Positions 1 through 55,315 of a DNA stretch of 55,315 nt are shown here, in pieces (position 1 is the stretch's first letter; every line of letters starts with the position of its first letter). The stretch comes from Bacteroidia bacterium (GTDB lineage: Bacteria; Bacteroidota; Bacteroidia; NS11-12g; UBA955), in assembly GCA_965659745.1 (NCBI GenBank), contig CBFHXF010000008.1, positions 1-55,315 of the forward strand. The letters are read 5' to 3'. Both the position numbers and the translations under genes were made by a program. Under the pieces are notes generated by a model. That model searched no databases and was not told the origin of the DNA. It saw only the letters and a program-made list of their open reading frames with translations.

Positions 1-1
1 G

Positions 2-928
2 TATGGAGATTTGCGAATTCTGCAAGGGGCTTCCGGTCAGATATTGCGGGGCGATAAGATTGCATTAATTGGAGCTAACGGAAAGGGTAAGTCAACTTTA
101 TTGCGCATGGTGGTGGGTACCGAACCGTGTGAGGGAGAGGTAGAATTAGGATGGAATGTAGAGGCCTCGTTTTTTGCACAGCACCAGTTAGAGGCTTTGA
201 ATTTAAAGAACGATTTAATTAATGAAATCGGTACCGTTAGTGCCGATTATAACGATAAGGAATTAAGAACCGTTTTAGGTTGTTTTTTGTTTACCGGCGA
301 CGAAGTATTTAAAAAAGTAAAGGTATTGTCGGGGGGAGAAAAGTCGCGCTTGGCTTTGGCAAAAACCTTGATTACCCAATCTAACTTCTTACTATTAGAC
401 GAGCCCACAAACCATTTGGATATGTTCTCCGCATCGGTGTTGGCCGAGTCTTTGAATGATTATGCCGGTTCTCTGTTATTTGTATCGCACGATCGTACAT
501 TTATTAGCAGGGTTGCCAATAAAATTTGGTGGATAGAAAACGGAATTATCAGAGAGTATCCCGGAACTTATGATGAATATAACGAGTGGATGAGCACCCG
601 TGTGGTCGAGGAACCCAGCTTGAAGCCAGAAGTTAAAGCCGAGGTTGAAAAGTCTTCCCCCGAGAAGAAAGAAGTGCAGGGCAATAAAGGAATTTCCAAG
701 AATAAAATTCAGGAATGGGAGCGTCATATGGAGCGTTTGGAGGCGGAGTTGAAGGCGATGGATCAGGTGCTGGTTGATATTGAAACGCAGATGCAGGATG
801 AGCAAATCATTAGCGATTCGGATGCGCTTTTGGCGTTAGTAGAAACCCATAGGGTGAAACAAACGGAGCGTGCCGCGTTGCAATCGGAACTTGATTCGGT
901 GATGGAGTTGTGGGTAGAAGCGCAATAA
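2..928 (+). CDS. ABC-F family ATP-binding protein, 5' truncated by the window edge
   Basis: Walker A GANGKGKST, signature LSGGEKSRL, Walker B LLLDEPTNHLD, H-loop VSHDR, C-terminal coiled coil. The frame is open from base 2, so the true start lies upstream. Confidence 0.92.
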   Translation, partial: YGDLRILQGASGQILRGDKIALIGANGKGKSTLLRMVVGTEPCEGEVELGWNVEASFFAQHQLEALNLKNDLINEIGTVSADYNDKELRTVLGCFLFTGDEVFKKVKVLSGGEKSRLALAKTLITQSNFLLLDEPTNHLDMFSASVLAESLNDYAGSLLFVSHDRTFISRVANKIWWIENGIIREYPGTYDEYNEWMSTRVVEEPSLKPEVKAEVEKSSPEKKEVQGNKGISKNKIQEWERHMERLEAELKAMDQVLVDIETQMQDEQIISDSDALLALVETHRVKQTERAALQSELDSVMELWVEAQ

Positions 929-968
929 GTTGGAATAAAAACGAGAAAAAGCCGTTATATTTGGAGAT

Positions 969-2255
969 ATGAAGGGTCTGTTTTGGGCGATTTTGCTTGG
1001 TTTGTTCATTCCTAAGTTGGAAGCCACGACAGACAGTACGCTGCGATTTACGAATGCCATTTACGAGGGCGATGTGCGTTCCATAGTGCTTCGAAATGCC
1101 GGCAGTGGTTTTAATTTTCCGGTGCTTATGTTGGGCGCGCAGCAGGCCGATTTGGAATTGAGTTTTGACCAATTACAGGCGGAACGCGATTATTATCAGG
1201 TAACCTTGATACATTGCGATGCGCTGTGGCGCAAAACGCCGCTGGCGAAAACCCAGTTTTTGGATGGCATGGGCTTTCAAGAGGTCGATCAAGTGCGGTT
1301 TTCGAATGGTACCTTAACCCCTTATGTGCATTATGAAGTGCGCCTTCCGAATGTCGATATGAAACCCAAACTTTCGGGTAATTATTTATTGGTGATATAC
1401 CGCAATTACGACGAAACCGATATTATTTTTTCTCGTCGGATAATGGTTTTAGGCACGAAAGGCAATGTGCAGTTGGATATTACCCAGAGCAGTCAGGTTG
1501 AATTCCGCCAGCAGCAGCAGCAAATAAATTTCACATTTAATAAAACCACTTCGAATTATTTTATGCCGAATCCGTATCGCGATATTACCTCGGTGGTATT
1601 GCAAAATGGCGATTGGAATACGGCTATAACCAATTTGAAACCGCAGTTTATCAAGAACGAATCGTTTATTTATAACCAAATGATGGGTTCCCAATTTTGG
1701 GGGAATAATGAGTTTCGTTTTTTTGATATTAGGAGTTTACAAACAGCGGCGGCGGGGGTGAAAAAGCGCGATAATATTGGCGGACAGAAGCACGTATGGT
1801 TGATCAGCGACCGCAGTCGCGGTTTTGATGCGTATACCAACTGGAAAGATTATAACGGCAGGGTGTATTATGATAACCGGGATGTGCCGAGCAATCAGCC
1901 TGTAGAAAGCGATTATTGTTTTGTTCATTTTTCGCTGTTGTCGGAGCCTCTAGAAAAAGAGGTTTACGTTTATGGAGAGATGAGCGATTGGCGCATTTTA
2001 GAGTCGCACAAGATGTATTATAATTCTGAAAGCAAGCAATATGAGGCGGTAATACCTTTAAAACAGGGCTTTTATAATTATATGTATGGGGTGAAAGACG
2101 GCGATGCCGATGCGTATTTGAATTTTGTTCCTTTCGAGGGGTCGCATTCGGTGAGTGAAAATAATTATATGGTATTGATTTATCACCGCAATCCAGTATT
2201 GCCATACGACGAATTAATTGGATATGGGTTGAATAATTCGCAACCTAATCGTTAA
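969..2255 (+). CDS. DUF5103 / T9SS plug-like periplasmic protein
   Basis: Signal peptide; motifs LSFDQL, HCDALW, YVHY, LSGNYLL, GNNEFRFFD, LKQGFYNYMY and ENNYMVLIYHR resemble Bacteroidota DUF5103 proteins. Confidence 0.75.
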   Translation: MKGLFWAILLGLFIPKLEATTDSTLRFTNAIYEGDVRSIVLRNAGSGFNFPVLMLGAQQADLELSFDQLQAERDYYQVTLIHCDALWRKTPLAKTQFLDGMGFQEVDQVRFSNGTLTPYVHYEVRLPNVDMKPKLSGNYLLVIYRNYDETDIIFSRRIMVLGTKGNVQLDITQSSQVEFRQQQQQINFTFNKTTSNYFMPNPYRDITSVVLQNGDWNTAITNLKPQFIKNESFIYNQMMGSQFWGNNEFRFFDIRSLQTAAAGVKKRDNIGGQKHVWLISDRSRGFDAYTNWKDYNGRVYYDNRDVPSNQPVESDYCFVHFSLLSEPLEKEVYVYGEMSDWRILESHKMYYNSESKQYEAVIPLKQGFYNYMYGVKDGDADAYLNFVPFEGSHSVSENNYMVLIYHRNPVLPYDELIGYGLNNSQPNR

Positions 2256-2394
2256 GTGACCGCGATTTTTTGCTCTTTATGCAAATAATATTTTTGATTT
2301 CGGGTTAACGTAAAGGATTTTAGGAATCTAACGGTTTAAATTGCCGGTTAGATCTTTTCCGAATATTTCAAGTCAATATCCCTGCGTAATGTAC

Positions 2395-3837
2395 TTACGG
2401 TTTTAAGAGGTACAAACGCATTCCATTATAGGTACCGCCTTTGGCAAAAGCCTGCATGATTTGAGGGGTTTTCCATTTTTCGGGAAGGCTTTCATAAGTG
2501 GCTATTAATGAATCTTGTGGCCGCAGATCATGGGTAAGCAGTACTACTTTATCGTAGTTATTCCAATCGAAATGCTGCGGGTAAAAATCAATGCCATAGT
2601 CGAAGCGTTGGTGGTTTCGGCCTCTATGGGCATGATAAAAGCCAATCGATTCTCCCAGCAAAAGGGTGGTGGTATTTTGATCGGATTTTAATTTTTTTCG
2701 GAGGAAGTCGTGAACGCCTTCGGGACTTCGGGCTTGGGTCTGCAAGAGGGCAGCGGTGTGCCTGCCTGCGAAAGAGGCAAATCCGTTAAGGGCTAAAATC
2801 AGGGAGGCTATTTTTAAAAAAGGCGTTTGTACATGAATGCGTTTGGAACTGAGAACGAGTAAAATTCCGATAATCCAGAAGATAGGGAGGTAGCGGTACT
2901 GAGGGGTCATGACACCGAATAAGAGAACTATTCCTAGAAGCCAGGCACCGTATGTCCATGAGTCCGGCTTGCGCCACATTTTCTGTTTGATAAAGAGGGT
3001 AAGGACTATAATAATTATGGAATAGAATACAATAGGATTAAAGGGTTGTTCTATGTAAAACGGATAAAAGCGGTACCATAATGAGTTGATAATAGGATTA
3101 TGGGGCAAATCGGTTTGGGTGAGGGTATGGTGTTGGGCGTGGAAGCCCATTTGCTCGGTAATAACAGATATATCGAAGTGTACAGAAGCCAAAAAGGCGA
3201 TAGGGGCTACGAGGATTAACAGGGTTTGAAGGAATTTTTGTTGGGGATTAAGGCGAAGCCAATCGGTGATGAACCATATAAATAGGAAGGGCCACACATA
3301 TATATGCGCCATGGCCAGATAGCCGATGATCAGGGCTTTTATGGCCCATAATTTTCTTTTGGGGGAAATACTAAAGAGTAAAAGTGTTCCGAAGATTAGT
3401 AGGGGTTCTACCCGCATGCTTCGGGAGAGTTCAAAAACAGATTTATCTAGAAAGGCGATGGCCACCCAAACGGTTGACCATAAATCGTTCAGTGGGGTGT
3501 TTTTACGAATGAAGCGGTATGTGAGGAAAAGGCTTCCCCAGATAAGAAAGGCGAATGGCAGTCTAACCCAAAAAATTTCAATAGGAAGAAATGTGAGGTA
3601 GGCGGTTTGAAACCACTGAATGGCGGGCAAATAAGATGCGAAAAGGATGTCGCAATTGGGGTTGGGCCACAGTTTAGAGGTGTACTCTCCGTTTTGGATG
3701 TATTGAACGGCTGGGTCGAGATTGAGGACTTCGTCGGTCCATGCGACGGGGAGGGAATCTAAATTAATGAGCGAAAGCGAGGCGTAAACCAGGAAAAAAA
3801 GCAGGATGGCCGGATATGATTTCAGGGCCTTACGCAT
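2395..3837 (-). CDS. Multi-pass membrane protein, GT-C (ArnT/PMT-like) glycosyltransferase-like
   Basis: N-terminal TM helix followed by PVAWTDEV (DE motif in first loop); many hydrophobic segments; YRYL motif; soluble C-terminal region. Confidence 0.6.
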   Translation of the reverse strand: MRKALKSYPAILLFFLVYASLSLINLDSLPVAWTDEVLNLDPAVQYIQNGEYTSKLWPNPNCDILFASYLPAIQWFQTAYLTFLPIEIFWVRLPFAFLIWGSLFLTYRFIRKNTPLNDLWSTVWVAIAFLDKSVFELSRSMRVEPLLIFGTLLLFSISPKRKLWAIKALIIGYLAMAHIYVWPFLFIWFITDWLRLNPQQKFLQTLLILVAPIAFLASVHFDISVITEQMGFHAQHHTLTQTDLPHNPIINSLWYRFYPFYIEQPFNPIVFYSIIIIVLTLFIKQKMWRKPDSWTYGAWLLGIVLLFGVMTPQYRYLPIFWIIGILLVLSSKRIHVQTPFLKIASLILALNGFASFAGRHTAALLQTQARSPEGVHDFLRKKLKSDQNTTTLLLGESIGFYHAHRGRNHQRFDYGIDFYPQHFDWNNYDKVVLLTHDLRPQDSLIATYESLPEKWKTPQIMQAFAKGGTYNGMRLYLLKP

Positions 3838-3845
3838 GCGCGGGT

Positions 3846-4337
3846 TTATTGAAAATGCACTAAAATGGCGTTTTTGTCGACGGCTTGCTGAGGGGCCACT
3901 TCTACAGATTTTATGGTAGCGTCGATGGGTGATTTGATGGCATTTTCCATTTTCATGGCTTCTAAAATCAGCAAGGTATCGCCTTTTTTAATGGCATCGC
4001 CGGGTTGTACTTTGATGTCTAGAACCAAGCCGGGCATTGGGGCTTTTACCCAGTCGATTTTGGGCGTTAGGGCATCTTGAAGTCCCATAGACGCTAAGAT
4101 TTCATCGATAGGTTCGGAAATTTTAAGGGTATGTTTATTGCCGTTATGCAGCAGGGTAATTTCTTTAGTGGCTCTGTCGATGTGGAGGCAACGGAAGGTA
4201 TGCACTTTATTTGGGGTAATGATCCACAGGGTTTCGGCATCGCGTTGTACGATTTCGATGCCTTTTGTTGGATCAGAAACGTAAATATTATTGTGTTTTA
4301 CTAATTCTACCTGGTTGTTTTGAGAGCTCACTTTCAT
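3846..4337 (-). CDS. Biotin carboxyl carrier protein (acyl-CoA carboxylase subunit)
   Basis: KAPMPGLV and EAMKMEN biotinylation motif. Confidence 0.9.
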   Translation of the reverse strand: MKVSSQNNQVELVKHNNIYVSDPTKGIEIVQRDAETLWIITPNKVHTFRCLHIDRATKEITLLHNGNKHTLKISEPIDEILASMGLQDALTPKIDWVKAPMPGLVLDIKVQPGDAIKKGDTLLILEAMKMENAIKSPIDATIKSVEVAPQQAVDKNAILVHFQ

Positions 4338-4339
4338 AA

Positions 4340-5317
4340 TTAAACGGTTCTATCGATAACAAAATTAACAAGATCGCGCAGATTTTCTTTGTATGGGGAA
4401 TTGGATTTAATGGAATTGAGAACGTCGAAGGCTTCGTCGCGCAATTCGTTCATCTTTTGGTAGGCGCTTTGGATACCGCCTTTGCTTTTTATGAAGGTAA
4501 CGATTTGCGCAATTTTGATATTATCGGATTGTTTGGAGTTCATGATAGAACGCACGTGCTTCCGCTCGGAAGCGCTTGCCCCTTTTAGGGCCATTATCAG
4601 AGGAAGCGTAAGTTTTTTATCCTTTATATCGAGTCCGGCGGGTTTGCCTGATTTGTTTTCGCCAAAATCGAAGAGGTCGTCTCTAATTTGAAATGCCAGT
4701 CCGATAAGTTCACCGAATCGTTTCATTTTCTGGATTTCGGAATCGTCGGTGGTAGTGGTACGGGCTCCAATTTGGCAACAGGAGGCTATAAGAGAGGCGG
4801 TTTTTTTACGAATGATTTCGAAGTAGATTTCTTCGGTGGTTTTGAAGGTGCGTGCATTTTCTAATTGCAACAATTCGCCTTCGCTCATGTCTTCTACGGC
4901 GGCGCTTACAATTTCGAGTAGGTCGAAATCTTTATTTTTAACGCTTAGTAATAAACCTTTAGATAGGAGGAAATCGCCGACGAGTACGGCAATTTTATTT
5001 TTCCAAAGGGCGTTTATGCTAAAGAATCCGCGACGTTCATAACTTTCGTCTACTACATCGTCGTGCACGAGGGTAGCGGTATGCAGTAGTTCTACGAGTG
5101 CGGCACCGCGGTAGGTTCGTTCGGAGATTTCCCCAAAGAGGGCAGCGCTGTAGAGTACGAAAATAGGTCGGATTTGCTTGCCTTTTCTTTTGACGATATA
5201 CGTCATAATGGTGTCGAGCAAGGGCACTTGAGTTTTCATGCTTTGTCGAAATTCCTTTTCGAAGAATTTCAATTGGGCCTCAATTGGTTTTTTTATCTGC
5301 TCGATAGAAGCACTCAT
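4340..5317 (-). CDS. ispB: Polyprenyl diphosphate synthase (IspB/HepT-like)
   Basis: GKQIRP, FARM LVHDDVVD, RRG, KTASL, SARM FQIRDD. Confidence 0.88.
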   Translation of the reverse strand: MSASIEQIKKPIEAQLKFFEKEFRQSMKTQVPLLDTIMTYIVKRKGKQIRPIFVLYSAALFGEISERTYRGAALVELLHTATLVHDDVVDESYERRGFFSINALWKNKIAVLVGDFLLSKGLLLSVKNKDFDLLEIVSAAVEDMSEGELLQLENARTFKTTEEIYFEIIRKKTASLIASCCQIGARTTTTDDSEIQKMKRFGELIGLAFQIRDDLFDFGENKSGKPAGLDIKDKKLTLPLIMALKGASASERKHVRSIMNSKQSDNIKIAQIVTFIKSKGGIQSAYQKMNELRDEAFDVLNSIKSNSPYKENLRDLVNFVIDRTV

Positions 5318-5461
5318 TTTCTATTTGCGAAGGTAAGGATTTTAGGCGAACCTACTATTAGGAATGCATGTGGAATTGGCATTTGAATGCAAGAAATATG
5401 AGGCGATGCAATGGGTGGATTTGGAAGTCGGATTTTAGGTGTAGGCGTGTATATTTGTTTG

Positions 5462-6052
5462 ATGAAAAAAATAAGGCTTTGGGGTTTTGGTATGGCGCTA
5501 AGCTTGGCGTTGACACAGATGGGGTGCAGGGGCGTGTTTTTTCAATCAAATAAAATCAAGAACGAATGCATGTTAGAACTGGAAAATAATAAGGGTGTTT
5601 TTAAAAAGATACAGTCGCAGTTAGAGCGTCAACAAAACGGAACGGATAGTATTCAAAAAGCCGAGGCCGGGTTGTTTTTATCTCATTTGGAGCCCAATTT
5701 TAAGACGTATACTCCCAAATCGGAGTTAATAATAGAGTTGAAGGCTATTTTAAAGGGTTATCCCCAATTGAAAATAGAAATTTACGGGGGAAATTGGTGC
5801 TCGGATACGCACGAAGGCATTCCGGCTTTATTGAAGGTATTGGAGGAAGTGGGATTTGACGATAACAATTTGGATTACCATTGGGTAAGTCGCGATAAAA
5901 AATGGGTAGATGGTGTGTTGAGTGCCCTTACGATTGGTTCGGTGCCGTGGGTGCGTATTTTCGATGCCGGTGTTTTGAAGGGTGAAATTGTAGAGTTTCC
6001 CAAAAGAAGTTGGGAGTATGACATGGCGGAGATTTTAAGAATAAGGCCTTAA
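5462..6052 (+). CDS. Thioredoxin-fold (WCxD) protein, probable lipoprotein
   Basis: GNWCSD motif and VPW cis-Pro loop. ATG 5462 (MKKIRLW...QMGC) gives a lipoprotein-like signal and lies 4 nt after TATATTTG, so it is preferred to 5411. Confidence 0.7.
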   Translation: MKKIRLWGFGMALSLALTQMGCRGVFFQSNKIKNECMLELENNKGVFKKIQSQLERQQNGTDSIQKAEAGLFLSHLEPNFKTYTPKSELIIELKAILKGYPQLKIEIYGGNWCSDTHEGIPALLKVLEEVGFDDNNLDYHWVSRDKKWVDGVLSALTIGSVPWVRIFDAGVLKGEIVEFPKRSWEYDMAEILRIRP

Positions 6053-6144
6053 CATTTCAGGTATTTATAGTTGAAATGGGCTGTAAACAAATTTACGCTG
6101 CCCTTCTGTTTTTTATGTCTACGTGGTTAATACGATGCACGGAC

Positions 6145-6738
6145 TTATCTAAATACGAGGGGCACTTCGTGATTGTTAATGAGGTCGGCTTCCCAAAGTC
6201 CTTTTAAGTAATTGATGGTAGCCTCGATATTTTTGCGAAAACTGCGATATTTTAAATAAATAATAATTGCAATTATCGCCATAAACGCTTGCATGGTGAG
6301 GGCCAAAGGCGTTTGTAAGTTGTAGAGGGTTTCGGAGCTATTGTAGCCGTATAACTGGTAATATTCTTCCGGGTAACGGAATCCGTGGGGGGCTTGTAGG
6401 ATGTAGAATAATAGGAATCCTAGGAGGGTAAAAAGGGTAACGAGCAATAGGAAATACACGCGTTGGTGTTTCCATGCACCGAGACGCAGTTTGATATACA
6501 TATCGTTATCGGCCCCCAGAAAACGTCCGCGTACGAAGTTCACGCTGTTTTGTTTTTTAGAGATATGTTCGAGGCTGAAATCGATTTGGGAAACTTCCCC
6601 ATAAAAGACGGAGGTGTTTTGGGTCGTTTTTTTGTAGTTGGCATCGCTGAGAAAGGTAACTTCTGTTAGTTTTTCGGCGAGTTGGGAGCGGGTAAGATTG
6701 GATTTGAGGTAGCTATTTTGGAAAGGGTATGCGAACAT
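6145..6738 (-). CDS. Hypothetical membrane protein with two TM segments
   Basis: 197-aa ORF starting 11 nt after the GGGPS stop on the same strand; two hydrophobic stretches. Confidence 0.65.
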   Translation of the reverse strand: MFAYPFQNSYLKSNLTRSQLAEKLTEVTFLSDANYKKTTQNTSVFYGEVSQIDFSLEHISKKQNSVNFVRGRFLGADNDMYIKLRLGAWKHQRVYFLLLVTLFTLLGFLLFYILQAPHGFRYPEEYYQLYGYNSSETLYNLQTPLALTMQAFMAIIAIIIYLKYRSFRKNIEATINYLKGLWEADLINNHEVPLVFR

Positions 6739-6749
6739 GTATGGGCGAT

Positions 6750-7499
6750 TTATAGGGTTATATTCACTTGGTAAAACTGTCGCACTTGAATAAGTTCTTC
6801 TATGAGTTTAGGGTCTTCGAAGATGGCGTTTCCGACTACGGCAATATCGGCACCTGCTTCCCATGTTTGAATGATATTTTCGGGTGTTTTGATGCCACCA
6901 CCTACGAAAAGGATGGTATCGGTATTGTTTTTTACGGCGCTGACGATTTGGGGCGGTACTGGATTTTGGGCACCGCTACCGGCATCGAGGTAAAGGGCTT
7001 TCATACCAAGGAGTTCACCGGCCATGGCGGTAGCCGCGGCTATGTCGGGTTTGTCGTTGGGCATAGGAATACTTCCGCTCATGTAAAGTGCGGAGGTAAG
7101 TTTGCCCGATTCTACGAGCATATAACCGGTGGGGATGGTTTCGATGCCACTGCGTTTCACCCAAGGGGCGGCGGCGACTTGTTTGCCGATAAGGAATTCT
7201 GGATTACGGCCTGAGATGAGACTCATGAACAGGAGGGCATCGGCGTTATCAACCAATTGGATTTCATTACCGGGGAAGAGTATGACGTTCGGGGCTCCTA
7301 ATTCTTTGAGAAGGGCAACGGTATTTCTTGTATTTCCCTCAGATACTAAAGATCCACCTACTAAAAACCAGCTGACATTGTTTTGAAGGGCGGTATTTAT
7401 GATGGTGGGTGTGCGTTCCCCGAGTTCATCGGGATCGATCAAAATGGCAATTTCTTTTTGACCTTTTTTTTGTAAATTCTTTAGATGGGTGTATCGCAT
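6750..7499 (-). CDS. pcrB: Geranylgeranylglyceryl/heptaprenylglyceryl phosphate synthase (group II GGGPS)
   Basis: LIDPD, VGGS, LFPG, DALLFMSLISGRNPEFLIGKQV, LYLDAGSGA, VGGGI. Start reassigned to ATG 7499 (MRYTHL). Confidence 0.9.
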   Translation of the reverse strand: MRYTHLKNLQKKGQKEIAILIDPDELGERTPTIINTALQNNVSWFLVGGSLVSEGNTRNTVALLKELGAPNVILFPGNEIQLVDNADALLFMSLISGRNPEFLIGKQVAAAPWVKRSGIETIPTGYMLVESGKLTSALYMSGSIPMPNDKPDIAAATAMAGELLGMKALYLDAGSGAQNPVPPQIVSAVKNNTDTILFVGGGIKTPENIIQTWEAGADIAVVGNAIFEDPKLIEELIQVRQFYQVNITL

Positions 7500-7631
7500 G
7501 GGGAACAGTTGTACAAAATAAGGAAAAAAGTATGAAGAATGGCGCTTTTGGGTGTCTATTTTTTTTGAAAATACATAGTTGTGATTATCAATACTTTGCA
7601 TTTAAAGTAATGGTTTTCAGTCAATTAACAT

Positions 7632-7723
7632 GTATCCACAGCCTCAAGCCTTATGAACATTGGTTTTTTTGATTTTGTGTGGAAAACCTTGTCATTGTCT
7701 TTTGATTTGCTTAGATAATTTTG
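7632..7723 (+). promoter_or_regulatory. nrdJ promoter region: DnaA-box-like sites and -7 element
   Basis: GTATCCACA 7632-7640, TTATGAACA 7651-7659, TGTGGAAAA 7678-7686 (reverse complement TTTTCCACA); TAATTTTG 7716-7723. Confidence 0.5.
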
Positions 7724-7783
7724 TTAGCTCAAGTAAAAATCACAAGCGGAAAATAACCCCTCCTAACAAAAAAATAATACACG

Positions 7784-10700
7784 ATGACCAGAAAAACGAC
7801 TATCACAGATGCTGCCTTAACCCAAGGGTTACGTTTTGGCAGAATGAACACAAAAGCGAATGTATCGCCTTTTGACCAATTTGAGTACGACTACCGCCAG
7901 TCGATTATTAAAAAACCGGATGGCAGTGTGGTATTTGAGATGAACAATGTAGAAGTGCCTAAAGGATGGAGCCAGGTGGCTACTGATATTTTGGCGCAAA
8001 AGTATTTCCGTAAAGCAGGAGTTCCACAGGCAGATGGGTCGTTGGGTAGTGAAACTTCGGTTAAGCAAACGGTTCACCGTTTGGCGGCAACGTGGCGTTA
8101 TTGGGGAGAGAAGCATGGTTATTTCGCTAGTGCAGAGGATGCACAAACATTTTATGAGGAAATCGTGTACTCCTTATTGAATCAAGAGTCAGCTCCTAAT
8201 AGTCCTCAATGGTTTAATACCGGATTGCACCACGTGTATGGAATTTCGGGTAAGCCACAGGGTCACTATTATGTAGATCCTGAAACAGAAAAATTAATGA
8301 AGAGCACTTCGGCTTACGAACGTCCTCAGCCTCATGCGTGTTTCATTTTGTCGGTAGACGACGATTTGGTAAACGAGGGAGGTATTATGGATTTGTGGGT
8401 TCGCGAAGCGCGTATTTTCAAATACGGTTCTGGTGTGGGTACCAATTTCTCTAAAATTCGCGGTGCGGGTGAGAAATTGAGCGGCGGTGGAACTTCAAGT
8501 GGTTTGATGAGTTTCTTGCGTATTGGTGACCGTGCAGCTGGCGCTATCAAAAGCGGTGGTACCACGCGTCGTGCGGCCAAAATGGTATGTCTAGACTTAG
8601 ACCATCCTGAGGCTATGGAGTTTATCAAGTGGAAGAAAGAAGAAGAGAAAAAAGTAGCAGCCCTAATCGACGGAGGTTATCCAAGTGATTATGAGGGAGA
8701 AGCTTACAATACCGTTTCTGGACAAAATAGTAATAATTCGGTTCGTATCCCTAACTTGTTTTTCGAAAAGTTAGAAAAGGGAGCGGATTGGGAATTCAAA
8801 GCGCGTTCTACCGGCGAAACCATGAAATCTATGCCTGCACAACAGGTTTGGGATGAAATCGGAGACGCAGCTTGGGCTTGTGCCGATCCTGGAGTACAAT
8901 ACGACGACACTATTAACGAATGGCATACGTGCCCAGAAGGCGGTCGCATTAACGCGTCTAACCCTTGTTCAGAATACATGTTCTTAGATAATACGGCATG
9001 TAATTTGGCATCGTTGAATTTGCGCAAATTCTTCCACGAAGAAGATTGTACTTTTAACGTAGAAAAATTGGAGTATGCATCTCGTTTGTGGACTACCGTT
9101 TTGGAAATTAGCGTATTAATGGCGCAATTCCCTTCAAAAGAAGTGGCTCAGTTGAGCTACGATTACCGTACATTAGGTTTGGGTTATGCCAACTTAGGTT
9201 CGGTTTTGATGAGCGCAGGTATTCCTTACGATAGCAAAGAAGCTACTGCTATAGCAGGTGCAGTTACGGCTATCTTAACCGGAACGGCTTATGCAACAAG
9301 TGCGGAAATGGCAGCCACGAAAGGCGCATTCCGTATGTACGAAAAGAATAAAAAGCACATGTTGCGTGTTATCCGCAACCACCGCTATGCGGCTTATAAT
9401 ACGCCATTAGCTTTTGAAGGATTGAGCGTAGCACCGGTATGTATCGATGAGAAATTCTGTCCAGATTACCTATTGAAATCGGCTTGTTCGGCTTGGGATA
9501 AGGCGGTTCAACTGGGCGAACAATACGGTTTCCGCAATGCACAAACTACTGTAATTGCTCCAACTGGAACCATTGGTTTGTTGATGGATTGTGACACCAC
9601 AGGTATTGAGCCTGACTTTGCTTTAGTAAAATACAAGAAGCTTTCAGGTGGTGGATACTTCAAAATTGTGAACCAAACCGTTCCTTTAGCCTTGAAGAAT
9701 TTGGGGTATAAAGAGCAAGAAATTCAAGATATCGTAAATTATGCTAAAGGACATCAAACGTTTGTAGGTGCGCCCTTCATTAATCACGATAGTTTGAAAG
9801 TGAAAGGTTTCAACATGATGGATTTGAAGAAGCTTGAAGAAGCGGCTCCAATGGCATTTGAAATCGGGTTTGTATTCAATAAATACACTTTGGGTGAAGA
9901 GTGTATGGAGCGTTGCGGAATTTCTGCAGCTACTTACAACTCTCCTGATTTTGATATGTTGGCAGAGTTAGGATTCACCGATGCTCAAGTAGAAGCGGCT
10001 AACGATTTCGTAGTAGGTACTATGACCGTAGAAGGAGCTCCGCACTTAAAAGATGAGCACTTACCCGTATTCGACTGTGCAAACCGTTGTGGTAACAAAG
10101 GAGAGCGTTTATTGCATGGGTTCTCTCATATTCGTATGATGGCAGCGGCTCAGCCTTTCATTTCTGGTGCGATCAGCAAAACGATCAACCTTCCCAATGA
10201 AGCTACTGTTGACGATATTAAAAGTTGTTACGATTTAAGCTGGAGATTGGGATTGAAAGCCAATGCGCTTTACCGCGATGGTTGTAAGTTGAGTCAGCCA
10301 TTGAGCAACAAATCTGAGAAGAAAGAAAAGTCCGACAGAGCAGAGGCAGCGGCTATAGCTGATGGAAATAATACCATTCGTATTGCTGAAGAATTGACAC
10401 CTGAAGTAGTTCTAGAAGCGGCCAAGCATATCTTGAATCAGAGCACCGATACCAAGTTCAAACGTCAACTTTCTAACATTGTTGAGAAGAAGCGTTTACC
10501 TAACCGTCGCAATGGATTTACCCAAAAGGGCCGCGTGGGAGGACAGACTATATTTGTAAGAACAGGAGAATACGATGATGGTACCTTAGGTGAAATCTTC
10601 ATTGATATGCACAAAGAAGGCGCTAGCTTCCGTTCGTTAATGAACTGTTTCTCTATTGCGGTTTCTGTGGGCTTGCAATATGGAGTTCCTTTGGAAGAGT

Positions 10701-11113
10701 TCGTAGACAAGTTTGCCTTCACTCGCTTCGAACCAAGCGGTATGGTTGAAGGACATCCGAATGTGAAAAATGCGACGTCCATTGTAGACTATATATTCAG
10801 ATTATTAGGATTTGAATACTTGCACCGCGATGATTTGGTTCAGGTAAAACCTTCTGATTTACCAGGTCAAGCACCTAAATTGGAAGCTCCCGTAATCAGC
10901 GAATTCAAGCCTGTTTTTGATCCTGTTATGCCTGTTTCTTTAGATGAACAGCGCATGAAGAAAGCAGAAGCGGCGGGTGTAAAAGACATGCAAGACCATT
11001 TGCGCGACGTTCAAAGCGATGCACCTGCTTGTAATGTTTGTGGACATATAACTGTGCGCAGTGGTACGTGTTATAAATGCTTGAACTGTGGTAACAGTTT
11101 GGGATGTAGCTAA
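7784..11113 (+). CDS. nrdJ: Vitamin B12-dependent (class II) ribonucleotide reductase
   Basis: [34 protein letters not shown]; TSCPD-like region; C-terminal CxxC...CxxC zinc ribbon. Confidence 0.96.
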
Positions 11114-11138
11114 GGGTTAATTACTAATTGATTGATAG

Positions 11139-11172
11139 AAGAGGCTGCATGAAAATGCAGTCTCTTTTTTTT
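11139..11172 (+). terminator. Intrinsic terminator after nrdJ
   Basis: AGAGGCTGCAT-GAAA-ATGCAGTCTCT hairpin followed by a T-tract. Confidence 0.85.
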
Positions 11173-11368
11173 GGGAAGCCCAAGCACGCCTTTTACTTGC
11201 CTTAAATGGGTAGTTAAATTGGTATTTATTTAGATGAATCCCATTATTTGAATAATACCGCGAATCAAATCTCATAAAGTTTATTTTGCGATTTTCGCAA
11301 GTGTAGGGGCTTTAGGTCGCATTTATATGAACAAAGCCGAAGATTTGGAGTAATTTTGTTTCACTATT

Positions 11369-12847
11369 ATGGCTTTCGAAAAGGTTACAAGAGAAGAAAA
11401 TTACAGTGAATGGTATAATCAGTTGGTTTACAATGCTGATTTGGCGGAACACAGTGCGGTAAAAGGGTGTATGGTTATCAAGCCCCATGGTTATGCCATT
11501 TGGGAAAACATGCAGAGCGTTTTAGATAAAATGTTCAAAGATACAGGCCATTCTAATGCTTATTTTCCATTGTTTGTGCCCAAATCTCTTTTTGAAAAGG
11601 AAGAGAAAAATGCCGAAGGTTTTGCCAAAGAATGTGCAGTAGTAACTCATTATCGCTTGAAAGCCGATCCTAATAAACCGGGTAGTTTAATGGCAGATCC
11701 CGATTCTAAGTTAACAGAAGAATTGGTGGTACGTCCTACCTCCGAGGCGATTATCTGGAATACCTACAAGAATTGGATTCAGAGTTATCGCGATTTGCCT
11801 ATACTGATCAATCAATGGGCGAATGTGGTTCGTTGGGAAATGCGCACCCGCTTATTTTTGAGAACGGCCGAATTTTTATGGCAAGAAGGTCATACAGCGC
11901 ACGCTACACAGGCGGAGGCATTAGAAGAGGCGACAAAAATGTTGGATGTATATGCCACATTTTCGGAAGAGTACATGGCCATTCCGGTTATTAAGGGCGT
12001 GAAAACCGAAAACGAACGTTTCGCGGGTGCCGTAGAAACCTACTGTATCGAAGGTATGATGCAAGACGGCAAAGCACTGCAAATGGGAACGAGCCACTTT
12101 TTAGGACAGAATTTTGCCAAAGCGTTCGATGTTACGTTCCAAAACAAAGAGGGTAAAATTGAATCCGTTTGGGCTACGAGTTGGGGCGTTTCTACCCGTT
12201 TGATGGGGGCCTTAATTATGGTTCACAGCGACGATGAGGGTTTGGTGATTCCTCCGAAATTAGCTCCGATTCATGTTGTTTTAGTGCCTATTTATCGTAA
12301 AGACGAGGAAAGAATTGCAGTAATTGAAAAAATAGATGAGATAGCGGCTTCTTTAAAGGCCGTTGGCTTGAAGGTGAAAGTAGACGATCGCGATACCCAC
12401 AAACCCGGTTATAAGTTTGCGGAGTGGGAGCAAAAAGGCATTCCCGTTCGATTGGCCTTAGGTCCTCGCGATTTGGCTCAGAACAGCATTGAATTGGCGC
12501 GTCGCGATTTGAAAACTAAGGAAGTGGTATCTATGGATGGACTTGAAACACGCATTCAGGAAATGTTGGAAGACATACAAAGTTCATTGTATAATAAGGC
12601 CAAAAGTTTCCTAGAAAGCCGCACCTATACCGTGAATTCTTGGGAAGAGTTTGTTGACGTTTTAGAGAACAAGCAAGGTTTTGCTTATGCACATTGGGAC
12701 GGTACCGGAGAAACAGAAGCCAAAATTAAAGAGATGACAAAAGCCACAATACGTTGCATTCCTTTAGACAATGTTCAGGAAGCGGGAACTTGCATACTTA
12801 CAGGATCTCCCAGCATTCAGCGTGTGCTTTTTGCTAAATCATATTAA
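11369..12847 (+). CDS. proS: Proline--tRNA ligase, archaeal/eukaryote-like type
   Basis: [52 protein letters not shown]-terminal FAKSY. Confidence 0.97.
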
Positions 12848-12849
12848 TT

Positions 12850-13395
12850 CTAAATCCAAATAACCTCTGATTCAGGGCGCTGCGCCTGGGTTCGTTTGGT
12901 GTTAATTCCCCCGATGAAAAAGTACCCGCAATGTATTTCTTCGGGGGAAATTTTCAGTGCGTTTCGCATCATGGGTGCGTCAATTTCGTTTCCGGTGGTC
13001 CAATAGCCTCCAAAAGTTTCGGACTCACAAAGGGTGAGGTAAATATTCTGTATAGCGGCACCGAGGCTGGCATATTCCTCCCAAAGGGGAACTTTTTGAG
13101 AGGGTTTTAGGATTATGGCTATGGCATGCGATAATTTTTGAGGGAATGACTGCATTTTAGCAATTTTGTCAGTATTGGGATCCGCATTCCGATTTCGGAA
13201 GCTGCTTTCGATTTGTTGTGCGAATAAAGGCAGTTTATCGGGTCCATACACTACAAATCTGAAGGGCAGGGTAAGTTTATGAGAGGGGGCCCAAATGGCG
13301 GCGTTAAGTAGGGTATTTATGAGTTCGTCGGGGGCTTTTTCGCCATTAAATTCCTTCAGAAAGTGGCTTCTGCGCTCTTGAATTTGTTTCAGCAT
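12850..13395 (-). CDS. Nitroreductase family protein (YdjA-like)
   Basis: IQERRS, AAIWAPSHKLTLPFRF, AAIQN, GGYWTTG. Confidence 0.85.
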   Translation of the reverse strand: MLKQIQERRSHFLKEFNGEKAPDELINTLLNAAIWAPSHKLTLPFRFVVYGPDKLPLFAQQIESSFRNRNADPNTDKIAKMQSFPQKLSHAIAIILKPSQKVPLWEEYASLGAAIQNIYLTLCESETFGGYWTTGNEIDAPMMRNALKISPEEIHCGYFFIGGINTKRTQAQRPESEVIWI

Positions 13396-14338
13396 CTTTT
13401 CGTTTTTTACGTTGCAGGTAGATGTTTACAAAAATAGCGCATAAAATAATGAGAGTGCCTAGGTAGAAGTTGATATTTAGTTCTTGGTTTTCTTTAAAAA
13501 TGAGAATTCCTAGTATGATGCCGTAAACGGGTTCTAAATTAACGGTAAGATTGGAGGTAAAGGCGCTGAGTTGGTTAAGGGCGATGGTGGCTAAGTAGAA
13601 AGTGAGGTTGGTGCAAACTATAGCTAATAAGAGGAGCCAAAGGAGGTCTAATGCTCCGTTTTGAAGGTTATTGATGTCGAATTCTTGGATATTGAAAGAG
13701 GGGATCAAGGTGGCTTGTGCCGGAAAGAAGAGTAAAATTACAGCCGTTAGGGAAATTCCCCCGGAAAGCATTTCGATGCTGCTGATGGTAAGGGGATGAG
13801 CATCTTGGATATATTTTTTATTGAGGGTGCTGAAGAGGGCAGCGAGGGCGGCGCTTATGATGCCAATGCCTATGGCTAGTGGGTAGGAGAGGTTGGGACT
13901 TGGAGGTTGTGGAAGGGAGAAACTAATAAGGGCTACACCCAGCACTACGATTAGACCCGAGGCAATTTCCTGTTTTTGGAAGGGTTGACGGGTAAGCCAT
14001 GGTTCAAATAGGGAGGTGAAAAAGGAGGCCGAACCGAGGCAGGCTAAGGTAATAGAAACAGAGTTTCCGAGTTTAATACTGCCGTAAAAAGTAAGCCAAT
14101 GTCCGGCCACTACAATGCCAATGAGCCAGAGTCGGAACAAGGTTTTTTTAGGGGTGTTTTTCACTAATTTCCATACGGAGGGAATCATGAAATAAACGGC
14201 GGCGGTTATGAGCATGCGGTGCCAAACGAGCTGCAGGGATCCGTAAGAAATAAGTTTGCCGAGTATGGCGGTGAAGCCCCAAAGAAATACAGAAATGTGT
14301 ATGTACAGATGCGCGCGGAGATAGGAGGGATTTTTCAC
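13346..14338 (-). CDS. DMT/EamA family transporter
   Basis: LWGFTAILGKLIS, HWLTFY, NLEPVYGI; about 10 TM segments; GTG start; overlaps the nitroreductase start by 50 bp. Confidence 0.88.
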   Translation of the reverse strand: MKNPSYLRAHLYIHISVFLWGFTAILGKLISYGSLQLVWHRMLITAAVYFMIPSVWKLVKNTPKKTLFRLWLIGIVVAGHWLTFYGSIKLGNSVSITLACLGSASFFTSLFEPWLTRQPFQKQEIASGLIVVLGVALISFSLPQPPSPNLSYPLAIGIGIISAALAALFSTLNKKYIQDAHPLTISSIEMLSGGISLTAVILLFFPAQATLIPSFNIQEFDINNLQNGALDLLWLLLLAIVCTNLTFYLATIALNQLSAFTSNLTVNLEPVYGIILGILIFKENQELNINFYLGTLIILCAIFVNIYLQRKKRKDAETNSRAQKPLSEGI

Positions 14339-14352
14339 GAGTGGGGTTCCTA

Positions 14353-14451
14353 TAAAAAATCAAGGCCGCGCAAAGTGCACGGCCAGGATGTTTGGTATGT
14401 AAAAGCGCGTAACAGTTGGCGTTACCTGTAACGGGTAACGATGCAAATATA
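14353..14451 (-). promoter_or_regulatory. Promoter and structured 5' leader (candidate attenuator) of the EamA gene
   Basis: Minus-strand TATATTTG (14451-14444); hairpin CGTTACC/GGTAACG (14440-14420); GC-rich hairpin GGCCGTGC/GCGCGGCC (14384-14364) followed by TTGATTTTTT. Confidence 0.5.
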
Positions 14452-14488
14452 CTAAAAAATCATAAATGGCAATGAAGTAAAGAAAAAA

Positions 14489-15565
14489 TCAATTGTATTT
14501 TCCTTTGTACTTCTGTTTTACTTCGTTTACGATGGTTCGGAGCTCCTGTTCTTTATCTTTATTCATTACTAAAAGCACTTCGTCGGAGTCTACCACTACC
14601 AGGTTGTCTACACCACTGATAACGGTCAGTTTATTGCCATTGGCATAAACGAGATTGTCTTGTGCGTCTTGTGCAATTGTGTTTTTACCTATGATGGCAT
14701 TTTGATGCCCGTCTTTTGGAGATACATCCCAAAGGCTTTTCCAGGTTCCTAAATCGCTCCAGCCAAAGTGGGAGGGCAGCACGAAAACGTTTTTTTCTTT
14801 TTCCATGATGCCGTAATCTATAGAAACGCTCGGACATTCGCCGTAGGCTCTTTCGATTTTGGATTTGCTATTTTCACTTTGGTAATCTATTTCATTGAAG
14901 AGGGCATGAATTTCAGGTAGTTTGTCTTCAAAACGGTTACAAATGGTTTGCACATTCCATGCAAAAATGCCGGCATTCCATAAGAATTCTTTGCTTTCGA
15001 TGAAACTTTTTGCGATTTCTTCGGTGGGTTTTTCCGTGAAGGTTTTCACAGGGTGAATGCCTTCTTGGATAGGATCTTTGGTAAATTGTATATATCCGTA
15101 ACCGGTATCGGGTCGTGAAGGTTTGATACCTAATGTAACGAGTCCGTCTTGTTCGGCGGCAAAATCAAGTGCTTTTAGGCTGATTGCGGCGAAATTAGGT
15201 TCGTCAGTAATGAGATGGTCTGAAGGGGCCACCATACAAACCGCATTTGGATTTTTCTGTTTGAGGTAATAGCTGGCAAAGGCGATGCAGGGGGCGGTAT
15301 TTTTGCCTAGTGGCTCCTTTAATATTTGTTCCTCGGTAATGCTGGGGATGTGTTCTTTGATGAGTTCGGTATAATCGGCATTGGCGACTATGTATATGTT
15401 TTCTTCAGGAATAAAATGGGCAAATCGTTTATACGTTTGGGTAATCAGCGACTGGCCGGTACCTAAAATATCCATGAATTGTTTGGGGAAACTTTTTTTA
15501 CTAACGGGCCAGAAGCGGGTACCGATACCTCCGGCCATAATGATGATATAATGATTTTTATTCAT
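14489..15565 (-). CDS. manC: Mannose-1-phosphate guanylyltransferase
   Basis: IMAGGIGTRFWPVS, PKQF, EPLGKNTAPCI, TGYGYI, FTEKP, WNAGIF, SIDYGIMEK, GWSDLGTW. Confidence 0.92.
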   Translation of the reverse strand: MNKNHYIIIMAGGIGTRFWPVSKKSFPKQFMDILGTGQSLITQTYKRFAHFIPEENIYIVANADYTELIKEHIPSITEEQILKEPLGKNTAPCIAFASYYLKQKNPNAVCMVAPSDHLITDEPNFAAISLKALDFAAEQDGLVTLGIKPSRPDTGYGYIQFTKDPIQEGIHPVKTFTEKPTEEIAKSFIESKEFLWNAGIFAWNVQTICNRFEDKLPEIHALFNEIDYQSENSKSKIERAYGECPSVSIDYGIMEKEKNVFVLPSHFGWSDLGTWKSLWDVSPKDGHQNAIIGKNTIAQDAQDNLVYANGNKLTVISGVDNLVVVDSDEVLLVMNKDKEQELRTIVNEVKQKYKGKYN

Positions 15566-15569
15566 GGGT

Positions 15570-16556
15570 TTATCCTATTATTCCTTCTTGATACAAATCG
15601 TGTAGGTGCACCATTCCAATATAGGTATGGTTTTCCGTAACAATGAGTTGTGTGATTTTGTGTTCTTGCATGATTTGAGCGGCTTCTACCGCCAATTCAT
15701 CAGCGGCTATTTGTCGTGGATTGGGACTCATTATATGCTGGGCTTGAAGGCTATTTAGTTCTTCGTTATGGGCTAGCATACGGCGGATATCGCCATCTGT
15801 AATGATTCCGAGTATGGAGTTATTATGAATAACGCAGGTAGCACCCAGTCTGCTTTCGGTGATGCTTACGATTACTTCTTTCCAACTGGTGGAGGGACTT
15901 ACAGACGGAGTGGCGTGTTGGTTGGCAATGTTGCCACAAGTGAGGTACAGTTTTTTACCTAGGGCTCCACCGGGATGGTATTTGGAGAAGTCTTCGTCGT
16001 TAAAATTGCGCAATTTAATGAGCGCAACCGCCAGGGCATCGCCCATTAGTAATTGGGCACTTGTGCTGGTGGTTGGGGCTAAATTATTTGGGCAGGCCTC
16101 TTTATTAATTGTAGTGTTAAGTACCCAATTGGCGTTTAGGGCCAATTGCGATTGCATATTGCCTACAATAGCAATAAGGGGGTTGTTGGTCTTTTTTAAT
16201 AGGGGAATAAGCGTGATCATTTCGGCGGTGTTGCCACTTTTGGAAATGGCAATAATCACGTCATTTTCTTGAATCATACCCAAATCGCCGTGAATGGCAT
16301 CTGCGGCGTGCATGAATAAGGCAGGCTGACCGGTGCTATTCATGGTGGCGCAAATTTTTTGGGCAATAATGGCACTTTTTCCAATTCCTGTTAAAACGAC
16401 ACGTCCTTTAGATAGCAGTATGGTTTTTACGGCATTTGCAAAATTTTCGTCCAAATATTTTGGCAGTTCTTGCAAACTAAGTAGTTCATCATTAAAGGCT
16501 TTGCGTCCTAATTCTATGATGGTTTCGTGGGAAAATTCAGCTGTTTTTGGGTTCAT
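15570..16556 (-). CDS. kdsD: KpsF/GutQ family arabinose-5-phosphate isomerase (SIS plus CBS pair)
   Basis: TGIGKS, HGDLG, EACPNNLAPTTST, GDALA, HPGGALG, GIITDGD. Confidence 0.93.
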   Translation of the reverse strand: MNPKTAEFSHETIIELGRKAFNDELLSLQELPKYLDENFANAVKTILLSKGRVVLTGIGKSAIIAQKICATMNSTGQPALFMHAADAIHGDLGMIQENDVIIAISKSGNTAEMITLIPLLKKTNNPLIAIVGNMQSQLALNANWVLNTTINKEACPNNLAPTTSTSAQLLMGDALAVALIKLRNFNDEDFSKYHPGGALGKKLYLTCGNIANQHATPSVSPSTSWKEVIVSITESRLGATCVIHNNSILGIITDGDIRRMLAHNEELNSLQAQHIMSPNPRQIAADELAVEAAQIMQEHKITQLIVTENHTYIGMVHLHDLYQEGIIG

Positions 16557-16737
16557 GTAATACAGAAATCAGGAAATGCGTTCCTAAAGTATCCACAAAA
16601 TAAGGGAAAAATAATGAAGCTTGTGGATTTGAATAGTAGGAAATACGTTTAAACATTTTTTATTTCGCAGTCTTAATGCATTGTTAACATACAAATTTGT
16701 TGTAATTTCACATACTTAATTACAGTAAAGAAAAAAG

Positions 16738-18945
16738 ATGACCGCTATAACTAGACATGACACCAAAGATCCGAAGGGATTCCTAAAGGAATTTTTCGGC
16801 TTTGACACATTCAAAGGCAATCAAGAGGTCGTGATACAAAGTATCATGGACGGTAAAGATTGTTTTGTGATCATGCCTACGGGCGCGGGTAAATCGATGT
16901 GTTATCAATTGCCTGCCATGATGATGGAGGGAACGGCCATTGTGATTTCGCCTTTGATTGCGTTGATGAAAAACCAGGTCGACAATCTCCGCGGATTTTC
17001 AAGTAATAGTGGTTTGGCGCATTTTTTAAACAGTTCACTCAATAAGGCAGACTTTAATCAGGTAATAGAGGATGTTATTTCTGGGGAAACCAAACTGTTG
17101 TATGTGGCTCCAGAAACACTCAAAAAGCAAGAAACCTTAGATTTATTAGCGAAAATAAAGGTTTCTTTCGTGGCTGTAGACGAGGCGCATTGTATTTCTG
17201 AGTGGGGCCATGATTTCAGGCCAGAATACCGTAAAATTAAACAGATGGTGCGCAATATTGGCAATATTCCAATATTGGCATTAACCGCTACTGCCACACC
17301 CAAAGTACAGCATGATATTCAAAAGAATTTGAATATGCTGGATGCCAATCTTTTCAAAAGTTCATTCAACCGTCCGAATCTATATTATAAGGTAAGACCT
17401 AAGGGTCGTAAAGATGTGGTTCATAAAGAGATTATCACCTTTATTCAACAACATCAGGACTCTTCAGGAATTGTGTATTGTTTGTCTCGCAAAAAGGTAG
17501 AAGAAATTGCGCAGATGTTGGAGCGCAATGGCATAAAGGCGCTACCTTATCATGCGGGTTTGGACTCTAAAGTGCGTGCGCAGCATCAAGATGCTTTCTT
17601 GATGGAGAAATGCGACGTTATTGTGGCCACCATTGCCTTTGGAATGGGTATTGACAAGCCCGATGTGCGTTATGTAATTCATTATGATGTTCCCAAAAGC
17701 TTAGAAGGATATTACCAAGAAACGGGTCGGGCAGGCAGGGATGGCATGCGCGGCGATTGTTTGTTGTTTTATAACCCCAATGACATAGAGAAATTGGAGA
17801 AGTTTATGAAAGACAAACCGGTTGCCGAACAAGAAATTGGGCGTTTACTTATTGCGGAAACTGAAGCGTTTGCAGAAAGCAGTCAGTGCAGACGCAAGTT
17901 ATTGCTTCATTATTTCGGAGAAGAATTTAGCGAAGACGATTGTGAAAAGATGTGCGACAATTGCGCACACCCCAAGCCAAAGGAAAATGTGGAGAGCGCG
18001 ATGCTCATGGCATTGGAGATGGTTGCGGAAATAAAAGGTGAGTTCACATTGACCCACTTGGTGAATGTGATTATTGGAAATACAGCCGAAGCGCAAATTA
18101 AGCACTACGGTCATCATTTAATGTCGCACTTTGGTAAAGGCAAGGAGCGCGACAAAATATTTTGGAAATCTGTATTCCGCTTGGCTCTTGTAGAGGGTTT
18201 CTTGCACAAGAATATTGAGCGTTACGGATTATTGAGCCTTACGCCTAAAGGCGGAGCTTACTTATTAGAACCATATGAGCTATTTATGCCCGTAGATACA
18301 GAGTTCGACCATGTGAGTGACGAAGACTTCGATAGCTTCAAACTCGAATCCCTCAGCGACAAAAATTTGTTTAAAGGACTTAAGGATTTACGCCGAAAAG
18401 TTGCGCAGGAGATGGAATTGCCTCCCTATGTAATTTTTCAAGATCCGAGTCTGGAAGACATGGCTACCAAGTACCCGATTACTATCGAGGAATTAGCCAA
18501 CATCAATGGGGTGGGAAGAAACAAAGCCCAGAAATTTGGGGCTCCCTTTATTGCCTTCATCGAAAAGTATGTAAAAGACAACGAAATCGATAGACCGATG
18601 GAAGTTGTTTTGAAAGGCAACTCTGAGCGTTCTGCCAAACGCGTGAACATCATTTTGAACATCGACAAAAAGGTAGATTTACCAGACATTGCCGATCAGT
18701 TAAAAATTGAGTTTAACGAGATGTTGGAGGAATTAACTCAAATCGTGAATTCCGGCACCAAGATTAACATTCGTTACTTTTTGAATCAATTCTTAGATGA
18801 GGATCTTCAAGAAGAAATTGTGGATTATTTCCGCAATGAAGAAGTGGAAGATATTGATGCAGCGGTAGCCTATTTCGATGGTGAATTTAACTATGAAGAA
18901 CTCAAATTGATGCATCTTCAGTTTATGAGTGATGTAGCCAATTAA
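16738..18945 (+). CDS. recQ: ATP-dependent DNA helicase RecQ
   Basis: MPTGAGKS, VDEAHCISEWGHDFRPEY, ALTATAT, ATIAFGMGIDKPDVR, QETGRAGRDG, Zn-binding Cys, RQC and HRDC regions. Confidence 0.96.
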   Translation: MTAITRHDTKDPKGFLKEFFGFDTFKGNQEVVIQSIMDGKDCFVIMPTGAGKSMCYQLPAMMMEGTAIVISPLIALMKNQVDNLRGFSSNSGLAHFLNSSLNKADFNQVIEDVISGETKLLYVAPETLKKQETLDLLAKIKVSFVAVDEAHCISEWGHDFRPEYRKIKQMVRNIGNIPILALTATATPKVQHDIQKNLNMLDANLFKSSFNRPNLYYKVRPKGRKDVVHKEIITFIQQHQDSSGIVYCLSRKKVEEIAQMLERNGIKALPYHAGLDSKVRAQHQDAFLMEKCDVIVATIAFGMGIDKPDVRYVIHYDVPKSLEGYYQETGRAGRDGMRGDCLLFYNPNDIEKLEKFMKDKPVAEQEIGRLLIAETEAFAESSQCRRKLLLHYFGEEFSEDDCEKMCDNCAHPKPKENVESAMLMALEMVAEIKGEFTLTHLVNVIIGNTAEAQIKHYGHHLMSHFGKGKERDKIFWKSVFRLALVEGFLHKNIERYGLLSLTPKGGAYLLEPYELFMPVDTEFDHVSDEDFDSFKLESLSDKNLFKGLKDLRRKVAQEMELPPYVIFQDPSLEDMATKYPITIEELANINGVGRNKAQKFGAPFIAFIEKYVKDNEIDRPMEVVLKGNSERSAKRVNIILNIDKKVDLPDIADQLKIEFNEMLEELTQIVNSGTKINIRYFLNQFLDEDLQEEIVDYFRNEEVEDIDAAVAYFDGEFNYEELKLMHLQFMSDVAN

Positions 18946-19021
18946 CAATCGTGAATTATTTTTTATCGGTTTGACGCTGTAATGGACGTATTTTTGCCCT
19001 AATTCAACCCGTTTTACGCCT

Positions 19022-19528
19022 TTGAATCAGGATATCCATCAGCTAGAAACCGTTTTTCGGAAGTTCCGTCCAGGATTGGTCGCATATGCGAATACCATCG
19101 TAAATAATGCCGACGATTCTGAGGAAATTGTTCACGACGTTTTTCTTTCTTATTGGAATGGCGGGCAATTCAGGGAGATTCAAGACGAAAACTCCCTGAA
19201 AAGCTACCTTTTTACTTCCGTTCGCAATCGCTCGCTCAACCACATTCGCAAAGCTAAAGTCGATTACAACGATTTACCCGATAACGATATATATTTAGAT
19301 ACCGACCCGGGTATTGTAGAAACGATTGCGGTTAAAGAAATCCAAGAAAAACTCAATTATCTCATAGAGCAGCTGCCTACTAAATGTCGGCAGGTATTTA
19401 TCATGAGCCGCAATTACGAATTATCGCACAAGGAAATAGCGGAGTTATTAGATATTACCCCCAAAACGGTAGAAAATCAAATCTCTATCGCGCTGAAGTT
19501 TTTGAGGAATTATTTCCCGAGAAATTAA
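19022..19528 (+). CDS. ECF RNA polymerase sigma-70 factor (Bacteroidota expansion family)
   Basis: Region 2 EEIVHDVFL and LKSYLFTSVRNRSLN; region 4 LSHKEIAELLDITPKTVENQISIALK; TTG start. Confidence 0.88.
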   Translation: MNQDIHQLETVFRKFRPGLVAYANTIVNNADDSEEIVHDVFLSYWNGGQFREIQDENSLKSYLFTSVRNRSLNHIRKAKVDYNDLPDNDIYLDTDPGIVETIAVKEIQEKLNYLIEQLPTKCRQVFIMSRNYELSHKEIAELLDITPKTVENQISIALKFLRNYFPRN

Positions 19529-19533
19529 AACGA

Positions 19534-20664
19534 TTAGTTGTGTAACTGAATCATTTCTTCGTAAACAGCTACATACTGATCCAATATGCTATTGAGATCA
19601 AAGGATTTGGCTTGTTCCAAGGCGTTTTTACGGAATTGAATGAGCTTGTCATCGTCTTGTAACAAGGTTAAAGCATTGGCCGCCATTTCCTCATAATTTC
19701 CGATATCAGATAAAAAGCCCGTAACACCGTCAATGTTTACTTCTGGAAGTCCGCCAGCATTGCTAGAAATCACAGGAACTTCACAGGCCATTGCTTCTAA
19801 TGCGCTCAAACCAAAGCTCTCGCTTTCTGATGGCAGTATGAACAGGTCGCAAATACTCAGAATTTCTTCGATGGCTTCTTGTTTGCCTAAATAGGTAACT
19901 TTATTGCAGACATGCAATTCGCGGCATACTTTTTCGATGTTGGAGCGCTCGGGTCCGTCGCCAATTAAAAGCAATTTAGCCGGAATTTTCTGTTGGATGA
20001 TATCAAAGATGCGCACCACATCTTCCACTCTTTTAACCTTGCGGAAGTTGGAAGTATGCACTAAAATGCGTTCGTTATTGGGTGCAATTAAATCTTTAAA
20101 ATGCTGACGTGGTTTTTTATTGAATCTTTCGAAATCAATAAAATTTGGAATCATTCTAATAGGTCGCTTTACGGCAAAATGTTTTTGGGTATCGCGAACC
20201 AAACTATCAGAAACGGCAGTAACGGCATCGCTTTGATTGATGCTCCAGGTGACAACGGGCTCGTAGCTGGCTTCGCGGCCTACTAGGGTAATATCGGTGC
20301 CATGTAAAGTGGTAACCACGGGCATATTGATGCCTTCTTCTTTTAGAATCATTTTGGCAAGAAGGGCAGCCGATGCATGGGGTATGGCGTAGTGCACATG
20401 CATCAGTTCGAGTTTATTACTCTTTACGATTTCAACGATTTTTCCGGCAAGTGCCGTTTCATAAGGGGCATGTTGAAAAAGGGGATATTGAGGAATATAG
20501 ACTTCATGGTAGAAAATATTTTCCACAAAAGCTTCTAAACGTGCAGGTTGGCTGTAGCTTATGAAGTGTACTTGATGTCCTTTTTTTGCAAGGGCCTTTC
20601 CTAATTCGGTAGCTAAAACGCCGCTTCCTCCGAAGGTGGGATACAAAACGATTCCAATTCTCAT
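19534..20664 (-). CDS. bshA: N-acetyl-alpha-D-glucosaminyl L-malate synthase (GT4)
   Basis: [55 protein letters not shown]. Start set to ATG 20664 (MRIGIV). Confidence 0.92.
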
Positions 20665-20727
20665 TATAGTATTAACAAAGTTCCACAAAAAATGGCGGTA
20701 TTGGGCTTATATTTACGTTATTATTTT

Positions 20728-21174
20728 ATGCAGGAAGTCGAACTGTTTTCAGATGAGTACTTTATGGGAAAGGCCTTGCAATTGGCGCAACAAGCCTTTG
20801 ATGAAGATGAGGTTCCTATTGGCGCTGTGGTGGTGCATAACCAGCGAATAATTGCCAAAGGATACAACCAAACCGAAAAGTTAACCGATGTAACGGCGCA
20901 TGCTGAGATGCTAGCTATTACAGGTGCGGCTCAATTTTTGGGATCTAAATTCTTAGATGAATGTACCTTATATGTTACGGTAGAACCTTGTACCATGTGT
21001 TTTGGTGCTGTGCAATGGGCGCGGCCGGCGCGATTGGTTTACGGCGCTTCAGAACCTAAAACGGGCTATCATGGAAAAGGACTGATAGCAGCCCCTAAAA
21101 TGGAGGTGGTTTCCGGTGTATTAGAAGCGGAGTGTGCGGCGCTCATGAAGTCGTTTTTTGCTTCAAAGCGTTAA
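20728..21174 (+). CDS. tadA: Nucleoside deaminase, TadA family
   Basis: EVPIGAVVV, TAHAEM, EPCTMC. Start ATG 20728 preferred. Confidence 0.85.
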   Translation: MQEVELFSDEYFMGKALQLAQQAFDEDEVPIGAVVVHNQRIIAKGYNQTEKLTDVTAHAEMLAITGAAQFLGSKFLDECTLYVTVEPCTMCFGAVQWARPARLVYGASEPKTGYHGKGLIAAPKMEVVSGVLEAECAALMKSFFASKR

Positions 21175-21356
21175 TAATTGATTTTTGAAATATTTGAGTA
21201 GCCTATACAAATATGTTTAGGACAACTTTTAAATATTGGGTTTACGCTGATTTGAATAACCGTTCAAATTAGGGTTGTTTATTGTAATTGATGGGTTTTC
21301 TGTGATTAAGAAGTACTCCGAATATATGGTTTGTTCTGCTGGGGTTGCTATAGGAG

Positions 21357-22766
21357 TTACTGAAACTCGTAAGCGCCTATATCGGTAGGATTATTACGCG
21401 GTTTGCCTTCCAAGTCAATTGATAGGCTTAAGGATGGAATTTGATTGATTGCATTTGAGTTGGCTTCCAGGTGGTAATCGCCATTTGCGGTGCTGGTAAA
21501 GAACGGGTCTCGGTTAAAGATATTCTGATTGCCTTTGAATACCTCCAACTCGTCTTGGGTTTTTAATAGGTTGTAGGTGGTGTTGCTAACATCAAAAGCA
21601 GCACGATCGGAACGATCGAGGGCAATTTCCTCGCTTTTATACCCCCATACAATGGAGTGTTTCAAACTCATACGGAGGGGAAGTGTGTTTATTAAGAAGC
21701 CATTGCCATCACGTAAGGTATTGGTCAATCCGAAATGTCCGCCGTTCCGGTTTGTAAAAAAGGAATAATCGGCAAAGGTGCAATGGTTGAATTGATAGCT
21801 TCCCCCAAAATAACCCAAGAAAGAGTAACTACCCGCATCAGCGAAGAGGCAGTTTTCGGCCGATATAGCCCCGCTAACGCCTATTAAGCAGGCTTGTCCG
21901 CAATATTGAATACGGGTATTTTTGAGTACGAGGCAGGGATCGGTACCCAAGGCTTGAGAATCGGTTCTGCAGCCCACAATAGCATTGGTGATATCGGTAT
22001 GTTCAATGTTTCCGGTGCCACCGGGAGCGAAATACATGCCATACCATTGATTGGGATAGGTTTTAGTGGCTTCAATGGGCTTATCGCCGCGAATTTTAAT
22101 GCGTTCTTCTGCCGTTCCGTTCATTTCCAATCGACCAAAAACATAAATGCCGGAGCGGGCAGAGGCATAAATTTGCACGCCTTTTTCGATGGTGAATTTA
22201 GAATTGGGCGCTACATATGCCCCGTCTATTATCACATACGGTTTGGTTTTATCAGACCAAACGGTGTTGTTAGGAATGATGCTATCGCGCACATAATGGG
22301 CATCCCAACCGTAGGCGGCCAGGATGAGTTTGGAACTTTGATTTCCCACATTGGCGTATAGAGAATCTAAAACGAGTAAGGGTTGGGTTTGATTATTGGC
22401 TTCGAGTTTGCATTGTACGAATACAAAAACACTGTCTTGCGGCGCAATTTCAAGTTGGTTGATTTCATTTCCAGAAATGCCGTCGATATTGATTCGGTAA
22501 GGCGATTGGGTGCCACCCGCTACTTTAAAATCAGCTTTTACCCAAAAATCGCTATTGTTTTTTACACTTAGGAGTTTGGTAACGGAAATGGGATAGGTGC
22601 CGGTTTGGGGCTGTCGGGTAAAAATGGTATCGAAAAAGATAGAATCTGTTGAAAATTGCAATTTTGAATTCTGGGTGAATTCGGGAGATTTAATACAGGC
22701 GTTCAGGAAGAATAGAATTCCCAAGAGAAAATAAAAGGGGGATATGGGTTTTTGGGTTTTATTCAC
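21357..22766 (-). CDS. Hypothetical lipoprotein with Ig-like and beta-helix-like regions
   Basis: Lipobox FLNAC; FSTDSIFFDTIF; FNHCTF; DPFF...GDYHL...S.AIN and DIGAYE C-terminal motif. Confidence 0.75.
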   Translation of the reverse strand: MNKTQKPISPFYFLLGILFFLNACIKSPEFTQNSKLQFSTDSIFFDTIFTRQPQTGTYPISVTKLLSVKNNSDFWVKADFKVAGGTQSPYRINIDGISGNEINQLEIAPQDSVFVFVQCKLEANNQTQPLLVLDSLYANVGNQSSKLILAAYGWDAHYVRDSIIPNNTVWSDKTKPYVIIDGAYVAPNSKFTIEKGVQIYASARSGIYVFGRLEMNGTAEERIKIRGDKPIEATKTYPNQWYGMYFAPGGTGNIEHTDITNAIVGCRTDSQALGTDPCLVLKNTRIQYCGQACLIGVSGAISAENCLFADAGSYSFLGYFGGSYQFNHCTFADYSFFTNRNGGHFGLTNTLRDGNGFLINTLPLRMSLKHSIVWGYKSEEIALDRSDRAAFDVSNTTYNLLKTQDELEVFKGNQNIFNRDPFFTSTANGDYHLEANSNAINQIPSLSLSIDLEGKPRNNPTDIGAYEFQ

Positions 22767-22781
22767 GCGACTGCGAAAGTA

Positions 22782-23705
22782 CTATTTAAAAATGTCTTCG
22801 TTATTGAGAATACTCTGATAACTATAATAACGCTCTTGGGGGATGTTTCCTTGTTCAAGTTGGGCTAAAACGGCACATTCGGGCTCATGGGTATGCGTAC
22901 AGTTACTGAATTTACATGATTTCATGAAGCGTCGGAACTCTGGAAAATAGTGCGGCAGCTCTTCTGCAGGAATATCCACGACTCCAAAATCGCGAATACC
23001 GGGGGTATCAATGATCTGAGTACCGTCTTCGGTGGTATACATTTCAGCAAAAGTAGTGGTGTGTTTTCCTTTAGAGTGGTATTCGGAAATAACCCCAACT
23101 CGTGCTTTAAAATTGGGATATAAGGCGTTCATTAGCGTGGATTTGCCCACGCCAGAATGACCGGCTAATAAAATACGCTTTCCTAGTGTATTGGCTTTGA
23201 ATGCATTGGCCGTTTCGGGCGATAATGCAGAACCGAAGTAAATTTGCACTTTGGCATGTTCGTAAATGCGAAAAATTTCCTCCTTTACAGAATCGAATTG
23301 ATCGCCTAATAGATCGGCCTTATTAAGAAATAAAATGGAAGGCACATGATAGGCCTCGCAGCCTACTAAAAACCGATCTATGAATCCTAATGAGGTGCGG
23401 GGTGAAATGATGCTTGCCACCAACACGGCAGCATCTAAGTTACTGGCAAGAATCTGCCGTTTGGAACTGAGTTTATTGGCTTTTCTAATGACCCAATTAT
23501 TTCGGGGGAAGACTTCAATGATGCTGGCGGTATTTTCATAATTGATATCTTCTTCAAAGCGCACCCGATCTCCCACAGCAACAGGATTACTGGTGTCGAG
23601 GCCTTGAAGTCGCATTTTTCCTCGGGTACGGGCTTGCCACACGTGACCGTCATCGGTTCGAACCATATACCAGCTGCCGGTTGATTTGGTTACGGTTCCT
23701 TCCAT
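22782..23705 (-). CDS. rsgA: Ribosome small subunit-dependent GTPase A
   Basis: AVGDRV, NKAD, GHSGVGKS, GKHTTT, DTPG, CKFSNCTHTHEPEC. Start ATG 23705 (MEGTVTKSTG). Confidence 0.95.
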   Translation of the reverse strand: MEGTVTKSTGSWYMVRTDDGHVWQARTRGKMRLQGLDTSNPVAVGDRVRFEEDINYENTASIIEVFPRNNWVIRKANKLSSKRQILASNLDAAVLVASIISPRTSLGFIDRFLVGCEAYHVPSILFLNKADLLGDQFDSVKEEIFRIYEHAKVQIYFGSALSPETANAFKANTLGKRILLAGHSGVGKSTLMNALYPNFKARVGVISEYHSKGKHTTTFAEMYTTEDGTQIIDTPGIRDFGVVDIPAEELPHYFPEFRRFMKSCKFSNCTHTHEPECAVLAQLEQGNIPQERYYSYQSILNNEDIFK

Positions 23706-23709
23706 GTAA

Positions 23710-24663
23710 TTAGAAAATACGTTTACAGATTTCTTTGGTTTGATGCGACTTACCCATGGTGTAAAAGTGCAAAACGGGTACATCGGCATCCATAAGTTCT
23801 TTGCATTGTTGGGCGGCCCATTCAATACCTACTTGGTTTACGGCTTCATTATTTTTGCAAGTTTCTACGGCGCTTACCAAGGCATCGGGCAAATCGATAT
23901 GGAATATTTTTGGCAATACACTGAGTTGTTTTTTCGTTGCCAAGGGTTTGATACCGGGTATGATAGGCACATTTATACCGTTTTCGCGGCATTTTTTAAC
24001 GAAATCGAAATAATATTGATTGTCAAAAAACATTTGTGTTACCAAAAACTCGGCACCGGCTTCTACCTTGCGTTTCAAATACCGTAAATCGGATTGTAAG
24101 TTGGGGGCATCCATATGTTTTTCTGGATAACAGGCTGCACCAATGCAGAAATTACTTTCTACAGCATTGCTTAATTCTTCATCTAAATACACACCAGAAT
24201 TCATGTTTTTAACTTGATGAATCAGGTCGAGGGCGTTTTTATTGCCGTCGTTTTCTGGTGTAAAATGCAAATCTCCATGACGTGCATCGCCCCTTAATGC
24301 CAATACGTTATCAATGCCCAAAAAGTTCAATTCTATAAGGGCGGTTTCCGTGTCGTCGCGGGTAAATCCGCCGCATATGATATGGGGAACCGCATCGATT
24401 CGGTATTTATTTTGGATGGCCGCACAAATGGCTACAGTTCCAGGACGTTTGCGGGTTGATACACGGTCAAAGGAGCCGTCAGGACGGCGCTTGAGGATAA
24501 AATCTTCGCGGTGATAGGTAACATCAATGAAGGAAGGATCGAATTCTAATAGTGGATCGATACCATCATAAATATTTTGTATGCCTTCTCCTTTTAATGG
24601 GGGAAGTATTTCGAACGAAAACAGGGTGCGATTGCGTTGGGCTATATGTTCGTTGATTTTCAT
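23710..24663 (-). CDS. metF: Methylenetetrahydrofolate reductase
   Basis: FSFEILPP, IDVTY, LALRGD, YPEKH, TQMFFD, PIIPGI, LHFYTM. Confidence 0.95.
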   Translation of the reverse strand: MKINEHIAQRNRTLFSFEILPPLKGEGIQNIYDGIDPLLEFDPSFIDVTYHREDFILKRRPDGSFDRVSTRKRPGTVAICAAIQNKYRIDAVPHIICGGFTRDDTETALIELNFLGIDNVLALRGDARHGDLHFTPENDGNKNALDLIHQVKNMNSGVYLDEELSNAVESNFCIGAACYPEKHMDAPNLQSDLRYLKRKVEAGAEFLVTQMFFDNQYYFDFVKKCRENGINVPIIPGIKPLATKKQLSVLPKIFHIDLPDALVSAVETCKNNEAVNQVGIEWAAQQCKELMDADVPVLHFYTMGKSHQTKEICKRIF

Positions 24664-26375
24664 TAAAAGGTAACGTTTACGGTATAGGTGCCTTTGTTGC
24701 GAATTACAGTCACAGGAACCGTATCTCCTTTTTCGAATTTTCCCAGGGCAGACATATAACCCATCATGTCTTTAACGGGATAGTCGCCAATTTGGATCAC
24801 CACATCGTCGCGTTGCAAGCCGGCAGCTGCCGCAGGTCTATCAGGTGTAACACCATCTATGCGCATGCCTTCACCCGAAAATGAGTAGTCGGGCATCACA
24901 CCTAAAGTTACTTTAAAACGCATTTTGCCTGGTGAAATGTCTTTGGTTTTAACAAAGTCTAACTTTTTCTTTTTAGTATGACAAACGATTTGTTTGATTG
25001 CTTGAATGCTGTGGTACATACCTTGGTAATTGATGCGATTTTCATCATCATCGGGGGTATGGTAATCTCGATGCTGACCAGAGAAAAAGTGTAATACTGG
25101 AATGTTTTCCAAATAAAAACTAGCATGGTCTGATGGACCTAAGCCGCTTTCAGTTGTGGCAATTTTTATATTTTGGGTATCGGTTTCCAGTTTTTTTAAC
25201 ACGTCAATCCATTTGCTAGAGGTTCCTACTCCGTTTATAGTTAATGTTTTCTTGGTAGAATCGATACGACCCAGCATATCGATATTAATCACATAATTGA
25301 TTTTATCTAACGGAATTAATGGATTTTTAGTGAAATATTTAGAACCTAGTAGTCCTAATTCTTCACCGCTAAAAGCAATAAATAAATAGTTGTTCTTACG
25401 AAGTCCCCATTTGTTTAGTTGTTTTGAAAGCTCAATCATTGCGGCGACCCCTGAGGCATTATCATCGGCACCATTGTGAATAGCCTGTGGTCCTTTGTAC
25501 CGGCTGTTGTCATACTCGTTGAAGCCTATATGGTCGTGGTGAGCACAGATAATTACGGTTTTTTTACGATGGTTATTTTTGTACCCAATTACATTATGTC
25601 CTTTAACTTGAGGTGTAATTACTTTACTTTTCATTGTAACCGTAAGTCCACGGGGAAGAGGTCGGGTTTGTGCAAAGTAGAAAACTGGAATTTTGCATGG
25701 TTTGATATTGCGATCTAACTTTCCACTTGGAGCGGGTTCATTTGTGTCATTTCGGAAAAAAACGATACCTATAGCCCCGTATTTTATCGCATTTTCTACC
25801 TTCGTATTGATATCGGCATATTGAGCAACTTCACTATGGGGATTCTCGGATTTTCCAAAGAATCCTAGTCGAATAGCCGCGATTTTTCCTTTTACATCTT
25901 CACCTTCGAATTCGTTTTTATTTAATTTCTCGGCAATAATTCCGTAGCCAACATCTACGACTTCTGCGGTGCAACTGTCGTTATCTGCCGTTTGTGAAAG
26001 TGGGTAATAATCTTCATTCATTTTAAATGGGGTTGCGGCGTGCAATGCCCCGCCCATGGGATTGATTTGCAGTATACATTCGTCGGAAGCAATGCGAAAC
26101 TGTGTCATTGTAAATTCCTGAAATCCATTTTCACCCCAAAGTTTGAGACGGTTTTTTTTGAATTCTTTGGCGATATAGGTAGCACTTAGCAACTCACCCG
26201 GTGAGCCGGTTTGGCGCCCTTGTAGTTCATCTGAAGCCAAATAGGAAACATGCGACTTAAGGCGTTGCATAGATTCCCATTGATCTTTGGAAAAGCCTGC
26301 AGGTATCTGAGCCGTTAAGGCGGCGCTTACCGTTAAGAATACACTTAAAAGTCGTATGTGTTTAGAATAATTCAT
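24663..26375 (-). CDS. M28 family peptidase with PA and C-terminal PDZ domains
   Basis: Signal peptide; AHHDH, NGADDNASG, GEELGLLGS, NIDMLGR, SDH, YH; PDZ GVMPD...PAAAAGLQRDDV. Confidence 0.9.
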   Translation of the reverse strand: MNYSKHIRLLSVFLTVSAALTAQIPAGFSKDQWESMQRLKSHVSYLASDELQGRQTGSPGELLSATYIAKEFKKNRLKLWGENGFQEFTMTQFRIASDECILQINPMGGALHAATPFKMNEDYYPLSQTADNDSCTAEVVDVGYGIIAEKLNKNEFEGEDVKGKIAAIRLGFFGKSENPHSEVAQYADINTKVENAIKYGAIGIVFFRNDTNEPAPSGKLDRNIKPCKIPVFYFAQTRPLPRGLTVTMKSKVITPQVKGHNVIGYKNNHRKKTVIICAHHDHIGFNEYDNSRYKGPQAIHNGADDNASGVAAMIELSKQLNKWGLRKNNYLFIAFSGEELGLLGSKYFTKNPLIPLDKINYVINIDMLGRIDSTKKTLTINGVGTSSKWIDVLKKLETDTQNIKIATTESGLGPSDHASFYLENIPVLHFFSGQHRDYHTPDDDENRINYQGMYHSIQAIKQIVCHTKKKKLDFVKTKDISPGKMRFKVTLGVMPDYSFSGEGMRIDGVTPDRPAAAAGLQRDDVVIQIGDYPVKDMMGYMSALGKFEKGDTVPVTVIRNKGTYTVNVTF

Positions 26376-27213
26376 ATAGTGTTTTTATTAAAATGATACC
26401 AGAAAGTAATGCAAATATAAATCGGATGATTGGGGAAGGCGTTTTTAATGCAGTTTTTTGTCCAAAAGATGAAAAAATAACCACGCCTAAGGCCATTGGA
26501 ATGTAAAACAAACCAACTAGGTATTGTGTTTGAAAAAGTTTCATGGTATTGAGCGTGGGCAATACCGCGTTACTTAGTAAAGGGGCATCGGTAACACTCA
26601 AATATTGGATAATTGGAAAAATTGAGAGAAGGGGCACCACGCTTAGAGATAAGGCAGTGGCTTTTTTTACCGGCAATTTGAGGATCATCCGAAAAAGGGG
26701 AACCATAACAATTCCTCCTCCTAATCCGCTCATGGAAACCACGGTTCCGGCAAATAAACCCACTATAAGTCGAGCAAGAGTAGAGGTGTTTTCGGTATTT
26801 ACGGGACTTGAATCGTCTTCTTTTTTGAAAAGCATATTTCCGATAGATAATAATAAGAATCCCAAGAAAACCCAAGTAAATCGTTCGTGGCTATACCAAT
26901 TTCCATGTTGTATGGCATAACTCATAGCGGCCGCTGCTGCGGCACCGGGTATGCCTACGGTAAGACTTTTTCTAAAATCGTAAATACCCATTTTGATTTG
27001 GCGGTAAATGCCAGAAAGTCCCGAAGCAAAAACCAGGGTAATGGAATTAGCCAAAGTAAAACGAACGGCTTCTTCGTTGGAGATCCCGGGAAATTGCGCA
27101 AATAGGTAAGTGAGTATCGGTATGAAAACCAAGCCGCCTCCCACGCCCATAATACCCGCCAAGAAACCACCTATGGAACCAATTAGAAGTAGAATAATTA
27201 ATAGAATCATCAA
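26362..27213 (-). CDS. TauE/SafE (TSUP) family permease
   Basis: Duplicated GIMGVGGG...IP and GLGGGIVMVP motifs; multiple TM segments. Confidence 0.85.
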   Translation of the reverse strand: MMILLIILLLIGSIGGFLAGIMGVGGGLVFIPILTYLFAQFPGISNEEAVRFTLANSITLVFASGLSGIYRQIKMGIYDFRKSLTVGIPGAAAAAAMSYAIQHGNWYSHERFTWVFLGFLLLSIGNMLFKKEDDSSPVNTENTSTLARLIVGLFAGTVVSMSGLGGGIVMVPLFRMILKLPVKKATALSLSVVPLLSIFPIIQYLSVTDAPLLSNAVLPTLNTMKLFQTQYLVGLFYIPMALGVVIFSSFGQKTALKTPSPIIRFIFALLSGIILIKTLYELF

Positions 27214-27216
27214 TAA

Positions 27217-28815
27217 TTATTTGGGATTAACAATTTTCGAAATCCGTTCTGGATTTGCAAGATAGGCCGAGGCCTTATCTATAAGAGGATCTTTAGTTAA
27301 CATTGTTTGGTGATACTTGGACTTGTCATACCAACGCTGGTAAAGGGCTTGTCGCAACTCATACAAGTACCATTCTTGGTTGTTTTTGATGTCTTGATTC
27401 ATCCATTTTTCTATGGCAGCGGTATTGACTTGTAAAAAGTCGGTGCGATTGAAAATACTGGAGTCGCTACTTTTTGATACCAAATTGTTGAGGGATTTTC
27501 CGACTTTTTCAGAGCCTTTTACGGTTGCAAATTGGGCAAAATCACTAAGTAAATCGAATGCATTATCGGGATTTTTAGTTTTCCAAAATGCTTCTTTTTG
27601 GTTGGCATAATCGAAAATGAGCAATTCGCGTTTCATCCAATTCATTAGGTCTAAGGGTTCTGATTGATTGATGTTTACATCGGGATGCACGCCAGATCCG
27701 TCAAAAACGGGTCGCCCATTTTTTGTTTTAAAGGCCTGTTTGGGGGAATTTCCCGAACGGCGGTAATCAATTTTTTGGATGCAACGGCCCGAGGGTATGT
27801 GATATCGGGCAGTGGTTATTTTCATTTGAGTACGGTAAGGCAGATTTTTATAATTCTGTACCAAACCTTTTCCGAAGCTGGGCGATCCAATGATAAGGGC
27901 ACGGTCTAAATCTTGCAAACTGCCGCTTACCACTTCTGAAGCGGAGGCCGAGGATTCATTGATGAGAACTACAACGGGCAGATTAGGGGCTAGGGGTTCG
28001 TTGGGAGTGCGCCAAGGTTGGTTGCCGCTTTTGTGTGCTCCTTTCAGGTAAACAACAAGTGTGTTTTTAGGAACAAATAAACCCACAATTTCTACGGCTT
28101 GATCTAGAAGTCCGCCGCCGTTATTTCTCAGATCTAAGACCAGTCCTTTTATTTGGTTGCTATCGATTTGATGTTTCAGTGCTTGCGCAATTTCCTGGGC
28201 ACAATCGCGGCCAAATTCATCGAGTTTGATATAACCGAAATTGTTTTTTAAGATTCCACTATAAGATACGGATTTGGATTCAACCTGGCTGCGGGTTACC
28301 AATCTTACAAGGGTGTCTTTTTGCGCCCGTAGAATGGTTACGTTGAAACTTGTATTCGGAGCACCCCTAAAATACTGCATCATTTCGTCTATGGGTCGGT
28401 CTCGTAGGTCAATATCTCCGGCTTTTAAAATCACATCGCCTTGTTTGATTCCAGCTTTATCGAAACCATATCCTTTTTCAATTTCCAAAACCATGGGGAA
28501 GTGGTTTTGTATAATTACCCTGCAACCTACGCCCCCATATTCTCCTTGTCTTTCGATTAAGGCTTCTTCAGCTTGGTATTCCGAATAAAATACGGTGTAG
28601 GGGTCTAGGTTTTTAAGCATGTTTTTAATGGCGATCTGGGCCATTTCCGATGCGGGCACTTCTTCTACATATTCTTCTTGAACGGTTTTGTACACATGAG
28701 AGAATATTTCAAGATGTTTGCTAAATTCAAATAGGTCGTTACCATATTTAAACCCACTGAGGGTTAAAATAAAAAGGAATAGTATTAATACGGACTTAGG
28801 TATAAAAATGCGCAC
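27217..28815 (-). CDS. S41 family carboxyl-terminal processing peptidase
   Basis: LDPYT, PDZ domain, LDLRNNGGG, SASASEVVSG, FGKGLVQ, TARY..PSGRCIQ. Start is GTG 28815 or TTG 28821. Confidence 0.92.
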   Translation of the reverse strand: MRIFIPKSVLILFLFILTLSGFKYGNDLFEFSKHLEIFSHVYKTVQEEYVEEVPASEMAQIAIKNMLKNLDPYTVFYSEYQAEEALIERQGEYGGVGCRVIIQNHFPMVLEIEKGYGFDKAGIKQGDVILKAGDIDLRDRPIDEMMQYFRGAPNTSFNVTILRAQKDTLVRLVTRSQVESKSVSYSGILKNNFGYIKLDEFGRDCAQEIAQALKHQIDSNQIKGLVLDLRNNGGGLLDQAVEIVGLFVPKNTLVVYLKGAHKSGNQPWRTPNEPLAPNLPVVVLINESSASASEVVSGSLQDLDRALIIGSPSFGKGLVQNYKNLPYRTQMKITTARYHIPSGRCIQKIDYRRSGNSPKQAFKTKNGRPVFDGSGVHPDVNINQSEPLDLMNWMKRELLIFDYANQKEAFWKTKNPDNAFDLLSDFAQFATVKGSEKVGKSLNNLVSKSSDSSIFNRTDFLQVNTAAIEKWMNQDIKNNQEWYLYELRQALYQRWYDKSKYHQTMLTKDPLIDKASAYLANPERISKIVNPK

Positions 28816-28911
28816 ATTCAAAAATACACTTTCGATGGGGAATGCGGGTAACTCTATCGATAAAAGAGTACTTTTTGCACATATTGGTCTGGCATGATTA
28901 CCTTTGTGAAT

Positions 28912-30201
28912 ATGCGGAATAGCTTGAACTTAGAACAAAAATTGGCAGAATGGATATACCAATGGTTATTGGAAATGGGCATTGCTGAAGAAAAAGCACT
29001 TTGGGTCAAACTAGGAGTATTAATGGGTGTTTTGATACTCCTAGTTTGGGTTATCGCCTTTGTTTCAAGGCGCTTGGTACAGTCATCAATACGGGCCTAT
29101 TCTGAGCGGGTAAATCAACCCTTGTTAAATGTGTTGGTCGAGAATCAAACTTTCAAATATTTGACACGCTTGATTCCGTTAATATTTGCCATGATATCTA
29201 TGCCCATTGTATTGCATGGGTTTGATAACATTGTAGATCCAGCTCAAACCATTATTGGATTGCTAATGATATTAACTGTTAATCAGTTTATACAATCGGT
29301 ATTGAAATTCGTAAAAGTTGTACTTTTAAATTCAGAAGCCTTAAAAGACAAACCCATTGCAGCCTACGTACAAGTGGGCAGTATCGTGGTGAATATATTG
29401 TCATTACTCATTGCAATTTCGCTGTTAACGGATCGTTCTATCCTCAGCCTACTAACGGCTGTAGGTGCCATGAGTGCCGCGCTTTTATTGATATTTAAAG
29501 ATACGCTTGCAGGTTTGGCCGCTTCTGTAAGAATTTCATCATCTGATATGTTGCGAAATGGCGATTGGATTGAGTTTTCTAAATATGGAGCTGACGGTAC
29601 GGTTATGGACATCAATTTGGTGAGTGTAAAGGTGCGAAATTTCGATAATACCTACACCACCGTACCCACATCGGCGTTTACCGCGGATGCTTTCAAAAAT
29701 TGGAGGGGTATGGAAGAGTCAGACGGTCGGAGAATCAAGCGCTCGGTAACGATTTCTCAGCACAGCGTGCAATTCGCATCCTCAGAAATGATAGAGAAAT
29801 TTCAAAAGCACCCCCTACTAAGCGATTATATAAAGGAGAAATTAACTGAAATAAGCCGCCACAACGAAAAGGTACAAAAAGAAGGTAAAGGGGTAGCAAG
29901 GAATTTGACCAACTTGGGTTTGTTTCGGGTGTATTTGAGGAATTATTTGGCTGAAAGAGCCGATATTAATAAGGACATGACTTTATTGGTGCGTCAATTG
30001 TCGCCGAGTGAAAATGGGGTTCCAATGGAAATTTACTGTTTTTCAAAAATTAAAGCATGGGTCGATTTTGAAAATATACAATCCGATATTTTTGATCATG
30101 TTTTTGCATCTGTGAAAGATTTTAATTTAGAGATTTTTGAAAATCCTAGCGATAAGTCTTTCAGTAGATTAATTAAGATGAGCGAAGATTCTGAATCTTA
30201 A
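28912..30201 (+). CDS. Mechanosensitive ion channel, MscS family (YbdG-like)
   Basis: FKDTLAG, GDWIE..KYGADG, VKVRNFDNT, FKNWRGMEESDGRRIKRS, TNLGLFR, IQSDIFDH. ATG 28912 follows TACCTTTG. Confidence 0.92.
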   Translation: MRNSLNLEQKLAEWIYQWLLEMGIAEEKALWVKLGVLMGVLILLVWVIAFVSRRLVQSSIRAYSERVNQPLLNVLVENQTFKYLTRLIPLIFAMISMPIVLHGFDNIVDPAQTIIGLLMILTVNQFIQSVLKFVKVVLLNSEALKDKPIAAYVQVGSIVVNILSLLIAISLLTDRSILSLLTAVGAMSAALLLIFKDTLAGLAASVRISSSDMLRNGDWIEFSKYGADGTVMDINLVSVKVRNFDNTYTTVPTSAFTADAFKNWRGMEESDGRRIKRSVTISQHSVQFASSEMIEKFQKHPLLSDYIKEKLTEISRHNEKVQKEGKGVARNLTNLGLFRVYLRNYLAERADINKDMTLLVRQLSPSENGVPMEIYCFSKIKAWVDFENIQSDIFDHVFASVKDFNLEIFENPSDKSFSRLIKMSEDSES

Positions 30202-30300
30202 GTGCATTTTTGGCACTATTCGTGTAGCATATTCTGAACAAGTCAGATACCATAGGTTTATTTAAAATAGGCCTATTGTATTTTTGACTTTCCAATCTAT

Positions 30301-33300
30301 ATGATCAAACGGCATATCTTTCTATTATTATGGTCTATTTGTTGGGGCTGTTCTTCCCTTTCGGCCCAGCTGTCGGGTGATTATACCTTGGGGGGGGCAA
30401 CGGGTGCCCGTAATTTTACTTCTTGGGTTGATTTTGTAAACGAATGGAACAAAAATGGAGTTTCAGGTAATGTACGTTTGCGGGTATTGAAAAACGATAC
30501 GCTCAAACAAAGCCTGATTTTAAAGCAGCATTCCAGCGCACCAACAAAGGCAAATAGACGTATAACCGTTTTAGGAAATGGATTTAAAATCCTTGGAAAT
30601 TTCAATAAAGAGGTATTGCATTTACAAGGAATGGATCATCTGATTTTGAAAAAACTCAATATCGAGAATACAGCTACATCAAGCTCCTTGTTGGGAATTC
30701 GATTTTCAAATCGCGCAGATAGCAATCAAGTAGATAGTTGTACGGTTGTTTTTTCACAGCTGGCACGAAAAGGTTCAGATACCGGAGCTTACATTGCTTT
30801 TGCCGCCGATACCGGTCGTATAAGTCGCAATGTAGCCCAACACCCGGGCATCGGGAATAGCATCACCCACGGTCGCTTTTATTCTGTATTAAGCCAATCT
30901 CCAGGTCCCTTTTACGGAATCTACGACAAACAAGGGAGTCAGGATTATACACGGATTCCAACACAAAACAGAATTGACTCTAATACCATTTCAACGTTTT
31001 ATTCGGTTGGTGTTTTAATGCAATTCATTAATGGCGAATATTGCCGTGGCAATGTGATTACCCGGGAAAATTGTAGTTCAACTAGTACTACCGATACCAC
31101 ATTAATTGGCATTTTTTGTTTGGATGGGCGTTCCGACAGCCAGGCAATAACAATAACCCACAATCGCATAGAACATCTTCCCTATAAAAATGCAGATATT
31201 AAAGATGCCGCCAATTTTATATGGAATTTGTACGGCATAAATGCATGGAAGATATCCGGAGGCGGCAAAAAAGTGGTGTTGATTGATAATAACGCATTTG
31301 AGGATTTCGTGTATTATTCTCGATTTCATGGCATATTATCTCAATACGGAGAACAAATAAGTATTTCTTATAATAATTTCTATGATATCGAAGGAGATAG
31401 GGGCTATTCGTTTGGTATTTACTCGCAGTTGGGTGACGATGTAAAGATTGAGTTTAATCGGCTTCGTAATATTGATTTTGGAAGCCATAATAGCGGCGAT
31501 GGGGTCTTAATCTTTGGCAATGAAATGGGATCGGGTACTTGGGGTGAAAACCGCATTTCAGGAAATATCTTAGATTCTAACAGGGCCAATAACGAGTTAT
31601 ATGCCATTGCCGTGATGCGGAAGGGCAATTGGGATATTTCAGAAAATAAAATTTCACATAACTACACGGTAGCCACGAAGGGACAAACAGTGGGCATATA
31701 CTTTTACTATTGCGTGAATATGTACATTCATGATAATCTGCTGGCTAATAATTACGGTCCGGCAGAAACGTATTACATCTATTCTACCAACTATAACACA
31801 AGTCAAAACCTATTTGTGTTTCACAATACCCTTTACGATTCCGTGCCTTCTAATTCAGCTCATGCTACGGCGATGGTATATTTAGACGACGATTCCCAAA
31901 CGGAAATTAGGGGTAATATCGTGCAAGGAGACGGCAGTGGAGATGTTTTTCCGATGTTTCTCAATACCGTGGCCTCTTTAGGGCCTGTAAAAGACAATTC
32001 CATCTATCTTAAAGGCTATTCCACAGAAAATTGGGCCTTTGAAGTCAATCAGTATACTGGTTTTACCGATTGGAATCGCTACGGCCCTAAAGATTCATTG
32101 ACCTATTGGTTTCCTGCTTCATTTGCCAATAAATCGACTGGTGATTTCAGATCAAGGGAATACCGCAATCAGAATAATGTAAATAGTTATAATATAACGC
32201 AACGCGATGTGAATGGGAAGTTGCGTAATGCCATGGCGGCCGATAGAGGCGCCGTTTGCGACAGTTTGAATTTGCGTATTCTATTAGGGTCGTCTATCCC
32301 CGATACCGTGTGTTCTGGATTTATATTGGCTCGGAATATTCAGGTAGTTAACGATTACGTGGATACGGTAATGGACCTTTCAATTTCGGTTAATCACGAC
32401 GGGTTTGTCAGCACCCAGAAAAGACGAATGAATCTTTTACCCAATGATACGGGTAGCTTTATTTTGGCAAACCCGATACAATTAGACCAATGGGGCTGGA
32501 ACGAGGTTTCGATTTATATAGGCAGTTCTAACGATAATCACCAAGACGATACCTTAAATTATAGGGTGTTTGTTAAACCATCGCCAGGCGGCACCCAGGT
32601 GCTTCCTCAAATCGATTCCAACCAATCTAACATACCCATCATTGGGTCGGCCTTTGATGTGGTACTTTGCCATACCAAAATTGGGTATTCGTTTTCTCCG
32701 CCCAGAGGATTTACGAGAAACGAATTTGGTTTTAACAATAAATGGGCGGCCTCTGTTCAGGCTTTTTCTCTCGGGGGAAGCCCAATTAAAGGGGCGCAGC
32801 TCGATAGTTCTAAAAGCGGTTCGGATTTAGGTTTTCGATTTGTAACCGGCGATACCTCTCTTGAGGATTCATTTATAATACTCAAACTGAGAATTATAGA
32901 TTTGAGTACAGGTTGCGACACCCTAATACAACGCCGCTTATATATAGAGCCTACTCCTTCAGTATTGTTTAAATCGGATTCCATTCTTTGCAATCAGGAT
33001 ACCTTGTACGTGAAAAATACAAGTTCGATACGTGCGGGCAATTCGTATATGCGTTATTTTTGGGAATTTGGCAATTCGGATACGAGTTCTGATTTTAACC
33101 CTACTGTGGTTTTTAGAGATACCGGTTGGCAATCCATAAAATTAACTATTACCACGTCGCCCTATAATTTTACCTTTTATTATTCAGACAGTGCATGGGT
33201 TAAACCTATCCCGGATGTTTCTTTTTCTAAGGGAAATGCATGTGAAGGCCGGAATGTAATATTTAAAAATGAGAGTGTTTCAAAAGCGGCGCGCTTCACT

Positions 33301-34734
33301 TGGGATTTTGGAGATGGAAGTGCGGTTTTGCAGAGTGATTCTGCACAGGTTTTTTATAACTATTCCAAAAGGGGCAATTACAACGTAGTTTTAAGTGCTC
33401 TTGCCGAAGGCTGTGAGAACGTTCAGTCAACCCGACTCTCTGTTTTTGAACAGCCTATTGCCCTATTAGAAGTAGATACCGTTGTATGTATGGGTGAAAC
33501 GCTTAGTTTTAATACAAAAACCCAAATGCAAACGGCTATTTTTGGTGTGCGCTGGGATTTTGACGAACAAGGGGCCTTTAGTACCCAAAAGAATACCGAC
33601 TATATCTACCAAACAGCGGGCGACAAACGGGTAAGGTATTTGGTTAAGAGTGAATTTGGTTGTATAGATTCAACCCAAATCAATGTGAGAGTGAAAGAGA
33701 GTCCAGAGGCTCAGTTTGACTACGATCAATTATGTCTTTTAAGTTCTACGCGCTTTACCAATACAACACAAGCAGTTTCTGGCTCTTTGTGGCAGTTGCA
33801 ATGGCAGTTAAACGATGTAAATCAGGGTTCTCAGTCTTCGTTTAACACTACTTGGGAAGATACCGGGAATCAAAAAATCATGTTAAAAGTGAGTTTGGAT
33901 AATGGCTGTGTGGATAGCACGGTGCGTATGGTAAAGATTTTGAATGAAGTGGATGTTGATTTCGACTTTGAGGTATTGTGTGCAGGCGATAGTGTTCGTT
34001 TTAGTAACAAGAGTATTCCCTTAGAAGGAGTAGACTTTACATGGTCATGGGGTGGAGGAGAAAGCCGGGAATCGGTAAATACCCGTTTGGTTTTTGATGC
34101 TGTAGATTCTACATCGGTGCCGGTATTATTGCGCGCATCTGCTTTGAATTCATGTGTAACAGAGGTAATCAAAAACGTTCCGGTATTGCCACGCCCGAGG
34201 ACTTGTGATTTTGAATATGCGAGTGATTACGATTATGCTTTTTATGGATTTGCCTTGAATCCCAAAGACGATGAAGGTCAATTGGGCGGACAGCCCGGAG
34301 TTGCTTATACGTGGGATATTGAAAATACGGGTGTATTTAATACAGAAGGTGAATCAGGCCTATTTAAACATGCGTTTCAAAGCGATGGCAGTTATGCTGT
34401 GAAAATGAGGGCAAAAACCACCCATCACGGTTGTATGTGTGAAAAAGAATATACGGTGGTGATGGATCGTTTAGATCGTTCAGAGCCTGATTTTCAGATA
34501 CGTGTGTTCCCAAATCCGGTGTCGGGGGATCGGATTCAAATTCAGGGACCTCGGGAAATGAGATCGGTGCGCTTGGTGGGGATAAACGGACAGACATGGT
34601 CCATAGAGGTGGTATCTCAGGGCATACAATCCTATTCATATATTTTACCTCATATCTCTAACGGAATCTATCAGTTAGAATGGTTAACGGCGGGCAAATG
34701 GGAACGCGTAAAGCTTGTGGTTTCCGGTCGCTAA
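30301..34734 (+). CDS. Large T9SS-secreted protein: beta-helix-like N-terminus, PKD/Ig repeats, type A CTD
   Basis: Signal peptide; LSGDYTLG; Asn-rich beta repeats; WEFG/WDFGDG/WDFD PKD motifs; CTD VFPNP...GIYQL...KLVV. Confidence 0.85.
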   Translation: MIKRHIFLLLWSICWGCSSLSAQLSGDYTLGGATGARNFTSWVDFVNEWNKNGVSGNVRLRVLKNDTLKQSLILKQHSSAPTKANRRITVLGNGFKILGNFNKEVLHLQGMDHLILKKLNIENTATSSSLLGIRFSNRADSNQVDSCTVVFSQLARKGSDTGAYIAFAADTGRISRNVAQHPGIGNSITHGRFYSVLSQSPGPFYGIYDKQGSQDYTRIPTQNRIDSNTISTFYSVGVLMQFINGEYCRGNVITRENCSSTSTTDTTLIGIFCLDGRSDSQAITITHNRIEHLPYKNADIKDAANFIWNLYGINAWKISGGGKKVVLIDNNAFEDFVYYSRFHGILSQYGEQISISYNNFYDIEGDRGYSFGIYSQLGDDVKIEFNRLRNIDFGSHNSGDGVLIFGNEMGSGTWGENRISGNILDSNRANNELYAIAVMRKGNWDISENKISHNYTVATKGQTVGIYFYYCVNMYIHDNLLANNYGPAETYYIYSTNYNTSQNLFVFHNTLYDSVPSNSAHATAMVYLDDDSQTEIRGNIVQGDGSGDVFPMFLNTVASLGPVKDNSIYLKGYSTENWAFEVNQYTGFTDWNRYGPKDSLTYWFPASFANKSTGDFRSREYRNQNNVNSYNITQRDVNGKLRNAMAADRGAVCDSLNLRILLGSSIPDTVCSGFILARNIQVVNDYVDTVMDLSISVNHDGFVSTQKRRMNLLPNDTGSFILANPIQLDQWGWNEVSIYIGSSNDNHQDDTLNYRVFVKPSPGGTQVLPQIDSNQSNIPIIGSAFDVVLCHTKIGYSFSPPRGFTRNEFGFNNKWAASVQAFSLGGSPIKGAQLDSSKSGSDLGFRFVTGDTSLEDSFIILKLRIIDLSTGCDTLIQRRLYIEPTPSVLFKSDSILCNQDTLYVKNTSSIRAGNSYMRYFWEFGNSDTSSDFNPTVVFRDTGWQSIKLTITTSPYNFTFYYSDSAWVKPIPDVSFSKGNACEGRNVIFKNESVSKAARFTWDFGDGSAVLQSDSAQVFYNYSKRGNYNVVLSALAEGCENVQSTRLSVFEQPIALLEVDTVVCMGETLSFNTKTQMQTAIFGVRWDFDEQGAFSTQKNTDYIYQTAGDKRVRYLVKSEFGCIDSTQINVRVKESPEAQFDYDQLCLLSSTRFTNTTQAVSGSLWQLQWQLNDVNQGSQSSFNTTWEDTGNQKIMLKVSLDNGCVDSTVRMVKILNEVDVDFDFEVLCAGDSVRFSNKSIPLEGVDFTWSWGGGESRESVNTRLVFDAVDSTSVPVLLRASALNSCVTEVIKNVPVLPRPRTCDFEYASDYDYAFYGFALNPKDDEGQLGGQPGVAYTWDIENTGVFNTEGESGLFKHAFQSDGSYAVKMRAKTTHHGCMCEKEYTVVMDRLDRSEPDFQIRVFPNPVSGDRIQIQGPREMRSVRLVGINGQTWSIEVVSQGIQSYSYILPHISNGIYQLEWLTAGKWERVKLVVSGR

Positions 34735-34850
34735 TTTGCCATTGCGGCTTATTATTCGTACCTTTGCATTGCATTTAAGCAGAATAAGAAGGTTCTTATT
34801 CAGAAAGCCCACACACTTTTATTTTATTTTTTGGGCTTTCGCTACTCGTT
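34735..34850 (+). promoter_or_regulatory. Bacteroidota promoter plus structured 5' leader
   Basis: TTTG (34735-34738), 20 nt, TACCTTTG (34759-34766); hairpins GAATAAGA/TCTTATTC (34782-34801) and GAAAGCCCA/TGGGCTTTC (34803-34840). Confidence 0.6.
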
Positions 34851-36260
34851 GTGGAACTTATAGATTATATCATATTCGCCGCCTACCTAATTGCCATGGT
34901 AGGGGTGGGTCTTTATTTTTACATAAAGAACCAATCTGTTGATGATTATTTTCTTGGTGGAAGAAATATAGGCAGCTTGCATATTGGCATGTCGGTGGTA
35001 GCAACGGATGTGGGAGGGGGATTTTCCATTGGTTTAGGCGGATTAGGATTTGCGATGGGACTGTCGGGTTCTTGGATGTTGTTTACGGGGCTCGTGGGTG
35101 CTTGGCTGAGCGCGGTATGGTTGATTCCTAGGGTTTTTAAATTAACGGCTATAAAAACGTTGTATTCCATGCCCCAATTAATCAAGCATTATTATGGGTA
35201 TACGGCAGCAGGCATAGCCGCTACTATTTCTTTTATTGGATATGTAGGTTTTACTTCTTCTCAAATTGTGGCGGGTGCCAAGCTTGCTTCTGCTACGTTT
35301 GATGGAATCAGCTTTGAGCATTTGCTCCTTATTATGGGAATTTTTACGGTGATTTATACCGCTTTAGGCGGATTGAAAGCGGTAATTTATACGGATACGA
35401 TACAGTGGCTGATATTAATGGTTGGCTTGCTTTTTGTGGGAATTCCTGCGGCCTATTATATGCTTGGAGGATGGGACGCCATCGTTGCAGTTTTGCCTTC
35501 TGATATGTTACGGCTTGATCAAGTTTCCCCCGTGAAGATGCTCAATTGGAGTTTGACCATTATACCCATTTGGTTTATTGGGATGACCTTATACCAGCGG
35601 ATTTTCGCATCGAGGAGTGAGCTTGAAGCCAAGCGCGCTTGGTTTTTTGCGGGGTTGTTAGAATGGCCTCTTATGGCATTTATGGGCGTGGTTTTGGGAA
35701 TTTTTGCGCGTGCGGCGTTTGAAATGGAATTGATTTCATTTCCCAATGGCATTGTAGATCCAGAGTTGGGATTGCCGTTATTGTTGCGAACGGCTTTGCC
35801 TGTAGGGGTAACGGGGGTGATATTGGCGGCTTATTTTTCGGCTATCATGTCTACCGCCGATAGTTGTTTGATGGCAGCATCGGGTAATTTTATCAGTGAT
35901 TTTTTAGGTCAATTAATCCGGATGAGTCCCAAACAACAACTGCGCATGTCGCAGTGGAGTACTTTATTATTAGGAGGGATTGCCATATTTATAGGCATGC
36001 ACATGCGCAATGTATTAGAGTTGATGTTGCTATCGTATGCGTTTATGGTTTCCGGACTTTTTGTTCCCATAATTATGGCATTAAGTGGCCGCTCTAGGTC
36101 AGCACCTGCGGCTATTGCGTCCATGTTAGGGGGTGGTATCAGCGCCATGGCTCTGGTGTATTACGAAGTTGAAATTTGGGGCGGCCTCGACGCCAATGCA
36201 GTAGGCCTGACGATTTCGGCTTTATTATTTGCGATTTTTCATAAATTTTTTAAGACATAA
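34851..36260 (+). CDS. Sodium:solute symporter (SSS) family protein
   Basis: DYFLGGR, YTALGGLKAVIYTDTIQ, YQRIFA, SAIMSTADS; many TM segments; GTG start. Confidence 0.92.
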   Translation: MELIDYIIFAAYLIAMVGVGLYFYIKNQSVDDYFLGGRNIGSLHIGMSVVATDVGGGFSIGLGGLGFAMGLSGSWMLFTGLVGAWLSAVWLIPRVFKLTAIKTLYSMPQLIKHYYGYTAAGIAATISFIGYVGFTSSQIVAGAKLASATFDGISFEHLLLIMGIFTVIYTALGGLKAVIYTDTIQWLILMVGLLFVGIPAAYYMLGGWDAIVAVLPSDMLRLDQVSPVKMLNWSLTIIPIWFIGMTLYQRIFASRSELEAKRAWFFAGLLEWPLMAFMGVVLGIFARAAFEMELISFPNGIVDPELGLPLLLRTALPVGVTGVILAAYFSAIMSTADSCLMAASGNFISDFLGQLIRMSPKQQLRMSQWSTLLLGGIAIFIGMHMRNVLELMLLSYAFMVSGLFVPIIMALSGRSRSAPAAIASMLGGGISAMALVYYEVEIWGGLDANAVGLTISALLFAIFHKFFKT

Positions 36261-36271
36261 TTCCAGTAGAT

Positions 36272-36700
36272 ATGATTCATTATACACATTACGAAAAAAA
36301 GAGTGACCCTTTTGTAGCCGGGGGAGATTTGGCAGCCTTCTTACACCGTCATTTGGAGCAATATGGGGATAAATCTGAAGATATTCAGAAGGCGATAGAC
36401 TATGTTTTTGCAAAAGGCGGACATATTGCGGTACAATATTTTGAAGGACAACCGAGTGGCGCCGTAGTCGTAAATCACACACAAATGGGAGGTTATATAC
36501 CGGAAAATATTTTGGTATATATTGCGGTTCGAGGTGATTTGAGAGGCAAAGGTTTAGGGAAAAAACTTATGAAAGCCGTTTTGGATGAAATTGAGGGCGA
36601 TGTGGCCTTACATGTGGAAGCGAATAATCCAGCCAAGCATTTATACGAGTCCTTGGGCTTTACGAATCCCTATCTTGAAATGCGTTTAAAGCGAAACTAA
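36272..36700 (+). CDS. GNAT family N-acetyltransferase
   Basis: YIAV...RGKGLGKKLM motif A; LHVEANNPAKHLYESLGF. Confidence 0.9.
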   Translation: MIHYTHYEKKSDPFVAGGDLAAFLHRHLEQYGDKSEDIQKAIDYVFAKGGHIAVQYFEGQPSGAVVVNHTQMGGYIPENILVYIAVRGDLRGKGLGKKLMKAVLDEIEGDVALHVEANNPAKHLYESLGFTNPYLEMRLKRN

Positions 36701-36701
36701 T

Positions 36702-37775
36702 ATGGCATTCTTAGAACTTTATCGAAATAAGCTAAAGCATAATTTCGACTTTTTGAACGACTTTTTAAAGGCAGAAAATAAAGAATGGGCGGTGGTAACC
36801 AAATTGCTATGTGGTAATAAAGCCTATTTACAGGAATTAATTAATTTGGGTGTTACCGAATTTTGTGATTCGCGTGTTAGTAATTTACGCACCATAAAGC
36901 AGCTGTCACCCGATGCTCAAACGGTTTATATTAAACCACCCGCACGCCGAAGCATCAAATCGATCGTGCGTTATGCGGATGTGAGTTTTAATACCGAATT
37001 AGATACGATTGAGCGGCTTTCCGCAGAAGCGTTGCATCATGGTAAAGTTCATAAGGTAATTGTGATGATCGAAATGGGCGATTTGAGAGAGGGAGTTATG
37101 GGAGAGGATTTGCTCAATTTCTATGGTAAATTATTAGAGCTTAAAGGCGTTTCCATAGTAGGTATTGGCGCTAATATTAATTGTTTAAGTGGAGTGCTTC
37201 CCACCCAAGATAAATACATACAACTCTCTTTATACAAGCAATTGATAGAATCTAAATTTGGGATTCAAATTCCTTGGATAACGGCAGGAACGTCTATTAC
37301 CTTGCCGCTATTATGGCGAAAACAAATTCCTGCGAGTATCAATCATTTTAGAATTGGCGAATCGCTCTTTTTTGGAGCCGATTTATTAACGGGCGGGGCC
37401 TTTGCCGATTTGAAAACCGATGTAATTAAGCTTTTTGCGGAGATTATTGAGATTTCGGAAAAACCCAAAGTGCCAATTGGTTATTTAGCAGAAAATCCTT
37501 CGGGTGAAAAAGTTGAGGTCATAGAATCGGATTACGGTCAGATGGCGTTTCGCGCTATAGTAGATATAGGGTTGTTGGATATTTCGACCGACTTTTTAAG
37601 CCCTATAGATGAAGCCGTTAGCATAGTAGGAGCAAGTTCAGATATGTTAATATTAGACTTAGGTGAACAATTTGAGCATTATAAAGTGGGCGACTTGATG
37701 TCGTTTCGATTAACATATATGGGGGCATTGGGGATTTTTAATAGTAATTATATTGAAAAAAGGGTAGTGGATTAA
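36702..37775 (+). CDS. Alanine/ornithine racemase family PLP-dependent enzyme
   Basis: VVTKLLCG (PLP Lys), DSR, EMGDLREG, GANINCLSG, NHFRIGE, GASSDM; ornithine-racemase-like pattern. Confidence 0.85.
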   Translation: MAFLELYRNKLKHNFDFLNDFLKAENKEWAVVTKLLCGNKAYLQELINLGVTEFCDSRVSNLRTIKQLSPDAQTVYIKPPARRSIKSIVRYADVSFNTELDTIERLSAEALHHGKVHKVIVMIEMGDLREGVMGEDLLNFYGKLLELKGVSIVGIGANINCLSGVLPTQDKYIQLSLYKQLIESKFGIQIPWITAGTSITLPLLWRKQIPASINHFRIGESLFFGADLLTGGAFADLKTDVIKLFAEIIEISEKPKVPIGYLAENPSGEKVEVIESDYGQMAFRAIVDIGLLDISTDFLSPIDEAVSIVGASSDMLILDLGEQFEHYKVGDLMSFRLTYMGALGIFNSNYIEKRVVD

Positions 37776-37808
37776 ATTACAATTGCGCTTTTTGGGTATT
37801 TTTGTTCC

Positions 37809-38972
37809 ATGCGTATACAACGGTTGTTGGGCTTTCTTTGTTTGGGTTTGTTTGTTATCAAAGGTTATGCTCAAACTGCAGATTCTGTGGTTTCCCCGAA
37901 AAAGTATCCCATTCAACTCCCTGAGTGGATTCACAACATGGTGTATGATACCGCGAGTTCTACCAAACCTCGATTTTTGTTTTATCCCGTCATAGGCTAT
38001 GCCCCCGAAACCAAATGGGAGTTTGGATTGAGTGGTTTGGTGGTTTTTCATTACAATAACGATACCACCCTCCGTCTTAGTGAAATTAGTACGTTTGCTT
38101 TTTACACTCAAGAACGACAATTGGGGTTATGGGTAGACCATGCTATTTATGGAAAAGACAATAATTTCCTCACTTTGGGGAAAATGCGTTTTCAAAATTA
38201 TCCCTTGTCGTATTATGGAGTTGGATCTCAAATTCCAGATAAACCTGTGGCCATTGTAAATGCTAATTATTACAATGTAAGGGAGCGATTTGTGTATCGC
38301 CTGAAAGGAAACTTGTTTGCAGGATTGGAATTAGACTATCAGCAATTGGAGAATGCCACCTTCGAACCTAAAGAAATAGATCCCACTGCACCCGAAATAC
38401 CCATGCCTTTAGGTGCCAACGGAAGTAAAAATTTGGGAGTAGGATTCGGACTTTTACTGGATTCCCGTCACAACATGTTGAATGTGCGTGAAGGATATTT
38501 GGCTGAGCTGGCCTTTATACATTATGGCGATTTGTTTCAGCAGTCGTTCCCCATGAACACGCTGTTTTTAGACGGTCGTTATTTTATCCCTACTTCGAAG
38601 AATCAAGTATTGGCGTTTCAAGTGGTGGGACAATTTTCAAATGGAGAGGTTCCTTTCAATCAATTGAGTATGATGGGTGGTGAAACCATCATGCGGGGCT
38701 ATTATTTAGGCCGATATCGCGATAAAAACTATGTGGCGGCGCAGGCAGAATATCGCTTTTTGCCTTTTGGATTTAGCAAACGCTTAGGGGGTGCCGTTTT
38801 CGGCGCCGTTGGAGCCGTTTCGGAAAGCTTCCCCACCGATAATTACAAATGGTCAGCGGGTGCAGGGTTGCGGTATTTACTCTTCCCGAAAAAAGACATT
38901 TTTACCCGAATTGATGTTGGGGTTAATCCCGACGGTTATGGTGTTTACTTTTATATTGGGGAAGCCTTTTAA
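37809..38972 (+). CDS. Omp85 (BamA/TamA) family outer-membrane barrel protein without POTRA domains
   Basis: Signal peptide; YAPETKW, DSR, GG...MRGYYLGRYRD, C-terminal IGEAF. Confidence 0.82.
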   Translation: MRIQRLLGFLCLGLFVIKGYAQTADSVVSPKKYPIQLPEWIHNMVYDTASSTKPRFLFYPVIGYAPETKWEFGLSGLVVFHYNNDTTLRLSEISTFAFYTQERQLGLWVDHAIYGKDNNFLTLGKMRFQNYPLSYYGVGSQIPDKPVAIVNANYYNVRERFVYRLKGNLFAGLELDYQQLENATFEPKEIDPTAPEIPMPLGANGSKNLGVGFGLLLDSRHNMLNVREGYLAELAFIHYGDLFQQSFPMNTLFLDGRYFIPTSKNQVLAFQVVGQFSNGEVPFNQLSMMGGETIMRGYYLGRYRDKNYVAAQAEYRFLPFGFSKRLGGAVFGAVGAVSESFPTDNYKWSAGAGLRYLLFPKKDIFTRIDVGVNPDGYGVYFYIGEAF

Positions 38973-39149
38973 CGGCGATCCGTAATAGGACATCACCAAC
39001 ATGCAAGGAACGATTTTTACCGGAAGATTTGTAAAAAATGCAATTTTAGATAGCGTAATGTAAAAGTATTTGCAAAAAATGCAAATATGTGCCATTCTTC
39101 GGGCGCCAGGGCCAATATGGCCCTATATTTGATGTAAATTGAATTAACT

Positions 39150-40412
39150 ATGAAATATAATCTATTACTCTCAGCCGCTTTGGCGTTGGTTGCCTCACCG
39201 ATTCAGGCACAACAAAAATCAAAGGCCTTTCAATTGCCCTCTACAACTACAAAAAAAGAGTCTCCAGTTAATCAGGTTCAAAAGCGCTCACTAAGCGAAG
39301 ACCGCCCCCAGCGTATTGTTAGGTCGCAGTGGGATCAAGATTCTGCCGATTTCTTATTCTTTAAAGATACCACCCATGTTACGTATTATACGAATGGTTT
39401 AACATCATCGGAAAGGGTAGTATTCCCTAATTCATGGGGCACGTATACCAATTACACTGAATTTATGTACAACGGCGATGGCAATTTGATTAAGGAAACC
39501 TATTTTACTGTCAATGATGACGGTACGAGAGACACCTCTTCTGTTACAGAATACGATTATGAGAATGACATATTGGTGTTTAAACGTTACTTATGGAGAA
39601 ATTCAAGTAGTACGGTATGGGAAGATTTTGAAGAATCCCGTTTCACGTATACATTAAAACCAAGTACCGATTTGGTTTCGCAGGTTATCATGGAATCTAG
39701 ATCCAAAGACGAGCCCGCTTGGGAGAAAGAACAGCGTACATCTTTTGAATATCAGTCGAATGGACTCCCTAAAAAGCTTACGTTAGAAATGTGGGACAGC
39801 GACGAACAAAAATTTATGCAAGCAGGTTTATATGATACGATTGTTTGGCGCAAATGGATCAAAAATCACCATCAACTAGAAGATGTAGAATTTTCCATGG
39901 TGGAAGGTTCGGTGATCTTTTTAGGTATGGGGCGCGTTCGTTTAAGGGCGCAATATGATGAGTACGGCAATCAAATCAGCGAAACTCAATATTTTATAAA
40001 CGGTACCGATTCGGTCTTGTCTGATGCCACACAGCACATCTTCACCTATGATTCTGAAGGCAGATCCCTTACCCAATTGGAGAAATACTGGGATTCTGAG
40101 GCCGAAGCCTATATCAATCAGTCCTATTACGAATACTTCGACTATTACGCGCCAACCGCGCTTAATACCCGCAATCTCCATTTAAACGCATCGGTATACC
40201 CCGTACCAACAACTGATAAATTATTCGTGACTTTTTCGGGGGAAACCAAAGCACACCTTGTACTTCGCGAATTAAGCAGCGGCAAAATTATGCTGGAAAG
40301 CGAAATTATTTCGGGTGAAGGGGTGTCTATGGGCGATCTTAATTCGGGCATTTACACCTACGAATTGCATACCCCACAAGGCATGCAATTCGGTAAGTGT
40401 ATTAAAAACTAA
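39150..40412 (+). CDS. T9SS type A sorting-domain protein with repeated YxY(N/D)xxG beta-hairpins
   Basis: Signal peptide; YNGDGN, YDEYGN, YDSEGR repeats; CTD VYPVP...SGIYTY...K. Confidence 0.78.
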   Translation: MKYNLLLSAALALVASPIQAQQKSKAFQLPSTTTKKESPVNQVQKRSLSEDRPQRIVRSQWDQDSADFLFFKDTTHVTYYTNGLTSSERVVFPNSWGTYTNYTEFMYNGDGNLIKETYFTVNDDGTRDTSSVTEYDYENDILVFKRYLWRNSSSTVWEDFEESRFTYTLKPSTDLVSQVIMESRSKDEPAWEKEQRTSFEYQSNGLPKKLTLEMWDSDEQKFMQAGLYDTIVWRKWIKNHHQLEDVEFSMVEGSVIFLGMGRVRLRAQYDEYGNQISETQYFINGTDSVLSDATQHIFTYDSEGRSLTQLEKYWDSEAEAYINQSYYEYFDYYAPTALNTRNLHLNASVYPVPTTDKLFVTFSGETKAHLVLRELSSGKIMLESEIISGEGVSMGDLNSGIYTYELHTPQGMQFGKCIKN

Positions 40413-40426
40413 GATTTTTTAAATAG

Positions 40427-40996
40427 TTATAGATTGGCAGCAAAGTGCAACAATTCATTAACGGTACTTTGCTGCTTGTCTTTTGCATACCATTTGTGCA
40501 GCTCTTCGGAGTAGTTGCTTGCCGTTTCGGGATTGGACTTTAAAGCAATGACCAATTCCTGTGCTTTTACAGGTCGGGGTCCCCAATCTGCTAAAAGTTG
40601 CGCATTGTTATCGAGTTTTACAATTTTGGGAACCGCCATGCCTCCATTGGTCAAATGAGCCTGCATTAATTCGGGTACTTCGTCGCGGTATACCAAACGC
40701 AGGGTGATTTTTCCTTGGCTGGCTTCTGCAATTTTAGCCATCACAGGCACGGTTTGTGAAGCATCGCCACACCAGTGTTCGCTGATCACAAGCCATGTTT
40801 GAACGGGTACGTTCGCCACTTTTTGAAGTTGTTCCTCATTCAGTTGGAAGGTTCTGTCTAAGCGACTGCTTCGCTGAAGATTCATAGGAACATATTGTCC
40901 GTAGGTATAAGCCTCTGGATTTTCGCTTTTTTGAATAAATAATTCTTGATAGGCGGCATAATCAACCGCATTTTCCAAATATTCGGAATAGTTCAT
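40427..40996 (-). CDS. Thioredoxin family protein (WCGD type)
   Basis: SEHWCGDA, RD, LTNG..AVPK, WGPRP. Confidence 0.85.
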   Translation of the reverse strand: MNYSEYLENAVDYAAYQELFIQKSENPEAYTYGQYVPMNLQRSSRLDRTFQLNEEQLQKVANVPVQTWLVISEHWCGDASQTVPVMAKIAEASQGKITLRLVYRDEVPELMQAHLTNGGMAVPKIVKLDNNAQLLADWGPRPVKAQELVIALKSNPETASNYSEELHKWYAKDKQQSTVNELLHFAANL

Positions 40997-41161
40997 TCCG
41001 CAAAATTCGTAAAAATTTGTTTAAACAATTAATAAGAGTCGACGAATTACACTAAAATTACTCTAATGGATAGATGCGTTAATATGGTTTAAGGTTCTAT
41101 CTACAGGTCGAATTTAATGTATTGTGATAAAGGGAAATTCGCGTTCTAATTAAAGCCTTAG

Positions 41162-42694
41162 TTACAGATCAAACTTAATGCCCTGTGCAAGGGGTAAATT
41201 CGCTCCGTAATTTAGGGTGTTGGTTTGTCGGCGCATATAGGCTTTCCAAGAATCGGAGCCACTTTCGCGACCTCCGCCGGTTTCTTTTTCGCCTCCAAAA
41301 GCGCCTCCAATTTCGGCCCCTGACGTGCCAATATTTACATTGGCGATGCCGCAATCGCTACCGGCATGAGACAAGAATTTCTCGGCTTCCCGCATATTCA
41401 AGGTCATGATGGCGGAAGAAAGTCCTTGCGGAACCTTGTTCTGTATGGCGATGGCGTGTTCTACTTCCCCCGAGTAAGGAATCATGTAGAGGATGGGCGC
41501 GAATGTTTCGTGTTGCACGATGGGGGCGTCGGCGGCTATTTTGGCGATGGCCGGTTTTACGTAAAACGGACTTTCGGCGCTGCTGATACGGCCGCCGCTA
41601 ACGATCCATTCGGCACCTTGGGCGGTGGCCGCATGGAGGGTGTTTTCGTATTGTTCTACGGCGTTGGCGTCGATTAAGGGACCTACGTGATTTTCGGTGA
41701 GCAGCGGATTTCCGATGCGTATTTGTTGGTAGGCTTTGGCGAGTGCTTCGGCCACTTGTTCGAATATGGATTCGTGCACGATTAGGCGACGGGTGCTGGT
41801 ACAGCGCTGTCCGCAGGTGCCCACGGCGCCAAATACCGTTCCAATTACGGTCATTTTAATATCGGCATTGGGCGTTACGATGATGGCATTGTTGCCGCCA
41901 AGTTCTAATAGCGATTTTCCGAGTCGGGCGGCTACCTTTTGAGCAACTTGTTTGCCCATACGGGTAGAACCGGTAGCGGATACTAAGGCAATTCGAGGAT
42001 CTGCCGACATTAATTCTCCGATTTGGGCATCGCCTACGATGAGGGTGCTGATGGCTTTGGGATAGTTGAAATTTTCTAAAGTTTGTTGCAGTAATAATTG
42101 ACAGGCGATGGCACAAAAGGGTACTTTTTCGGAGGGTTTCCAAACTAAGGTATTGCCGCAAATGAGGGCCAAAGCGGCGTTCCAACTCCATACTGCCACG
42201 GGAAAGTTAAACGCTGAAATGATGCCCACCACGCCTAAGGGATGGTATTGCTCATACATGCGGTGTTCGGGTCGTTCGGAGTGCATCGTAAAACCGTGCA
42301 ACTGACGTGACAATCCAACGGCAAAATCGCATATATCGATCATTTCTTGCACTTCGCCCCAGCCTTCTTGGAGGGATTTTCCCATTTCCCAAGAAACCAG
42401 TCGGCCCAAAGCATCTTTATGTTCGCGGAGCAGATTTCCATATTGTCGCACTACTTCCCCTCGTTGGGGTGCGGGCACCAAGCGCCATTGCAGAAAGGCA
42501 TTTTCGGCTTCGGTAACGCAGCGATTGTAATCTTCGGCTGTGCCCCCTTTTACGCTTCCAATCAAGGAATTATCGACCGGCGTATAGGAGTCGAAGCTGA
42601 TGCCATTTCCGAACCATTCATTTCCGAAATTACAACCTAAGGCTTGGGGTGGAATGGCGATTTTTTCAAATATTTCTTGGATTTCTTTTCGCAT
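41162..42694 (-). CDS. amaB: ALDH7-type L-piperideine-6-carboxylate / alpha-aminoadipate semialdehyde dehydrogenase
   Basis: GEVQEMIDICDFAVGLSRQL, SAFNFP, LELGGNNA, GTCGQRCT, ETFAP, GTSGAEIGGAFGGEKETGGGRESGSDSWK. Confidence 0.9.
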   Translation of the reverse strand: MRKEIQEIFEKIAIPPQALGCNFGNEWFGNGISFDSYTPVDNSLIGSVKGGTAEDYNRCVTEAENAFLQWRLVPAPQRGEVVRQYGNLLREHKDALGRLVSWEMGKSLQEGWGEVQEMIDICDFAVGLSRQLHGFTMHSERPEHRMYEQYHPLGVVGIISAFNFPVAVWSWNAALALICGNTLVWKPSEKVPFCAIACQLLLQQTLENFNYPKAISTLIVGDAQIGELMSADPRIALVSATGSTRMGKQVAQKVAARLGKSLLELGGNNAIIVTPNADIKMTVIGTVFGAVGTCGQRCTSTRRLIVHESIFEQVAEALAKAYQQIRIGNPLLTENHVGPLIDANAVEQYENTLHAATAQGAEWIVSGGRISSAESPFYVKPAIAKIAADAPIVQHETFAPILYMIPYSGEVEHAIAIQNKVPQGLSSAIMTLNMREAEKFLSHAGSDCGIANVNIGTSGAEIGGAFGGEKETGGGRESGSDSWKAYMRRQTNTLNYGANLPLAQGIKFDL

Positions 42695-42822
42695 AATTTA
42701 CAAATATTTCTAAAAGGGATATGGTTTAATAGGTAATTGTGGACTGTTGTATAGTTGAATAATGATGTTTAAAAAATCAAATGTAATCGTTTTGGTTTTT
42801 TAATAAGGATTCCAAATTAATT

Positions 42823-43740
42823 TTAAATAGCATCGTTTTTTTGGGTTTGGGAGGTAAAGGTACTTTCGAATATTTTGTCGGCATTGCCGGCTTCAAAACC
42901 TTCGCGGCGTTGTTCGCGTTGTAGGGATTTTGGGTCTAAATTTTGATATTCAGGTAGGGAGCGGCGTTCGGCGAATTCCACATAGCTCCCAGAAATTTCA
43001 TGCGTATCACCACCGGCAAATTCAGCCATAACGGTCTGTGCCACGGTGCTGCTTTGTAGGAGAAGTCCGTCGGGACTTTTTTTAATGATGCCGCCGGCAG
43101 TATTCATTTTCACCTGGATGTGACTGAGAAAGTCGTTGAAGGCTTCTAAGGTATTGAGGGGTTCGGGCATTTCATGCACGCTAATCGTGTAATGATTGAG
43201 GTAATAGCGGTTGTAAATGACCCAAGCGGCATACTCGCTCTCCTGTAGCAAGGCGTGATAATCTTCCCAAGAAGGAAGTTCCCAAAGTGGTTTTTGGAAG
43301 AAGTTTATCACGGTTTGGGCATCATTTAAGTCGAGCGCGGTACTGGGGTCGCTTGTGATATTGTGGGTGTATCGATTCAGGATTTTTTGTGCGTTTTCGG
43401 AGAGTTCATGGGCGCACAATTCGCTGATGAAAATGCGGGGATAATGGGGTTCTGGAGGCGCGTACCAATAGGCCTTGAGTTTTTTCTCCTCAAAGCGATA
43501 ATAATCGCGCTTTTGATATCCGTAGTGCAAGAAAATACGTTCGATGGAGGCAATTCCCAAGTGGGGAAGGCCAAGGGTGCGAAAGGCGATATGATCGTTT
43601 ACGATTTCGGATTGGTCGGAAATTACGCCTTTTTCGATGAGGGCTTGGGTGACTTTTTTAACATCGGGGACTTGGTTGGCATAGGTTTCAAAAAGTCCCT
43701 GTAAAAAATCAGAGAGTGGGCTTTTCTTGTTGAACTTCAT
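42823..43740 (-). CDS. hglS: DUF1338 protein, 2-oxoadipate dioxygenase/decarboxylase (HglS-like)
   Basis: NDHIAFRT, PRIFISEL, ESEYAAW, NHYTISVH, LLQSST, SYVEFAER, GFEAGNADKIFEST. Start ATG 43740. Confidence 0.82.
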   Translation of the reverse strand: MKFNKKSPLSDFLQGLFETYANQVPDVKKVTQALIEKGVISDQSEIVNDHIAFRTLGLPHLGIASIERIFLHYGYQKRDYYRFEEKKLKAYWYAPPEPHYPRIFISELCAHELSENAQKILNRYTHNITSDPSTALDLNDAQTVINFFQKPLWELPSWEDYHALLQESEYAAWVIYNRYYLNHYTISVHEMPEPLNTLEAFNDFLSHIQVKMNTAGGIIKKSPDGLLLQSSTVAQTVMAEFAGGDTHEISGSYVEFAERRSLPEYQNLDPKSLQREQRREGFEAGNADKIFESTFTSQTQKNDAI

Positions 43741-44815
43741 TGAGGCCTTTTGCGTTTTGGAGGTACAGGGATCCGGTTTGGGTTTTGATGAAGGCATCGA
43801 AAGGAATTTCTTCTTGCTTGATGAATCCTTTCTGGGGCAAGGTGCCTTGGGCTACCATTTCTATTACAGCAACGATGGCGCCGGCGGTGGTCCACGAAAT
43901 GGCCCTCCAACGGATGCCGTCAATTTCTATGGGATAAAAGGCGCGGTAGTATTCTTTTCGGGATATTTTGCCTTTCTTCCATCCTTCGACGATGGCGTAA
44001 ACGTATACCACATCGTCTTCTACCGGGGGCTTGGCATTGCTTAAAATACGTTCGAGATTATCGATATCGTTTTTCATGATGAGCTCGTACATCAGGAAGC
44101 GCATAAGTTTACCGTGGCCGGGATAGCGGATGGTTTTATAATTTAGGGTATCGACTTTTCCTTCGAAGGTATCGCACATGGTACCTAAACCACCAGAAGT
44201 GGTAAATGCCTCGAATTCTTGTCCTTCGATATTGATATATTCAAATCCTTCTAGGGAAGGAACATTCTTTTTTACGCCGTTGTGAATGACTTCGGCATCG
44301 TTGAGGTATTCGTTGATTACGCCGTATGAGGACCAATTGAAGGAGTAGGCGAGGAGTCCGTTCGGGAATCGGGGCAGGGCGCCCACGCGCAGTTCAATAT
44401 CGCGCAGGGTTTCAAACTCATGGGTGAGGTGGGCGCCCACGATTCCGATATAGCCGGGTGCCAAGCCACATTGGGGCGCCATTACCGCGTCGGCGGTTTT
44501 GGCCAATTCCATAATATGGGCGGTGGTGGGAACATCTTCGGTTAGGTCGAAGTAGTGGCATTTGTGGCGGTAGGCCATTTCCGCGATCCGCTTATTAAGG
44601 AAATAAGGCAAGCAAGAAACAACGGCGTCGTTTTTTTCAAGCAAGGAGTTCAGCAGTTCGTCGTTTTTCACATCGCCTTTTAATGTGCTAAAAGGCAAGG
44701 GGTAGGGATAGTGGGGATCTTGTTGGTCGAGCCCGGTAACGGTAAAGTTTTTACTGAGCATAACGCCCACAAGGCAGCCCACTTTTCCAAGTCCAATAAC
44801 GAGAATATTTTGCAT
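43709..44815 (-). CDS. Saccharopine dehydrogenase family protein, probable L-lysine 6-dehydrogenase
   Basis: Rossmann IGLGKVG, HYFDLTEDV, PQCGLAPG, RVGALP, NEY, EAFTTSGGLGT, YKTIRYPGH. Start ATG 44815. Confidence 0.82.
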   Translation of the reverse strand: MQNILVIGLGKVGCLVGVMLSKNFTVTGLDQQDPHYPYPLPFSTLKGDVKNDELLNSLLEKNDAVVSCLPYFLNKRIAEMAYRHKCHYFDLTEDVPTTAHIMELAKTADAVMAPQCGLAPGYIGIVGAHLTHEFETLRDIELRVGALPRFPNGLLAYSFNWSSYGVINEYLNDAEVIHNGVKKNVPSLEGFEYINIEGQEFEAFTTSGGLGTMCDTFEGKVDTLNYKTIRYPGHGKLMRFLMYELIMKNDIDNLERILSNAKPPVEDDVVYVYAIVEGWKKGKISRKEYYRAFYPIEIDGIRWRAISWTTAGAIVAVIEMVAQGTLPQKGFIKQEEIPFDAFIKTQTGSLYLQNAKGLNEVQQEKPTL

Positions 44816-44924
44816 CTTTCGCAAGATACAATAAGGGAATCAAAAATGGGAATTTCTTAGGTAGATTTAAAGTAGGCGTAATAATTGCCAATAAAATTCT
44901 CATTTTTGAGTTGATCCTTTAGGG

Positions 44925-45338
44925 TTAATCGTTTTTCTTTTTAGGATTGGCGATTCGCTCGGTAAGGATTTGAATGAGTAAGTTTTGTTGTTCGATCATT
45001 CTTTGAAGGGCATCCATATTCTGATGGATGTCGTGCAGATCTTTAGGGGTTAATGAGTAGTTATTAACGGTACCGTGAGGGGCGGAATTACGCATGTTTT
45101 GAATGTGATAGACCACCCGTTCGTCTAAATGGAGTATGTCGTTTAATTCTACTCCAAAAACACTGGCGAGTTGATTGAGTCTATCTATACTCAAAGTGGT
45201 TTCTCCGCGCTCGATTTTACCGTAGCCGTTGGTAGTGATTCCCAGTTTAGTTGCTACGGATTCTTGCCTTAAACCTTTAATTTCTCTTATTTTACGTAGG
45301 TTTTGAGCAATAGTTTCATTATCTATTGGTTTTTTCAT
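44925..45338 (-). CDS. XRE family HTH transcriptional regulator
   Basis: LRKIREIKGLRQESVATKLGITTNGYGKIERGET HTH; C-terminal coiled-coil-like segment; promoter TATATTTG at 45362-45355. Confidence 0.9.
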   Translation of the reverse strand: MKKPIDNETIAQNLRKIREIKGLRQESVATKLGITTNGYGKIERGETTLSIDRLNQLASVFGVELNDILHLDERVVYHIQNMRNSAPHGTVNNYSLTPKDLHDIHQNMDALQRMIEQQNLLIQILTERIANPKKKND

Positions 45339-45421
45339 GTGACTTAATCAAGGGCAAATATACATATTGAAAGTGTGTAGAAACAAACTGAGAGTTTTTT
45401 AAACCACTTTAAATTTGTAAG

Positions 45422-45796
45422 GTGCAATTGAAATTTCATTCTTTGAGTATCAATAAATTCAAGTATAAGGCTAAAAAAGGCATTACTGATTACGCCCAAT
45501 TGTCTTTGGGTATTATTGATTTCAATTCGCAAACAACAACGGCTAATTGGGAGTTTTCGCTCGATTTAGTGCGCTTTCCTTTAGTATACGATTTAAATGA
45601 AATGGATTTTACCTGGCATTTGGATTTTCAGCCGCTCCAAATTGAAATTGGGATTCAAGAGGGTACTGGCGAGCCTAAAGTTCTTGTGCAGAATCTTACG
45701 CCCCATTTTCTCCAATTGCGTAATGAAAGTCCTTTCTATGCCATTCAATTGCAAAATTCAATTCTTTCTTCAACTATTTGGTGTAAACAATTATAA
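45422..45796 (+). CDS. Hypothetical protein A (paralog of 46772..47176)
   Basis: GTG start 4 nt after TAAATTTG; shares motifs with A'. Confidence 0.65.
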   Translation: MQLKFHSLSINKFKYKAKKGITDYAQLSLGIIDFNSQTTTANWEFSLDLVRFPLVYDLNEMDFTWHLDFQPLQIEIGIQEGTGEPKVLVQNLTPHFLQLRNESPFYAIQLQNSILSSTIWCKQL

Positions 45797-45798
45797 TT

Positions 45799-46155
45799 TT
45801 GAGAAAGCTTATATTCTTCATTCAAACGATTCTAGACAGAAACAATCGTTTTGCTCCCGAACTTTTACAAGGTTTAAATTCGGTTAGTCACTCTCAAGTG
45901 AGATGGTCTCGTCGACTTATGAAAATTTCAGATCGCATGAATTTGGACATCCCTACACAAAAAGAAATTTATGAAGTGGGCACCGTCTATATACATAAGA
46001 AGCAAAAACTCCGGGAAGAGCTTCCGCATTTGCCGGATATATTAGAAAGTGATTTGAAAATTATGCGGATTCAGCGTGATCTTGAATTTCAAAAGATCCT
46101 GACTGAGCGATATCAAGATTTCAAAGCCTTCTACTATAAGTACGGTAAGTACTAG
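45799..46155 (+). CDS. Hypothetical helical protein B (paralog of 46280..46618)
   Basis: TTG start 2 nt after the A stop; 46/97 identities with B' in a manual ungapped alignment. Confidence 0.75.
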   Translation: MRKLIFFIQTILDRNNRFAPELLQGLNSVSHSQVRWSRRLMKISDRMNLDIPTQKEIYEVGTVYIHKKQKLREELPHLPDILESDLKIMRIQRDLEFQKILTERYQDFKAFYYKYGKY

Positions 46156-46279
46156 TACGTTTTATGTTTACCAAGAAAAATGTTCGTTCACGAACTAAAA
46201 ACGTACCGCTGTATGTTTAGATCTTTCTTTGCGTTGTGATCGTTTACTTTACAGACCTTTCACCTTAACTTAAAACAAC

Positions 46280-46618
46280 ATGACTCCTTGGTATAAACGT
46301 ATATTTCAAAAAAATCAGAATCGGTTTGCCGACGAGATACTGATTGCTTTCAATTCAAATACGGGTTATGCTGTGCGATGGGCGAAGAAGTTGATGCGGA
46401 TTTCCGATAAAATGAAATTAGATAAAAACGAACAATTGCAGATATTTCATACAGGCATAGAGTATTATAAAAAGCGCGAAGAACTGAAATTTCAACTGCC
46501 GCATTTACCCGAAATCATGGAGCGCGAAATCAAAATCCTTCAAATACAGCGCGATTTGGTATGGAGAGAAATTTTAGAGTACCGGTTTGAAGACTTTAAG
46601 GAGTGTTACTCAAATTAG
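46280..46618 (+). CDS. Hypothetical helical protein B'
   Basis: ATG after an A-rich tract (TAAAACAAC); clear paralog of B. Confidence 0.8.
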   Translation: MTPWYKRIFQKNQNRFADEILIAFNSNTGYAVRWAKKLMRISDKMKLDKNEQLQIFHTGIEYYKKREELKFQLPHLPEIMEREIKILQIQRDLVWREILEYRFEDFKECYSN

Positions 46619-46676
46619 TGAGTAAAGGCCCCCTCACCAATTAATTGGTTCGTTCATTTGTTTTCGACATTTCAAT

Positions 46677-46752
46677 TTTGATTCTCTCAAGAATTAGATG
46701 TATATTCGATTTAAATAATTGATATTCTTGTAATTGTATTGGTGACAATTAC
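46677..46752 (+). promoter_or_regulatory. Promoter for A' with a downstream 8-bp inverted repeat
   Basis: TTTG (46677-46680), 20 nt, TATATTCG (46701-46708); GTAATTGT-N7-ACAATTAC (46730-46752). Confidence 0.5.
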
Positions 46753-46771
46753 CATTTAGTGATCCAGAAAC

Positions 46772-47176
46772 GTGTTAAAGCCGCATGCCCTCATATTGAA
46801 CCGATTTAACGACCTCGCCTTAGGATTTCAAACCGAAGGACGTGTGGAGTTGTATTGTAGCATGTCGCCGCTGATCAATGCAAATCCTACGGCACACTAC
46901 ATCTTCACGGAACCCATCGTAGAATCGACCTATCAAACGCCGATTTCGTATGATTTGGCTCATTTAAATACCGAAAACTTGGTTCCCGAAGGTCGGTTTT
47001 ACCTGAAATTAGGCATCCAATTCAAATCGGAATTTTACCATGAGATTGAAGGTGTTGTAAACCTTGAAAATCTTCATCATTTAAGTGCATCGGGCTATCG
47101 GAAATTAGAAGTCTCCGATGCCGTAATATCGGCCACCATCCTTTTCAAAGAAGAAATTCCTTCCTTGGGAAATTAA
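46772..47176 (+). CDS. Hypothetical protein A'
   Basis: GTG start; 134 aa; motif similarity to A. Confidence 0.68.
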   Translation: MLKPHALILNRFNDLALGFQTEGRVELYCSMSPLINANPTAHYIFTEPIVESTYQTPISYDLAHLNTENLVPEGRFYLKLGIQFKSEFYHEIEGVVNLENLHHLSASGYRKLEVSDAVISATILFKEEIPSLGN

Positions 47177-47191
47177 CGCACGCCATTGCTC

Positions 47192-48175
47192 TTAATACTG
47201 CGGGTGCTCGGGAGCATTGTCTACAATCGCCTCGATACGCGCCATGATTTCAGGCGTTAGAAGTTTCTCAGTTTCGAGTGCTTTGAGATTCTCGATTAAT
47301 TGTTGCTCTTTGGTGGCGCCCAAAATTACCGTCGATACATTGTCGTTTCTCAAACACCATGCAATGCTCAACAAAGGCAAGGTTGTACCCAATTCTTTCG
47401 CGAGTTCTCCCAAAAGCGCTACCTTTTTGAGGTTCGATTCTTGCAATAAACGCTCGCTCAACCAACCCAATTCTTCTCTTTTCAAGCGGGAATCTTGAGG
47501 AACGCCGTTATTGTATTTTCCGGTGAGTAAACCACTGGCAAGCGGACTCCAAATGGTGGTTCCCAAGCCGACGGTTTTGTACAATTGCGCATATTCCACT
47601 TCGAACTTTTGACGGTGTAACAAATTATATTGAGGCTGTTCCACTACCGGACCTATCAGGTTGTATTGCTTGGCCACCATATGCGCTTCCATGATTTCCT
47701 GTGCGCTCCACTCAGAGGTTCCCCAATACAAAATTTTGCCCTGCATGATCAATTGATGCATGCTCCAAACCGTTTCTTCAATAGGCGTGCTTTTGTCGGG
47801 ACGGTGACAGAAATACAAGTCTAAATAATTGACTTTTAACCGCTCTAAGGCCTGATGGCAGGCTTCAAAAATATGCTTGCGGTGCAATCCTTTTTGGGTG
47901 GGAAATTTGGCTCCCGCACCGAAAAAAACTTTAGATGATACAATATAGGAATCGCGCGACCATGACTTTTTACTTAAAATGTCGCCCATTACGCGCTCCG
48001 ATTCGCCAGCGGCATACACTTCGGCATTGTCAAAGAAATTAACCCCGTAATCGTAGGCAATATCCATCAAACGTTCTGAAATTTGATTGTCAATCTGATT
48101 TCCAAATGTAATCCATGAGCCAAAACTCAAACGGCTGACGGGAAGGCCTGTTTTTCCGAGATTTTTGTATTCCAT
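47192..48175 (-). CDS. Aldo/keto reductase, Kv-beta-like subfamily
   Basis: LGKTGL.VSRLSFGSWITFG, FFDNAEVY, SSKVF, CHRPD, YWGTSEW, EQPQYN, WSPLASGLLTGKY. Confidence 0.92.
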   Translation of the reverse strand: MEYKNLGKTGLPVSRLSFGSWITFGNQIDNQISERLMDIAYDYGVNFFDNAEVYAAGESERVMGDILSKKSWSRDSYIVSSKVFFGAGAKFPTQKGLHRKHIFEACHQALERLKVNYLDLYFCHRPDKSTPIEETVWSMHQLIMQGKILYWGTSEWSAQEIMEAHMVAKQYNLIGPVVEQPQYNLLHRQKFEVEYAQLYKTVGLGTTIWSPLASGLLTGKYNNGVPQDSRLKREELGWLSERLLQESNLKKVALLGELAKELGTTLPLLSIAWCLRNDNVSTVILGATKEQQLIENLKALETEKLLTPEIMARIEAIVDNAPEHPQY

Positions 48176-48209
48176 GTCACGAAATTAGGGGTATTGCGTA
48201 TATTCGGAC
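48176..48209. promoter_or_regulatory. 34-bp divergent promoter region
   Basis: TAATTTCG on the minus strand (48187-48180), 4 nt before the AKR ATG; TATATTCG on the plus strand (48199-48206), 3 nt before the DUF2461 ATG. Confidence 0.55.
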
Positions 48210-48866
48210 ATGTTTACGGAAGAATACTTCGAATTTTTTATCGAATTAACGATGAACAATACGAAGACCTGGTTCGATGAAAATAGAAATACCTATGAAA
48301 AAAAGGTGCGGCCTACCTTCATCGATTTTGCCTTATCGCTTCAAAATCGCTTGGCGGAAATAAATCCCCAATTTAAAGAAAACGACGCCCGAAAGTCTAT
48401 CTTTAGAATCAACCGCGACATTCGTTTTTCTAAAGATAAAACGCCCTACAAAACCTTTATGTCGGTTATTTTAAGTCCTCATGGCAGCAAAAGCATGCAA
48501 GCCGGCGGACTTTATGTGGAAGTGGGTCCTGAAAACTGCGCCTTATACAGCGGCAATTACATGCCCGAGAAGCAAGAATTGCAAAACATCAGACAGCGAA
48601 TATTTGCGAATCCCGCAAAATTCGAGTCCATTCTAAAAGAAAAGAACTTTGTAAAACATTGGGGCCATATGCGCGGCGAGCAGAACAAGCGCATCGATAA
48701 ACCTTTCATGGAAATGGCCGCCAAAGTGCCTGCCCTTTTAAACAAACAGTTTTACATCATGCACACGTTTGAACCCGAACGCAGCCTCGAGCCTGATTTT
48801 ATCAACTATTGCGCGCAGGTTTATGAATCGTCTATTCCGTTTAATCAATTTATCATGGGGAACTAG
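48210..48866 (+). CDS. DUF2461 family protein
   Basis: NNTKTWFDENR..YE, IFRINRDIRFSKDKTPYK, GLYV. Confidence 0.88.
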   Translation: MFTEEYFEFFIELTMNNTKTWFDENRNTYEKKVRPTFIDFALSLQNRLAEINPQFKENDARKSIFRINRDIRFSKDKTPYKTFMSVILSPHGSKSMQAGGLYVEVGPENCALYSGNYMPEKQELQNIRQRIFANPAKFESILKEKNFVKHWGHMRGEQNKRIDKPFMEMAAKVPALLNKQFYIMHTFEPERSLEPDFINYCAQVYESSIPFNQFIMGN

Positions 48867-48869
48867 GGA

Positions 48870-48904
48870 TTAGCTATTAGCTATTGGCTTTTGGCGATTG
48901 GTTT
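48870..48904 (+). repeat. Degenerate 7-bp tandem repeat (5 copies, TTAGCTA-like)
   Basis: ttagcta ttagcta ttggctt ttggcga ttggttt. Confidence 0.75.
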
Positions 48905-48939
48905 ATTCGCAAGCCGCCCGAAGTTAGCCGCCACTTACC

Positions 48940-48995
48940 ATTCATAATTCATCATTCATAATTCACCATTGATAATTCACCATTCATAATTCACA
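48940..48995 (+). repeat. 7-bp tandem repeat (8 copies, ATTCAYN) with a 14-bp higher-order unit
   Basis: attcata attcatc attcata attcacc attgata attcacc attcata attcaca. Confidence 0.9.
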
Positions 48996-49011
48996 ATTAA
49001 CAAGCAAGATC

Positions 49012-51783
49012 ATGAACAAAACCACTATCCTGACCCTACTACTGCTAAACATTATACCCAACTTACATAGCCAAGGGGCTGAATTTGACGATCCGCAATC
49101 GCGACGCGATTGGGAATTGCAACGTTTGCAGGATCCGCAGACGGGAAAAATTCCGCATAATGTGAGGTTCAAGGAACTGGCGTTCATCAATTCCCAAGGA
49201 ATAAAACAAGCCAATCCTATCGCCAGCGAAGGCACCCCCTGGATGCACCGAGGACCGTTTCACGTAGGCGGAAGAACCCGCGGTGCGGCCGTAGATGTGA
49301 CCAATGAAAAGCGCATTGTGGCCGGTGGGGTTTCATCGGGAATGTGGCTCACTACCGATGGCGGAAGCTCGTGGCGACCCACCCAAGAGGCATGGGAAAT
49401 AAGCAGTATTTCTTGCTTGGTGCAAGACCGCCGCAAGGGGTACGAACAAAATTGGTATGCGGGTACGGGCGAGGCTTACGGACAGTCGGCCGGTTCGCCC
49501 GGCGCCTATTATTATGGAAATGGCTTGCTGGTATCGAAAGATTCGGGCAATTCTTGGCAGCCCATTAATAGTACCTTGGGAAGCTCGAATAGCGCCTTTA
49601 ACACTCCATGGCAATTGGTTTGGAACGTGCTGGTAGATACCACGCGCTACGATTCTACAATTTTGTATGCGGCTACCTACCAAAATATCATGCGCTCTAA
49701 TAACGGCGGCGAAACGTGGACGGTGGTGCGCAAAACCAATGCCTATTTCAACGAAATTTATATCGATCACGATGGGGTTTTATACAGTACTTCCAGTTCG
49801 GACGCCTTTGCGACCCAGCGCGGTATTTTCTATTCGACCAATGGTTGGAATTGGCAATCGATTACCCCTAACGATTGGCAAGGCCGCACCTATAAACGGG
49901 TGGTTTTGGGCATAAGAGGCAGTCAGGCCGCCGACACTTTTGTGCGCATTTATGCGATTGTAAACACGGAAGATTGGGGGAAAGCGTTTCCCGATTCTCG
50001 CGGTGAACTCGAATGGAATGCCATGAGCGTGATGGAGGTTTCCCGAGAAAATCCCAAGCGAATCATCCGTCAACGCGATATTTCGCAAAATTTACCGAGT
50101 TCAAATTATGCGCTGAACAGTTGGCGCACGCAGGGTTCCTACGATATGGTAGTAGGGGTATTTCCCCCGAGAAATGAAGAAAAAGACATCGTTTTCATAG
50201 GTGGAACCAATATGTTTCGGTCCACAAGCGGATTCGAAGACTCGCTGCATACCGATATTATTGCCGGTTACAAACGCAATACGAGTTTGCCGAATTTTGA
50301 AATGTGGCCCAACCAACATCCCGACCAACATATGTGGATGTTTTATCCGTCGGATCCGAATAAGGTGTTGAATGGCAATGATGGCGGACTTTTTTACTCC
50401 GACAGTTGCCTGTCGGGCGATATCCAGTGGAAATCGCTCAACAACGGCTACCTGACTACCCAATTTTACACCGTAGCCCTCGCGCCCAGTCGTTTGGGTG
50501 TGGATCCCAACCGGAAATTAGATCCATTGATTGTGGTGGGTGCGCAAGACAATAATCAGATGATGACGAACGATTTTTCGCCCGAGGCGGAGTGGCAAAT
50601 TGCGTATCCCGGCGACGGTTCGTATTGCGCCATTGAAGAAGGGGGCGGGTACGCGTATTTCTCTAAGCAGTTGGGAAATACGGTGCGTGCCAAGCTGAGT
50701 TCTGACGGTAAAACCATTTTGGCCAAGCGCCGTATCGATCCCATTGGGGTGAAACGTTCCGATTACCAATTCATCAATCCGTTTGTGTTGGATCCTTCGA
50801 ATAAAGATTTTATGTATGTGGCGGCGGGTCGTTTTATATACCGAAATCAGAGTTTAAGCAATATTGAATTAGATGGCAGCACCGATTCTATCTCGCAAGG
50901 TTGGACTAAATCTGTAGATTCATTGCGGGTTGTGAACCAAAAAATTACGGCTTTGGGCATCTTCCCCCAATACCGTCCAAGTCCGGGCACTACCGTTCCG
51001 CTTTACTTTGGCACCAATGTGAAATACGTGTATGCCGTAGATAATCCGCATATGGGCGACATGAAATTCAGGGCGTTGAAAACGCCTCCGGTGGTGGGAA
51101 ATGCCAACGTAGGTTGCATTGCGGTGCACCCCGAAAATCCCCAAGAATTGGTGGTGGTGTACTCAAATTATGGCGTGTATAGCATGTTCAGAAGCACCGA
51201 TGGCGGCGATAATTGGGAAAAAATAGGCGGAAATTTAGAAGCCAACGATAACGGCACCGGCGATGCGCCTTCGATAAAATGGTTCAAATACGTGCCGGTT
51301 TCCGATGGCATGGTGTATATGGTGGGCACGAGCGTGGGATTGTTCGCTGCCGATAGCTTAAACGGTTTGGAAACCAATTGGGTACACCAAGCTCCGGGGG
51401 AAATTGGTAACGCCGTAGTCGATATGATCGATTACAGCGTGGCCGACGGCATTCTGGCCGTTGCTACCCACGGTCGCGGCATCTTCTATGCCCGAATTTT
51501 CAAAAAAGGCGCGGTACTTTCCAACGAGTCTATACAGCCCGTTACGACGGTACGTGTATATCCCAATCCAGTGGTATCGGAGCTGAATATTGAGGCGAGC
51601 GGACCTATATCAGCGGTATCTATTTACACCGTAGACGGCAAAAAAGTGGCGTTGCCGCAGATCGTTTTGGGATCTAAGTCACTCAAAATTTCCTCGGGGG
51701 AAGTCAACCTAACGCCAGGATTCTATTTCGTAATAGTGGCTTCCGAAGGGGTGAAATCGTGGCATAAAGTGGTGGTGGAGTAA
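49012..51783 (+). CDS. T9SS-secreted BNR/Asp-box beta-propeller protein (VPS10/GH74-like fold)
   Basis: W..RGP..VGGRTR; Asp-boxes TTDGGSSW, SKDSGNSW, SNNGGETW, STDGGDNW; HPDQH; ATHGRGIF; CTD VYPNP...PGFYFV...KVVVE. Confidence 0.85.
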   Translation: MNKTTILTLLLLNIIPNLHSQGAEFDDPQSRRDWELQRLQDPQTGKIPHNVRFKELAFINSQGIKQANPIASEGTPWMHRGPFHVGGRTRGAAVDVTNEKRIVAGGVSSGMWLTTDGGSSWRPTQEAWEISSISCLVQDRRKGYEQNWYAGTGEAYGQSAGSPGAYYYGNGLLVSKDSGNSWQPINSTLGSSNSAFNTPWQLVWNVLVDTTRYDSTILYAATYQNIMRSNNGGETWTVVRKTNAYFNEIYIDHDGVLYSTSSSDAFATQRGIFYSTNGWNWQSITPNDWQGRTYKRVVLGIRGSQAADTFVRIYAIVNTEDWGKAFPDSRGELEWNAMSVMEVSRENPKRIIRQRDISQNLPSSNYALNSWRTQGSYDMVVGVFPPRNEEKDIVFIGGTNMFRSTSGFEDSLHTDIIAGYKRNTSLPNFEMWPNQHPDQHMWMFYPSDPNKVLNGNDGGLFYSDSCLSGDIQWKSLNNGYLTTQFYTVALAPSRLGVDPNRKLDPLIVVGAQDNNQMMTNDFSPEAEWQIAYPGDGSYCAIEEGGGYAYFSKQLGNTVRAKLSSDGKTILAKRRIDPIGVKRSDYQFINPFVLDPSNKDFMYVAAGRFIYRNQSLSNIELDGSTDSISQGWTKSVDSLRVVNQKITALGIFPQYRPSPGTTVPLYFGTNVKYVYAVDNPHMGDMKFRALKTPPVVGNANVGCIAVHPENPQELVVVYSNYGVYSMFRSTDGGDNWEKIGGNLEANDNGTGDAPSIKWFKYVPVSDGMVYMVGTSVGLFAADSLNGLETNWVHQAPGEIGNAVVDMIDYSVADGILAVATHGRGIFYARIFKKGAVLSNESIQPVTTVRVYPNPVVSELNIEASGPISAVSIYTVDGKKVALPQIVLGSKSLKISSGEVNLTPGFYFVIVASEGVKSWHKVVVE

Positions 51784-51810
51784 GGTAAATACATTATTAT
51801 TGAATTGTAT

Positions 51811-53442
51811 ATGAAGTTATTAGTCATTGTCTTGGCATTTATAGGTATTGAAAGAATCCAAGCCCAGAGTGTGATTTCTTTTGATTCGACTCAGAAATTT
51901 CAAACCATTGATGGTTGGGAAGCAGTTTCTAATGAAATGGAGCCCGAAACTTTGCGAGATACATTAATGCCACATTTGGATTCATTGATACATTGTGCCA
52001 TCCATGAGGCTGGAATTACCCGTTTGCGATACAGTCTAAAGTCAGGCTGCGAAAATCCGACGGATTATTTTGGGAAAATGTTAAACGAGGGTTATTTATA
52101 CGATTCATTCAAAACAGTGCGATATTCAAAAATCAATGATAATAATGATCCGTTTACTTCCGATCCAAAAGGATTTCAAACGACCGGAATGGATCACAAT
52201 GTGAGGCATGTGATGAAACCGTTTCGTGATGAATTGAGGCGTTTGGGTGATTCGTTTTATTTGAATTTATGTTTTGTAGATTTTGTCAATCAAAGTGCCT
52301 TTCATCACACCCAAAATCCAGAGGAATACGCCGAGTTTATTCAATTTTACACCGAATATTTAGATACCCAACATCATTTTGTTCCACATGGAATTGAAAT
52401 AATATTAGAACCTGATAATGCAGATGTTTGGAATCAAAAACATGTGGCTAAAGCCATTGAAGCAACTGGAAATCGGTTAGAAAATCGATATCCGAATATT
52501 GAGATTATTGCCCCTTCCGTTATGAGCATGGGAAGCGCGGCTATTTATTTAGCAGAAATCGAAAATAACCCCAAGGCCTTAGCGTATATGGATGTGCTAA
52601 GTTATCACCGGTATAGTGGCAGCGGCGATTCTAATAAACACGCCCTAATTCGGAATTGGGCAGCGCTACATCACAAGAAGTTGGGGATGTTGGAATATGA
52701 CAAAAATGGAGATGTAGAAGAATTGCATTATGATATAAAATATAATAATAATACGGCCTGGACGAAATATGCGTTATTTTATAAAACCAATGAAAAGTTT
52801 GCCTATGTTTATGTAGATCGAAAAGATCCATCGAATCCCAAATATGACTTGTGTGATCAAACAAAATTTCTACAGCATTATTTTAAAAACATTCGTCCTG
52901 GAGCCACACGAATTGCCTCTTTTACCAATACCGTTAATGCAGATCCTGTTGCCTTTATCAATAAGAATGGAGCCCTTACTTTCGTCGTGAAAACAAATGC
53001 TAAAGATACGTTGCGGTTTGAAGGACTTCCACCAGGGGAATATAAGGTTTCGTATTCAACTGGAAATTACCATTGGGCTCAAGCTCCGAAAGTATACAAC
53101 AAACAAAGCACTCAAACCCTATTAAGCTCACAGGCATTAAATGTTTACGTACCCGATAGGGCTGTGGTGAGCGTAGTGCAAGTAATAGATGAGGTTTCAA
53201 AAGGGTCTCAATACCAAACACCTCAATTGGCATTCTATCCCAATCCGGTAGCACCCGGTGCTCCTTTTACTATAGAATCAAGTTCCAAAATCGTAGCGGC
53301 TACTTGGTACGATGCGTTAGGACGTAGATTAGAAGATGAACACATTTTAGGATTCTTGCGCGCGCCAAATAAACCAGGAATCTATTTTGTATGGGTAGAA
53401 ACATTGGCGGGTGCAAAGGGGTTTAAGGTTTGTGTAGAGTAA
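51811..53442 (+). CDS. T9SS-secreted clan GH-A glycoside hydrolase-like protein (GH30-like)
   Basis: Signal peptide from ATG 51811; QTIDGW, LEPD, IIAPS, SYHRY, MLEY, FKNIRPGATRI, VAFINKNG; CTD FYPNP...PGIYFV. Confidence 0.65.
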   Translation: MKLLVIVLAFIGIERIQAQSVISFDSTQKFQTIDGWEAVSNEMEPETLRDTLMPHLDSLIHCAIHEAGITRLRYSLKSGCENPTDYFGKMLNEGYLYDSFKTVRYSKINDNNDPFTSDPKGFQTTGMDHNVRHVMKPFRDELRRLGDSFYLNLCFVDFVNQSAFHHTQNPEEYAEFIQFYTEYLDTQHHFVPHGIEIILEPDNADVWNQKHVAKAIEATGNRLENRYPNIEIIAPSVMSMGSAAIYLAEIENNPKALAYMDVLSYHRYSGSGDSNKHALIRNWAALHHKKLGMLEYDKNGDVEELHYDIKYNNNTAWTKYALFYKTNEKFAYVYVDRKDPSNPKYDLCDQTKFLQHYFKNIRPGATRIASFTNTVNADPVAFINKNGALTFVVKTNAKDTLRFEGLPPGEYKVSYSTGNYHWAQAPKVYNKQSTQTLLSSQALNVYVPDRAVVSVVQVIDEVSKGSQYQTPQLAFYPNPVAPGAPFTIESSSKIVAATWYDALGRRLEDEHILGFLRAPNKPGIYFVWVETLAGAKGFKVCVE

Positions 53443-53471
53443 GTGATATACATTTTTAACTAAATATAGCC

Positions 53472-55315
53472 ATGAAATTATTGTGTAAATTAAGGCTCCT
53501 ACTTTTGGGGAGTATAGGTTTTTTTGCATTTTCCCTTTCCGCCGCTGATGTGACCTTTAAAGTCGATATGAGACAAGAAACGGTGTCGAGTGCAGGAGTT
53601 TTTATAGCCGGCGATTTTCAACAGGAGGCGGGCTTTGCTCAAGATTGGAATCCGGCTACTACGCAATTGCGCGACGATAACGCCGATGGCATTTATGAAA
53701 TTACCTTGTCGATTCCGGCCGGATATTGGGAGTTTAAATATATTAACGGAAATACCTGGGCGGGAGCTGAAAATGCAACAGGCACCTGCACCAAAGGCGC
53801 CACGAACAATCGCTTTTTAACGGTTGCTAATGAAAGTATTGCCCTTGAATTGGCGATTTTTAATAAATGTCCGAAGGGTCCCAATAGCGACAAACCTATC
53901 GATTATCCCGATACAACCGGAAAGTTATTATGGTGGAATAATGCCGTTTTTTATGAGATTTTTGTTCGCAGTTTTGCCGATTCAGACGGCGATGGCATTG
54001 GAGATTTTCAAGGAATTATTAATAAGATTAATTATTTGAACGACCAAAATCCGAATACCCAAACCGATTTGGGCATTGAGGGTATTTGGCTCATGCCCAT
54101 GATGGAATCTACGAGTTATCATGGTTATGATGTAGAAGATTATTATGCGGTAGAGCGTGATTACGGCAGCATGAATGATTTTCAGCGCTTGCTCGATACT
54201 TGTCATGCCCATGGCATTAAGGTGATTATCGATTTGGTTATCAACCACACGAGTGTGAATCATCCGTGGTTCAAAAAGTCGGCGGCCAACGACGCTACTT
54301 ATCGCAATTGGTACCGGTGGAATGCCAATCCGCCAACTAATTTAGGTCCCTGGGGACAAACCCTATGGCACCGGAATAACCAGAGAAATTCAAATTATTA
54401 CGGCATTTTTTGGAGCGGCATGCCCGATTTGAACTTTGAGGAACCGGCTGTTTTTGAAGAAATTGAAAAAATCACCCAATTTTGGTTGGATTTAGGGGTA
54501 GATGGTTTTCGCTTAGACGCCATTAAATATTTAGATGAAGACGGAACAACGGTGGAAAACACACCCGAGACATTTCAGCATTTGAAAGCATTGCGAAATC
54601 ATGTGGAGGGAATCAATTCGGAAGCCTTTATGGTAGGAGAGGTTTGGGATGCTACGCCCAAAATATTGCCGTATGTAGCCGATACCACGCTCAATAGCTG
54701 TTTCGATTTTGATTTGGCGAATGCCCTTCGCGATGCTATTTTAAGACAAGAGTCGACCACGTTGAACGCCCATGCCATTTATATGCAAGAGGCCTATCCG
54801 CGAAGTGCATTTTCTACTTTCTTAAGCAATCACGATCAAGATCGAATTTTCAGTGTTTTAAATCAAAACGAGCGGGCCAAGTTGGCTGCCGCTATGTATT
54901 TGAGCATGCCGGGCATTCCTTTTATCTATTATGGAGAAGAAATTGGACTTACGGGCACGGGAGATCATTTGAATATTCGTACGCCCATGCAATGGGATGC
55001 CACCTCAAAGAGTGGATTTACTAGCGGAACGCCGTGGCGCGGATTCGCGCAAACGCCGAGTTTGAATAATGTAAAATCACAACAAGAAGACGGCCAATCG
55101 CTCTGGAATCACTACCGAAATTGGGTGGATGTGCGCCACAAATATCCGGCGCTTCAAACCGGTATTTATTGGCCGGTATCATTGGGCAGTGACGCCCTTT
55201 GGTCATTCCAACGCACCCATGCCCGCGGCCATGAATCGCAACTATTATGGGTGGTACACAACCTGAGTAGCGGAACTATTGTATTGTCAGACAGCAGTTC
55301 TCAAACCCAATTGTC
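53472..55315 (+). CDS. Secreted GH13 alpha-amylase family protein with N-terminal starch-binding-like domain; 3' truncated
   Basis: Manual translation: MKLLCKLRLLLLGSIGFFAFSLSAADVTFKVDM...; YEIFVRSFADSDGDGIGDFQG, GIWLMP, YHGYDV, DLVINHTS, GVDGFRLDAIK, GEVWD, FLSNHDQDR, YYGEEIG. Absent from the ORF track, probably because it runs off the window. Confidence 0.93.
   Translation, partial: MKLLCKLRLLLLGSIGFFAFSLSAADVTFKVDMRQETVSSAGVFIAGDFQQEAGFAQDWNPATTQLRDDNADGIYEITLSIPAGYWEFKYINGNTWAGAENATGTCTKGATNNRFLTVANESIALELAIFNKCPKGPNSDKPIDYPDTTGKLLWWNNAVFYEIFVRSFADSDGDGIGDFQGIINKINYLNDQNPNTQTDLGIEGIWLMPMMESTSYHGYDVEDYYAVERDYGSMNDFQRLLDTCHAHGIKVIIDLVINHTSVNHPWFKKSAANDATYRNWYRWNANPPTNLGPWGQTLWHRNNQRNSNYYGIFWSGMPDLNFEEPAVFEEIEKITQFWLDLGVDGFRLDAIKYLDEDGTTVENTPETFQHLKALRNHVEGINSEAFMVGEVWDATPKILPYVADTTLNSCFDFDLANALRDAILRQESTTLNAHAIYMQEAYPRSAFSTFLSNHDQDRIFSVLNQNERAKLAAAMYLSMPGIPFIYYGEEIGLTGTGDHLNIRTPMQWDATSKSGFTSGTPWRGFAQTPSLNNVKSQQEDGQSLWNHYRNWVDVRHKYPALQTGIYWPVSLGSDALWSFQRTHARGHESQLLWVVHNLSSGTIVLSDSSSQTQL

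What the first reader, a model, noticed from the sequence alone, without database searches (positions are those of the whole stretch)
44925..47176. XRE-linked four-gene module of two unknown paralog pairs in A-B-B'-A' order
Seen: four small unannotated ORFs run divergently from an XRE regulator. B and B' align without gaps at 46/97 identities (NRFAxE, VRW, LMxISDxMxLD, LPHLP, IQRDL, DFK). A and A' are more distant paralogs with colinear motifs: LKFHSLSINKF/LKPHALILNRF, TANWEF/TAHYIF, PLVYDL/PISYDL, IEIGIQ/LKLGIQ, SILSSTI/AVISATI. Both A and A' start with GTG. A looks beta-rich and B helical; none has a clear signal peptide. A simple tandem duplication would give A-B-A'-B', so this order implies separate retained duplications. 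Inference: an undescribed two-family cytoplasmic system, such as cognate A/B pairs or a heteromeric complex, for regulation, stress response or toxin-antitoxin-like activity. Function is unknown.
Basis: partly seen in the sequence, partly recalled or inferred. Interest (0 to 1): 0.75.

Follow-up and report, generated by a model that had tools for sequence, protein, structure and literature searches.

The report
Two orphan gene-pair cassettes, side by side
A small strain-variable insert in an aquatic Bacteroidota genome carries two separable cassettes, each pairing an acidic beta-sandwich protein with a basic helical protein from families found almost only in this genus; their function is still unknown.

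Summary
The ORFs are real and lie as described. B/B' are clear paralogs (46/97 identities, no gaps). A/A' are probable but only borderline-significant paralogs. None of the four matches Pfam, NCBIfam, PHROGs or PADLOC, and both families are tiny and nearly confined to one genus.

New findings:
1. The 2.3 kb block is a low-GC insertion between an aldo-keto reductase gene and a saccharopine-dehydrogenase-like gene. These two genes abut directly in 4 of 6 congener loci inspected.
2. Metagenome contigs from two studies carry a form that lacks exactly 44857-46164 (XRE-A-B) but keeps B'-A'. The A-B-B'-A' order therefore most simply reflects two separable cassettes. The XRE belongs only to the first.
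3. A third allele, in genome G016, is a deletion remnant.
4. The A' model is an 8-strand beta-sandwich that most resembles C2 domains. B is a helical bundle.
5. B/B' are accessory paralogs of a genus-core gene next to miaB.
6. All A-types are acidic and all B-types basic.

Best guess (about 40%): cognate acidic/basic binding pairs with toxin-antitoxin-like or immunity-like logic, with the first pair under XRE control. Function is untested. Interest is moderate.

The parts
44857..46164 (.). Cassette 1 (1308 bp): XRE plus the divergent A-B pair; GC 36.2%
   Evidence: Contigs in runs X1 and X2 skip exactly this stretch, with 4 other letters at the joint. GC.
46165..47191 (.). Cassette 2 (about 1027 bp): B' then A'; GC 38.5%. 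It occurs on its own in natural populations.
   Evidence: X2 record 13 (1077 nt, 20 differences) covers 46165-47191 joined to the flank on the saccharopine-dehydrogenase side. GC.
44925..45338 (-). XRE-family regulator, 137 aa: N-terminal HTH plus a C-terminal extension
   Evidence: Pfam HTH_3 E 1.1e-13. It is the only copy of this family in the genome at E <= 1e-5, and orthologs at 48-57% identity occur in 9 congeners.
45339..45421 (.). Divergent intergenic region with two oppositely oriented -7-like boxes (45355-45362 minus strand, 45410-45417 plus strand); presumed promoters and operator
   Evidence: Pattern hits. The motif is not enriched in the window overall (57 found, 59.9 expected), so this is only suggestive. 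The consensus is recalled, not taken from a call.
45422..45796 (+). A: acidic protein (pI 5.84) of 124 aa, or 122 aa from the TTG at 45428
   Evidence: Relatives are P0006 (89% identity) and P0013 (65%).
45799..46155 (+). B: basic (pI 9.69) all-helical protein of 118 aa; its start lies 2 nt after the stop of A
   Evidence: Four relatives among 5.8 billion proteins.
46280..46618 (+). B': basic (pI 9.18) paralog of B, 112 aa
46772..47176 (+). A': acidic (pI 5.25) protein of 134 aa; 8-strand beta-sandwich model that resembles C2 domains
44840..44909 (-). Strong hairpin downstream of the XRE gene; the left junction of cassette 1 (44856/44857) falls between its two arms
   Evidence: Inverted repeat I2, 16 nt, 94% complementary. 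Fold -14.2 kcal/mol, z -4.46, 0 of 200 shuffles as good.
46155..46206 (+). Inverted repeat spanning the right junction of cassette 1 (46164/46165)
   Evidence: I23, 14 nt, 86% complementary. The fold is not significant: z -1.44, 17 of 200 shuffles as good.
46170..46190 (+). 21-nt element upstream of B'; a 76% identical copy lies at 46636-46656, upstream of A'
   Evidence: Direct repeat D3. This is a two-copy family and could be chance.

Best explanation
The region is a strain-variable accessory islet of about 2.3 kb with low GC. It is inserted between two housekeeping genes of a small-genome aquatic Bacteroidota bacterium.

It consists of two separable cassettes:
- Cassette 1: an XRE repressor transcribed divergently from A then B.
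- Cassette 2: B' then A'.

Each cassette encodes one acidic, all-beta protein (A-type) and one basic, all-helical protein (B-type). The modelled A-type member, A', resembles a C2 domain. The B-type genes are accessory paralogs of a helical-protein gene that is core to this genus.

Proposed mechanism (inferred, not shown): in each cassette the acidic A-type protein binds and holds in check its cognate basic B-type protein. This is toxin-antitoxin-like or immunity-like logic, and the target of the B-type protein may be a nucleic acid. The XRE represses the A-B operon from the shared 83-bp intergenic region.

Shown: the gene anatomy, the paralogy of B/B'/core-B, the separability of the cassettes, the presence/absence polymorphism, the fold classes and the charge pattern.
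Inferred: A-B binding, any toxicity, and XRE control.
For: Insertion:
- The aldo-keto reductase and saccharopine-dehydrogenase-like genes abut (gaps of 35-159 nt) in G018, G020, G009 and G007. That is 4 of the 6 reductase loci inspected, out of 22 non-self loci fetched.
- GC is 36.2% and 38.5% in the cassettes against 42.6% for the window.

Two cassettes:
- The joint 44856->46165 is seen in X1 (side 30) and X2 (side 46), which come from two studies.
- An empty-site joint 44840->47192 is seen in X2.

A third allele: G016 has the reductase gene, an A'-type gene, the last 48 aa of a B-type gene butted against the last 36 aa of the XRE, then the dehydrogenase-like gene.

Pairing: A-type and B-type genes are adjacent in all three arrangements. 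The stop of A and the start of B are 2 nt apart.

Charge: 6 of 6 A-types have pI 5.0-5.8 and 3 of 3 B-types computed have pI 9.2-9.8.

Real proteins:
- Relatives down to 32% identity (A' type) and 58% identity (B type) align over most of their length.
- The models are confident (pTM 0.78 and 0.79).

XRE:
- It is the only copy of its family in this genome.
- In the 6 of 9 ortholog loci inspected, the orthologs sit beside different small cargo genes.
- It also hits PADLOC control-protein models (E 8e-12).
Against: - No toxin, antitoxin, immunity or defence family matches A, B, B' or A'.
- Cassette 2 has no regulator of its own, a 153-nt gap between its genes, and no -7-like box upstream of either gene.
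- The core B-like gene exists in 15 of 16 congeners without an A-type neighbour in the loci read, so B-type proteins need not be harmful or need a partner.
- C2-like sandwiches are generally binding modules, and nothing marks them as neutralisers (recalled knowledge).
- A/A' homology is only borderline by sequence.
- The G016 remnant suggests the genes are dispensable.
- All evidence of co-occurrence comes from one genus, so it is not independent.
Confidence: 0.4

Rival explanations
1. The four genes are independent lineage-specific orphan genes with no A-B interaction. They sit in a hypervariable islet that is swapped between strains by homologous recombination in the conserved flanks. Each product acts alone, in an unknown niche or phage-related role.
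For: The families are tiny and confined to one genus. Empty, half and full alleles coexist. The core B-like gene stands alone. B' and A' are 153 nt apart.
Against: A-type and B-type genes are neighbours in three different arrangements. A and B are 2 nt apart. The opposite charges are consistent across all members computed.
Confidence: 0.25
2. The A-type proteins are free-standing C2-like modules that bind membrane or lipid. They recruit or regulate the helical B-type partner at the inner membrane, as an envelope or stress accessory module.
For: The A' model aligns over its whole length to C2 domains: Z 8.1 (rmsd 3.2, 111 residues) for PTEN and Z 8.0 (rmsd 3.9, 118 residues) for cPLA2. 28 of the 50 rows name a C2 domain in their title. 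The top Foldseek rows are also C2 domains.
Against: Z of about 8 is the typical best score for models with no true match, according to the tool's own note. No Foldseek hit has E <= 0.001. There is no Pfam C2 match. No acidic residues are conserved across both A and A' (the invariant columns are P, Y, I, L, S). A-types are net acidic, which does not favour binding to anionic lipid.
Confidence: 0.12
3. The islet is decaying, functionless DNA left by an old insertion, and the ORFs are kept only by chance or recent arrival.
For: G016 carries a deletion remnant. Forms without the islet exist. No RNA-holding run was available to show expression.
Against: Intact ORFs persist across relatives down to 32-65% identity, aligned over most of their length. 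The AlphaFold2 models are confident. B-type genes share conserved motifs with a core gene (hhalign probability 97%).
Confidence: 0.1

Closest known systems
Type II toxin-antitoxin modules with an XRE/HTH component
   Same: Small adjacent genes (A and B are 2 nt apart), one acidic and one basic product, an XRE-type HTH regulator at the locus, an accessory and patchy distribution, and presence/absence alleles.
   Different: The XRE is divergent and sits outside the pair, and is not fused to either partner. Neither partner matches any toxin or antitoxin family. Gene order differs between the two cassettes. The second pair has no regulator and a 153-nt gap. Toxicity is untested.
C2 domain superfamily (eukaryotic membrane-targeting beta-sandwich)
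   Same: The A' model is an 8-strand beta-sandwich of about 130 aa that aligns end to end with many C2 domains (Z 6-8.1).
   Different: It is a free-standing bacterial protein with no sequence match to Pfam C2 and no conserved acidic loop cluster. The scores lie in the range the tool calls common for unrelated sandwiches.
Genus-core B-like gene next to miaB (own genome, contig C14, 10167-10595, minus strand)
   Same: B and B' share its helical architecture and the conserved P-H-L-P loop motif. hhalign probability is 97%, E 6.6e-11 over 88 columns. The core profile finds B at E 4.7e-11 and B' at 1.7e-8 among 14,586 ORFs.
   Different: The core gene is single-copy, sits in a fixed housekeeping context, is longer (129-142 aa) and has no A-type neighbour in the loci read. 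It too has no Pfam or NCBIfam family.
Flexible genomic islets of aquatic bacteria (strain-variable cargo between conserved core genes; recalled concept)
   Same: A short low-GC insert at a fixed site between core genes, with several alleles coexisting in the same samples.
   Different: It is unusually small and is built from two related gene pairs. No recombinase or mobility gene was seen among the five flanking genes scanned.

Membership tests
XRE / HTH_3 transcriptional regulators (gene at 44925-45338) | Cro/C1-type helix-turn-helix domain scoring above the Pfam gathering score | tested here: met
   PF01381 E 1.1e-13, 51.4 bits against a cutoff of 23, residues 13-66.
C2 domain superfamily (A') | Eight-stranded antiparallel beta-sandwich that superposes on solved C2 domains | tested here: inconclusive
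   The model has 8 strands. VIA-align gives Z 8.1/8.0, rmsd 3.2/3.9, 111/118 residues aligned, and 28 of 50 rows name C2. The best Foldseek E is 5.5e-3, and Z of about 8 is within the tool's stated background.
C2 domain superfamily (A, A') | Sequence match to the Pfam C2 model | tested here: not met
   No C2 hit at E <= 1 for A or A'. No PDB sequence hit at E <= 1 with the family profile.
C2 domain superfamily (A, A') | Conserved acidic calcium-binding loop residues (present only in calcium-dependent C2 domains; recalled) | tested here: not met
   Columns invariant across A- and A'-types are P57, Y60, I82, L101 and S120 only. E87, H90, E113 and D116 are conserved within the A'-type only.
Type II toxin-antitoxin systems | Two small adjacent co-oriented genes with minimal spacing | tested here: met
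   The stop of A is at 45794-45796 and the start of B at 45799. This does not hold for B'-A', which have a 153-nt gap.
Type II toxin-antitoxin systems | Either partner belongs to a recognised toxin or antitoxin family | tested here: not met
   No significant hit in Pfam, NCBIfam or PADLOC. The best is MqsA_antitoxin for B' at E 0.013, 16 bits against a cutoff of 30.
Type II toxin-antitoxin systems | The toxin arrests growth and the cognate antitoxin rescues it by direct binding | not testable with these tools
   This needs expression experiments.
Known anti-phage defence systems (PADLOC-DB 2.0) | Match of the effector or sensor proteins to a defence-system model | tested here: not met
   Only the XRE matches (control protein E 8e-12, capH E 3.5e-8). 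A, B and A' have 0 families, and B' has one hit at E 0.024.
Phage or plasmid cargo | Relatives encoded on viral contigs, phage genomes or plasmids | tested here: not met
   No confirmed relative in viral contigs with the B or A' profiles. B was not found in 50,697 phage records. A' was not found in 72,556 plasmid records. B against plasmids and A' against phage records were not run.

The most novel reading that the evidence does not exclude
Free-standing bacterial C2-like beta-sandwich proteins form specific acid-base pairs with helical proteins that were recruited by duplication of a lineage-specific core gene. This would be a previously undescribed class of two-gene cassette (toxin-immunity-like or defence-like) that is shuffled in and out of a fixed chromosomal slot without any recombinase of its own. 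It would be a tractable natural example of a new accessory system arising from a young core gene.
Probability: 0.15. Interest if true: 0.6.

Novelty: new variant of a known kind. Interest (0 to 1): 0.4.

Why it matters
If the pairing is functional, this would be a compact two-protein system built from two undescribed families. One family has a fold that is rare as a stand-alone protein in bacteria. The other is visibly derived from a young, genus-restricted core gene. Empty, half and full alleles coexist in natural populations, which makes gain, loss and selection directly observable. If the pairing is not functional, the region is an ordinary example of orphan genes in a flexible islet of an uncultured aquatic bacterium.

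Tried and rejected
- Complex prediction of A with B: the verdict was 'no answer' (score 0.00, no controls run), so it says nothing either way.
- ESM Atlas: no usable hit for A'. For B only unnamed Bacteroidota clusters at 0.76-0.78, which is below the useful range.
- B fold search: Foldseek E of about 1. The best VIA-align Z was 7.5, to a four-helix-bundle protein of an archaeal virus, below the noise level for helical proteins.
- A' against BFVD viral structures: no hit at E <= 0.001.
- The search for related loci with B profiles, P0002 or the A' profile found no confirmed relative in genome contigs or metagenome contigs. The tool may leave out records of the window's own lineage.
- PDB sequence search with the A-family and core-B profiles: nothing, or one hit at E 0.78.
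- Rfam on 44700-47300: 0 matches at E <= 1.
- No extra ORF of 40 aa or more in the gaps between B, B' and A' (46156-46279 and 46619-46771).
- P0016 (1610 aa) and P0017 (279 aa) from the HMMER search are tandem-repeat proteins, rejected as repeat-inflated hits.
- The weak A hits inside ORFs of 1319-1537 aa and the A' hit with 3 stops in G065 were not followed up and are treated as chance.
- No target-site duplication could be defined, because the intergenic DNA at empty sites is too diverged.
- Sequencing runs: no RNA holder is listed. X5 is only guessed to be RNA, and one loose end looks like library adapter (recalled).
- Contig depths were not used to rank alleles.
- Sigma-70 promoter scan: 3 sites against 7.4 expected.
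- The literature searches gave listings only, with nothing on free-standing bacterial C2-like proteins of this kind. No paper was read.
- Earlier scan notes: nothing.
Full report
**1. Anatomy**

- XRE, 44925-45338 (-)
- A, 45422-45796 (+, GTG)
- B, 45799-46155 (+, TTG; 2 nt after the stop of A)
- B', 46280-46618 (+, ATG)
- A', 46772-47176 (+, GTG)

A public gene call starts A at the TTG at 45428 (P0005, 122 aa).

The flanking genes are housekeeping (Pfam):
- a saccharopine-dehydrogenase-like gene at 43709-44824 (-)
- an aldo-keto reductase gene at 47192-48175 (-)
- further out, an HGLS-family gene, a DUF2461 gene, and a 923-aa protein with a type IX secretion sorting tail

That tail is my basis for calling the organism Bacteroidota. 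The genome is a 2.29 Mb assembly in 146 contigs, 94% complete.

**2. Paralogy**

B and B' share 46/97 identities with no gaps (E 6e-33). None of 500 shuffles reached that score.

A and A' are much weaker:

| Test | Result |
|---|---|
| BLASTP, single comparison | E 0.001 |
| Shuffle test | 2 of 2000 reach the score |
| hhalign, first profiles | E 1.8e-4, probability 48% |
| hhalign, after adding P0013-P0015 | E 2.6e-5, probability 75%, 117 colinear columns |
| A'-only HMM against all 14,586 genome ORFs of 50 aa or more | A is the best non-self hit, but at E 0.074 |
| A-only HMM (3 sequences), same ORF set | does not find A' at E <= 10 |

The top-ranked ORF of the whole genome is the neighbour 1 kb away. 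It has the same size and the same charge class, and it also sits next to a B paralog. I therefore accept A/A' homology as probable (about 80%), but it is not proven by sequence.

**3. Family size and annotation**

A, B, B' and A' have no significant hit in Pfam, PADLOC, NCBIfam or PHROGs.

The word-indexed search of 5.8 billion proteins found:
- 4 relatives of B
- 2 of A, one of them the window's own product
- 5 of A'

A full HMMER pass over 1.84 billion representatives with the joint A/A' profile found 7 proteins at E <= 0.001. Five are genuine (P0007, P0012-P0015) and two are tandem-repeat artefacts.

In genomes:
- B-type genes proper were found only in G000 and, as a fragment, in G016. 61 related genomes were searched.
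- A' found G016 and one stop-ridden hit in G065 among 101 family genomes.
- A found only weak hits (E >= 0.0017), three of them inside very long ORFs.
- No confirmed relative appeared in the species-genome, metagenome or viral contig collections.
- B was not found in phage records, and A' was not found in plasmids.

**4. The block is an insertion**

In the relatives with the most similar reductase gene (G018 94%, G020 92%, G009 87%, G007 82%), that gene is followed directly by the saccharopine-dehydrogenase-like gene, with gaps of 35-159 nt. I inspected 6 of the 22 non-self loci fetched. The other two inspected (G012, G022) have different neighbours.

GC is 36.2% and 38.5% in the two halves of the block. 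It is 42.6% for the window and 44.6-48.3% for the flanking genes.

**5. Two cassettes, not one module**

I laid Logan contigs of four runs on 43700-48200. This gave two informative joints.

(a) 44840 joined to 47192 with 26 other letters between, in X2. This is an empty-site form. The shorter side is only 20 letters, so on its own it is weak, but it agrees with the empty sites seen in genomes.

(b) 44856 joined to 46165 with the same 4 letters between, in X1 (side 30) and X2 (side 46). These runs come from two studies. In X2 a 1077-nt contig continues across 46165-47191 with 20 differences.

Form (b) lacks exactly the XRE, A and B (1308 bp, ending 9 nt after the stop of B) and keeps B'-A'. The A-B-B'-A' order is therefore best read as two neighbouring cassettes, [XRE / A-B] and [B'-A']. 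Each cassette has one A-type and one B-type gene, in opposite order.

Whether the short form is ancestral or a clean deletion cannot be told.

A further allele is in G016. It reads: reductase gene, an A'-type gene (P0012, 128 aa, 24% identical to A', E 5e-10 pairwise), then the last 48 residues of a B-type gene (63% identical to B) butted against the last 36 residues of the XRE (61% identical), then the dehydrogenase-like gene. This is a deletion remnant, and it shows a B-type gene directly followed by an A'-type gene.

**6. Structure**

AlphaFold2 on the small family alignments gave two models:
- A': 8 strands, pLDDT 80.4, pTM 0.78
- B: six helices, pLDDT 87.9, pTM 0.79

The A' alignment included A-type rows, so this model is not independent evidence that A and A' share a fold.

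VIA-align against 48,161 chains aligned the whole A' model to C2 domains:
- PTEN: Z 8.1, rmsd 3.2, 111 residues
- cPLA2: Z 8.0, rmsd 3.9, 118 residues
- 28 of the 50 rows name a C2 domain in their title, and most of the others are proteins that I recall as containing one

The top Foldseek rows are also C2 domains, but the best E is 5.5e-3. The tool's own note says a Z of 7-8 is typical for models without a true match. 'C2-like sandwich' is therefore a consistent description of the fold, not a demonstrated family membership.

No acidic cluster is conserved across both A and A'. B has no informative structural match.

**7. B-type genes derive from a lineage-specific core gene**

The weak hits of B in congeners are a protein of 129-142 aa. 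In the two loci whose ORFs were listed in full (own genome and G021) its gene lies between miaB and an epimerase-like gene.

- Profile-profile comparison of B/B' and relatives against this family gives probability 97%, E 6.6e-11 over 88 columns.
- The core profile finds B (E 4.7e-11) and B' (E 1.7e-8) among all genome ORFs.
- The core family was found in 15 of 16 congeners, 1 of 11 and 2 of 4 genomes of two sister genera, and 0 of 66 genomes of the neighbouring family. In all, 151 genomes were searched.
- It has no Pfam or NCBIfam model.
- No A-type gene lies beside it in the loci read.

**8. The XRE**

G000 has a single gene of this XRE family. Orthologs at 48-57% identity occur in 9 congeners. 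They share the HTH, a conserved central motif and a C-terminal helical tail.

In the 6 loci I read, they sit beside unrelated small cargo genes: exported or lipoprotein-like proteins, outer-membrane-protein-like genes, and in G012 an integrase-like gene. None sits beside A- or B-type genes. The XRE therefore looks like a regulator that travels with variable cargo.

The 83-bp divergent region holds one -7-like box for each direction. The consensus is recalled, and the motif is not enriched in the window. No such box precedes B' or A'.

**9. Physico-chemistry**

- All six A-types computed are acidic (pI 5.01-5.84).
- The three B-types computed are basic (pI 9.18-9.79).
- None of the four window proteins has a hydrophobic segment.

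**10. Interpretation**

Shown:
- an accessory, polymorphic islet made of two separable A-type/B-type cassettes
- B-types are paralogs of a young core gene
- A' is a C2-like sandwich in the model

Inferred: each acidic A-type protein binds its basic B-type neighbour (toxin-antitoxin-like or immunity-like logic), and the XRE represses the A-B operon.

The complex prediction gave no verdict and is not used. No expression data were available.

The main rival is that these are simply unrelated-in-function orphan genes in a flexible islet.

**11. Novelty and score**

The two families are undescribed in the four libraries searched. My two literature searches returned nothing relevant, but I saw listings only and read no paper.

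The kind of thing is familiar: a small XRE-associated accessory cassette in a variable chromosomal slot. What is unusual:
- the stand-alone C2-like fold
- the derivation of one partner from a genus-core gene
- the coexisting empty, half and full alleles

The families are restricted to one genus of uncultured aquatic bacteria, and their function is unknown. Interest is moderate (0.4).

Noticed in passing
Own genome, contig C14, 10167-10595 (-); locus L003 1468-1896 (-): A conserved basic helical protein of 129-142 aa with no Pfam or NCBIfam family. In the two loci listed in full its gene lies between miaB and an epimerase-like gene. It is present in 15 of 16 congeners searched and is the parent family of B/B'. 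It has highly basic C-terminal tails, and its function is unknown.
   Followed up: partly
L029 (G004), L030 (G012), L033 (G014), L036 (G006), L037 (G017), L035 (G021): Orthologs of the XRE (48-57% identity) sit beside different small cargo genes in each genome. In G012 one lies next to an integrase-like gene of 397 aa (L030 2180-3373). This suggests a family of regulators that travel with variable cassettes.
   Followed up: partly
window 44840-44909: A strong hairpin (z -4.46). Its left arm lies outside cassette 1 and its right arm inside it, so the cassette junction falls between the arms. A weaker inverted repeat (46155-46206) spans the other junction. This may be relevant to how the cassette is gained or lost.
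   Followed up: partly
window 46636-46649: A perfect 14-nt palindrome just downstream of the B' stop. It overlaps the second copy of the 21-nt repeat (46636-46656). It could be an operator or terminator element. I read it by eye.
   Followed up: no
P0004 (155 aa; found, sequence): The most divergent B-type relative has an N-terminal extension of 37 residues. Its first part faintly resembles the C-terminus of A-type proteins. This hints at an upstream A-type gene in frame, or at an over-extended gene call. Its contig could not be read.
   Followed up: no
window 42823-44824: An HGLS-family gene (2-oxoadipate dioxygenase/decarboxylase) and a saccharopine-dehydrogenase-like gene lie head to tail with overlapping ORFs. 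They look like a lysine-catabolism pair, and the same pair is seen in G018 and G020.
   Followed up: no
G065 contig C1, 1239401-1239592 (-), locus L023: A weak A'-like match (30% identity over residues 4-69, E 4.5e-5) containing three stop codons, in a sister genus. It is either a pseudogene remnant or chance.
   Followed up: no
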